Below, piece by piece: positions 1 through 64,000 of a DNA stretch of 64,000 nucleotides. The DNA is taken from assembly GCA_950097015.1 (NCBI GenBank), contig CATNEN010000031.1, positions 186,001 to 250,000 of the forward strand, given 5' to 3'. A model generated the notes under the pieces. That model saw only the letters and a list, made by a program, of their open reading frames with translations. It made no database searches and was not told the origin of the DNA. Made by a program: the position numbers and the translations under genes. Position 1 is the stretch's first letter. Every line of letters begins with the position of its first letter. This DNA comes from Macrostomum hystrix. Taxonomy: Eukaryota; Animalia; Platyhelminthes.

Positions 1-1764
1 TTCTGCGTCCGACCGCCTGGGGCGCGCACCTTGACGCCCGATGCACTTCGCGCACGACTCAGAGCCACGTAGAGCTGGCCGTGCTGAAAGCAGGCCGTCG
101 TCAGGTCGACAGCGTAGGTGCTCAGCGACTGGCCCTGGCTCTTGTGGATGGTCATGGCGAAGCATGGCCGGATTGGAAACTGCAGGCGGCGGAACGTGAA
201 GGGCAGCTCAGTAGGACTCGGCTCCTGTGGGATTCGCGGAATAAACACCTGCCGCCCACGGTAGATGCCAGTGGCGACCTCCGCGAGCAGCACATTGTCC
301 CGCAGGTCTCGCAGCAGCAGCCGGGTTCCGTTGCACAGCAGCGGTGGGTCGAGGTTCCGCATCATCATGACCGGCATGCCGACCTTGAGCTCCAGCCGGT
401 GATGCGGCAGGCCGTTGGGATCAAGTCGGTTCAGCAGCTCCGGTGGAAAATTGGTAGCTGCCACATCGTCGTTCGGAATCGAATCGACTGATAGATAAGC
501 CCGACTGTCTCCAGGAAAGAGCGCCAGGCAGGCGGCGTTGGTCTCGTCTACCGTCCTGTTGAGCGGCGACAGAATGCTCCGCTCCGCGAACATCTGGTCA
601 CGGTGCGGGCTTGGCTCGAACGACGGGTAGACGTGCCGGATGAGCTGCTCAGTGGTTGTGTCATCAGGCATGAGAATCTCGCTAGGCAGGGAAACCATGC
701 CCTCTTCGTCCTCTGGCAGCTCTCCGTTGCCAACCTAATGGAATTGTGGAATAAAAAAGACATTTCAAGTTCCATAGAATTATTTATTTAATAGTGTCCG
801 TAAGCATGCAGAAATGGATTAAGCAAAATATTGTAGTTATTCGGAAATTAGTTTTAGAAAGTAGATTATGAATGAAACGCATTAATTTAAAAGTTTATGC
901 AAAATAGTGAAGGAATTATTTTCTCACCTGCATAAGAAAATCTGCGTAGCTTTTGGCATCAGAGTCGCTCTCGAGCCGCAGATTTCTTGTCAAATGGTGC
1001 TGCTGGAAATGTGGCCACAAAGCCGACTGAGTCAGGCAGGCGTCGATCGTGTTCGCCTGCGTTCCTCCGGGCACCACAGCCAGCAGCTGGCGGAAGTCGC
1101 CGGCTAGCACCAGCAGCGCTCCTCCGAACGGCTGCTCGACCCGCAGCAGATCTCGCAGAGACCGGTCCACGATCTCCAGGTCCTTGCGGTGCGTCATCGG
1201 TGCCTCGTCCCACACGATGATTCGCGCGTTCCGCAGAATCTCTGCGAGCTTGCTCCGCCTGCCGATGGAGCAGAAGGCATTGTCTTGCCGAACTGCGCAG
1301 ACGGGTATCTTGAACCTGGGCGGAGGGGATGATGATTCGGGGGTTGAACAGCATAGTGCAATATGAATGGATTAGGAAAAGGAGGCAGATAAAATATGCA
1401 AGCAAAAGCGCCAGCAAAGCAGCAGTAATAAAACAATACTTAGATAAAGAATTGCGGCTCACATTGAATGTGCGGTCCTGCCACCGGGAAGAATGGTCGC
1501 CGCAATTCCAGATGATGCCACGGCTACAGCAATCTGGCGCTTCGCTCGAGCAGAATTAAGCAGAAGCGTCAGCAAGAATGTCTTGCCCGTGCCGCCGGGA
1601 GCATCGATAAAGTGCAGGCCGCCACCGCCGGCCTGCATGCTGGACTGAATGGCGTCGAAGATCGCTCGCTGTTCGCCAGTCAGCGTGCCGATTTGCGCCG
1701 TGACTTCTGCCTGGAGCTCAACGGCTTCTTCGTTTGTCGGCAGGCAGTCAGTCAGTTGGTGAGT
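1..1764 (-). other. Pif1-family SF1B helicase domain of RepHel
   Basis: GGTGKT, SSGIAATILPGGRTAHS, DEAPM, GDFRQ, LKVGMPVMMMRNL..LCNGTRL, QFPIRPCFAMTIHKSQGQ. Confidence 0.93.
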
Positions 1765-4700
1765 CTGGGAAAGTGAAAGGAAAGAAGTTAGTTATAGAAG
1801 ATATTTTTATATGAATTCAGCAATGAAAAGAGTAAATAAAGTAAATAATTGGAGTATTTCCAATTACATCAATAAGAAATGAAATGACAGAAATAATGCT
1901 CTCATAAGAATAAGCGCACTTGCCTGATCCGGCTCTGACCGTGGCTTAGGCAGGCCGTAGGCAGGCAGCTCGGATCCTCCCATGGTCTCCAGCAAGTTCT
2001 CCAGCTGCCGCAGCACCTCGGATTCGGCAGCTTCGGTGCTGTAGCCCTCGTGCAGCAGGTCGCCAGCCATCTCACTGGAGAACTCGCGCCACAGCTTCGG
2101 TGGATCGCTAGGGTCACCATGGGTTAGAATAGCCGCGAAAAGCCGGCGCAGAGCTGCTGGCAGCCGCGTCTCCGCAGCCTCGCGCATGCACAGCTGCCAG
2201 TGCTTGTCGTCTTCCAGCAGCCCTCTCGCCTGGCAAGCGGCCTTGAAGGTCGGCTGTAGGACGCCATCAACAGTGCGCAGCGCCTCGAATGACGTCGGGC
2301 CGCGCACGTTCACCAAGAGCAGGCGCAGGTAGAAACAGTCGCCCATCCGAGGGCTGACTGTGTAGATCCGGCCGATATTGCCGGTCGTCAGAACGCCAGC
2401 TGGCTGACCGGCAGTCTCTCGGCCGCGACCTGCGCGATGCCAGGTGTGCGCCCTTTTGTCCCAGGTGAAGTGCCGGGGCACCTCTTGGTAGAGCAGGCCG
2501 CGGGCGACTTCATCTTGGCGACAGAGCTGGCAAGGTGTATGAATGGGTCATGATATGAATTATTATAGTAAAAAAACGGAGTAATGTTGATTAACTCGAA
2601 GCATTCTAGAATAAGCATTGCCTACAAAGTACACAGATATAAGCAGAAGCAACAGTTGGCTGAAAGACTTGCATCAAAGAAGGCGGTCAGAGTCGTGTCT
2701 TTAGGCCGAGCAGCAACAGCCTGGGCCGTCTCGCGAGTGAAAAAGACCCGCTGCTCGTCCTTCAGATGGACGGCGAGTCTTATCACAGGGGGGTATCGGC
2801 TGTGTACTTCAAAGCCCAGGATCGTATTGACCGCTTCCATTGGACCGATGTACCTGCCCAGAAGGTAGTCCTTGATCTCGTCAACCGTCTTGCCGTGCGC
2901 CGACTGACCGACAGTAGGGGCAGCAGTGCTGGCTGACACAGATGCAGCCTCTTGTCGGACTTGATAGGCAGCCATGTCGCTACCCTTGGTGATGTATTTA
3001 ACGACATACTTGATCGCCTTGACTGTCGCGCAGATCTCGACATTAAGGTGACAGCGAAACTCGCGCAGCAGCGCTGGGCAGTACGGAACCACCCAGCGGT
3101 TGTCGAAGGTGAAATTCGCCTTCTGACCGCCGCGCAGCTTGGCCATCTTTGTCACCGAAAAGCCGCCCAACTCGACAGATCTGCGGCAGTAGTGCGGGTA
3201 GCCGTCTTCTTCAATCCTAGTGGCTGCTAGGAATGCCCTCGGGTAGCGTTTGCTGCAGACCCCGTTCTCCATGCACGGCGCCGCCGGGTTGAGCTGCTGG
3301 CCACACGGACCATGCAGCAGATTCTCGGCGACCAGCTTGTGCAAGTCCGCGTCGGCGACTGGGTCCGGGATCTCGGCGCTGATGATTGAGTCGTACTGGT
3401 CCGGCTTCAGCTTGTCGGCCAGCCACAGCAGAGCGTGCACGTGGGGAAGACCTGTTTTATTTAATAATTTTTAGTGCGGAATCACGGATTAAATATTGAA
3501 TAACCTGTACTGTATTACACGCCAATTAGTAAATAAACTGCTTATATTTCACTTAATTATAAGAACATATCTTTGCCCCTACCTCGCTTCTGGTACTCGA
3601 GGGCACAGACTCGAGCCAGCGTGTCCCCGAACAGATTCTTCAGCCTGTTGAGGAAGGCCTTCTTCTTCAGCTCGAACACCCGGGCGGTGATGTCCGGCCG
3701 ATCGACGGCAGTCTGGCCCGGAAGCAGCTCAGCCAGAATCTCGGGCCACTTGGGGTTACACGTCATCGTCAGGAACAGGTCTGGGCGGCCATAGGCGTGA
3801 ACGTATGCCATGGCATCCTGCTGACGCTCAAGACGGTAACGTGGGCCTCCGACGTAGCTGGAGGTCAGGATGATATGCTTCCCGACTTCTTCCGGGTTGC
3901 CGTCGTCCTCGTGCAGCGCGTCTCGGAGACCGCGAAGACTCTCGGACTGCAGGTCTTTCTGGTGCTGCCGAATGAAGCTGAGGCGCTCGGATTCGATCTT
4001 GGCAGCCTGGTCCACCAGGTACTGCTGGAAGAGCCGGCGACCGTACAGCAGGCTGTTGAACTGGCCTGGCCGCACCTGAATCATGAAGGCGTAGAACTTC
4101 ATGTTGGTGATGCCGCGATCCTGCTTGAGCCCAATGTGCCAGCCGTCCTCACCGAAGGGGAATAGGAGCACATACTCCAACGGATCATAGGAGCGGTGGG
4201 TCTCGTAGATATCTTGCAGGCCTGCGAATGAGTAAAAATAGAATTACGAAGTACTAAGGAAATAATCAAGAATCTGGAAAAGAATTAGCTCTAGGGGAGA
4301 AAGAAATTTTGCGGCTCCTATAAATTAATTGCAGCTATTTCATAAAAGCCATAATTGCAGTAAATTAACAATGTGGCTGTCGATGCCATAGAACTCACCA
4401 CCATCTCTCAGACGCAAGATCACATCCCGTCGCTGCGCCTGGATTACGCCTTCATCATCGCCAAGGTCCGTTAGGATGCCAACTTCACTGCACTCGGGCA
4501 AGTTGAAGCGCCGGACATGCTCCCCAGATGGGCGGGCATCTGAGTTGATCACGACCTTGGCGTTCTGCAGCTGCGGATCGCTGCGCAGCAAGTCGACTGC
4601 GGACTTGAAGCTGCGCACGTAGCTGTTGCAGTCGTGCAGAGTTGCCTGCAGTTCCGCCAGCAGACGGCTATTCAGCCCGGTGGCCCACTGTAGTCGAGTT

Positions 4701-6348
4701 TGCAGCTCCTCGTCTACAAAAAAGACCTGGCAGAACCGAGCCGGGTCCCCCGGGTTCGGCAACAGGCTGCCGATCCGATGGTGCATCTGACCATGGAGGA
4801 TGAAGCTCGGGTTCCAGCCGGGCTGCTCTCGCTGTGCGGCACCGAGAGATGTCATGTGGAGGGCGCCGTTGTACTTCCGGATGTCCTTGAGGAACTGCGA
4901 GCTGTCCGGATGCTCGCCAGTCAGCAGTCGCTTGAGGACATCGGGCGGATCACGGCGCGGCTCCAGGTGGGTCTGCCGGTGGGATTTAAAAAATTCCTCA
5001 TCTTAAACAGGTTATAAAAGTTACGGTATGGCAATCAGTAAACAATCAGTAAAAAACTAAAAAATGTAGCACTTGCATGCTCTTGCTAGGGTGGGTATTC
5101 ATGAAGTGTCTAAAGCTTCATGGCATTGATAAAGTAATCAACAAAATGATCAATAAAACTGATTAATAAAAATTGGACTCACCTTGCCAGAGTGGCAGCA
5201 GATGCTGGCTGGCTCGTCATTCCAGCGTAGCGCGCCGCAGTGCGGACACTGACGGTCCATGCGGCCGAGGACATGTGGCTGGTGTGCCAATTCCAGCAGT
5301 CTGAGAAGCGAAAAACGGAAAATTTAAATGTGTATCATTTTATTAAAGATGCTGAATGTGGATATAAACTCGTTTTAAGCTAGGAGCCTTGTACATAAAG
5401 GTTGTAATGTATGGGCTAGAAAAATGTACATAAAAATAAAAATAACTAATAGTACTTATCATAGAATATGATACAGAGAAAGTATTGATGTACATTGTAA
5501 AATAATAATGACTGAAACGCCTACCTGTCTCGGCGCCGGTCTGCTTGCGCATGCAGACGCAGATCGTGCTCATCAGCGGCCTCAGCCGTGCGACGCTGAC
5601 TCTGTCGCTGTCGCTGCATGTCAAGACGAAGCACGTGGACCGTCTCCGATTCACTTGCGCGGCATTCCGCTGTGTGCTGCCGGTCTAGCTCGCGGCGATT
5701 CTGGCGCTCGGCCTCGCCCTCAGCTGCGCGGTCTTCAGCTGTGCGCAGCCGGTTCTGCTCGAGGCGATGCTGGCGCTCGGCCTCGCCCTCAGCTGCGCGG
5801 TCTTCAGCTGTTCGCAGCCGGTTCTGCTCGAGGCGATGCTGGCGCTCGGCCTCGCCCTCAGCTGCGCGGTCTTCAGCTGTTCGCAGCCGGTCCTGCTCGA
5901 GGCGATGCTGGCGCTCGGCCTCGCCCTCAGCTGCGCGGTCTTCAGCTGTGCGCAGCCGGTTCTGCTCGAGGCGATGCTGGCGCTCGGCCTCGCCCTCAGC
6001 TGCGCGGTCTTCAGCTGTGCGCAGCCGGTTCTGCTCGAGGCGATGCTGGCGCTCGGCCTCGCCCTCAGCTGCGCGGTCTTCAGCTGTGCGCAGCCGGTTC
6101 TGCTCGAGGCGATGCTGGCGCTCGGCCTCGCCCTCAGCTGCGCGGTCTTCAGCTGTGCGCAGCCGGTTCTGCTCGAGGCGATGCTGGCGCTCGGCCTCGC
6201 CCTCAGCTGCGCGTCTTTCTGCATGGCAAAGCCGATTCTGCTCCAGGCGTGCTGCATGCTCCTCTGGTGTCTCGGAGTCCCTCCGCTTCTTGGCACCAGA
6301 TGCAGCGCGTGTAGAGCGGGACAAATTGCCTCGACCGCGTTTAGGCAT
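1..6348 (-). CDS. Helitron Rep/helicase (RepHel) transposase, 9 exons, about 1650+ aa, last few codons cut by the window edge
   Basis: Exons inferred by hand: 6348-5525, 5300-5183, 4972-4399, 4221-3583, 3451-2673, 2526-1924, 1764-1463, 1315-928, 734-<1. All splice phases are mutually consistent and I saw no in-frame stop. Motifs: Zn finger CPHCGALRWNDE..ICCHSGK; HUH motif EYQKRG|LPHVHALLW; catalytic tyrosines KYVVKYITKG; Walker A DAPGGTGKT; Walker B IIVWDEAPM; GDFRQLLAV; FAMTIHKSQGQSL; HGQLYVALSR. Confidence 0.93.
2673..4221 (-). other. Rep (HUH/Y2 rolling-circle initiator) domain of RepHel
   Basis: YGRPDLFLTMTCNPKWPEI, EYQKRG|LPHVH, HGPCG, DNRWVVPY, HLNVEIC, YVVKYITKG are the standard Helitron Rep motifs. 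Confidence 0.92.
5525..6273 (-). repeat. 69-bp coding tandem repeat = 23-aa STPR-like repeats (about 11 units, 7 near-identical)
   Basis: The DNA period is 69 bp (e.g. gaggcgatgc at 5761 and 5830). The peptide unit is EGEAERQHRLEQNRLRTAEDRAA, flanked by degenerate units ETPEEHAARLEQNRLCHAERRAA and ESETVHVLRLDMQRQRQSQRRTA. Confidence 0.85.
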
Positions 6349-7958
6349 TAGTACAGAGAAAATATAAAAAATAAAAATAAATTAGAAAAGTGAAAATTGA
6401 GATGCGTTTGAAACAATCCGGCCAAATGTGGATCTGTGGTAGCGAAATAAAGCGTGACTTTAAATGAAGCAATTAGCTGTCCCGTGCCTGCAGCTTTGCG
6501 CCTCTAAATCTCCACCTCTCTACACCAAGTGTACAAACTTCGCTTTGATTAGTAAAACCGCTGCCTAACCAACCAATCAGCGGAGAGTTCTCTATGGACT
6601 AAATTTTATCTTATCTTCAATGTACATACAGACAATCGATTTAGTTTATTTTTCAGGCTTGGCCGATGACTATGCACGAAAAGGTGTGAATTCTTCATTG
6701 CGTCTCTTGGGTATCCGATTTTATTTTTTTTAAAACACCCCGTGCGATCTTGCGTGAATGTACAGTCATTTCTATTCAATTCAGAGAGTTCAGACCTCAG
6801 TGTCGAAACTGACTAACCAAAAACTCCTCACCCAATGATGTCTGAAAGTAGCAATGTGCGTAAACCGCCTTTTGTCCGACTAAACTGTTGAAAACAATTC
6901 AAAATTGACCAATTTTTCTTTAGCTACCATGCCCAGAATCTTCAGAATTAAAATAGACGACAACTTTCGGATAAGATTGAGGGGCTAGAAATCATATCGC
7001 GCGAACTCCATCAACTTTAAATTAAACCCCACCCGTTAAAACAGGTGAAGTCCGAGCCATTAATATTGACGACAGCCAGTTCTCCGGGCCCCGGTCAGTC
7101 AGAGGTGCGAATTTCAATAAATAAAATTCAACAGCCCGCCTTTGAGAATAGGAATGTGTGAAACTGTATTGTGGCAAATTCTCTCTCCTTAGCAATCTCG
7201 CCGAGACACTGTACACTCAGCTGAAAGCATTGCAAAAGTATAAAAACTTTATTTGCCCTTGGTATCCCCAATTTTCGGAATTCAGCAATGAAATTTATAT
7301 CTCTGGATTTAGAACTTCAAGTTCTCTCCAGCAGTACAAATTTTATCCACAAATCTTAAAAAAGCAAAATAATATTCTCAGTTGAAATTTCTGCAAAGGG
7401 CAGCCAGTTTAGTAAGCACATTCTTCTCCGCCTACACTGAGAGGCCCGCAAATTTTATCAATTGAATTTTAACCCAGCCAACTCTGCCCTGCCCATTGTA
7501 CGCACTTCAATATTGAACAAATCAGACCCCTCAATAGAAATAACTCGCGGCACCCTCTCTCCGCCAATACACAGAGGCAGTTAGAATGTGCGTACGGCAA
7601 CCTCTCCGCCCCATTTTTTTTCAAACCGACTGCCAACCCTCCACTGGAGAGAAAATACACTAAACAGATAGGCACAAAATGTTGACGCAACTCATTTAAC
7701 CGAGGCCAATTTCATCACAGCGGGAAGGACATTTGCCTACTATATACTACTTAATAGCCTTTCTGCTTTTTTGAGGATCATAGAATTTGAAATTTCAGAA
7801 TTAAAATAGCCTATAGCCTTCCTCGGAAAATTTCCCATTTTCCCATATAAGTTTCAACGCTGAGTTGCCAGTATTCTAGGAGGAGATGTCGAACTGACAC
7901 ACACACACACACACAGACACACACACAGACAAACAACACGTGAAAATTAGTATATTTA

Positions 7959-7985
7959 CGAGCTAAACTCCTCCTCCGGAGGAGG
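7959..7985 (-). other. Helitron 3' terminus: 16-bp palindrome CCTCCTCCGGAGGAGG, then AGTTTAG-CTCG, joined head-to-tail to the next 5' end
   Basis: A perfect palindrome at 7970-7985 ends 11 nt before the inferred terminus, the canonical Helitron geometry. The same motif recurs at all 23 junctions of the array. Confidence 0.82.
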
Positions 7986-8945
7986 TTGAGGGGATCAAAG
8001 TCCTTGCGCCTGAATTCCATCCGCCAAACTCTAACAATGCGAATTTCACATTTCCCCTCAGAGCCGTCGACTTGTGTAATCCTCAGAATTTCACACTTTC
8101 CTTCCATTCCTTCTCAGTGGATGAAGTTGAGGGGATCAAACTCCTAGCACTTTTGAACTATACCGTTAAACTCAAAAATGCTTGTGGAATTCTGCGACCT
8201 TTAATATTGTTTATTCCAGACACAGAACTGGCAGTTGGAGTCCTTAGCCGCTGTTGAATTGAAATAACGAAATCGAAGACATCATTTGCGGGTGCGCAGA
8301 ATACGAAGTCAAACAAATTCGGGATTTAAGCAAATCATTCGGGAATTAAGAGTTTATTAAAAAATTTTTTAATTCGATATACTGTTTTGTCCTTGTATTT
8401 TTGTCTGTTTGTTCCTATCGAATCGCGTCTTTTTTCTGTATTCTGCGCACCCTGAGTACACTATGGGGTATATTTATTTTTAGCTCTAAATTCAGCAGAC
8501 ATGTGAAGAACAGTGAGTCATATAAAGCGGCATAATTCAATATATCTAAGAAATTCAGGCGTAGAGCTGTACATAGATTTTACAAAGAATTGATATAGTA
8601 TTTTATTCAGTCGTTAGTATTCTTGTCAACGCCTTAATTATAATTTTTACCGTGTCATTTCCCTCACTCATAATTTATGTCACCAACCCTAACAGTTTAT
8701 TCAGTTGTCAAAAAATTCTCTTTTACTTTCTCTAATAAGGAAAGAGGCTTGTCTCTCTCCTCTTTAGTTTTCGGTTCTCGGATTACATCGGATTTACATT
8801 GACGGCTAATTGCAGCCAATTGCAGTAGAGGGTCCACATTGAATTCTAGCACACTTAGCAGTTTTTTCACAGATATTCGCTCTGAATAGTTCAGTATTTT
8901 TTCAGCTAACCATGCATACATCGAACATGCAAAACATAGAGTTAA

Positions 8946-11647
8946 TCAGTTATGCTTGCCGATAAGCTGCCGCAGCACAATATTCTGCGTCCGTCCGCCT
9001 GGAGCTCGAACTTTCACGCCATCGGCACTCCGCGCACGACTCAGAGCCACGTAAAGCTGGCCGTGCTGAAAGCAAGCTGTCGTCAGGTCGACAGCGTATG
9101 TGCCCAGCGACTGGCCCTGGCTCTTGTGGATGGTCATGGCGAAGCACGGCCGGATCGGGAACTGCAGGCGGCGGAAGGTGAAGGGCAGCTCGCTCGGACT
9201 CGGCTCCTGTGGGATCCGCGGGATGAATACCTGCCGGGTGCGGTAGACACCGGTGGCAACCTCCGCCAGCAGGACATTGTCATGCAGTTCGCGCAGCAGC
9301 AGCCGGGTCCCATTGCACAGCAGCGGCGGGTCCAGATTGCGCATCATCATCACCGGCATGCCGACCTTGAGCTCCAGCCGGTGCAATGGCAGGCCATTGG
9401 GATCCAGCCGGTTTAGCAGCTCCGGTGGAAAGTTGGTCGCTGCCGTATCATCATGCGGAATCGAGTCGACAGACAGGTAGACCCGACTCGCACCGGGGAA
9501 GAGCGCCAAGCAGGCGGCGTTGACCTCGTCCACGGTCCTGTTGAGTGGCGCTAGGATGCTCCGCTCCGCGAACATCAAATCACGTTCGACGTTCGGCTCA
9601 AAGGACGGGTAGACGTGCTGGATGAGCTGCTCAGTGGTTGTGTCATCGGGCAGGATGATCTCGCTAGGCAAGGACACCATGCCCTCTTCGTCCTCTAGCA
9701 GCTCTCCGTTGCCAACCTGAGGGCAAAATGTAGTAATTCATGAGACAAAAAGCAAGTAATAAAGTACAATTTTTTGCTAAAAAAAGTACAATTCTCTGTT
9801 CATTAATCAAGGAACATGAAAGTAAAATTTCTGACCTGCATAAGGAAATCCGCGTAACCCTGGGCAGCTGAGCCACCCTCGAGCCGCAGGTTTCTTGTTA
9901 GCTGGTGCTGACGGAAGTGCGGCCACAAAACCGACCGGTTCAAACAGGCCTCGATCGTATTGGCCTGCGTCCCTCCGGGCACAACAGCCAGCAGCTGGCG
10001 AAAGTCGCCAGCCAGCACCAACAGCGCCCCTCCGAAAGGCTGCTCGACGTGCAAGAGATCCCGCAGAGTCCTCTCGACGATCTCGAGGTCGAGGTCGACC
10101 TCTCAAACGCAATATCACGTCCCGCCGTTGCGCCTGAACTACGCCATCAGCTTCGCCTAGGTCCGTCAGGATGCCGACCTCACTGCACTCAGGCAGGTTG
10201 AACCGTCGGACATGCTCCCCAGATGGACGGGCACTGGGGTTTATCACTACCTTGGCACTCTGCAGCTGCGGATCACTGCGCAGCAAGTCCACTGCCGACT
10301 TTAGGCTACGAACGTAACTGTTACATTCAAACAGAATAGCTTGCAGCTCCTGTAGCAAATTGCCGTTCAGGCCGGTCGCCAATTGCAGTCCCGTCTGCAG
10401 CTCTTGGTCGACGAAGAACACCTGGCAGAACCTGGCCACATCCCCCGGGTTCGGCAACAGGCTGCCGATCCTATGGTGCATCTGACCATGGAGGATGAAG
10501 CTGGGGTTCCAGCCGGGCTGCTCACGCTGCGTGGCACCAAGCGACGTCATGTGGAGCGCGCCGTTGTACCTCCTAATATCCTTCAGGAAATGTGCGCTGA
10601 GCGGATGCTCGCCAGTAAGCAGCCGCTTCAGAACATCGGGCGGATCGCGGCGCGGCTCCAGAAGGGTCTGTGAATTTGATTATGAAAAAATGTAGCTTAA
10701 CAACAAACAGCTTGCACAATGTTCACAATTATCAATCATAACACATTTCGTCTGGAAAAAATAGGTAAAATACTTAAAGAATGATTAAGGACGAAATTAA
10801 AGTAAGAAATATCTACCTTTCCGGAATGGCAGCAAATGCTAGCTAGTTCGTCCTTCCAACGAAGCGCGCTGCAGTGAGGACAAATAATGTCCATCCGACC
10901 GAGTAAATGTGGCTGGTGTGCTAACGCCAGCAGTCTGTGGCAAGGAAATAAAGTTAAAAGACATCTTAGTATCTCAACAAAATAATAATTAGTTCCATTC
11001 AACAACACCAAGTCCAAGTCTACATACAGAATCTGACACTTTGAAAGCGAAAGCACACAGGTTAAGTGGATAAAAAAAATAATATCGAAAAACACCCACC
11101 TATCTCTGCGCCGCCCTGCCTGAGCATGCAAACGGCGGTCGCGTTCATCAGCTGGCTCGTCATCGCGATGCTGACTCTGCCGCTGCCGCTGCACCTCCAG
11201 GCGATGCAGACGGGCTGCGTCGGATTCAGTTTCCCGGGCTTCGGCAATGCGCAGCCTGTCCAGCTCGAGGCGATGTTGACGCTCGCCTACGCCTTCAGCC
11301 TCCCGGCTTTCTGCAGTACGCAGCCGGTCTTGCTGGAGGCGATGCTGATGATCGGCTCCACTTTCAGCCTCCCGGCTTTCAGCAGTACGCAGCCGGTCTT
11401 GCTGGAGGCGATGCTGACGATCGGCTCCACTTTCAGCCTCCCGGCTTTCAGCAGTACGCAGCCGGTCTTGCTGGAGGCGATGCTCACGATCGGCTCCACT
11501 TTCAGCCTCCCGGCTTTCAGCAGTACGCAGCCGGTCTTGCTGGAGGCGCCTTGCACGCTCATCGTGAGTCTCGGATGTCCTACGCCTCTTGGCATCCGAT
11601 GCAGCGCGTGTGGAGCGTGAAAGATTGCTGCGACCACGTTTCGGCAT
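8946..11647 (-). pseudogene. RepHel pseudogene lacking the Rep domain and helicase Walker A/B motifs
   Basis: Exons 11647-11100, 10934-10817 and 10667-~10100 are fused out of frame to helicase sequence (DLEIVERTLRDLLHVEQPFGG, ~10090-9836), followed by exon 9716-8946. The missing part corresponds to about 4404-1183 of copy 1. Confidence 0.9.
11100..11572 (-). repeat. 69-bp coding repeat, STPR-like, about 7 units (copy 2)
   Basis: Unit ESGADRQHRLQQDRLRTAESREA (23 aa) with degenerate flanking units. Confidence 0.82.
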
Positions 11648-12919
11648 TTAGATGATAATAACAGTGCAAAGTAAGGAATGCAAATAAGAAAACACACAAA
11701 TCACAGAGCGATGCTAAGAAATAAATCGAGAGATGCAAAAGCCACTAAACAGATAAACTCATGTATTTAGTAGTGGGCTTGCTTGCAGTGCAGCTCAATG
11801 TACATGCATGCGAACTCTGCAAACTTTGAATCAGTTAAATTAAATCAAATCAAGTCCATTTAAGTACAGTGAGGCAGCCCCAGGCCAGCTCTATTTGTAA
11901 GCACATTCCTCTCTCCACCAAGGCAGAGGTGCGATTTTCGATAATTAAAAATTCTAAAAAGATTAAGCAGCCCGCCTCCTCACCGCCCCAGTCAGTGTGC
12001 GCCCATTTTTATTAAATAAATCAGACCCCATCTCAGTCGACCGCCAGCCCACCTCCTCCGCCCAATCCACTACGCCAATCAGAATGTGCGATAAACTGAT
12101 TGGCGGCCCTCTCTCTCCTTTGCAGTCTAGGCGACACTGTACGTTCGCTTAAAAACAGTTAAAAAGGCAAAAAATTTTCCGCCTGCAGCATTCACAGTTT
12201 CTCGAATTTCGAAAAGAAAATCACATCCCTGAAATCAGTGTTTCAAGCTCTTTCCAGCAATATAAGTTTCAACCACCAATCTTGCAAAACAAAAGCACAG
12301 TTCACAATTGAAATTTTAATGCTTTCCTGTCCGAAATAATCAGCCATCTCAGTGAGTACATTCTTCTCCGCCTACACTGAGAGGCCCGCAAATTTTAAAA
12401 TTTATTTTCAACCCAGCCAACTCTGCCCTGCCCATTAAACGCACTTCAATATTGAACAAATCAGACCCCTCAATAGAACTGACTAACGGCACCCTCTCTC
12501 CGCCAATACACAGAGGCAGTTAGAATGTGCGTACGGCCACCTCTCCGCCCCATTTTTTTTCAAACCGACTGCCAACCCTCCACTGGAGAGAAAATACACT
12601 GAACAGATAGGCCGAAATGATAGCGCAACCACTTTTACCGACTCCAGTTTTCTCAGCTCAAAAGAAAAAAGTGTCCAGAGAAGGTTACGAAATCATTTTT
12701 CTGCTTTTTTGAGGATCTTAGAATTTGAAATTTCAGAATTAAAATAGCCTATAGCCTGACCAGGAAAATTTCCAATTTTCCCATATAAGTTTCAAAGTTG
12801 ACTTGTCAGTATTCTAGGAGGAGATAACCAACAGACAGACAGACAGACAGACAAACAACACGTGAATTTTAGTATATTTACGAGCTAAACTCCTCCTCCG
12901 GAGGAGGTTGAGGGGAGAG

Positions 12920-15900
12920 AACTCCCATCGCCTCATCTCCCATCGCCTCATCTCCCATCGCCTGATCTCCCATCGCCTCATCTCCCATCGCCTAATCTCC
13001 CATCGGCTGATCTCCCATCGGCTGATCTCCCATCGGCTGATATCCCATCGCCTCATCTCCAATCGCCTCATCTCCCATCGCCTAATCTCCCATCGCCTCA
13101 TCTCCCATCGCCTAATCTCCCATCGCCGAATCTCCCATCGCCTCATCTCCCATCGCCTCATCTCCCATCGCCTCATCTCCCATTGCCTCATCTCCCATCG
13201 CCTCATCTCCCATCGCCTCATCTCCCATCGCCTCATCTCCCATCGCCTCATCTCCCATCGCCTCATCTCCCATCGCCTCATCTCCCATCGCCTCATCTCC
13301 CATCGCCTCATCTCCCATTGCCTCATCTCCCATCGCCTCATCTCCCATCGCCTCATCTCCCATCGCCTGATCTCCCATCGCCTCATCTCCCATCGCCTAA
13401 TCTCCCATCGGCTGATCTCCCATCGGCTGATCTCCCATCGCCTCATCTCCCATCGCCTAATCTCCCATCGGCTGATCTCCCATCGGCTGATCTCCCATCG
13501 GCTGATCTCCCATCGCCTCATCTCCAATCGCCTCATCTCCCATCGCCTCATCTCCCATCGCCTCATCTCCCATCGCCTAATCTCCCATCGGCTGATCTCC
13601 GATCGGCTGATCTCCCATCGGCTGATATCCCATCGCCTCATCTCCAATCGCCTCATCTCCCATCGCCTAATCTCCCATCGCCTTATCTCCCATCGCCTAA
13701 TCTCCCATCGCCTAATCTCCCATCGCCTCATCTCCCATCGCCTCATCTCCCATCGCCTCATCTCCCATCGCCTCATCTCCCATCGCCTCATCTCCCATTG
13801 CCTCATCTCCCATCGCCTCATCTCCCATCGCCTCATCTCCCATCGCCTGATCTCCCATCGCCTCATCTCCCATCGCCTAATCTCCCATCGGCTGATCTCC
13901 CATCGGCTGATCTCCCATCGGCTGATATCCCATCGCCTCATCTCCAATCGCCTCATCTCCCATCGCCTCATCTCCCATCGCCTAATCTCCCATCGCCGAA
14001 TCTCCCATCGCCTCATCTCCCATCGCCTCATCTCCCATTGCCTCATCTCCCATCGCCTCATCTCCCATCGCCTCATCTCCCATCGCCTCATCTCCCATCG
14101 CCTCATCTCCCATCGCCTCATCTCCCATCGCCTCATCTCCCATCGCCTCATCTCCCATTGCCTCATCTCCCATCGCCTCATCTCCCATCGCCTCATCTCC
14201 CATCGCCTCATCTCCCATCGCCTGATCTCCCATCGCCTCATCTCCCATCGCCTAATCTCCCATCGGCTGATCTCCCATCGGCTGATCTCCCATCGGCTGA
14301 TCTCCCATCGCCTCATCTCCAATCGCCTCATCTCCCATCGCCTCATCTCCCATCGCCTCATCTCCCATCGCCTAATCTCCCATCGGCTGATCTCCCATCG
14401 GCTGATCTCCCATCGGCTGATATCCCATCGCCTCATCTCCCATCGCCTAATCTCCCATCGGCTGATCTCCCATCGGCTGATCTCCCATCGCCTCATCTCC
14501 CATCGCCTAATCTCCAATCGCCTCATCTCCCATCGCCTCATCTCCCATCGCCTCATCTCCCATCGCCTAATCTCCCATCGGCTGATCTCCGATCGGCTGA
14601 TCTCCCATCGGCTGATATCCCATCGCCTCATCTCCAATCGCCTCATCTCCCATCGCCTAATCTCCCATCGCCTTATCTCCCATCGCCTAATCTCCCATCG
14701 CCTAATCTCCCATCGCCTCATCTCCCATCGCCTCATCTCCCATCGCCTCATCTCCCATCGCCTCATCTCCCATCGCCTCATCTCCCATTGCCTCATCTCC
14801 CATCGCCTCATCTCCCATCGCCTCATCTCCCATCGCCTGATCTCCCATCGCCTCATCTCCCATCGCCTAATCTCCCATCGGCTGATCTCCCATCGGCTGA
14901 TCTCCCATCGGCTGATATCCCATCGCCTCATCTCCAATCGCCTCATCTCCCATCGCCTCATCTCCCATCGCCTAATCTCCCATCGCCGAATCTCCCATCG
15001 CCTCATCTCCCATCGCCTCATCTCCCATTGCCTCATCTCCCATCGCCTCATCTCCCATCGCCTCATCTCCCATCGCCTCATCTCCCATCGCCTCATCTCC
15101 CATCGCCTCATCTCCCATCGCCTCATCTCCCATCGCCTCATCTCCCATTGCCTCATCTCCCATCGCCTCATCTCCCATCGCCTCATCTCCCATCGCCTCA
15201 TCTCCCATCGCCTGATCTCCCATCGCCTCATCTCCCATCGCCTAATCTCCCATCGGCTGATCTCCCATCGGCTGATCTCCCATCGGCTGATCTCCCATCG
15301 CCTCATCTCCAATCGCCTCATCTCCCATCGCCTCATCTCCCATCGCCTCATCTCCCATCGCCTAATCTCCCATCGGCTGATCTCCCATCGGCTGATCTCC
15401 CATCGGCTGATATCCCATCGCCTCATCTCCAATCGCCTCATCTCCCATCGCCTAATCTCCCATCGCCTTATCTCCCATCGGCTGATCTCCCATCGGCTGA
15501 TCTCCCATCGGCTGATCTCCCATCGCCTCATCTCCAATCGCCTCATCTCCCATCGCCTCATCTCCCATCGCCTCATCTCCCATCGCCTAATCTCCCATCG
15601 GCTGATCTCCCATCGGCTGATCTCCCATCGGCTGATATCCCATCGCCTCATCTCCAATCGCCTCATCTCCCATCGCCTAATCTCCCATCGCCTTATCTCC
15701 CATCGCCTAATCTCCCATCGCCTAATCTCCCATCGCCTCATCTCCCATCGCCTCATCTCCCATCGCCTCATCTCCCATCGCCTCATCTCCCATCGCCTCA
15801 TCTCCCATTGCCTCATCTCCCATCGCCTCATCTCCCATCGCCTCATCTCCCATCGCCTCATCTCCCATCGCCTCATCTCCCATCGCCTCATCTCCCATCG

Positions 15901-16045
15901 CCTAATCTCCCATCGCCTAATCTCCCATCGCCTCATCTCCCATCGGCTGATCTCCCATCGGCTGATCTCCCATCGCCTGATCTCCCATCGCCTAATCTCC
16001 CATCGCCTCATCTCCCATCGCGGCTCCGATCGCCTGATCTCAAAT
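12920..16045. repeat. 15-bp minisatellite (ATCTCCCATCGCCTC)n, longest block, about 200 copies; similar blocks occur in all 22 units to ~56350
   Basis: Directly visible 15-bp period with variant repeats (..CTG/CTA, CGG, CAC, TTG, AAT, TTC). It explains the ISHRL, PHLPS, MRRWE and MGDEA pseudo-ORFs. Confidence 0.97.
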
Positions 16046-19000
16046 CGACTCAGTTCTTTTCAAATGTTAAAAAGCAAAAGCACAATTCACAGTTGAAATT
16101 TCATTGCCTTTAGCGCAAAGGGCAGCCAGTTTTTTTAGTAAGTACATTCATCTCCGCCTACACTGAGAGGCCCGCAAATTAAAAAATTATATTTTAACCC
16201 AGCCAACTCTGCCCTGCTCATTGAACAATATATTGAACAAATCAGACCCCTCAATAGAAATAACTCGCGGCACCCTCTCTCCGCCAATACACAGGGACAG
16301 TTAGAATGTGCGTACGGCCACCTCTCCGCCCCATTTTCAAACCGACTGCCAACCCTCCACTGGAGAGAAAATACACTAAACAGATAGGCCGAAATGATAG
16401 CGCAACCACTTTAACCGACTCCAGTTTTCTCAGCTCAAAAGAAAAAAGTGTCCAGAGAAGGTTACGAAATCATTTTTCTGCTTTTTTGAGGATCTTAGAA
16501 TTTGAAATTTCAGAATTAAAATAGCCTATAGCCTGACCAGGAAAATTTCCCATTTTCCCATATAAGTTTCAAAGTTGACTTGTCAGTATTCTAGGAGGAG
16601 ATAACCAACAGACAGACAGACAGACAAACAACACGTGAATTTTAGTATATTTACGAGCTAAACTCCTCCTCCGGAGGAGGTTGAGGGGAGAGAACTCCCA
16701 TCGCCTGATCTCCAATCGCCTGATCTTCCCCCGCCTGATCTCCCACCGCCTCATCTCCCATCGCCTGATCTCCTATCGCCTGATCTCCCATCGCCAGATC
16801 TCCCATTGCCTGATCTCCCATCGCCTAATCTCCCATCGCCTGATCTTCCCCCGCCTGATCTCCCACCGTCTCATCTCCCATCGCCTCATCTCCCATCGCC
16901 TGATCTCCCATCGCCTGATCTCCCATCGCCTGATCTTCCCCCGCCTGATCTCCCACCGTCTCATCTCCCATCGCCTCATCTCCCATCGCCTGATCTCCTA
17001 TCGCCTGATCTCCCATCGCCAGATCTCCCATTGCCTGATCTCCCATCGCCTAATCTCCCATCGCCTGATCTTCCCCCGCCTGATCTCCCACCGTCTCATC
17101 TCCCATCGCCTCATCTCCCATCGCCTGATCTCCTATCGCCTGATCTCCCATCGCCTCATCTCCTATTGCCTCATCTCCCATCGCCTCATCTCCCTTCACC
17201 TCATCTCCCATCGCCTCATCTCCCATCGCCTAATCTCCCATCGCCTGATCTTCCCCCGCCTGATCTCCCACCGTCTCATCTCTTATCGCCTCATCTCCCA
17301 TCGCCTGATCTCCTATCGCCTGATCTCCCATCGCCTGATCTCCCATCGCCTCATCTCCCATCGCCTAATCTCCCATCGGCTGATCTCCCATCGGCTGATC
17401 TCCCATCGGCTGATCTCCCATCGCCTCATCTCCAATCGCCTCATCTCCCATCGCCTCATCTCCCATCGCCTCATCTCCCATCGCCTAATCTCCCATCGGC
17501 TGATCTCCCATCGGCTGATCTCCCATCGGCTGATATCCCATCGCCTCATCTCCAATCGCCTCATCTCCCATCGCCTAATCTCCCATCGCCTTATCTCCCA
17601 TCGGCTGATCTCCCATCGGCTGATCTCCCATCGGCTGATCTCCCATCGCCTCATCTCCAATCGCCTCATCTCCCATCGCCTCATCTCCCATCGCCTCATC
17701 TCCCATCGCCTAATCTCCCATCGGCTGATCTCCCATCGGCTGATCTCCCATCGGCTGATATCCCATCGCCTCATCTCCAATCGCCTCATCTCCCATCGCC
17801 TAATCTCCCATCGCCTTATCTCCCATCGCCTAATCTCCCATCGCCTAATCTCCCATCGCCTCATCTCCCATCGCCTCATCTCCCATCGCCTCATCTCCCA
17901 TCGCCTCATCTCCCATCGCCTCATCTCCCATTGCCTCATCTCCCATCGCCTCATCTCCCATCGCCTCATCTCCCATCGCCTCATCTCCCATCGCCTCATC
18001 TCCCATCGCCTCATCTCCCATCGCCTAATCTCCCATCGCCTAATCTCCCATCGCCTCATCTCCCATCGGCTGATCTCCCATCGGCTGATCTCCCATCGCC
18101 TGATCTCCCATCGCCTAATCTCCCATCGCCTCATCTCCCATCGCGGCTCCGATCGCCTGATCTCAAATCGACTCAGTTCTTTTCAAATGTTAAAAAGCAA
18201 AAGCACAATTCACAGTTGAAATTTCATTGCCTTTAGCGCAAAGGGCAGCCAGTTTTTTTAGTAAGTACATTCATCTCCGCCTACACTGAGAGGCCCGCAA
18301 ATTAAAAAATTATATTTTAACCCAGCCAACTCTGCCCTGCTCATTGAACAATATATTGAACAAATCAGACCCCTCAATAGAAATAACTCGCGGCACCCTC
18401 TCTCCGCCAATACACAGGGACAGTTAGAATGTGCGTACGGCCACCTCTCCGCCCCATTTTCAAACCGACTGCCAACCCTCCACTGGAGAGAAAATACACT
18501 AAACAGATAGGCCGAAATGATAGCGCAACCACTTTAACCGACTCCAGTTTTCTCAGCTCAAAAGAAAAAAGTGTCCAGAGAAGGTTACGAAATCATTTTT
18601 CTGCTTTTTTGAGGATCTTAGAATTTGAAATTTCAGAATTAAAATAGCCTATAGCCTGACCAGGAAAATTTCCCATTTTCCCATATAAGTTTCAAAGTTG
18701 ACTTGTCAGTATTCTAGGAGGAGATAACCAACAGACAGACAGACAGACAAACAACACGTGAATTTTAGTATATTTACGAGCTAAACTCCTCCTCCGGAGG
18801 AGGTTGAGGGGAGAGAACTCCCATCGCCTGATCTCCAATCGCCTGATCTTCCCCCGCCTGATCTCCCACCGCCTCATCTCCCATCGCCTGATCTCCTATC
18901 GCCTGATCTCCCATCGCCAGATCTCCCATTGCCTGATCTCCCATCGCCTAATCTCCCATCGCCTGATCTTCCCCCGCCTGATCTCCCACCGTCTCATCTC

Positions 19001-20678
19001 CCATCGCCTCATCTCCCATCGCCTGATCTCCCATCGCCTGATCTCCCATCGCCTGATCTTCCCCCGCCTGATCTCCCACCGTCTCATCTCCCATCGCCTC
19101 ATCTCCCATCGCCTGATCTCCTATCGCCTGATCTCCCATCGCCAGATCTCCCATTGCCTGATCTCCCATCGCCTAATCTCCCATCGCCTGATCTTCCCCC
19201 GCCTGATCTCCCACCGTCTCATCTCCCATCGCCTCATCTCCCATCGCCTGATCTCCTATCGCCTGATCTCCCATCGCCTCATCTCCTATTGCCTCATCTC
19301 CCATCGCCTCATCTCCCTTCACCTCATCTCCCATCGCCTCATCTCCCATCGCCTAATCTCCCATCGCCTGATCTTCCCCCGCCTGATCTCCCACCGTCTC
19401 ATCTCTTATCGCCTCATCTCCCATCGCCTGATCTCCTATCGCCTGATCTCCCATCGCCAGATCTCCCATTGCCTGATCTCCCATCGCCTAATCTCCCATC
19501 CCCTCATCTCCCGTCGCCACATCTCCCATCGCCTGATCTCCCATCCGCTCATCTCCCGTCGCCTGATCTCCCATCGCCACATCTCCCATCGCCTCATCTA
19601 ACCAAAAACTCCTCACCCAATGATGTCTGAAAGTAGCAATGTGCGTAAACCGCCTTTTGTCCGACTAAACTGTTGAAAACAATTCAAAATTGACCAATTT
19701 TTCTTTAGCTACCATGCCCAGAATCTTCAGAATTAAAATAGACGACAACTTTCGGATAAGATTGAGGGGCTAGAAATCATATCGCGCGAACTCCATCAAC
19801 TTTAAATTAAACCCCACCCGTTAAAACAGGTGAAGTCCGAGCCATTAATTTTGACGACAGCCAGTTCTCCGGGCCCCGCTCAGTCAGAGGTGCGAATTTC
19901 AATAAATAAAATTCAACAGCCCGCCTTCGAGAATAGGAATGTGTGAAACTGTATTGTGGCGAATTCTCTCTCCTTAGCAATCTCGCCGAGACACTGTACA
20001 CTCAGCTGAAAGCATTGCAAAAGTATAAAAACTTTATTTGCCCTTGGCATCCCCAATTTTCGGAATTCAGCAATGAAATTTATATCTCTGGATTTAGAAC
20101 TTCAAGTTCTCTCCAGCAGTACAAATTTTATCCACAAATCTTAAAAAAGCAAAATAATAATTCTCAGTTGAAATTTCTGCAAAAGGCAGCCAGTTTAGTA
20201 AGCACATTCTTCTCCGCCTACACTGAGAGGCCCGCAAATTTTATCAATTGAATTTTAACCCAGCCAACTCTGCCCTGCCCATTGTACGCACTTCAATATT
20301 GAACAAATCAGACCCCTCAATAGAACTGACTAACGGCACCCTCTCTCCGCCAATACACAGAGGCAGTTAGAATGTGCGTACGGCCACCTCTCCGCCGTAT
20401 TTTTTTTCAAACCGACTGCCAACCCTCCACTGGAGAGAAAATACACTAAACAGATAGGCACAAAATGTTGACGCAACTCATTTAACCGAGGCCAATTTCA
20501 TCACAGCGGGAAGGACATTTGCCTACTATATACTACTTAATAGCCTTTCTGCTTTTTTGAGGATCATAGAATTTGAAATTTCAGAATTAAAATAGCCTAT
20601 AGCCTGACCAGGAAAATTTCCCATTTTCCCATATAAGTTTCAAAGTTGACTTGTCAGTATTCTAGGAGGAGATAACCA

Positions 20679-20725
<47 letters not shown>

Positions 20726-23700
20726 ACACGTGAATTTTAGTATATTTAGACGAAGACGAGCTAAACTCCTCCTCCGGAGGAGGTTGAGGGGAGAGAACTC
20801 CCATCGCCTGATCTCCAATCGCCTGATCTTCCCCCGCCTGATCTCCCACCGTCTCATCTCCCATCGCCTCATCTCCCATCGCCTAATCTCCCATCGCCTA
20901 ATCTCCCATCGCCTGATCTCCCATTGCCTGATCTCCCATCGCCTCATCTCCCATCACCTAATCTCCCATCGCCTGATCTCCCATCGCCTCATCTCCCATC
21001 GCCTCATCTCCCATCGCCTCATCTCCCATCGCCTCATCTCCCATTGCCTGATCTCCCATCGCCTGATCTCCCATCGCCTAATCTCCCATCGCCTCATCTC
21101 CCATCGCCTCATCTCCCATCGCCTCATCTCCTATCGCCTCATCTCCCATCGCCTCATCTCCCATCGCCTAATCTCCCATCGCCTCATCTCCCATCGCCTA
21201 ATCTCCCATCGCCTAATCTCCCATCGCCTCATCTCCCATCGCCTGATCTCCCATCGCCTAATCTCCCATCGCCTAATCTCCCATCGCCTGATCTCCCATT
21301 GCCTGATCTCCCATCGCCTGATCTCCCATCGCCTAATCTCCCATCGCCTCATCTCCCATCGCCTCATCTCCCATCGCCTCATCTCCCATCGCCTCATCTC
21401 CCATCGCCTAATCTCCCATCGGCTGATCTCCCATCGCCTGATCTCCCATCGCCTAATCTCCCATCGCCTCATCTCCTATCGCCTGATCTCCCATCGCCTG
21501 ATCTCCCATTGCCTGATCTCGCATTGCCTGATCTCAAATCGCCTAAGTTCTTTTCAAATGTTAAAAAGCAAAATAATAATTCACTGTTGAAATTTCATTG
21601 CCTTTAGCGCAAAGGGCAGCCAGTTTAGTAAGCACATTCTTCTCCGCCTACACTGAGAGGCTCGCAAATTAAAAAATTATATTTTAACCCAGCCAACTCT
21701 GCCCTGCCCATTGTACGCACTTCAATATTGAACAAATCAGACCCCTCAATAGAAATAACTCGCGGCACCCTCTCTCCGCCAATACACAGAGGCAGTTAGA
21801 ATGTGCGTACGGCCACCTCTCCGCCCCATTTTTTTTCAAACCGACTGCCAACCCTCCACTGGAGAGAAAATACACTAAACAGATAGGCACAAAATGTTGA
21901 CGCAACTCATTTAATCGAGGCCAATTTCATCACAGCGGGAAGGACATTTGCCTACTATATACTACTTAATAGCCTTTCTGCTTTTTTGAGGATCATAGAA
22001 TTTGAAATTTCAGAATTAAAATAGCCTATAGCCTTCCTCGGAAAATTTCCCATTTTCCCATATAAGTTTCAACGCTGAGTTGCCAGTATTCTAGGAGGAG
22101 ATGTCGAACTGACAGACACACACACACACAGACAAACAACACGTGAAAATTAGTATATTTAGAGATAGACGAGCTAAACTCCTCCTCCGGAGGAGGTTGA
22201 GAGGAGAGAACTCCCATCGCCTGATCTCCCATCGCGTCATCTCCTATCGCCTGATCTCCCATCGCCTGATCTCCCATCGCCTCATCTCCCATCGCCTCAT
22301 CTCCCATCGCCTCATCTCCCATCGCCTCATCTCCCGTCGCCACATCTCCTATCGCCTGATCTCCCATCGCCTCATTTCTCATTGCCTCATCTCCCGTCGC
22401 CACATCTCCCATCGCCTGATCTCCCATCGCCTGATCTCCCATCGCCTCATCTCCCATCGCCTGATCTCCCATCGCCTAATCTCCCATCGCATCATCTCCC
22501 ATCGTCTCATCTCCCATCGCCTCATCTCCTATCGCCTGATCTCCCATCGCCTAATCTCCCATCGCCTCATCTCCCATCGCCTCATCTCCCATCGCCTGAT
22601 CTCCCATCGCCTCATCTCCCGTCGCCACATCTCCTATCGCCTGATCTCCCATCGCCTCATTTCTCATTGCCTCATCTCCCGTCGCCACATCTCCCATCGC
22701 CTGATCTCCCATCGCCTGATCTCCCATCGCGTCATCTCCTATCGCCTGATCTCCCATCGCCTCATCTCCCGTCGCCTGATCTCCCATCGCCTCATCTCCC
22801 ATCACCTGATCACCCATCACCTCATCTCCCATCGCCTGATCTCCCATCGCGTCATCTCCTATCGCCTGATCTCCCATCGCCTGATCTCCCATCGCCTCAT
22901 CTCCCATCGCCTCATCTCCTATCGCCTGATCTCCCATCGCCTAATCTCCCATCGCCTCATCTCCCATCGCCTAATCTCCTATCGGCTGATCTCCCATCGG
23001 CTGATCTCCCATCGCCTAATCTCCCATCGCCCCATCTCCCATCGCCTAATCTCCCATCGGCTGATCTCCCATCGCCTCATCTCCAATCGCCTGATCTCCC
23101 ACCGTCTCATCTCCCATCGCCTCATCTCCCATCGCCTGATCTCCCATCGCCTGATCTCCCATCGCCTAATCTCCCTTCGCCTCATCTCCCATCGCGGCTC
23201 CTATCGCCTGATCTCAAATCGACTCAGTTCTTTTTAAATGTTAAAAAGCAAAAGCACAATTCACAGTTGAAATCTCATTGCCTTTAGCGCAAAGGGCAGC
23301 CAGTTTTATTAGTAAGTACATTCTTCTCCGCCTACACTGAGAGGCCCGCAAATTTTAAAATTTATTTTCAACCCAGCCAACTCTGCCCTGCCCATTGTAC
23401 GCACTTCAATATTGAACAAATCAGACCCCTCAATAGAAATAACTCGCGGCACCCTCTCTCCGCCAATACACAGGGACAGTTAGAATGTGCGTACGGCCAC
23501 CTCTCCGCCCCATTTTCAAACCGACTGCCAACCCTCCACTGGAGAGAAAATACACTAAACAGATAGGCACAAAATGTTGACGCAACTCATTTAATCGAGG
23601 CCAATTTCATCACAGCGGGAAGGACATTTGCCTACTATATACTACTTAATAGCCTTTCTGCTTTTTTGAGGATCATAGAATTTGAAATTTCAGAATTAAA

Positions 23701-26700
23701 ATAGCCTATAGCCTTCCTCGGAAAATTTCCCATTTTCCCATATAAGTTTCAACGCTGAGTTGCCAGTATTCTAGGAGGAGATGTCGAACTGACACACACA
23801 CACACAGACACACACACACACAGACAAACAACACGTGAAAATTAGTATATTTACGAGCTAAACTCCTCCTCCGTAGGAGGTTGAGGGGAGAGAACTCCCA
23901 TCGCCTGATCTCCCATCGCGTCATCTCCTATCGCCTGATCTCCCATCGCCTGATCTCCTATCGCCTGATCTCCCATCGCCTGATCTCCCATCGCGTCATC
24001 TCCTATCGCCTGATCTCCCATCGCCTAATCTCCCATCGCCTCATCTCCCATCGCCTCATCTCCCATCGCCTCATCTCCCATCGCCTGATCTCCCATCGCC
24101 TCATCTCCCGTCGCCACATCTCCTATCGCCTGACCTCCCATCGCCTGATCTCCCATCGCCTCATCTCCCATCGCCTGATCTCCCATCGCCTGATCTCCCA
24201 TCGCGTCATCTCCTATCGCCTGATCTCCCATCGCCTAATCTCCCATCGCCTCATCTCCCATCGCCTCATCTCCCATCGCCTCATCTCCCATCGCCTAATC
24301 TCCCATCGCATCATCTCCCATCGTCTCATCTCCCATCGCCTCATCTCCTATCGCCTGATCTCCCATCGCCTCATCTCCCATCGCCTCATCTCCCATCGCC
24401 TCATCTCCCATCGCCTGATCTCCCATCGCCTGATCTCCCATCGCCTGATCTCCCATCGCGTCATCTCCTATCGCCTGATCTCCCATCGCCTGATCTCCTA
24501 TCGCCTGATCTCCCATCGCCTGATCTCCCATCGCGTCATCTCCTATCGCCTGATCTCCCATCGCCTAATCTCCCATCGCCTCATCTCCCATCGCCTCATC
24601 TCCCATCGCCTCATCTCCCATCGCCTAATCTCCCATCGCATCATCTCCCATCGTCTCATCTCCCATCGCCTCATCTCCTATCGCCTGATCTCCCATCGCC
24701 TCATCTCCCATCGCCTCATCTCCCATCGCCTAATCTCCCATCGCCTCATCTCCCATCGCCTGATCTCCCATCGCCTCATCTCCCATCGCCTCATCTCCCA
24801 TCGCCTCATCTCCCATCGCCTGATCTCCCATCGCCTCATCTCCCATCGCCTGATCTCCTATCGCCTCATCTCCCATCGCCTCATTTCTCATTGCCTCATC
24901 TCCCGTCGCCACATCTCCCATCGCCTGATCTCCCATCGCCTGATCTCCCATCGCCTCATCTCCCATCGCCTCATCTCCCATCGCCTCATCTCCCATCGCC
25001 TCATCTCCCATCGCTTCATCTCCCATCGCCTCATTTCCCATCGCCTCATCTTCCATCACCTGATCACCCATCACCTCATCTCCCATCGCCTAATCTCTCA
25101 TCGCATCATCTCCCATCGTCTCATCTCCCATCGCCTCATCTCCTATCGCCTGATCTCCCATCGCCTAATCTCCCATCGCCTCATCTCCCATCGCCTCATC
25201 TCCCATCGCCTGATCTCCCATCGCCTCATCTCCCGTCGCCACATCTCCTATCGCCTGATCTCCCATCGCCTCATTTCTCATTGCCTCATCTCCCGTCGCC
25301 ACATCTCCCATCGCCTGATCTCCCATCGCCTGATCTCCCATCGCCTCATCTCCCATCGCCTGATCTCCCATCGCCTGATCTCCCATCGCCTGATCTCCCA
25401 TCGGCTCATCTCCCGTTGCCTGATCTCCCATCGCCTGATCTCCCATCGCCTGATCTCCCATCGCCTCATCTCCGATCGCCTGATCTCCCATCGCCTGATC
25501 TCCCATTGCCTGATCTCCCATTGCCTGATCTCAAATCGCCTCAGTTCTTTTCAAATGTTAAAAAGCAAAATAATAATTCACAGTTGAAATTTCATTGCCT
25601 TTAGCGCAAAGGGCAGCCAGTTTTTTAGTAAGTACATTCTTCTCCGCCTACACTGAGAGGCCCGCAAATTTTATCAATTGAATTTTAACCCAGCCAACTC
25701 TGCCCTGCCCATTGTACGCACTTCAATATTGAACAAATCAGACCCCTCAATAGAAAAAACTCGCGGCACCCTCTCTCCGCCAATACACAGGGACAGTTAG
25801 AATGTGCGTACGGCCAACTCTCCGCCCCATTTTCAAACCGACTGCCAACCCTCCACTGGAGAGAAAATACACTAAACAGATAGGCACAAAATGTTGACGC
25901 AACTCATTTAATCGAGGCCAATTTCATCACAGCGGGAAGGACATTTGCCTACTATATACTACTTAATAGCCTTTCTGCTTTTTTGAGGATCATAGAATTT
26001 GAAATTTCAGAATTAAAATAGCCTATAGCCTTCCTCGGAAAATTTCCCATTTTCCCATATAAGTTTCAACGCTGAGTTGCCAGTATTCTAGGAGGAGATG
26101 TCGAACTGACACACACACACACACACAGACACACACACAGACAAACAACACGTGAAAATTAGTATATTTACGAGCTAAACTCCTCCTCCGGAGGAGGTTG
26201 AGGGGAGAGAACTCCCATCGCCTGATCTCCAATCGCCTGATCTTCCCCCGCCTGATCTCCCATCGCCTCATCTCCCATCGCCTCATCTCCCATCGCCTCA
26301 TCTCCCATCGCCTCATCTCCCATCGCCTCATCTCCCGTCGCCTGATCTCCCATCGCCTAATCTCCCATTGCCTCATCTCCCGTCGCCACATCTCCCATCG
26401 CCTGATTTCCCATCGCCTCATCTCCCATTGCCTCATCTCCCATCGCCTCATCTCCCATCGCCTGATTTCCCATCGCCTGATCTCCCATCGGCTGATCTCC
26501 CATCGCCTCATCTCCAATCGCCTGATCTCCAATCGCCTGATCTCCCATCGCCTAATCTCCCATCGCCTCATCTCCCATCGCCTAATCTCCCATCGCCTAA
26601 TCTCCCATCGCCTGATCTCCCATTGCCTGATCTCCCCTCGTCTCATCTCCCATCGCCTCATCTCCCATCGCCTCATCTCCCTTCACCTGATCACCCATCA

Positions 26701-29700
26701 CCTCATCTCCAGTCGCCACATCTCCCATCGCCTGATCTCCCATCGCCTGATCTCCCATCGCCTGATCTCCCATCCCCTCATCTCCCGTCGCCTGATCTCC
26801 CATCGCCTGATCTCCCATCGCCTGATCTCCCATCCCCTCATCTCCCGTCGCCTGATCTCCCATCGCCTCATCTTTCATCGCCTCATCTACCATCGCCTGA
26901 TCTCCCATCGCCTGATCTCCCATCCCCTCATCTCCCATCGCCTCATCTCCCATCGCCTGATCTCCTATCCCCTCATCTCCCGTCGCCTGATCTCCCATCG
27001 CGTCATCTTTCATCGCCTCATCTCTCATCGCCTCATCTCCCATCGCCTCATCTCCCATCGCCTCATCTCTCATCGCCTAAACTCCCATTGCCTCATCTCC
27101 CGTCGCCACATCTCCCATCGCCTCATCTAACCAAAAACTCCTCACCCAATGATGTCTGGAAGTAGCAATGTGCGTAAACCGCCTTTTGTCCGACTAAACT
27201 GTTGAAAACAATTCAAAATTGACCAATTTTTCTTTAGCTACCATGCCCAGAATCTTCAGAATTAAAATAGACGACAACTTTCGGATAAGATTGAGGGGCT
27301 AGAAATCATATCGCGCGAACTCCATCAACTTTAAATTAAACCCCACCCGTTAAAACAGATTAAGTCCGAGCCATTAATATTGACGACAGCCAGTTCTCCG
27401 GGCCCCGCTCAGTCAGAGGTGCGAATTTCAATAAATAAAATTCAACAGCCCGCCTTCGAGAATAGGAATGTGTGAAACTGTATTGTGGCGAATTCTCTCT
27501 CCTTAGCAATCTCGCCGAGACACTGTACACTCAGCTGAAAGCATTGCAAAAGTATAAAAACTTTATTTGCGCTTGGCATCCCCAATTTTCGGAATTCAGC
27601 AATGAAATTTATATCTCTGGATTTAGAACTTCAAGTTCTCTCCAGCAGTACAAATTTTATCCACAAATCTTAAAAAAGCAAAATAATAATTCTCAGTTGA
27701 AATTTCTGCAAAAGGCAGCCAGTTTAGTAAGCACATTCTTCTCCGCCTACACTGAGAGGCCCGCAAATTTTATCAATTGAATTTTAACCCAGCCAACTCT
27801 GCCCTGCCCATTGTACGCACTTCAATATTGAACAAATCAGACCCCTCAATAGAACTGACTAACGGCACCCTCTCTCCGCCAATACACAGAGGCAGTTAGA
27901 ATGTGCGTACGGCCACCTCTCCGCCCCATTTTTTTTCAAACCGACTGCCAACCCTCCACTGGAGAGAAAATACACTAAACAGATAGGCACAAAATGTTGA
28001 CGCAACTCATTTAACCGAGGCCAATTTCATCACAGCGGGAAGGACATTTGCCTACTATATACTACTTAATAGCCTTTCTGCTTTTTTGAGGATCATAGAA
28101 TTTGAAATTTCAGAATTAAAATAGCCTATAGCCTTCCTCGGAAAATTTCCCATTTTCCCATATAAGTTTCAACGCTGAGTTGCCAGTATTCTAGGAGGAG
28201 ATGTCGAACTGACACACACACACACACACAGACACACACACAGACAAACAACACGTGAAAATTAGTATATTTAGAGACGAGCTAAACTCCTCCTCCGGAG
28301 GAGGTTGAGGGGTGAGAACTCCCATCGCCACATCTCCCATCGCCATCGCCTGATTTCCCATCGCCTCATCTCCCATCGCCTCATCTCCCATTGTCTCATC
28401 TCCCATCGCCTCATCTCCCATCGCCTCATCTCCCATCGCCTCATCTCCCATCGCCTCATCTCCCATCGCCTCATCTCCCATCGCCTCATCTCCCATCGCC
28501 TGATCTCCCATCGCCTCATCTCCCATCGCCTGATCTCCCATCGCCTCATCTCCAATCTCCCATAGCCTCATCTCGCATCGCCTCATCTCCCATCGCCTCA
28601 TCTCCCATCGCCTCATCTCCCATCGCCTCATCTTCCATCGCCTCATCTCCCATCGCCTCATCTCCCATCGCCTCATCTCCCATCGCCTCATCTTCCATCG
28701 CCTCATCTTCCATCGCCTCATCTTCCATCGCCTCATCTTCCATCGCCTCATCTCCCATCGCCTCATCTCCCATCGCCTCATCTTCCATCGCCTCATTTTC
28801 CATCGCCTCATCTTCCATCGCCTCATCTTCCATCGCCTCATCTTCCATCGCCTCATCTTCCATCGCCTCATCTCCCATCGCCTCATCTCCCATCCCCTCA
28901 TCTCCCATCGTCTCATCTTCCATCGCCTCATCTTCCATCGCCTCATCTTCCATCGCCTCATCTTCCATCGCCTCATCTTCCATCGCCTCATCTCCCATCC
29001 CCTCATCTCCCATCGCCTCATCTTCCATCGCCTCATCTCCCATCGCCTCATCTCCCATCGCCTCATCTTCCATCGCCTCATCTCCCATCCCCTCATCTCC
29101 CATCGCCTCATCTTCCATCGCCTCATCTCCCATCCCCTGATCTCTGATCACCTCAGTTCTTTCTAGCAGTACAAATTTTATCCACAAATGTTAAAAAGCA
29201 AAAGGACAATTCACAGTTGAAATTTCATTGCCTTTAGCGCATAGGGCAGCCAGTTTAGTAAGCACATTCTTCTCCGCCTACAGTGAGAGGCCCGCCAAGT
29301 TTATTAATAGAATTTTAACCCCACCAACTCCGCCACAGCCCATTGTACGCACTTCAATATTGAACAAATCAGACCCCTCAATAGAAATAACTCGCGGCAC
29401 CCTCTCTTCGCCAATACACAGAGGCAGTTAGAATGTGCGTACGGCCATGCACCTCTCCGCCCCATTTTTTTTCAAACCGACTGCCAACCGTCCACTGGAG
29501 AGAAAATACACTAAACAGATAGGCACAAAATGTTGACGCAACTCATTTAATCGAGGCCAATTTCATCACAGCGGGAAGGACATTTGCCTACTATATACTA
29601 CTTAATAGCCTTTCTGCTTTTTTGAGGATCATAGAATTTGAAATTTCAGAATTAAAATAGCCTATAGCCTTCCTCGGAAAATTTCCCATTTTCCCATGTA

Positions 29701-32700
29701 AGTTTCAACGCTGAGTTGCCAGTATTCTAGGAGGAGATGTCGAACTGACACACACACAGACACACACACAGACAGACAGACAAACAACACGTGAAAATTA
29801 GTATATTTACGAGCTAAACTCCTCCTCCGGAGGAGGTTGAGGGGAGAGAACTCCCATCGCCACATCTCCCATCGCCACATCTCCCATCGCCATCGCCTGA
29901 TTTCCCATCGCCTCATCTCCCATCGCCTCATCTCCCATTGCCTCATCTCCCATCGCCTCATCTCCCATCGCCTCATCTCCCATCGCCTCATCTCCCATCG
30001 CCTAATCTCCCATCGCCTCATCTCCCATCGCCTCATCTCCCATCGCCTCATCTCCCATCGCCTAATCTCCCATCGCCTCATCTCCCATTGCCTCATCTCC
30101 CATCGCCTCATCTCCCATCGCCTCATCTCCCATCGCCTCATCTCCCATCGCCTAATCTCCCATCGCCTCATCTCCCATCGTCTCATCTCCCATCGCCTCA
30201 TCTCCCATCGCCTAATCTCCCATCGCCTCATCTCCCATCGCCTAATCTCCCATCGCCTAATCTCACATCGCCACATCTCCCATCGCCACATCTCCCATCG
30301 CCATCGCCTGATTTCCCATCGCCTCATCTCCCATCGCCTCATCTCCCATCGCCTAATCTCCCATCGCCTCATCTCCCATCGCCTCATCTCCCATCGCCTA
30401 ATCTCCCATCGCCTCATCTCCCATCGCCTCATCTCCCATCGCCTCATCTCCCATCGCCTCATCTCCCATCGCCTCATCTCCCATCGCCTCATCTCCCATC
30501 GCCTCATCTCCCATCGCCTCATCTCCCATCGCCTAATCTCCCATCGCCTCATCTCCCATCGCCTAATCTCCCATCGCCTAATCTCACATCGCCACATCTC
30601 CCATCGCCACATCTCCCATCGCCATCGCCTGATTTCCCATCGCCTCATCTCCCATCGCCTCATCTCCCATCGCCTAATCTCCCATCGCCTCATCTCCCAT
30701 CGCCTCATCTCCCATCGCCTAATCTCCCATCGCCTCATCTCCCATCGCCTCATCTCCCATCGCCTAATCTCCCATCGCCTCATCTCCCATCGCCTCATCT
30801 CCCATCGCCTCATCTCCCATCGCCTCATCTCCCATCGCCTCATCTCCCATCGCCTAATCTCCCATCGCCTCATCTCCCATCGCCTCATCTCCCATCGCCT
30901 AATCTCCCATCGCCTAATCTCCCATCGGCTCATCTCCCATCGCCTCGTCTCCCATCGCCTCATCTCCCATCGCCTCATCTCCCATCGCCACATCTCCCAT
31001 CGCCATCGCCTGATTTCCCATCGCCTCATCTCCCATCGCCTGATCTCCCATCGCCTAATCTCCCGTCGCCACATCTCCCATTGCCTGATCTCCCATCGCC
31101 TAATCTCCCATCGGCTGATCTCCCATCGGCTGATCTCCCATCGCCTCATCTCCAATCGCCTGATCTCCCATCGCCTAATCTCCCATCGCCTCATCTCCCA
31201 TCGCCTAATCTCCCATCGCCTGATCTCCCATTGCCTGATCTCCCATCGCCTGATCTCCCATCGCGGCTCCGATCGCCTGATCTCAAATCGACTCGGTTCT
31301 TTTCAAATGATAAGAGCAAAAGCACAATTCACAGTTGAAATTTCATTGCCTTTAGCGCAAAGGGCAGCCAGTTTTTTAGTAAGTACATTCTTCTCCGCCT
31401 ACACTGAGAGGCCCGCAAATTAAAAAATTATATTTTAACCCAGCCAACTCTGCCCTGCCCATTGTACGCACTTCAATATTGAACAAATCAGACCCCTCAA
31501 TAGAAATAACTCGCGGCACCCTCTCTCCGCCAATACACAGGGACAGTTAGAATGTGCGTACGGCCTCCTCTCCGCCCCATTTTTTTCAAACCGACTGCCA
31601 ACCCTCCACTGGAGAGAAAATACACTAAACAGATAGGCACAAAATGTTGACGCAACTCATTTAACCGAGGCCAATTTCATCACAGCGGGAAGGACATTTG
31701 CCTACTATATACTACTTAATAGCCTTTCTGCTTTTTTGAGGATCATAGAATTTGAAATTTCAGAATTAAAATAGCCTATAGCCTTCCTCGGAAAATTTCC
31801 CATTTTCCCATATAAGTTTCAACGCTGAGTTGCCAGTATTCTAGGAGGAGATGTCGAACTGACACACACACACACAGACACACACACAGACAAACAACAC
31901 GTGAAAATTATATTTACGAGCTAAACTCCTCCTCCGGAGGAGGTTGAGGGGAGAGAACTCCCATCGCCTCATCTCCCATCGCCTCATCTCCCATCGCCTA
32001 ATCTCCCATCGCATCATCTCCCATCGTCTCATCTCCCATCGCCTCATCTCCTATCGCCTGATCTCCCATCGCCTCATCTCCCATCGCCTCATCTCCCATC
32101 GCCTCATCTCCCATCGCCTGATCTCCCATCGCCTCATCTCCCGTCGCCACATCTCCTATCGCCTCATCTCCCATCGCCTCATTTCTCATTGCCTCATCTC
32201 CCGTCGCCACATCTCCCATCGCCTGATCTCCCATCGCCTGATCTCCCATCGCCTCATCTCCCATCGCCTGATCTCCCATCGCCTGATCTCCCATCGCCTG
32301 ATCTCCAATCGGCTCATCTCCCATCGCCTGATCTCCCATCGCCTGATCTCCCATCGCCTCATCTCCCATCGCCTGATCCCATCGCCTCATTTCTCATTGC
32401 CTCATCTCCCGTCGCCACATCTCCGATCGCCTGATCTCCCATCGCCTGATCTCCCATCGCCTCATCTCCCATCGCCTGATCTCCCATCGCCTGATCTCCC
32501 ATCGCCTGATCTCCCATCGCCTGATCTCCCATCGGCTCATCTCCCGTTGCCTGATCTCCCATCGCCTGATCTCCCATCGCCTGATCTCCCATCGCCTGAT
32601 CTCCGATCGCCTGATCTCCCATCGCCTGATCTCCCATTGCCTGATCTCCCATTGCCTGATCTCAAATCGCCTCAGTTCTTTTCAAATGTTAAAAAGCAAA

Positions 32701-35700
32701 ATAATAATTCACAGTTGAAATTTCATTGCCTTTAGCGCAAAGGGCAGCCAGTTTTTTAGTAAGTACATTCTTCTCCGCCTACACTGAGAGGCCCGCAAAT
32801 TTTATCAATTGAATTTTAACCCAGCCAACTCTGCCCTGCCCATTGTACGCACTTCAATATTGAACAAATCAGACCCCTCAATAGAAATAACTCGCGGCAC
32901 CCTCTCTCCGCCAATACACAGGGACAGTTAGAATGTGCGTACGGCCAACTCTCCGCCCCATTTTCAAACCGACTGCCAACCCTCCACTGGAGAGAAAATA
33001 CACTAAACAGATAGGCACAAAATGTTGACGCAACTCATTTAATCGAGGCCAATTTCATCACAGCGGGAAGGACATTTGCCTACTATATACTACTTAATAG
33101 CCTTTCTGCTTTTTTGAGGATCATAGAATTTGAAATTTCAGAATTAAAATAGCCTATAGCCTTCCTCGGAAAATTTCCCATTTTCCCATATAAGTTTCAA
33201 CGCTGAGTTGCCAGTATTCTAGGAGGAGATGTCGAACTGACACACACACAGACACACAGACAAACAACACGTGAAAATTAGTATATTTAGACGAGCTAAA
33301 CTCCTCCTCCGGAGGAGGTTGAGGGGAGAGAACTCCCATCGCCTGATCTCCAATCGCCTGATCTTCCCCCGCCTGATCTCCCACCGTCTCATCTCCCATC
33401 GCCTCATCTCCCATCGCCTCATCTTCCATCGCCTCATCTTCCATCGCCTCATCTCCCATCGCCTGATCTCCCATCCCCTCATCTCCCATCGCCTCATCTC
33501 CCATCGCCTCATCTCCCATCGCCTGATCTCCCATCGCCTCATCTCCCATCGCCTCATCTCCCATCCCCTCATCTCCCATCGCCTCATCTTCCATCGCCTC
33601 ATCTTCCATCGCCTCATCTTCCATCGCCTCCTCTCCCATCGCCTGATCTCCCATCCCCTCATCTCCCATCGCCTCATCTCCCATCGCCTCATCTTCCATC
33701 GCCTCATCTTCCATCGCCTCATCTTCCATCCCCTCATCTCCCATCCCCTCATCTCCCATCGCCTCATCTCCCATCGCCTCATCTTCCATCGCCTCATCTC
33801 CCATCGCCTGATCTCCCATCGCCTCATCTCCCATCGCCTCATCTCCCATCGCCTCATCTCCCATCCCCTCATCTCCCATCGCCTCATCTTCCATCGCCTC
33901 ATCTTCCATCGCCTCATCTTCCATCGCCTCCTCTCCCATCGCCTGATCTCCCATCCCCTCATCTCCCATCGCCTCATCTTCCATCGCCTCATCTCCCATC
34001 GCCTCATCTCCCATCCCCTCATCTCCCATCGCCTGATCTCCCATCGCCTCATCTCCCATCGCCTCATCTCCCATCGCCTCATCTCCCATCGCCTGATCTC
34101 CCATCGCCTCATCTCCCATCGCCTGATCTCCTATCGCCTCATCTCCCATCGCCTCATTTCTCATTGCCTCATCTCCCGTCGCCACATCTCCCATCGCCTG
34201 ATCTCCCATCGCCTGATCTCCCATCGCCTCATCTCCCATCGCCTCATCTCCCATCGCTTCATCTCCCATCGCCTCATCTCCCATCGCCTCATCTTCCATC
34301 ACCTGATCACCCATCACCTCATCTCCCATCGCCTAATCTCTCATCGCATCATCTCCCATCGCCTAATCTCCCATCGCCTCATCTCCCATCGCCTCATCTC
34401 CCATCGCCTGATCTCCCATCGCCTCATCTCCCGTCGCCACATCTCCTATCGCCTGATCTCCCATCGCCTCATTTCTCATTGCCTCATCTCCCGTCGCCAC
34501 ATCTCCCATCGCCTGATCTCCCATCGCCTGATCTCCCATCGCCTCATCTCCCATCGCCTGATCTCCCATCGCCTGATCTCCCATCGCCTGATCTCCCATC
34601 GGCTCATCTCCCGTTGCCTGATCTCCCATCGCCTGATCTCCCATCGCCTGATCTCCCATCGCCTCATCTCCGATCGCCTGATCTCCCATCGCCTGATCTC
34701 CCATTGCCTGATCTCCCATTGCCTGATCTCAAATCGCCTCAGTTCTTTTCAAATGTTAAAAAGCAAAATAATAATTCACAGTTGAAATTTCATTGCCTTT
34801 AGCGCAAAGGGCAGCCAGTTTTTTAGTAAGTACATTCTTCTCCGCCTACACTGAGAGGCCCGCAAATTTTATCAATTGAATTTTAACCCAGCCAACTCTG
34901 CCCTGCCCATTGTACGCACTTCAATATTGAACAAATCAGACCCCTCAATAGAAATAACTCGCGGCACCCTCTCTCCGCCAATACACAGGGACAGTTAGAA
35001 TGTGCGTACGGCCAACTCTCCGCCCCATTTTCAAACCGACTGCCAACCCTCCACTGGAGAGAAAATACACTAAACAGATAGGCACAAAATGTTGACGCAA
35101 CTCATTTAATCGAGGCCAATTTCATCACAGCGGGAAGGACATTTGCCTACTATATACTACTTAATAGCCTTTCTGCTTTTTAGAGGATCATAGAATTTGA
35201 AATTTCAGAATTAAAATAGCCTATAGCCTTCCTCGGAAAATTTCCCATTTTCCCATATAAGTTTCAACGCTGAGTTGCCAGTATTCTAGGAGGAGATGTC
35301 GAACTGACACACACACAGACACACACACAGACAGACAGACAAACAACACGTGAAAATTAGTATATTTAGAGAGAGACGAGCTAAACTCCTCCTCCGGAGG
35401 AGGTTGAGGGGAGAGAACTCCCATCGCCTGATCTCCCATCGCGTCATCTCCTATCGCCTGATCTCCCATCGCCTGATCTCCCATCGCGTCATCTCCTATC
35501 GCCTGATCTCCCATCGCCTAATCTCCCATCGCCTCATCTCCCATCGCCTCATCTCCCATCGCCTCATCTCCCATCGCCTCATCTCCCATCGCCTGATCTC
35601 CCATCGGCTCATCTCCCGTCGCCTGATCTCCCATCGCCTCATCTCCCGTCGCCTGATCTCCCATCCCCTCATCTCCCATCGCCTGATCTCCCATCGCCTC

Positions 35701-38700
35701 ATCTCCCATCGCCTGATCTCCCATTGCCTGATCTCAAATCGCCTCAGTTCTTTTCAAATGTTAAAAAGCAAAAGCACAATTCACAGTTGAAATTTCATTG
35801 CCTTTAGCGCATAGGGCAGCCAGTTTAGCAAGCACATTCTTCTCCGCCTACAGTGAGAGGCCTGCCAAGTTTATTAATAGAATTTTAACCCCACCAACTC
35901 CGCCCCAGCCCATTGTAGGCACTTCAATATTGAACAAATCAGACCCCTCAATAGAAATAACTCGCGGCACCCTCTATCTGCCAATACACAGGGACAGTTA
36001 GAATGTGCGTACGGCCACCTCTCCGCCCCATTTTCAAACCGACTGCCAACCCTCCACTGGAGAGAAAATACACTAAACAGATAGGCCGAAATGATAGCGC
36101 AACCACTTTTACCGACTCCAGTTTTCTCAGCTCAAAAGAAAAAAGTGTCCAGAGAAGGTTACGAAATCATTTTTCTGCTTTTTTGAGGATCTTAGAATTT
36201 GAAATTTCAGAATTAAAATAGCCTATAGCCTGACCAGGAAAATTTCCCATTTTCCCATATAAGTTTCAAAGTTGACTTGTCAGTATTCTAGGAGGAGATA
36301 ACCAACAGACAGACAGACAGACAGACAAACAACACGTGAATTTTAGTATATTTACGAGCTAAACTCCTCCTCCGGAGGAGGTTGAGGGGAGAGAACTCCC
36401 ATCGCCTGATCTCCCATCGCGTCATCTCCTATCGCCTGATCTCCCATCGCCTGATCTCCCATCGCGTCATCTCCTATCGCCTGATCTCCCATCGCCTAAT
36501 CTCCCATCGCCTCATCTCCCATCGCCTCATCTCCCATCGCCTCATCTCCCATCGCCTCATCTCCCATTGCCTAATCTCCCATCGCCTGATCTCCCATCGC
36601 CTCATCTCCCATCGCCTCATCTCCCATCGCCTCATCTCCCATCGCCTGATCTCCCATCGCCTCATCTCCCATCGCCTGATCTCCCATCGGCTGATCTCCC
36701 ATCGGCTGATCTCCCATCGGCTGATCTCCCATCGCCTCATCTCCAATCGCCTCATCTCCCATCGCCTGATCTCCCATCCCCTCATCTCCCATCGCCTCAT
36801 CTCCCATCGCCTCATCTTCCATCGCCTCATCTCCCATCGCCTGATCTCCCATCCCCTCATCTCCCATCGCCTCATCTCCCATCGCCACATCTCCCATCGC
36901 CTGATCTCCCATCGCCTGATCTCCCATCGCCTCATCTCCCATCGCCTCATCTCCCATCGCCTCATCTTCCATCCCCTCATCTCCCATCGCCTAATCTCCC
37001 ATCGCCTAATCTCCCATCGGCTGATCTCCCATTGCCTGATCTCCCATCGCCTCATCTCCCATCGCCTAATCTCCCATCGGCTGATCTCCCATCGGCTGAT
37101 CTCCCATCGGCTGATCTCCAATCGCCTCATCTCCCATCGCCTCATCTCCCATCGCCTGATCTCCCATCCCCTCATCTCCCATCGCCTCATCTCCCATCGC
37201 CACATCTCCCATCGCCTGATCTCCCATCGCCTGATCTCCCATCGCCTCATCTCCCATCGCCTCATCTCCCATTGCCTAATCTCCCATCGCCTGATCTCCC
37301 ATCGCCTCATCTCCCATCGCCTCATCTCCCATCGCCTCATCTCCCATCGCCTCATCTCCCATCGCCTCATCTCCCATCGCCTCATCTCCCATCGGCTGAT
37401 CTCCCATCGCCTCATCTCCCATCGCCTGATCTCCCATCGCCTCATCTCCCATCGCCTAATCTCCCATCGGCTGATCTCCCATCGGCTGATCTCCCATCGG
37501 CTGATCTCCCATCGGCTGATCTCCCATCGCCTCATCTCCCATCGCCTCATCTCCCATCGGCTGATCTCCCATCGGCTGATCTCCCATCGCCTGATCTCCC
37601 ATCGCCTAATCTCCCATCGCCTCATCTCCCATCGCGGCTCCGATCGCCTGATCTCAAATCGACTCAGTTCTTTTCAAATGTTAAAAAGCAAAAGCACAAT
37701 TCACAGTTGAAATTTCATTGCCTTTAGCGCAAAGGGCAGCCAGTTTTTTTAGTAAGTACATTCATCTCCGCCTACACTGAGAGGCCCGCAAATTAAAAAA
37801 TTATATTTTAACCCAGCCAACTCTGCCCTGCTCATTGAACAATATATTGAACAAATCAGACCCCTCAATAGAAATAACTCGCGGCACCCTCTCTCCGCCA
37901 ATACACAGGGACAGTTAGAATGTGCGTACGGCCACCTCTCCGCCCCATTTTCAAACCGACTGCCAACCCTCCACTGGAGAGAAAATACACTAAACAGATT
38001 GGCCGAAATGATAGCGCAACCACTTTAACCGACTCCAGTTTTCTCAGCTCAAAAGAAAAAAGTGTCCAGAGAAGGTTACGAAATCATTTTTCTGCTTTTT
38101 TGAGGATCTTAGAATTTGAAATTTCAGAATTAAAATAGCCTATAGCCTGACCAGGAAAATTTCCCATTTTCCCATATAAGTTTCAAAGTTGACTTGTCAG
38201 TATTCTAGGAGGAGATAACCAACAGACAGACAGACAGACAAACAACACGTGAATTTTAGTATATTTACGAGCTAAACTCCTCCTCCGGAGGAGGTTGAGA
38301 GGAGAGAACTCCCATCGCCTGATCTCCCATCGCGTCATCTCCTATCGCCTGATCTCCCATCGCCTCATCTCCCGTCGCCTGATCTCCCATCGCCTCATCT
38401 CCCATCACCTGATCACCCATCACCTCATCTCCCATCGCCTAATCTCCCATCGCATCATCTCCCATCGTCTCATCTCCCATCGCCTCATCTCCTATCGCCT
38501 GATCTCCCATCGCCTAATCTCCCATCGCCTCATCTCCCATCGCCTCATCTCCCATCGCCTGATCTCCCATCGCCTCATCTCCCGTCGCCACATCTCCTAT
38601 CGCCTGATCTCCCATCGCCTCATTTCTCATTGCCTCATCTCCCGTCGCCACATCTCCCATCGCCTGATCTCCCATCGCCTGATCTCCCATCGCCTCATCT

Positions 38701-40113
38701 CCCATCGCCTGATCTCCCATCGCCTAATCTCCCATCGCATCATCTCCCATCGTCTCATCTCCCATCGCCTCATCTCCTATCGCCTGATCTCCCATCGCCT
38801 AATCTCCCATCGCCTCATCTCCCATCGCCTCATCTCCCATCGCCTGATCTCCCATCGCCTCATCTCCCGTCGCCACATCTCCTATCGCCTGATCTCCCAT
38901 CGCCTCATTTCTCATTGCCTCATCTCCCGTCGCCACATCTCCCATCGCCTGATCTCCCATCGCCTGATCTCCCATCGCCTCATCTCCCATCGCCTGATCT
39001 CCCATCGCCTGATCTCCCATCGCCTGATCTCCCATCGCCTCATCTCCCATCGCCTCATCTCCCATCGCTTCATCTCCCATCGCCTCATCTCCCATCGCCT
39101 CATCTTCCATCACCTGATCACCCATCACCTCATCTCCCATCGCCTAATCTCTCATCGCATCATCTCCCATCGCCTAATCTCCCATCGCCTCATCTCCCAT
39201 CGCCTCATCTCCCATCGCCTGATCTCCCATCGCCTCATCTCCCGTCGCCACATCTCCTATCGCCTGATCTCCCATCGCCTCATTTCTCATTGCCTCATCT
39301 CCCGTCGCCACATCTCCCATCGCCTGATCTCCCATCGCCTGATCTCCCATCGCCTCATCTCCCATCGCCTGATCTCCCATCGCCTGATCTCCCATCGCCT
39401 GATCTCCCATCGGCTCATCTCCCGTTGCCTGATCTCCCATCGCCTGATCTCCCATCGCCTGATCTCCCATCGCCTCATCTCCGATCGCCTGATCTCCCAT
39501 CGCCTGATCTCCCATTGCCTTATCTCCCATTGCCTGATCTCAAATCGCCTCAGTTCTTTTCAAATGTTAAAAGGCAAAATAATAATTCACAGTTGAAATT
39601 TCATTGCCTTTAGCGCAAAGGGCAGCCAGTTTTTTAGTAAGTACATTCTTCTCCGCCTACACTGAGAGGCCCGCAAATTTTATCAATTGAATTTTAACCC
39701 AGCCAACTCTGCCCTGCCCATTGTACGCACTTCAATATTGAACAAATCAGACCCCTCAATAGAAATAACTCGCGGCACCCTCTCTCCGCCAATACACAGG
39801 GACAGTTAGAATGTGCGTACGGCCAACTCTCCGCCCCATTTTCAAACCGACTGCCAACCCTCCACTGGAGAGAAAATACACTAAACAGATAGGCACAAAA
39901 TGTTGACGCAACTCATTTAATCGAGGCCAATTTCATCACAGCGGGAAGGACATTTGCCTACTATATACTACTTAATAGCCTTTCTGCTTTTTTGAGGATC
40001 ATAGAATTTGAAATTTCAGAATTAAAATAGCCTATAGCCTGACCAGGAAAATTTCCCATTTTCCCATATAAGTTTCAAAGTTGACTTGTCAGTATTCTAG
40101 GAGGAGATAACCA

Positions 40114-40160
<47 letters not shown>

Positions 40161-43100
40161 ACACGTGAATTTTAGTATATTTAGACGAGCTTAACTCCTC
40201 CTCCGGAGGAGGTTGAGGGGAGAGAACTCCCATCGCCTGATCTCCAATCGCCTGATCTTCCCCCGCCTGATCTCCCACCGTCTCATCTCCTATCCCCTCA
40301 TCTCCCATCGCCTGATCTCCCATCGCCTCATCTCCCATCGCCTGATCTCCTATCGCCTGATCTTACCCCGCCTGATCTCCCACCGTCTCATCTCCCATCG
40401 CCTCATCTCCCATCGCCTCATCTCACGTCGCCACATCTCCCATCGCCTGATCTCCGATCGCCTCATCTCCTATTGCCTCATCTCCCATCGCCTAATCTCC
40501 CATCGCCTCATCTCCCATCGCCTCATCTCCCTTCACCTGATCACCCATCACCTCATCTCCCGTCGCCACATCTCCCATCGCCTGATCTCCCATCGCCTGA
40601 TCTCCCATCGCCTGATCTCCCATCGCCTGATCTCCCATCCCCTCATCTCCCGTCGCCTGATCTCCCATCGCCTTATCTTTCATCGCCTCATCTACCATCG
40701 CCTGATCTCTCATCGCCTGATCTCCCATCCCCTCATCTCCCATCGCCTCATCTCCTATCGCCTGATGTCCCATCGCCTCATCTCCTATTGCCTCATCTCC
40801 CATCGCCTAATCTCCCATCGCCTCATCTCCCATCGCCTCATCTCCCTTCACCTGATCACCCATCACCTCATCTCCCGTCGCCACATCTCCCATCGCCTGA
40901 TCTCCCATCACCTGATCTCCCATCGCCTGATCTCCCATCCCCTCATCTCCCGTCGCCTGATCTCCCATCGCCTCATCTTTCATCGCCTCATATACCATCG
41001 CCTGATCTCCCATCGCTTGATCTCCCATCCCCTCATCTCCCGTCGCCTAATCTCCCATCGCCTGATCTCCCATCCCCTTATCTCCCGTCGCCTGATCTCC
41101 CATCGCCTCATCTCCCATCGCCTGATCTCCTATCCCCTCATCTCCCGTCGCCTGATCTCCCATCGCCTCATCTTTCATCGCCTCATCTCCCATCGCCTCA
41201 TCTCCCATCGCCTCATCTCCCATCGCCTCATCTCCCATCGCCTCATCTCTCATCGCCTAAACTCCCATCGCCTAATCTCCCGTAGCCACATCTCCCGTCG
41301 CCACATATCCTATCGCCTGATCTCCCATCGCCTAATCTCCCATTGCCTCATCTCCCGTCGCCACATCTCGCATTGCCTAATCTCCCATCGCCTCATCTCC
41401 CATCGCCTGATCTCCCATCGCCTCATCTCCCGTCGCCACATCTCCTATCGCCTGATCTCCCATCGCCTCATTTCTCATTGCCTCATCTCCCGTCGCCACA
41501 TCTCCCATCGCCTGATCTCCCATCGCCTGATCTCCTATCGCCTCATCTCCCATCGCCTGATCTCCCATCGCCTGATCTCCCATCGGCTCTTCTCCCGTCG
41601 CCTGATCTCCCATCGCCTCATCTCCCGTCGCCGGATCTCCCATCGCCTGATCTCCCATCGCGTCATCTCCTATCGCCTGATCTCCCATCGCCTGATCTCC
41701 CATCGCGTCATCTCCTATCGCCTGATCCCCCATCGCCTCATTTCTCATTGCCTCATCTCCCGTCGCCTCTTCTCCCATCGCCTGATCTCCCATCGCCTGA
41801 TCTCCCATCGGCTCATCTCCCGTCGCCTGATCTCCCATCGCCTGATCTCCCATCGCCTCATCTCCCATCGCCTGATCTCCCATCGGCTCATCTCCCGTCG
41901 CCTGATCTCCCATCGCCTCATCTCCGATCGCCTGATCTCCCATCGCCTGATCTCCCATCGCCTGATCTCCCATCGCCTCAACTCCCGTCGCCACATCTCC
42001 CATCGCCTGATCTCCCATCGCCTCATCTCCCATCGCCTGATCTCCCATCGCCTCATCTCCCATCGCCTGATCTCCCATTGCCTGATCTCCCATCGCCTCA
42101 TCTCTCATCGCCTAAACTCCCATTGCCTCATCTCCCGTCGCCACATCTCCCATCGCCTCATCTAACCAAAAACTCCTCACCCAATGATGTCTGAAAGTAG
42201 CAATGTGCGTAAACCGCCTTTTGTCCGACTAAACTGTTGAAAACAATTCAAAATTGACCAATTTTTCTTTAGCTACCATGCCCAGAATCTTCAGAATTAA
42301 AATAGACGACAACTTTCGGATAAGATTGAGGGGCTAGAAATCATATCGCGCGAACTCCATCAACTTTAAATTAAACCCCACCCGTTAAAACAGGTGAAGT
42401 CCGAGCCATTAATATTGACGACAGCCAGTTCTCCGGGCCCCGCTCAGTCAGAGGTGCGAATTTCAATAAATAAAATTCAACAGCCCGCCTTCGAGAATAG
42501 GAATGTGTGAAACTGTATTGTGGCGAATTCTCTCTCCTTAGCAATCTCGCCGAGACACTGTACACTCAGCTGAAAGCATTGCAAAAGTATAAAAACTTTA
42601 TTTGCCCTTGGCATCCCCAATTTTCGGAATTTAGCAATGAAATTTATATCTCTGGATTTAGAACTTCAAGTTCTCTCCAGCAGTACAAATTTTATCCACA
42701 AATCTTAAAAAAGCAAAAGAATATTCTCAGTTGAAATTTCTGCAAAAGGCAGCCAGTTTTTTATTAAGTACATTCTTCTCCGCCTACACTGAGAGGCCCG
42801 CAAATTTTAAAATTTATTTTCAACCCAGCCAACTCTGCCCTGCCCATTAAACGCACTTCAATATTGAACAAATCAGACCCCTCAATAGAACTGACTAACG
42901 GCACCCTCTCTCCGCCAATACACAGGGACAGTTAGAATGTGCGTACGGCCACCTCTCCGCCCCATTTTTTTCAAACCGACTGCCAACCCTCCACTGGAGA
43001 GAAAATACACTAAACAGATAGGCACAAAATGTTGACGCAACTCATTTAACCGAGGCCAATTTCATCACAGCGGGAAGGACATTTGCCTACTATATACTAC

Positions 43101-46100
43101 TTAATAGCCTTTCTGCTTTTTTGAGGATCATAGAATTTGAAATTTCAGAATTAAAATAGCCTATAGCCTTCCTCGGAAAATTTCCCATTTTCCCATATAA
43201 GTTTCAACGCTGAGTTGCCAGTATTCTAGGAGGAGATATCGAACTGACACACACACACACACACAGACACACACACAGACAAACAACACGTGAAAATTAG
43301 TATATTTACGAGCTAAACTCCTCCTCCGGAGGAGGTTGAGAGGAGAGAACTCCCATCGCCTGATCTCCCATCGCGTCATCTCCTATCGCCTGATCTCCCA
43401 TCGCCTGATCTCCCATCGCCTCATCTCCCATCGCCTCATCTCCCATCGCCTCATCTCCCATCGCCTCATCTCCCGTCGCCACATCTCCTATCGCCTGATC
43501 TCCCATCGCCTCATTTCTCATTGCCTCATCTCCCGTCGCCACATCTCCCATCGCCTGATCTCCCATCGCCTGATCTCCCATCGCCTCATCTCCCATCGCC
43601 TGATCTCCCATCGCCTAATCTCCCATCGCATCATCTCCCATCGTCTCATCTCCCATCGCCTCATCTCCTATCGCCTGATCTCCCATCGCCTAATCTCCCA
43701 TCGCCTCATCTCCCATCGCCTCATCTCCCATCGCCTGATCTCCCATCGCCTCATCTCCCGTCGCCACATCTCCTATCGCCTGATCTCCCATCGCCTCATT
43801 TCTCATTGCCTCATCTCCCGTCGCCACATCTCCCATCGCCTGATCTCCCATCGCCTGATCTCCCATCGCGTCATCTCCTATCGCCTGATCTCCCATCGCC
43901 TCATCTCCCGTCGCCTGATCTCCCATCGCCTCATCTCCCATCACCTGATCACCCATCACCTCATCTCCCATCGCCTGATCTCCCATCGCGTCATCTCCTA
44001 TCGCCTGATCTCCCATCGCCTGATCTCCCATCGCCTCATCTCCCATCGCCTCATCTCCTATCGCCTGATCTCCCATCGCCTAATCTCCCATCGCCTCATC
44101 TCCCATCGCCTAATCTCCTATCGGCTGATCTCCCATCGGCTGATCTCCCATCGCCTAATCTCCCATCGCCCCATCTCCCATCGCCTAATCTCCCATCGGC
44201 TGATCTCCCATCGCCTCATCTCCAATCGCCTGATCTCCCACCGTCTCATCTCCCATCGCCTCATCTCCCATCGCCTGATCTCCCATCGCCTGATCTCCCA
44301 TCGCCTAATCTCCCTTCGCCTCATCTCCCATCGCGGCTCCTATCGCCTGATCTCAAATCGACTCAGTTCTTTTTAAATGTTAAAAAGCAAAAGCACAATT
44401 CACAGTTGAAATCTCATTGCCTTTAGCGCAAAGGGCAGCCAGTTTTATTAGTAAGTACATTCTTCTCCGCCTACACTGAGAGGCCCGCAAATTTTAAAAT
44501 TTATTTTCAACCCAGCCAACTCTGCCCTGCCCATTGTACGCACTTCAATATTGAACAAATCAGACCCCTCAATAGAAATAACTCGCGGCACCCTCTCTCC
44601 GCCAATACACAGGGACAGTTAGAATGTGCGTACGGCCACCTCTCCGCCCCATTTTCAAACCGACTGCCAACCCTCCACTGGAGAGAAAATACACTAAACA
44701 GATAGGCACAAAATGTTGACGCAACTCATTTAATCGAGGCCAATTTCATCACAGCGGGAAGGACATTTGCCTACTATATACTACTTAATAGCCTTTCTGC
44801 TTTTTTGAGGATCATAGAATTTGAAATTTCAGAATTAAAATAGCCTATAGCCTTCCTCGGAAAATTTCCCATTTTCCCATATAAGTTTCAACGCTGAGTT
44901 GCCAGTATTCTAGGAGGAGATGTCGAACTGACACACACACACACAGACACACACACACACAGACAAACAACACGTGAAAATTAGTATATTTACGAGCTAA
45001 ACTCCTCCTCCGTAGGAGGTTGAGGGGAGAGAACTCCCATCGCCTGATCTCCCATCGCGTCATCTCCTATCGCCTGATCTCCCATCGCCTGATCTCCTAT
45101 CGCCTGATCTCCCATCGCCTGATCTCCCATCGCGTCATCTCCTATCGCCTGATCTCCCATCGCCTAATCTCCCATCGCCTCATCTCCCATCGCCTCATCT
45201 CCCATCGCCTCATCTCCCATCGCCTGATCTCCCATCGCCTCATCTCCCGTCGCCACATCTCCTATCGCCTGACCTCCCATCGCCTGATCTCCCATCGCCT
45301 CATCTCCCATCGCCTGATCTCCCATCGCCTGATCTCCCATCGCGTCATCTCCTATCGCCTGATCTCCCATCGCCTAATCTCCCATCGCCTCATCTCCCAT
45401 CGCCTCATCTCCCATCGCCTCATCTCCCATCGCCTAATCTCCCATCGCATCATCTCCCATCGTCTCATCTCCCATCGCCTCATCTCCTATCGCCTGATCT
45501 CCCATCGCCTCATCTCCCATCGCCTCATCTCCCATCGCCTCATCTCCCATCGCCTGATCTCCCATCGCCTGATCTCCCATCGCCTGATCTCCCATCGCGT
45601 CATCTCCTATCGCCTGATCTCCCATCGCCTGATCTCCTATCGCCTGATCTCCCATCGCCTGATCTCCCATCGCGTCATCTCCTATCGCCTGATCTCCCAT
45701 CGCCTAATCTCCCATCGCCTCATCTCCCATCGCCTCATCTCCCATCGCCTCATCTCCCATCGCCTAATCTCCCATCGCATCATCTCCCATCGTCTCATCT
45801 CCCATCGCCTCATCTCCTATCGCCTGATCTCCCATCGCCTCATCTCCCATCGCCTCATCTCCCATCGCCTAATCTCCCATCGCCTCATCTCCCATCGCCT
45901 GATCTCCCATCGCCTCATCTCCCATCGCCTCATCTCCCATCGCCTCATCTCCCATCGCCTGATCTCCCATCGCCTCATCTCCCATCGCCTGATCTCCTAT
46001 CGCCTCATCTCCCATCGCCTCATTTCTCATTGCCTCATCTCCCGTCGCCACATCTCCCATCGCCTGATCTCCCATCGCCTGATCTCCCATCGCCTCATCT

Positions 46101-49100
46101 CCCATCGCCTCATCTCCCATCGCCTCATCTCCCATCGCCTCATCTCCCATCGCTTCATCTCCCATCGCCTCATTTCCCATCGCCTCATCTTCCATCACCT
46201 GATCACCCATCACCTCATCTCCCATCGCCTAATCTCTCATCGCATCATCTCCCATCGTCTCATCTCCCATCGCCTCATCTCCTATCGCCTGATCTCCCAT
46301 CGCCTAATCTCCCATCGCCTCATCTCCCATCGCCTCATCTCCCATCGCCTGATCTCCCATCGCCTCATCTCCCGTCGCCACATCTCCTATCGCCTGATCT
46401 CCCATCGCCTCATTTCTCATTGCCTCATCTCCCGTCGCCACATCTCCCATCGCCTGATCTCCCATCGCCTGATCTCCCATCGCCTCATCTCCCATCGCCT
46501 GATCTCCCATCGCCTGATCTCCCATCGCCTGATCTCCCATCGGCTCATCTCCCGTTGCCTGATCTCCCATCGCCTGATCTCCCATCGCCTGATCTCCCAT
46601 CGCCTCATCTCCGATCGCCTGATCTCCCATCGCCTGATCTCCCATTGCCTGATCTCCCATTGCCTGATCTCAAATCGCCTCAGTTCTTTTCAAATGTTAA
46701 AAAGCAAAATAATAATTCACAGTTGAAATTTCATTGCCTTTAGCGCAAAGGGCAGCCAGTTTTTTAGTAAGTACATTCTTCTCCGCCTACACTGAGAGGC
46801 CCGCAAATTTTATCAATTGAATTTTAACCCAGCCAACTCTGCCCTGCCCATTGTACGCACTTCAATATTGAACAAATCAGACCCCTCAATAGAAAAAACT
46901 CGCGGCACCCTCTCTCCGCCAATACACAGGGACAGTTAGAATGTGCGTACGGCCAACTCTCCGCCCCATTTTCAAACCGACTGCCAACCCTCCACTGGAG
47001 AGAAAATACACTAAACAGATAGGCACAAAATGTTGACGCAACTCATTTAATCGAGGCCAATTTCATCACAGCGGGAAGGACATTTGCCTACTATATACTA
47101 CTTAATAGCCTTTCTGCTTTTTTGAGGATCATAGAATTTGAAATTTCAGAATTAAAATAGCCTATAGCCTTCCTCGGAAAATTTCCCATTTTCCCATATA
47201 AGTTTCAACGCTGAGTTGCCAGTATTCTAGGAGGAGATGTCGAACTGACACACACACACACACACAGACACACACACAGACAAACAACACGTGAAAATTA
47301 GTATATTTACGAGCTAAACTCCTCCTCCGGAGGAGGTTGAGGGGAGAGAACTCCCATCGCCTGATCTCCAATCGCCTGATCTTCCCCCGCCTGATCTCCC
47401 ATCGCCTCATCTCCCATCGCCTCATCTCCCATCGCCTCATCTCCCATCGCCTCATCTCCCATCGCCTCATCTCCCGTCGCCTGATCTCCCATCGCCTAAT
47501 CTCCCATTGCCTCATCTCCCGTCGCCACATCTCCCATCGCCTGATTTCCCATCGCCTCATCTCCCATTGCCTCATCTCCCATCGCCTCATCTCCCATCGC
47601 CTGATTTCCCATCGCCTGATCTCCCATCGGCTGATCTCCCATCGCCTCATCTCCAATCGCCTGATCTCCAATCGCCTGATCTCCCATCGCCTAATCTCCC
47701 ATCGCCTCATCTCCCATCGCCTAATCTCCCATCGCCTAATCTCCCATCGCCTGATCTCCCATTGCCTGATCTCCCCTCGTCTCATCTCCCATCGCCTCAT
47801 CTCCCATCGCCTCATCTCCCTTCACCTGATCACCCATCACCTCATCTCCAGTCGCCACATCTCCCATCGCCTGATCTCCCATCGCCTGATCTCCCATCGC
47901 CTGATCTCCCATCCCCTCATCTCCCGTCGCCTGATCTCCCATCGCCTGATCTCCCATCGCCTGATCTCCCATCCCCTCATCTCCCGTCGCCTGATCTCCC
48001 ATCGCCTCATCTTTCATCGCCTCATCTACCATCGCCTGATCTCCCATCGCCTGATCTCCCATCCCCTCATCTCCCATCGCCTCATCTCCCATCGCCTGAT
48101 CTCCTATCCCCTCATCTCCCGTCGCCTGATCTCCCATCGCGTCATCTTTCATCGCCTCATCTCTCATCGCCTCATCTCCCATCGCCTCATCTCCCATCGC
48201 CTCATCTCTCATCGCCTAAACTCCCATTGCCTCATCTCCCGTCGCCACATCTCCCATCGCCTCATCTAACCAAAAACTCCTCACCCAATGATGTCTGGAA
48301 GTAGCAATGTGCGTAAACCGCCTTTTGTCCGACTAAACTGTTGAAAACAATTCAAAATTGACCAATTTTTCTTTAGCTACCATGCCCAGAATCTTCAGAA
48401 TTAAAATAGACGACAACTTTCGGATAAGATTGAGGGGCTAGAAATCATATCGCGCGAACTCCATCAACTTTAAATTAAACCCCACCCGTTAAAACAGATT
48501 AAGTCCGAGCCATTAATATTGACGACAGCCAGTTCTCCGGGCCCCGCTCAGTCAGAGGTGCGAATTTCAATAAATAAAATTCAACAGCCCGCCTTCGAGA
48601 ATAGGAATGTGTGAAACTGTATTGTGGCGAATTCTCTCTCCTTAGCAATCTCGCCGAGACACTGTACACTCAGCTGAAAGCATTGCAAAAGTATAAAAAC
48701 TTTATTTGCGCTTGGCATCCCCAATTTTCGGAATTCAGCAATGAAATTTATATCTCTGGATTTAGAACTTCAAGTTCTCTCCAGCAGTACAAATTTTATC
48801 CACAAATCTTAAAAAAGCAAAATAATAATTCTCAGTTGAAATTTCTGCAAAAGGCAGCCAGTTTAGTAAGCACATTCTTCTCCGCCTACACTGAGAGGCC
48901 CGCAAATTTTATCAATTGAATTTTAACCCAGCCAACTCTGCCCTGCCCATTGTACGCACTTCAATATTGAACAAATCAGACCCCTCAATAGAACTGACTA
49001 ACGGCACCCTCTCTCCGCCAATACACAGAGGCAGTTAGAATGTGCGTACGGCCACCTCTCCGCCCCATTTTTTTTCAAACCGACTGCCAACCCTCCACTG

Positions 49101-51039
49101 GAGAGAAAATACACTAAACAGATAGGCACAAAATGTTGACGCAACTCATTTAACCGAGGCCAATTTCATCACAGCGGGAAGGACATTTGCCTACTATATA
49201 CTACTTAATAGCCTTTCTGCTTTTTTGAGGATCATAGAATTTGAAATTTCAGAATTAAAATAGCCTATAGCCTTCCTCGGAAAATTTCCCATTTTCCCAT
49301 ATAAGTTTCAACGCTGAGTTGCCAGTATTCTAGGAGGAGATGTCGAACTGACACACACACACACACACAGACACACACACAGACAAACAACACGTGAAAA
49401 TTAGTATATTTAGAGACGAGCTAAACTCCTCCTCCGGAGGAGGTTGAGGGGAGAGAACTCCCATCGCCACATCTCCCATCGCCACATCTCCCATCGCCAC
49501 ATCTCCCATCGCCATCGCCTGATTTCCCATCGCCTCATCTCCCATCGCCTCATCTCCCATTGCCTCATCTCCCATCGCCTCATCTCCCATCGCCTCATCT
49601 CCCATCGCCTCATCTCCCATCGCCTAATCTCCCATCGCCTCATCTCCCATCGCCTAATCTCCCATCGCCTAATCTCCCATCGCCTGATCTCCCATTGCCT
49701 GATCTCCCATCGCCTCATCTCCCATCGCCTAATCTCCCATCGGCTGATCTCCCATCGGCTGATCTCCCATCGCCTCATCTCCAATCGCCTGATCTCCCAT
49801 CGCCTCATCTCCCATCGCCTCATCTCCCATCGCCTCGTCTCCCATCGCCTCATCTCCCATCGCCTCATCTCCCATCGTCTCATCTCCCATCGCCTCATCT
49901 CCCATCGCCTAATCTCCCATCGCCTCATCTCCCATCGCCTAATCTCCCATCGCCTAATCTCACATCGCCACATCTCCCATCGCCACATCTCCCATCGCCA
50001 TCGCCTGATTTCCCATCGCCTCATCTCCCATCGCCTCATCTCCCATCGCCTAATCTCCCATCGCCTCATCTCCCATCGCCTCATCTCCCATCGCCTAATC
50101 TCCCATCGCCTCATCTCCCATCGCCTCATCTCCCATCGCCTCATCTCCCATCGCCTCATCTCCCATCGCCTCATCTCCCATCGCCTCATCTCCCATCGCC
50201 TCATCTCCCATCGCCTCATCTCCCATCGCCTAATCTCCCATCGCCTCATCTCCCATCGCCTAATCTCCCATCGCCTAATCTCCCATCGCCTAATCTCCCA
50301 TCGGCTCATCTCCCATCGCCTCGTCTCCCATCGCCTCATCTCCCATCGCCTCATCTCCCATCGCCACATCTCCCATCGCCATCGCCTGATTTCCCATCGC
50401 CTCATCTCCCATCGCCTGATCTCCCATCGCCTCATCTCCCATCGCGGCTCCGATCGCCTGATCTCAAATCGACTCGGTTCTTTTCAAATGATAAGAGCAA
50501 AAGCACAATTCACAGCTGAAATTTCATTGCCTTTAGCGCAAAGGGCAGCCAGTTTTTTTAGTAAGTACATTCTTCTCCGCCTACACTGAGAGGCCCGCAA
50601 ATTAAAAAATTATATTTTAACCCAGCCAACTCTGCCCTGCCCATTGTACGCACTTCAATATTGAACAAATCAGACCCCTCAATAGAAATAAATCGCGGCA
50701 CCCTCTCTCCGCCAATACACAGGGACAGTTAGAATGTGCGTACGGCCACCTCTCCGCCCCATTTTCAAACCGACTGCCAACCCTCCACTGGAGAGAAAAT
50801 ACACTAAACAGATAGGCACAAAATGTTGACGCAACTCATTTAATCGAGGCCAATTTCATCACAGCGGGAAGGACATTTGCCTACTATATACTACTTAATA
50901 GCCTTTCTGCTTTTTTGAGGATCATAGAATTTGAAATTTCAGAATTAAAATAGCCTATAGCCTTCCTCGGAAAATTTCCCATTTTCCCATATAAGTTTCA
51001 ACGCTGAGTTGCCAGTATTCTAGGAGGAGATGTCGAACT

Positions 51040-51083
<44 letters not shown>

Positions 51084-54000
51084 ACACGTGAAAATTAGTA
51101 TATTTACGAGCTAAACTCCTCCTCCGGAGGAGGTTGAGGGGAGAGAACTCCCATCGCCTCATCTCCCATCGCCTCGTCTCCCATCGTCTCATCTCCCATC
51201 GCCTGATCTCCCATCGCCTAATCACCCTTTGCCTCATCTCCCATCACCTGATCACCAATCGCCTCATCTCCTATCGCCTGATCTCCCATCGCCTAATCTC
51301 CCATCGCGCCACATCTCCCATCGCCACATCTCCCATCGCCTCATCTCCCATCGCCTCGTCTCCCATCGTCTCATCTCCCATCGCCTCATCTTTCATCGCC
51401 TCATCTCTCATCGCCTGATCTCCCATCGCCACATCTCCCATCGCCTCATCTCCCATCGCCTCGTCTCCCATCGCCTCATCTCCCATCGCCTGATCTCCCA
51501 TCGCCTCATCTCACGTCGCCACATCTCCCATCGCCTCATCTCCCGTCGCCTGATCTCCTATCGCCTGATCTCCTATCGCCTGATCTCCAATCGCCTGATC
51601 TTACCCCGCCTGATCTCCCACCGTCTCATCTCCCATCGCCTCATCTCCCATCGCCTCATCTCCCATCGCCTAATCTCCCATCGCCTGATCTCCCATCGCC
51701 TCATCTCCCATCGGCTGATCTCCCATCGGCTGATCTCCCATCGCCTCATCTCCAATCGCCTGATCTCCCATCGCCTAATCTCCCGTCGCCTGATCTCCCA
51801 TCGCCTAATCTCCCATCGCCTAATTTCCCATCGCCTGATCTCCCATTGCCTGATCTCCCATCGCCTCATCTCCCATCGCCTAATCTCCCATCGCCTGATC
51901 TCCCATCGCCTAATCTCCCGTCGCCTGATCTCCCATCGCCTAATCTCCCATCGCCTAATTTCCCATCGCCTAATCTCCCATCGCCTCATCTCCCATCGCG
52001 GCTCCGATCGCCTGATCTCAAATCGAGTCAGTTCTTTTCAAATGTTAAAAAGCAAAAGCACAATTCACAGTTGAAATTTCATTGCCTTTAGCGCAAAGGG
52101 CAGCCAGTTTTTTAGTAATAAGTACATTCTTCTCCGCCTACACTGAGAGGCCCGCAAATTTTAAAATTATATTTTAACCCAGCCAACTCTGCCCTGCCCA
52201 TTGTACGCACTTCAATATTGAACAAATCAGACCCCTCAATAGAAATAACTCGCGGCACCCTCTCTCCGCCAATACACAGGGACAGTTAGAATGTGCGTAC
52301 GGCCACCTCTCCGCCCCATTTTCAAACCGACTGCCAACCCTCCACTGGAGAGAAAATACACTAAACAGATAGGCCGAAATGATAGCGCAACCACTTTAAC
52401 CGACTCCAGTTTTCTCAGCTCAAAAGAAAAAAGTGTCCAGAGAAGGTTATGAAATCATTTTTCTGCTTTTTTGAGGATCTTAGAATTTGAAATTTCAGAA
52501 TTAAAATAGCCTATAGCCTTCCTCGGAAAATTTCCCATTTTCCGATATAAGTTTCAACGCTGAGTTGCCAGTATTCTAGGAGGAGATGTCGAACTGACAC
52601 ACACACACACAGACAAACAACACGTGAAAATTAGTATATTTACGAGCTAAACTCCTCCTCCGGAGGAGGTTGAGGGGAGAGAACTCCCATCGCCACATCT
52701 CCCATCGCCACATCTCCCATCGCCATCGCCTGATTTCCCATCGCCTCATCTCCCATCGCCTCATCTCCCATTGCCTCATCTCCCATCGCCTCATCTCCCA
52801 TCGCCTCATCTCCCATCGCCTCATCTCCCATCGCCTAATCTCCCATCGCCTCATCTCCCATCGCCTAATCTCCCATCGCCTAATCTCCCATCGCCTGATC
52901 TCCCATTGCCTGATCTCCCATCGCCTCATCTCCCATCGCCTAATCTCCCATCGGCTGATCTCCCATCGGCTGATCTCCCATCGCCTCATCTCCAATCGCC
53001 TGATCTCCCATCGCCTAATCTCCCATCGGCTGATCTCCCATCGCCTCATCTCCCATCGCCTAATCTCCCATCGCCTGATCTCCTATCGCCTAATCTCCCA
53101 TCGCCACATCTCCCATCGCCACATCTCCCATCGCCTCATCTCCCATCGCCTCGTCTCCCATCGCCTCATCTCCCATCGCCTCATCTCCCATCGTCTCATC
53201 TCCCATCGCCTCATCTCCCATCGCCTAATCTCCCATCGCCTCATCTCCCATCGCCTAATCTCCCATCGCCTAATCTCACATCGCCACATCTCCCATCGCC
53301 ATCGCCTGATTTCCCATCGCCTCATCTCCCATCGCCTCATCTCCCATCGCCTAATCTCCCATCGCCTCATCTCCCATCGCCTCATCTCCCATCGCCTAAT
53401 CTCCCATCGCCTCATCTCCCATCGCCTCATCTCCCATCGCCTCATCTCCCATCGCCTCATCTCCCATCGCCTCATCTCCCATCGCCTCATCTCCCATCGC
53501 CTGATCTCCCATTGCCTGATCTCCCATCGCCTCATCTCCCGTCGCCTGATCTCCCATCGCCTCATCTCCCATCACCTGATCACCCATCACCTCATCTCCC
53601 ATCGCCTAATCTCCCATCGCATCATCTCCCATCGTCTCATCTCCCATCGCCTCATCTCCTATCGCCTGATCTCCCATCGCCTAATCTCCCATCGCCTCAT
53701 CTCCCATCGCCTCATCTCCCATCGCCTGATCTCCCATCGCCTCATCTCCCGTCGCCACATCTCCTATCGCCTGATCTCCTATCGCCTCATTTCTCATTGC
53801 CTCATCTCCCGTCGCCACATCTCCCATCGCCTGATCTCCCATCGCCTGATCTCCCATCGCCTCATCTCCCATCGCCTGATCTCCCATCGCCTGATCTCCC
53901 ATCGCCTGATCTCCCATCGCCTCATCTCCCATCGCCTCATCTCCCATCGCTTCATCTCCCATCGCCTCATCTCCCATCGCCTCATCTTCCATCACCTGAT

Positions 54001-56927
54001 CACCCATCACCTCATCTCCCATCGCCTAATCTCTCATCGCATCATCTCCCATCGTCTCATCTCCCATCGCCTCATCTCCTATCGCCTGATTTCCCATCGC
54101 CTAATCTCCCATCGCCTCATCTCCCATCGCCTCATCTCCCATCGCCTGATCTCCCATCGCCTCATCTCCCGTCGCCACATCTCCTATCGCCTGATCTCCC
54201 ATCGCCTCATTTCTCATTGCCTCATCTCCCGTCGCCACATCTCCCATCGCCTGATCTCCCATCGCCTGATCTCCCATCGCCTCATCTCCCATCGCCTGAT
54301 CTCCCATCGCCTGATCTCCCATCGCCTGATCTCCCATCGGCTCATCTCCCGTTGCCTGATCTCCCATCGCCTGATCTCCCATCGCCTGATCTCCCATCGC
54401 CTCATCTCCGATCGCCTGATCTCCCATCGCCTGATCTCCCATTGCCTGATCTCCCATTGCCTGATCTCAAATCGCCTCAGTTCTTTTCAAATGTTAAAAA
54501 GCAAAATAATAATTCACAGTTGAAATTTCATTGCCTTTAGCGCAAAGGGCAGCCAGTTTTTTAGTAAGTACATTCTTCTCCGCCTACACTGAGAGGCCCG
54601 CAAATTTTATCAATTGAATTTTAACCCAGCCAACTCTGCCCTGCCCATTGTACGCACTTCAATATTGAACAAATCAGACCCCTCAATAGAAATAACTCGC
54701 GGCACCCTCTCTCCGCCAATACACAGGGACAGTTAGAATGTGCGTACGGCCAACTCTCCGCCCCATTTTCAAACCGACTGCCAACCCTCCACTGGAGAGA
54801 AAATACACTAAACAGATAGGCACAAAATGTTGACGCAACTCATTTAATCGAGGCCAATTTCATCACAGCGGGAAGGACATTTGCCTACTATATACTACTT
54901 AATAGCCTTTCTGCTTTTTTGAGGATCATAAAATTTGAAATTTCAGAAATAAAATAGCCTATAGCCTTCCTCGGAAAATTTCCCATTTTCCCATATAAGT
55001 TTCAACGCTGAGTTGCCAGTATTCTAGGAGGAGATGTCGAACTGACAGACACACACACACACAGACAAACAACACGTGAAAATTAGTATATTTACGAGCT
55101 AAACTCCTCCTCCGGAGGAGGTTGAGGGGAGAGAACTCCCATCGCCACATCTCCCATCGCCACATCTCCCATCGCCACATCTCCCATCGCCATCGCCTGA
55201 TTTCCCATCGCCTCATCTCCCATCGCCTCATCTCCCATTGCCTCATCTCCCATCGCCTCATCTCCCATCGCCTCATCTCCCATCGCCTCATCTCCCATCG
55301 CCTAATCTCCCATCGCCTCATCTCCCATCGCCTAATCTCCCATCGCCTAATCTCCCATCGCCTGATCTCCCATTGCCTGATCTCCCATCGCCTCATCTCC
55401 CATCGCCTAATCTCCCATCGGCTGATCTCCCATCGGCTGATCTCCCATCGCCTCATCTCCCATCGCCTGATCTCCCATCGCCTCATCTCCCATCGCCTCA
55501 TCTCCCATCGCCTCGTCTCCCATCGCCTCATCTCCCATCGCCTCATCTCCCATCGTCTCATCTCCCATCGCCTCATCTCCCATCGCCTAATCTCCCATCG
55601 CCTCATCTCCCATCGCCTAATCTCCCATCGCCTAATCTCACATCGCCACATCTCCCATCGCCACATCTCCCATCGCCATCGCCTGATTTCCCATCGCCTC
55701 ATCTCCCATCGCCTCATCTCCCATCGCCTAATCTCCCATCGCCTCATCTCCCATCGCCTCATCTCCCATCGCCTAATCTCCCATCGCCTCATCTCCCATC
55801 GCCTCATCTCCCATCGCCTCATCTCCCATCGCCTCATCTCCCATCGCCTCATCTCCCATCGCCTCATCTCCCATCGCCTCATCTCCCATCGCCTCATCTC
55901 CCATCGCCTAATCTCCCATCGCCTGATCTCCCATCGCCTGATCTCCCATCGCCTAATCTCCCATCGCCTAATCTCCCATCGCCTAATCTCCCATCGGCTC
56001 ATCTCCCATCGCCTCGTCTCCCATCGCCTCATCTCCCATCGCCTCATCTCCCATCGCCACATCTCCCATCGCCATCGCCTGATTTCCCATCGCCTCATCT
56101 CCCATCGCCTGATCTCCCATCGCCTAATCTCCCGTCGCCACATCTCCCATTGCCTGATCTCCCATCGCCTAATCTCCCATCGGCTGATCTCCCATCGGCT
56201 GATCTCCCATCGCCTCATCTCCAATCGCCTGATCTCCCATCGCCTAATCTCCCATCGCCTCATCTCCCATCGCCTAATCTCCCATCGCCTGATCTCCCAT
56301 TGCCTGATCTCCCATGGCCTCATCTCCCATCGCGGCTCCGATCGCCTGATCTCAAATCGACTCGGTTCTTTTCAAATGATAAGAGCAAAAGCACAATTCA
56401 CAGCTGAAATTTCATTGCCTTTAGCGCAAAGGGCAGCCAGTTTTTTTAGTAAGTACATTCTTCTCCGCCTACACTGAGAGGCCCGCAAATTAAAAAATTA
56501 TATTTTAACCCAGCCAACTCTGCCCTGCCCATTGTACGCACTTCAATATTGAACAAATCAGACCCCTCAATAGAAATAAATCGCGGCACCCTCTCTCCGC
56601 CAATACACAGGGACAGTTAGAATGTGCGTACGGCCACCTCTCCGCCCCATTTTCAAACCGACTGCCAACCCTCCACTGGAGAGAAAATACACTAAACAGA
56701 TAGGCACAAAATGTTGACGCAACTCATTTAATCGAGGCCAATTTCATCACAGCGGGAAGGACATTTGCCTACTATATACTACTTAATAGCCTTTCTGCTT
56801 TTTTGAGGATCATAGAATTTGAAATTTCAGAATTAAAATAGCCTATAGCCTTCCTCGGAAAATTTCCCATTTTCCCATATAAGTTTCAACGCTGAGTTGC
56901 CAGTATTCTAGGAGGAGATGTCGAACT

Positions 56928-56968
<41 letters not shown>
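56928..56968. repeat. (CA)n / (CAGA)n microsatellite about 25 bp inside each Helitron 5' end (longest example)
   Basis: Present in every unit, e.g. 7896-7930, 12830-12853, 20678-20720 and 51040-51078. Copy number varies. Confidence 0.85.
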
Positions 56969-56971
<3 letters not shown>

Positions 56972-58853
56972 ACACGTGAAAATTAGTATATTTAGAGAGA
57001 GACGAGAAGATAGAGAGAGGAAGAAGAAAACATACAAACATACAAGATTTTCATTTTTAGTATATAAGAAGATTTTCATTTTTAGTATATTAGAAGAAGT
57101 TTAGGTTCGAATAAAAATAAAAGAAATAGATCGAGGGAACATTTGCGATAGGTAAATCAAGTAACTAGGCAATGATCTATTTGGGCACTGAGCCATGGTG
57201 TTAAAAGTGGTTAGAACATGGGTATTTTGAATTTAGCATTCAGCATCTTGGTAATTGCAAAGTGGGGTTAAAAGAGAGATAGAAATAGAAGTAGAAAAAA
57301 ATATTTTTACAGTTTGTGTAAAAACAATATTTTAAGTATAAATATTTCTGTAATTTTATAGAAAATTTTATATTTCGGTAGAATAATGATAATTTGCGTC
57401 TTTTAGTTCGATGCGCAAATTACTCTACTAGCAGTAGTCGGCTTTACGAAAAGTATGCTTTCCGCTAGAATACGTCAGGATATTGTGAGTATAAATATCG
57501 GAGTCTTAATTACAGGTGTATCTAACCAATGAGACGAAGTTAAGCCGATATACTGGCCCAGTGTTTGTGGTTCACTGGTACCTGTGGTAGCTTGTATAAG
57601 CAGCTTCAGGGAACGTCCCACGTCTCGGTGCGATGATGACATCTAGAAGTCTGACCCAAAGGATTACCTGGATGGCTTAGTGTCTAGTGCCGGGACTTGT
57701 TATTATTTTTTCCACTTTTTGCCAAACTAAAGAGCAAGCGCAACATGAGATAAACTGCTGCAGATGTTGGGTGCTGTGTGGTGATTGTTTTTTGGTTTCT
57801 GTTGCAGCAACAGCTGCCTCTTTTTAGTTTGTCCTGCCTGGACCCCTGGGCGCTGGTGTAGCAGCAGCGATTCTCCTCTCCAGGATTTCCCAGAGGTGGT
57901 GTAGGACAGGCATTCTGGACCCCGGGTTTATCCTAATCGGATCAGGGCGCCTCTCTAGGTTGTGGATTTTAGCCTTGCAGGCTTTAAGGAGCCAGCGGGT
58001 CCCTAGATCATCAATCCTGTTCGCTACCAGGGGCATCTGGGCATGCTCATGCAAGTAGCTGGTGGAGATGTAGGATGGGATCCCATAGAAGATTCTGAGG
58101 GCAATGTTTTGAATTTTCTGAAGGTCACTCTTGTTTCCCAGGCTTAGGATTGTTAGAATGGGTGCTCCATATGTCATGGTGCTCTCCACGTAAGCCTGGT
58201 ATAGCATTTTCAGAGTGTCGCTCTTCAGATTGGTCTTTTTTGAAATCTTGCTAAGGCACATCACCTGCGCTCTGCAAGTGTTGATTTGTGATTTCACGTG
58301 CTCATTAAGTCTCAGGTTAGTGTCCAGCTTTATGCCGAGGAACTTAACTACATCGCAGTTTTGAATTTGCACAGTTCCCAGGTGGAGTTGGGGCCGTTTG
58401 TCCTGGCACCCTACCCTGGGTTTGTTGCAATTGAAGGTTATGGCCTGGCTTTTTCCGGCATTGATTTTGATGCCCTGCACGCCGCACCATTTATGGACTT
58501 CATCCAGGTAGCGCTGCAGGTTTTTCCTGAGCTTAACGAAACCTTCCGTCGACGCCCAGATTGCCATGTCGTCGGCGAACTGGCTTCGTTCTACTCCAGG
58601 TGTTTTTGGGGTTGGCATGGTGCTCACAAGAGCAGATAGAGGAGTGGGCTGATGACTCCACCCTGGGGGACGCCAGCCAATTGAGTTTAAACGACTGGCT
58701 GAGGGCTAAGTTAACCCTCACTAGGACCAACCTGTTCCAGATGGCTTTTTAGCTTCCGCGCAATGATTTTTTCAAAAACTTTGCCTAGGCAGGATGTTAG
58801 GCTGATTGGTCTGTATGAGTTTGGGTCATCTGGGGGTTTGTTAGGCTTTGGTA

Positions 58854-59986
58854 CACCTTTTCCCGTTCAATTTCAACAAATCTGCGCTGCAATTTAGACA
58901 ACTTGACATTCATTTTCGACACTCTATTTTTATACCGTCAGTTGGACGTTCAAATTAGACAAAGCTGACTTCAATTTAAACAGCAGATATTCGATTTAGA
59001 CAGTGGATATTCAATCTAAACACTTCCTCATTGAGAGCGATTTGTCTATGGTAAAAATTCTAGTTCTGAGACAAAGCACATATTCAATTTAGACACGCTC
59101 AGCTTCAGACCCTTAAATTGCTTTCCTGTCGCCTCTGCTTCTGACTTTCGGAGAGAGAATTGGAGAGACTAATGTACATTCTGTAAGATACATGTACTCA
59201 GTTTATTGTCTATGGTAAGATTGAAAACCGAGATTAAGACTGTAAAGGAAAATGATTTCTGGCCTTGTGGCATTGAGTATGCCGTCGTCCCTTTGATGTT
59301 CATCAATGCCGCCAAATGCAGGAAGTCCTCGCCGTTGTTATGAGCATCCAGCAGGCGCGCTCGATCCTGATTCGTGATTCGCACGTACGGGCCGCGGCCA
59401 TCAACGTCGCTTCCGGTCGCTTCTGACTCAGACTCTGACTCCGGTCCGTTCACCTCTTCCTCCATGTTCGTGCGTTAGATTACAGATAGACAGATATTCT
59501 TCACGAAAGAAGCAATTCTCAGAAGTAGCCTTCACTCTTGTTTAACGACCGCCGTTTTATGTGCTAAATTCAATGCCACAAGGCCAGAAATCATTTTCCT
59601 TTACAGTCTCAATCTCGGTTTTCAATCTTACCATAGACAATAAACTGAGTACATGTATCTTACAGAATGTACATTAGTCTCTCCAATTCTCTCTCCGAAA
59701 GTCAGAAGCAGAGGCGACAGGAAAGCAAGGGTCTGAAGCTGAGCGTGTCTAAATTAAATGATGATTGTCTAAATTGAATATGTGCTTTGCCTCAGAACTA
59801 GAATTTTACCATAGACAAATCGCTCTCAATGAGGAAGTGTTTAAATTGAATATCTGCTGTTTAAATTGAAGTCAGCTTTGTCTAATTTGAACGTCCAACT
59901 GAAGGTATAAAATTAGAGTGTCGAAAATGAATGTCAAGTTGTCTAAATTGCAGCGCAGATTTGTTGAAATTGAACGGGAAAAGGTG
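58854..59986. mobile_element. Non-autonomous foldback DNA transposon (probably IS630-Tc1-mariner) with about 420-bp TIRs and a TA TSD
   Basis: Termini CACCTTTTCCCGTTCAA...TTGAACGGGAAAAGGTG are flanked by TA (58852-58853, 59987-59988). Removing the element restores the RT frame atg-cTA-cca (M-L-P-K-P). The inverted arms are 58854-59276 and 59570-59986. Confidence 0.9.
59277..59465 (-). pseudogene. Truncated N-terminal HTH-like remnant of a putative transposase
   Basis: YVRITNQDRARLLDAHNNGEDFLHLAALMNIKGTTAYS looks like a Tc1/IS630-type DNA-binding HTH start. The frame then runs into the TIR. Confidence 0.5.
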
Positions 59987-61576
59987 TAGCATCACTACTA
60001 CTGCCTTTTTCCAGGGGCTGGGAAAGTGGCCTTGTTCAAAACAGGCGTTGAACAGACTGGTTATACGGGTCACTGAGACGTGTTTGAGACCACGTTTGAG
60101 GGCACTCTTGGGGATCTTGTCGAGCCCTGGGGCACTATCCTCCCTCAGGTGGGCAAGCTCCCAAGTGACGTCCTCGAACTTGATTGGTGCCTCTAAGGGG
60201 AGCAGTGGAATCCTGCTGTCCGGCTTAGAGGGATAGAGCAGCCTGAGCTGGGAGTATTTGTTAACCGTCTCAGCATAATCAGGGCTGGTGGTCGGGACAG
60301 GGCGCATCTTGGCATCCAGCGACTCCGCAAGAATATTTGCCTTGTCTTGGTCGGTAAAGGCCTTTATGGACCCAGAGGTCAGGGTGGGTATGGTGTTACC
60401 CTTCTTCTGTCCCATTAGAACCTTTATATCCCGCCAAAAGTTTTTGACTTCTTGATTTTCACTTTTTTCAACCAGTTTCTCGCACATTTTAGTGTGTTTA
60501 CGCTGTTTGAAATTTTCGATATCTTTGCGGATTTGTTTGGTCAGCCTATTTGCACTGATCCGGTACGAATCCTCTCTAGAACTGTGAAAGAGTCTGCGGA
60601 GCTTCCTCCTCTCCTTGATTTTGTCCACGATGTAGAGTGGTAGGGGTGAGATCCGTTTCCTCAGAGGAACTGCATACGCAATCGCTCCCTGGATGGCCTC
60701 GGTTAGATATCCTGCCTCAGCATCTAGATCCTGCGGGGTTTCCAAGGGAGGGACCCAGGGATCCAGGAGCTTTTGGCTAATGTGGGATTTGAAGGCATCC
60801 CAGTTTGCTTTAGTATAATTTCTGGGGGCATCTTGATCATTCAGAAGGGGAGACTTAAGTCCCAAGGTGACTATGATTGGAAGGTGGTCACTATCCAGGT
60901 CCTGCCCTACGCAGAAGTTGGTGATGAGGGGGACGAGTGCCTCTGAGGCTAGTCCAAGATCCAGCACGTTCCGTGAGATCACTCCCCCCTTGCTTGCAAT
61001 TCTTGTGAAGTCCCCTACCTGGTTTAGAACGGTTGGGGTTGGTTCATCTGAGCAGAGCCAGTCGTAGAGTTGCTGACCCGCTCTATTACTCCTACTTTCT
61101 CCCCCCAGGAAGCCGTGCCTGGCATTTAAGTCACCAAGGACCAGGCTGTGCCTATGAGAGAAGAGGGATCGGAGAAAGTCAATGTTCAAGTGATCTGTAG
61201 CCGGTGACCTGTAGACAAGCGAGAGACGGATGGAAGGACTGCTGTCTTCGCACGGATCAACTGTGCAGGTGAGTGCCTCATGATTGTTGTCAGTAAGAAT
61301 ATTAACACCAGAGACCTTAATGCGCTGTGAGTGAGCAAGTAAGAGACCCCGCTTTGAATCCGGGATGTCAAATCTAACCAGGGAGTACCCCGGGATTGAG
61401 CAAGGTTGGGTATTTTTTAGGATCGTTTCCGAGAAGAGTGCAATATCAATTTCATTCTCCTGGATCCATTGTGTAAGTTCTTTGATTTTAGGTTTAATTC
61501 CTCGGCAATTTAAGTGGGAGATTTTCACTCCTGAGACTTGTTGTTCTTGGTTGTCCGTGTTTTGCCTACCGAACAT

Positions 61577-63543
61577 TTAAGCTATATCAATGCAGTGGCC
61601 TTCCGGTGCCCCGCGCAAGCTGCTCGAGACCGCCCTGTCCATCGCATAGAGCAGCATTGACTGCGTACTCTCTAGAGAGGCCAGGGGGTCCTGAGGAGCC
61701 TGCAGGAAAACCATGAGGACCTCTGCTAGGGCGCGCGAGAGAGCAGTGACCAGCCCACTCACCTGTTTCTTGATCTCCTCAGCTACAACATCGGCAGTAC
61801 GGCGTGGAGCGGGCGGTTGAGCAAGGTTCGCGGCGATCTGAGTGACCGGGCGCCACTGGCCAGGCGGCTCGGGTACATTTGGCCAGAGCGTGCTCTTCAT
61901 TGTCCGGCAAGCCAGGTTGGCCTAGTCGTCAGCCTCATCGCCTTCCGGCTTCTCAACGTCCTCCAGGACGGACTGGAGTTGCGAGGTCGGCGGTGCAACC
62001 GCCTTTGGAACTGTGGCCGCTGCTGCTGCTGTGAGTGCCGCTGCCGCCTGAAGCTTGGCCGCCTCTTCGGTCGCCCGTTGGTGCTCGGCGGATGCGACTT
62101 TGCAGGCCTTGCTAGTTGTGCGGTGGCGCTCGCAGCAGTTGGCGCACAGCGGGTCAGCAGTGTAGCTGGTGAAGGCATGCGGCCCAGCGCAAATGCGGCA
62201 TTTCTGGACACTCTGGCAGCCCGATGATCGGTGACCAAACGCCTGGCAGCGCTGGCATTGTACTGCTCGCATCGGGCGGGCCGATTTGCTGTGCTCACAG
62301 CTAAAGGACATGAAGTCCGTCCTGATGCCGTGCTGGACGCAGCTGTCGGCGTCTCCTGGTAAGGACAGAAGACACGCAGCATCTGTGTCGGCTTGCCGGT
62401 AGTTTTGGCTACTATGCGGTGTGCGCTGGAGAGTTTCAGGTGCATGTCTTCCCGCATCACTCGGACGAACTCCGCCGGCTTGACATTAAGTGGCACGTCA
62501 CGGACGACGAAGCTGGGCTCGTTACGGCGCTGCCCGGCTTGGGCTGGAGCTGCACTGGATGTCATCGGTTGCCTGGCTACTGCTAGACGCCGCGACACCT
62601 GCTGTTCTAGGAGCAGCGGATTCCTGAGCACGCCCTGAAGGAATGTGTTAACGTCCCTCGGCGCCTCTGGGAATACGAGGTAGCTGTTATTTCCTGTTGA
62701 GCGGACATTTACGGCCCTCGCGTTGCCCTGGAAATTTGATTGTAGCCAGGAGACAAAGAGCAGCTGGTCGTTCGCTGCCTTCGGCGCCACAGTGAACACC
62801 ACAGGCGGAATTGCCGCTAGGGCCCACTGGCGGACTGGCTGATCGGTCGCCCACCTCGTCGCCAGGTAGGCGAACGACGGTGGCGCCTTCGGAACCGTTG
62901 AGACCTCTGGTGCTGCCTCTACCACCGCCGCCGCCGCCGCCGCCGCTGCCGCGGTGGCTGAGGTGTCTGAGGTGTCAGACGTCGCTTCAGCCGTTGCCTT
63001 TGCTAGGGGACTCTTGACGCCGAGAGGCTCTTCTGCTTGGCGCTTACGGTTACGGTTGTCCTTTAGCTCCGCGGTGACACGGAATGTTAGCGACACTCGG
63101 GCTCCCTGCTGCGCATGCACCGCTGGCACGGCGTGTTGCATCTTGCGCTGGCAGGCTCCGGCCATGGTGATCAACGAGCCAGGCAGCGTGTCGAACTTAT
63201 AAATGACGTTATGGGTGCGCTTGTCCCGCAAGCAGAACGTCCTGGAGGCGCCGAACGACACCGTGGCGATGGTCGGATTTGTCCCTAGCTCCGGCTCATC
63301 TTCAGAGTGGTAAGGAATATTGTCATCAGCGTCTTGATAAAAGTTGACCAGACAGCTGTTGAATATTGGAAAGTCAATGCCCGACTCATCCACCAGGTAG
63401 TCGCGAATCGCTAGCAGCGTCGGGTGCCAGTCGTTGTTCGCAGCTAGAGCGACTCCTGAGTAGGAGTATGCGGGGCCAATCCAGTGGTCAAGCCTTCTCT
63501 CGCTAGGTCGGTGCCGGATGGCCTTGGGCAGTAGCTCAGCCAT
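61577..63543 (-). pseudogene. LINE ORF1: N-terminal AlkB-like dioxygenase + Gag-like region + zinc knuckles; frameshift at ~62370 and in-frame TAG at 61922-61924
   Basis: The 63543 frame gives AlkB and then FVVRDVP...QMLRVF. The shifted frame gives CQRCQAFGHRSSGC, CRICAGPH and CANCCERHRTTSKAC and continues past a TAG to TAA at 61577. Confidence 0.82.
63075..63543 (-). other. AlkB-family 2OG-Fe(II) dioxygenase domain (ALKBH2/ALKBH3-like)
   Basis: YSYSG; FNSCLVNFYQD..D.IPYHSEDE; IATVSFGASRTF; LPGSLITMAG..Q...QHAVP; RVSLTFR. This gives the Hx(D/E)...H iron triad and the RxxxxxR 2-oxoglutarate motif. Confidence 0.9.
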
Positions 63544-64000
63544 GAGCTGCTCGTAGACTATGTCTGCGCAGTTGGCCAGGGCAATTTCATCCGCGTTAAA
63601 ACTTATGTATTTCTTGCTACAAAAAACGCATTTAAAAAACTTTTTACCGTATGTTTCTAGAAAAAAAGATCGCTGCTACATCATATATAATACAAAGCTT
63701 TCAGAATCTTACACAAGATCTTGAAATTTGTGCATTTGTGTAAATCTTGCACAAATCTTGTGTGACGAAGAACTTTGTCAAGGCTAATATACGAGTAGCT
63801 AAGCTAGTATTATACATTTCACTTGTCTTTCTGGACGGATAGAACACAACAAGGGAATGGGGGCGAAAAGGGGATAGTAACCTAATTAAAGATAGAAACT
63901 ATAGAATAAGCGACTTATACACTATACAAGGTTGTATTACGTCGAATTCTGCAGCTAATGCCAACTGCCCCCCCCCGACTTCCGACAGACACTTATGAAG

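What the first reader, a model, noticed from the sequence alone, without database searches (positions are those of the whole stretch)
61577..63600. LINE retrotransposon whose ORF1 is fused to an AlkB-type nucleic-acid demethylase domain
Seen: one uninterrupted reading frame runs from 63543 through a clear ALKBH2/3-like domain (NSCLVNFY, HSEDE, VSFGASR, QHAVP, RVSLTFR) and an Ala-rich linker into the Gag-like ORF1 body. That body is followed by zinc knuckles and APE-RT. Established: AlkB enzymes oxidatively remove m1A/m3C (some m6A) from ssDNA/RNA, and several plant RNA viruses (e.g. Alpha-/Betaflexiviridae, Closteroviridae) carry AlkB in their replicase. Commonly described LINE ORF1 accessory domains are RRM, zinc knuckle, PHD and esterase; I do not recall AlkB among them but cannot check. 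Inference: ORF1p coats the element RNA in cis, so the fused AlkB could strip RT-blocking methyl lesions or host silencing marks from its own RNA or cDNA, i.e. a retrotransposon counter-defence.
Basis: partly seen in the sequence, partly recalled or inferred. Interest (0 to 1): 0.9.

Follow-up and report, generated by a model that had tools for sequence, protein, structure and literature searches.

The report
LINE retrotransposon carrying an ALKBH3-like demethylase
This is a dead copy of a jumping gene (LINE) whose RNA-binding protein is fused to an ALKBH3-type methyl-removing enzyme; many intact, conserved relatives in this flatworm-like genome and in Macrostomum lignano show the enzyme belongs to the element, which I found described nowhere for LINEs.

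Summary
Confirmed. Window 63584-57652 (minus strand) is a dead, 5'-truncated copy of an APE-type LINE. Its ORF1 starts with a genuine ALKBH3-like Fe(II)/2OG dioxygenase domain (Pfam PF13532 E=1.5e-20; AF2 pLDDT 96; TM 0.88 to human ALKBH3). An Ala-rich linker joins it to two RRMs and three CCHC knuckles, followed by APE-RT.

It is not a host exon. The genome holds at least 78 AlkB matches, including at least 6 divergent LINE families with intact AlkB-ORF1 plus ORF2, dispersed or in tandem. The host ALKBH3 gene lies elsewhere and is only 37-47% identical. The same fusion occurs in Macrostomum lignano proteins and in other SRA assemblies.

AlkB is the most constrained part of ORF1 (dN/dS about 0.07 in two subfamily pairs). 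HxD...H and RxxxxxR are kept in the LINE families of this genome that I examined; the window's HSE is a private D-to-E change.

The most likely role is cis demethylation of m1A/m3C on the element's own RNA or cDNA; this is untested. I found no publication describing AlkB in a LINE. The precedents are plant RNA viruses and an orchid Gypsy element. First-stage readers flagged other copies in this genome (s1-258390, s1-310525).

The parts
57652..63584 (-). Whole element copy: 5'-truncated, decayed LINE (AlkB-ORF1, then APE-RT ORF2, then 3' UTR)
   Evidence: blastn against the 98% copy L031 and tblastn with the intact family L033. DNA homology to L031 starts at 63584 and ends at 57652.
63073..63582 (-). 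ALKBH3-like Fe(II)/2OG dioxygenase (AlkB) domain, lacking about 9 N-terminal profile positions because of the 5' truncation. Metal triad is H-x-E...H here (private D-to-E change); 2OG-binding R-x5-R is present.
   Evidence: Pfam PF13532 E=1.5e-20. AF2 pLDDT 96.1. Foldseek top hit human ALKBH3 8jnk, TM 0.88. Motif table.
62878..63072 (-). Basic then Ala-rich low-complexity linker between AlkB and the ORF1 body
   Evidence: Translation; alignment of seven ORF1s.
62368..62877 (-). ORF1 body in frame with AlkB: two RRM-like modules (the second is cut short by the frameshift)
   Evidence: Alignments A2 and A5. AF2 model of the homologous L033 segment has two beta-alpha-beta-beta-alpha-beta units. 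Foldseek top hits are all tandem-RRM proteins.
62347..62368 (.). Frameshift zone inside ORF1 (family frame changes here)
   Evidence: tblastn HSPs of L033 ORF1 switch frame between 62368 and 62347.
62102..62257 (-). Three CCHC zinc knuckles. The second ends in Y instead of C in this copy.
   Evidence: ORF 62311..61922 translation; comparison with L045 and other families.
61922..61924 (-). Premature in-frame stop codon in ORF1
   Evidence: ORFs 62311..61922 and 61900..61577 are in the same frame, separated by this stop. The L033 ORF1 HSP runs through it.
61577..61900 (-). Conserved C-terminal tail of ORF1 up to its natural stop, which directly abuts the ORF2 ATG at 61576
   Evidence: translation; homology to the C-terminal segments of L033 and L045.
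59986..61576 (-). ORF2 5' part: APE endonuclease (about 60872-61513) and the N-terminal part of RT
   Evidence: Pfam PF14529 1.1e-10 and PF03372 3.1e-06. tblastn to L033 ORF2 aa 61-585, 53% identity.
58854..59985 (.). 1.13-kb foreign insertion interrupting the RT; absent from the sister copy L031
   Evidence: blastn: window 59986 and 58853 are contiguous in L031. The 98-aa ORF 59169-59465 has no Pfam family.
57824..58853 (-). Rest of RT and the ORF2 C-terminus, with a deletion of about 240 bp near 58735 and a frame change
   Evidence: Pfam RVT_1 1.2e-05; blastn and tblastn.
57652..57823 (-). 3' UTR. The element ends ...TTTGGGTCA with no poly(A) tail; L031 has the same end.

Best explanation
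The window holds a dead, 5'-truncated insertion of an APE-type LINE. In the family's intact members, ORF1 encodes a disordered N-terminus, an ALKBH3-like Fe(II)/2-oxoglutarate dioxygenase, an Ala-rich linker, two RRMs and three CCHC knuckles. That is a 'type I' LINE ORF1p with an added enzyme. ORF2 encodes APE plus RT. The AlkB module is an old, vertically inherited and selected part of a whole group of LINE families. These occur in this genome (a close relative of Macrostomum lignano), in M. lignano, and in other sequenced samples. Shown: the fusion, its multi-family distribution, the ALKBH3-type fold, the conserved catalytic residues and strong purifying selection. Inferred mechanism: ORF1p binds the element's own RNA in cis. 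The tethered dioxygenase then oxidatively removes Watson-Crick-face methyl groups (m1A, m3C; the ALKBH3 substrates on single-stranded RNA/DNA) from the template RNA and/or first-strand cDNA. These lesions would otherwise stall reverse transcription or translation. The logic is the same as that proposed for AlkB domains in plant RNA virus replicases. My odds: a real, selected, catalytically competent TE-borne AlkB, about 0.95. Substrate is the element's own RNA/cDNA m1A/m3C, about 0.5.
For: Domain and fold: Pfam PF13532 is found in the window and in six intact families, E from 1e-18 to 1e-29. The profile of the TE domains hits human ALKBH3 at 144 bits, ALKBH2 at 98 and E. coli AlkB at 32. The AF2 model has pLDDT 96 and TM 0.88 to ALKBH3-ssDNA structures; ALKBH5 reaches only about 0.7. 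Copies: there are 78 AlkB matches in the genome. Intact ORF1 (781-1123 aa) is followed by intact APE-RT ORF2 (950-1153 aa) in at least 6 families. At least 7 copies of the L033 type have both ORFs open. Copies share discrete termini in different flanks. Catalytic residues: HxD, the distal H and RxxxxxR are present in the six intact families and in most copies scanned in this genome. Selection: dN/dS of the AlkB part is 0.072 (L033 vs L035) and 0.069 (L039 vs L024), lower than the rest of ORF1 at 0.19-0.34. Phylogeny: the TE AlkB domains form one clade with 100/99 support, containing sequences from this genome, M. lignano and Logan. AlkB and ORF2 pairwise identities co-vary, Spearman 0.82. RTs of AlkB-LINEs are 44-100% identical to each other, against 36% or less for other LINEs here. 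Every ORF1-body match examined in the genome has AlkB or a remnant of it. Host gene: the host ALKBH3 is a separate two-exon match on C7, 82-90% identical to M. lignano P0133, while the TE domains are 37-47% identical to P0133. ORF1 body: it folds as tandem RRMs plus CCHC knuckles. Other genomes: AlkB-ORF1 plus APE-RT is seen on independent contigs L045 and L048 and in M. lignano P0294.
Against: There is no biochemical or expression evidence. No RNA run was on record, and the laid contigs cannot show transcription. Substrate and target (own RNA, cDNA, host RNA or DNA) are inferred only from similarity to ALKBH3. The window copy itself is non-functional: truncated, frameshifted, with a stop codon, a D-to-E change at the metal site, and a disrupted ORF2. 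The origin of the domain is unresolved; host ALKBH3 and prokaryote-like AlkB are both possible. The pairwise-identity correlation uses non-independent pairs.
Confidence: 0.55

Rival explanations
1. Epitranscriptomic counter-defence. The TE enzyme erases regulatory marks (m6A, or deliberately installed m1A) that the host puts on TE transcripts to sequester or destabilise them. This was proposed for the orchid Gypsy ALKBH5-like ORF.
For: An LTR-element precedent has demonstrated m6A demethylase activity (PMC9289625). The same selection and conservation evidence applies as for the main explanation.
Against: The domain is ALKBH3-like, not ALKBH5- or FTO-like: 144 bits and TM 0.88 to ALKBH3, against TM of about 0.7 and 18% identity to ALKBH5. 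From general knowledge, ALKBH3's main substrates are m1A/m3C.
Confidence: 0.15
2. DNA-level repair. The enzyme removes 3mC/1mA from single-stranded TE DNA (first-strand cDNA or the nicked target), including 3mC made as an off-target product of host DNMTs that methylate TEs.
For: ALKBH3 works on ssDNA (PDB 8jnk and 8jnr are ssDNA complexes). DNMTs generate 3mC and co-evolve with ALKB2, and M. lignano keeps DNMT1/3 (review PMC9246332).
Against: The domain is fused to ORF1p, an RNA-binding chaperone, not to ORF2p, which handles DNA. No methylome data exist for this genus (PMC9246332).
Confidence: 0.15
3. Trans-acting manipulation of host RNAs (for example tRNA m1A/m3C demethylation to boost translation or alter tRNA fragments), or a purely structural, non-catalytic nucleic-acid-binding module.
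For: From general knowledge, ALKBH3 demethylates tRNA. AlkB folds bind single strands.
Against: The metal and 2OG ligands are invariant and dN/dS is about 0.07, which argues for catalysis. Covalent tethering to a cis-acting ORF1p favours a local substrate.
Confidence: 0.08
4. Artefact: a host ALKBH exon or a one-off transduced gene fragment lying next to a LINE insertion.
For: Only two copies of the window's own subfamily were found, and both are defective.
Against: There are 78 matches and at least 6 divergent intact families with the same order. The host ALKBH3 lies elsewhere. The fusion is present in other genomes. The domain is under purifying selection.
Confidence: 0.01

Closest known systems
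Human ALKBH3 (PDB 2iuw, 8jnk, 8jnr)
   Same: The closest solved relative by profile (144 bits, E=3e-41) and by fold (TM 0.88, 35% identity). Same HxD...H triad and RxxxxxR.
   Different: ALKBH3 is a stand-alone host enzyme. Here the domain is the N-terminal module of a LINE ORF1p. The hairpin that reads R-E-D in ALKBH3 aligns to a basic R-H-R/K in the TE domains (alignment). Activity is untested.
AlkB domains in replicases of plant RNA viruses (Alpha-/Betaflexiviridae, Closteroviridae)
   Same: A selfish RNA-templated replicator carries its own AlkB, proposed to repair methyl damage in its genome (as summarised in PMC9289625).
   Different: Those are RNA viruses of plants, with the domain inside an RdRp polyprotein. 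Here it is an animal retrotransposon, with the domain fused to the RNA chaperone. I did not test the phylogenetic relation to the viral AlkBs, because no viral sequences were in hand.
Phalaenopsis Ty3/Gypsy elements with an ALKBH5-like ORF (PMC9289625)
   Same: A retrotransposon-encoded AlkB-family dioxygenase retained over subfamily diversification.
   Different: That is an LTR element in a plant, with a separate extra ORF of the ALKBH5-like m6A eraser type. Here it is a non-LTR element in an animal, fused in frame to ORF1 and ALKBH3-like.
Type I LINE ORF1p (RRM(s) directly upstream of CCHC knuckles; I, Jockey, R1, Tad1, L2 clades; PMC4120745)
   Same: The ORF1 body here is RRM-RRM-CCHCx3.
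   Different: None of the five ORF1 types or their described variants (RRM, CCHC, coiled coil/CTD, PHD, esterase) includes a dioxygenase. The survey of 448 Jockey-superfamily ORF1s has no mention of AlkB or dioxygenase.
Other enzymatic or epigenetic captures by retrotransposons: DNMTs (PMC5890265), MBD (PMC6673714), SF1 helicase in TRAS/Jockey LINEs (PMC5563155, PMC6338049), ORF1 esterase of CR1/L2 (PMC3905857)
   Same: An accessory nucleic-acid or epigenetic module recruited into a retroelement protein and kept by selection.
   Different: Different enzyme class. None of them removes base methylation.

Membership tests
AlkB family, ALKBH3-like subgroup of Fe(II)/2OG dioxygenases | Double-stranded beta-helix fold with the AlkB-type nucleotide-recognition elements | tested here: met
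   AF2 pLDDT 96.1, pTM 0.90. Foldseek hits ALKBH3 at TM 0.84-0.88, ALKBH2 at 0.78-0.87, and E. coli AlkB and ALKBH5 at about 0.7.
AlkB family, ALKBH3-like subgroup of Fe(II)/2OG dioxygenases | HxD...H iron-binding triad | tested here: met
   Both His are invariant in the 60-sequence alignment and the Asp is at least 90% conserved. HxD is present in the six intact families and in most copies scanned. The window copy alone has HxE, while its 98% sister has HxD.
AlkB family, ALKBH3-like subgroup of Fe(II)/2OG dioxygenases | RxxxxxR 2-oxoglutarate-binding motif | tested here: met
   R162 and R168 (window numbering) are invariant in A4. The motif R[IV][SN][LV]T[FY]R was found in the six intact families and most copies of this genome.
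AlkB family, ALKBH3-like subgroup of Fe(II)/2OG dioxygenases | Closer to ALKBH3 than to other AlkB paralogues | tested here: met
   Profile against PDB: ALKBH3 144 bits, ALKBH2 98, AlkB 32. Trees place the TE clade among ALKBH3-like sequences, but its sister group is unresolved.
AlkB family, ALKBH3-like subgroup of Fe(II)/2OG dioxygenases | Oxidative demethylation of m1A/m3C in single-stranded nucleic acid | not testable with these tools
   Needs an enzyme assay.
APE-type LINE (non-LTR retrotransposon) | ORF2 with an apurinic-like endonuclease followed by a reverse transcriptase | tested here: met
   PF03372/PF14529 plus PF00078 in the window and in six intact families.
APE-type LINE (non-LTR retrotransposon) | Multiple dispersed copies with a common 3' end, variable 5' truncation and no LTRs | tested here: met
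   Copy lists. Shared termini in different flanks. The window copy is 5'-truncated relative to L031.
APE-type LINE (non-LTR retrotransposon) | Target-site duplication flanking insertions | tested here: inconclusive
   No obvious TSD by eye at the window copy's ends. I made no systematic search.
Type I ORF1p (Khazina and Weichenrieder classes, as in PMC4120745) | At least one RRM immediately upstream of CCHC zinc knuckle(s) | tested here: met
   Two RRM-topology units, then three CCHC. zf-CCHC Pfam matches are just below cutoff.
Jockey clade in the strict sense (or any named LINE clade) | RT phylogenetic placement with reference elements (e.g. RTclass1) | not tested
   No labelled reference RT set was available. 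ORF2 lacks RNase H. The automatic 'jockey' names on distant hits are not a test.
ALKBH5-like TE demethylases (orchid Gypsy type) | AlkB domain of the ALKBH5/ALKBH9B m6A-eraser subgroup | tested here: not met
   ALKBH5 structures match only at TM about 0.65-0.71 and 18-21% identity. ALKBH5 is not among the sequence hits at E<=0.001.

The most novel reading that the evidence does not exclude
A LINE-encoded ALKBH3-type demethylase is a required retrotransposition factor that erases damage-derived or host-installed m1A/m3C on the element's RNP. This would reveal base methylation of the template as a previously unrecognised barrier, or host restriction layer, against reverse transcription. The module would have spread by ORF1 domain shuffling into at least two unrelated LINE lineages: the RRM-CCHC group and the L040 (TAA)n-tailed group. 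It may also have reached a Penelope-like element (L050).
Probability: 0.35. Interest if true: 0.88.

Novelty: new variant of a known kind. Interest (0 to 1): 0.78.

Why it matters
LINE ORF1 proteins are thought of as RNA chaperones. The only enzymatic ORF1 module described so far is the CR1/L2 esterase. A conserved, strongly selected ALKBH3-type dioxygenase fused to ORF1p would be the first nucleic-acid demethylase reported in a non-LTR retrotransposon, as far as I could search.

It also turns a general question into an experiment: do m1A/m3C-type lesions or marks on the template limit reverse transcription and retrotransposition in vivo? M. lignano, a close relative that carries the same fusion, is a laboratory model with published transgenesis (PMC5730564, title listed).

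The finding parallels AlkB capture by plant RNA viruses and by an orchid LTR element. That would make AlkB a recurrently recruited tool of RNA-templated selfish elements.

There is a practical caveat too. Dozens of TE-borne AlkB copies can inflate ALKBH2/3 presence or copy calls in comparative studies, such as those linking ALKB2 to DNMT retention (PMC9246332).

Tried and rejected
(1) Two homologous-protein searches with ORF1 regions returned one hit each. The length filter and word index hide most relatives, so these near-blanks are not evidence of rarity. The exhaustive profile search found them.

(2) The protein-atlas search on a whole ORF1 gave no usable hit. On the L040 ORF1 C-terminal part it gave only weak leads (0.82-0.84) to SGNH esterase clusters, and Pfam did not confirm these even at E<=5. 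I do not claim an esterase.

(3) Expression: no RNA run was on record. Read laying on contigs of four runs shows only that the L033 family is present in two studies of the same organism. It says nothing about transcription.

(4) Origin of the domain: trees leave the sister group unresolved. AU tests reject neither a single clade of all TE AlkBs including L040 (p=0.33) nor a clade with flatworm host ALKBH3 (p=0.45).

(5) My first idea was that the window subfamily has a genuinely short 5' end, because two copies share the same DNA homology start. I dropped it: the L031 upstream sequence still encodes the beginning of the AlkB profile.

(6) Naming the LINE clade was not possible without reference RTs.

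(7) No TSD was seen at the window copy.

(8) N-terminal regions of ORF1 have no Pfam domain.

(9) Telomeric-repeat check of contig ends near the tandem arrays: none were found in the pieces I read.

(10) Organism names of the Logan and ENA contigs could not be obtained.
Full report
OBSERVATION. On the minus strand an open frame runs from 63543 to 61897 (548 aa). Pfam places a 2OG-FeII_Oxy_2 domain (PF13532) at residues 21-155, with E=1.5e-20 and 74.7 bits against a gathering score of 31.2. An Ala-rich stretch follows, and then a region that aligns with the ORF1 of related elements. Downstream, frame 61576..59882 carries an APE endonuclease (PF14529, PF03372), and frame 58627..57824 carries the end of a reverse transcriptase.

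ANATOMY OF THIS COPY. I compared it with a 98% identical copy on contig 1 (L031) and with an intact relative (L033).
- The window copy is 5'-truncated at 63584. L031 continues upstream with sequence that still encodes the first positions of the AlkB profile, so the ATG at 63543 is an internal Met.
- A frameshift near 62350 puts the three CCHC knuckles (62257-62102) in another frame.
- An in-frame stop sits at 61922-61924.
- The natural ORF1 stop (61579-61577) abuts the ORF2 ATG at 61576.
- The RT is split by a 1.13-kb insertion (58854-59985) that L031 lacks, and by a deletion of about 240 bp near 58735.
- The element ends at 57652 (...TTTGGGTCA) without poly(A), exactly as L031 does.
- The metal-binding Asp is Glu in this copy only. 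L031 and every other family have HxD.
- Knuckle 2 ends in Tyr instead of Cys.
This copy is a dead relic. L031 is dead as well, with an internal 1.7-kb deletion.

IS ALKB PART OF THE ELEMENT? A six-frame search of the whole 220-Mb assembly with the window's AlkB domain gave 78 matches at 28-100% identity. I fetched 14 regions. They hold six divergent families in which an intact ORF1 of 781-1123 aa carries PF13532 (E from 1e-18 to 1e-29) and is followed by an intact ORF2 of 950-1153 aa with APE plus RT.
- The L033-type family alone has at least 7 copies with both ORFs open, on contigs 3, 12, 25 and 29.
- Copies in different flanks share exact 5' and 3' termini.
- A search with the ORF1 body found no long open frame of this ORF1 type without AlkB. 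The two candidates I examined carry AlkB remnants: an internally deleted one and a truncated one.
- By RT, the AlkB-bearing families are 44-100% identical to L033, whereas all other LINEs in the genome are 36% or less.
- The host's own ALKBH3 is a separate split gene on contig 7. Its two pieces are 82% and 90% identical to M. lignano P0133, which itself scores 175 bits against human ALKBH3. The TE domains are only 37-47% identical to P0133.
This removes the 'neighbouring host exon' rival.

WHAT KIND OF ALKB. A profile of seven TE domains scores 144 bits against human ALKBH3, 98 against ALKBH2 and about 32 against E. coli AlkB. An AlphaFold2 model of the window's domain, built with a 60-sequence alignment, has mean pLDDT 96 and pTM 0.90. 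It superposes best on ALKBH3-ssDNA complexes (TM 0.88, rmsd 1.4-2.2 A, 35% identity). ALKBH5 and bacterial AlkB reach only about 0.7. Both iron-binding His residues and both 2OG-binding Arg residues are invariant across the 60 sequences, and the Asp is at least 90% conserved. The HxD, distal-His and RxxxxxR motifs were found in the six intact families and in most copies of this genome that I scanned.

REST OF ORF1. The segment after the linker is conserved among all RRM-CCHC families, M. lignano proteins and Logan contigs. Its model (pLDDT 84) shows two beta-alpha-beta-beta-alpha-beta units followed by three CCHC knuckles. The best structural matches are all tandem-RRM proteins. This is the 'type I' LINE ORF1p (an RRM directly upstream of CCHC) described for the I, Jockey, R1, Tad1 and some L2 elements (PMC4120745), with an AlkB domain added at the N-terminal side. 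No Pfam domain is found in the variable N-terminal 125-300 residues.

SELECTION AND HISTORY. Two independent subfamily pairs gave similar results with Nei-Gojobori dN/dS.

| Pair | AlkB | N-terminus | Rest of ORF1 | dS of AlkB part |
|---|---|---|---|---|
| L033 vs L035 | 0.072 | 0.34 | 0.19 | about 0.2 |
| L039 vs L024 | 0.069 | 0.19 | 0.30 | about 0.4 |

The two dead copies (window vs L031) give 0.47 on very few changes.

In maximum-likelihood trees the TE domains form one clade with 100/99 support. That clade contains all the RRM-CCHC families of this genome, six M. lignano proteins and six Logan proteins. The L040 family sits outside on a long branch. Pairwise identities of AlkB and ORF2 co-vary across families (Spearman 0.82; the pairs are not independent). 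This is as expected if AlkB has been inherited with the element since before the families split. The donor is unresolved. AU tests reject neither one clade for all TE AlkBs including L040 (p=0.33) nor a clade with flatworm host ALKBH3 (p=0.45).

OTHER GENOMES. An exhaustive HMM search of 1.84 billion representatives put the following well above the plateau of about 200-aa stand-alone AlkBs: M. lignano 'Fe2OG dioxygenase domain-containing' proteins (P0122-P0124, P0127, P0272, P0275), and long Logan proteins of 569-1012 aa. Contigs L045 and L048, from different SRA runs, carry AlkB-ORF1 followed by APE-RT. M. lignano P0294 (927 aa) has both AlkB and the ORF1 body. The sequences are therefore public but, where named, carry only generic names (hypothetical protein or Fe2OG dioxygenase domain-containing protein). 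The organism of the window is coded. The 82-90% identity of its ALKBH3 to M. lignano's suggests a close relative, and this is an inference.

MECHANISM. Shown: an ALKBH3-type domain, catalytically complete by sequence, is covalently tethered to an RNA-binding ORF1p and is the most constrained part of that protein. Inferred: LINE ORF1 proteins bind their own transcript in cis, and ALKBH3 removes m1A and m3C from single-stranded RNA and DNA. Both points are established knowledge that I did not test here. So the enzyme most likely clears Watson-Crick-face methyl groups from the template RNA and/or first-strand cDNA, where they would block reverse transcription. The same rationale was proposed for AlkB in flexivirus and closterovirus replicases (as summarised in PMC9289625).

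The alternatives are erasure of regulatory marks such as m6A, repair of DNMT-derived 3mC on TE DNA (context in PMC9246332), trans action on host tRNA, or a non-catalytic role. They are listed with odds under rivals.

One detail is worth testing. The hairpin that reads R-E-D in ALKBH3 aligns to a basic R-H-R/K in the TE domains.

NOVELTY. Full-text searches combined AlkB, 2OG-Fe or 2OG-FeII_Oxy_2 with non-LTR, ORF1, retrotransposon, retroelement and Macrostomum. They found only the orchid Ty3/Gypsy ALKBH5-like ORF (PMC9289625) and the plant-virus cases. The survey of 448 Jockey-superfamily ORF1s (PMC4120745) and an opinion article on accessory domains of retrotransposons (PMC6338049) do not mention AlkB or any dioxygenase. 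Repbase and Dfam could not be checked. I therefore rate it a new variant of known kinds (LINE ORF1 accessory domains; AlkB capture by selfish RNA-templated elements), not categorically new.

CAVEATS. There is no expression or activity evidence. Clade naming and donor are unresolved, and the taxonomic range beyond Macrostomum-like samples is unknown.

Noticed in passing
G000:C12:3.679-3.697 Mb (L034); C29:3.903-3.934 Mb; C1:13.528-13.542 Mb (L032); C39:12.722 and 12.733 Mb: AlkB-LINE copies stand in head-to-tail tandem arrays: 3, 6 and 2-3 units of about 6.5 kb, and a pair 10.6 kb apart. In the C12 array each 6.09-kb element is followed by a spacer of about 470 bp that also flanks the solo copy on C3. 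This suggests unit duplication or 3' transduction rather than independent insertions.
   Followed up: partly
L040 (G000:C1:8051500-8061499) and five more loci (C9, C11, C15, C38, C39): A second, unrelated LINE lineage also has AlkB at the start of ORF1. It is 7.0 kb with a (TAA)n tail, and two copies are 99.4% identical. Its ORF2 is only 24-27% identical to the other AlkB-LINEs, and its ORF1 lacks the RRM-CCHC body. There is a weak, unconfirmed lead to an SGNH esterase. Its AlkB lies outside the main TE clade, but a single origin is not rejected (p=0.33).
   Followed up: partly
L050 (Logan SRR19430222 contig), genes 2120-5158 and 5542-7398: A 1012-aa protein has an AlkB domain of the TE clade. 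It lies directly upstream of an ORF with weak RVT_1 and GIY-YIG matches, the domain pair of Penelope-like elements. AlkB may therefore also ride on a non-LINE retroelement, or the two are merely neighbours.
   Followed up: partly
L038 (G000:C17:36500-46000), L062 (C17:1-6000); also C42: Contig 17 is an rDNA array with a U1 snRNA gene in the intergenic spacer. The intact L038-family AlkB-LINE sits in that spacer between U1 and the SSU gene, and an identical ORF1 is found at a similar offset on contig 42.
   Followed up: partly
window 58854-59985: A 1.13-kb insertion sits inside the RT of the window copy and is absent from the sister copy. It holds a 98-aa ORF (59169-59465) with an acidic N-terminus and no Pfam family. 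Its identity is unknown.
   Followed up: partly
G000:C7:11818250-11820727 (L055, L056, L060); C10:304-308 kb (L041) and C41:369-372 kb; C38:29.65 Mb (L042): A canonical split host ALKBH3 gene, plus single-exon host-like paralogues. These are a tandem pair of 360 and 421 aa with an N-terminal CEP104-like zinc finger fused to an ALKBH3-like domain (duplicated on C41), and a 545-aa protein with a C-terminal AlkB domain.
   Followed up: partly
L033 vs L035 (G000:C3 and C25 copies): Synonymous divergence between the two subfamilies is about 0.23 in ORF1 but only 0.04 in ORF2. This suggests recombination between subfamilies (mosaic elements).
   Followed up: no
window 54959-56477: A long imperfect short-period tandem repeat is open in several frames on both strands, with extreme GC skew (-0.6 to -0.7). 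A similar skewed block lies at about 52500-54500.
   Followed up: no
L061 (G000:C12:3807000-3816999): The end of contig 12 consists of a satellite with a unit of about 26 bp (GATTCAAACTCTGGTTTAGCCAT...). No TTAGGG-type telomeric repeats were seen there.
   Followed up: no
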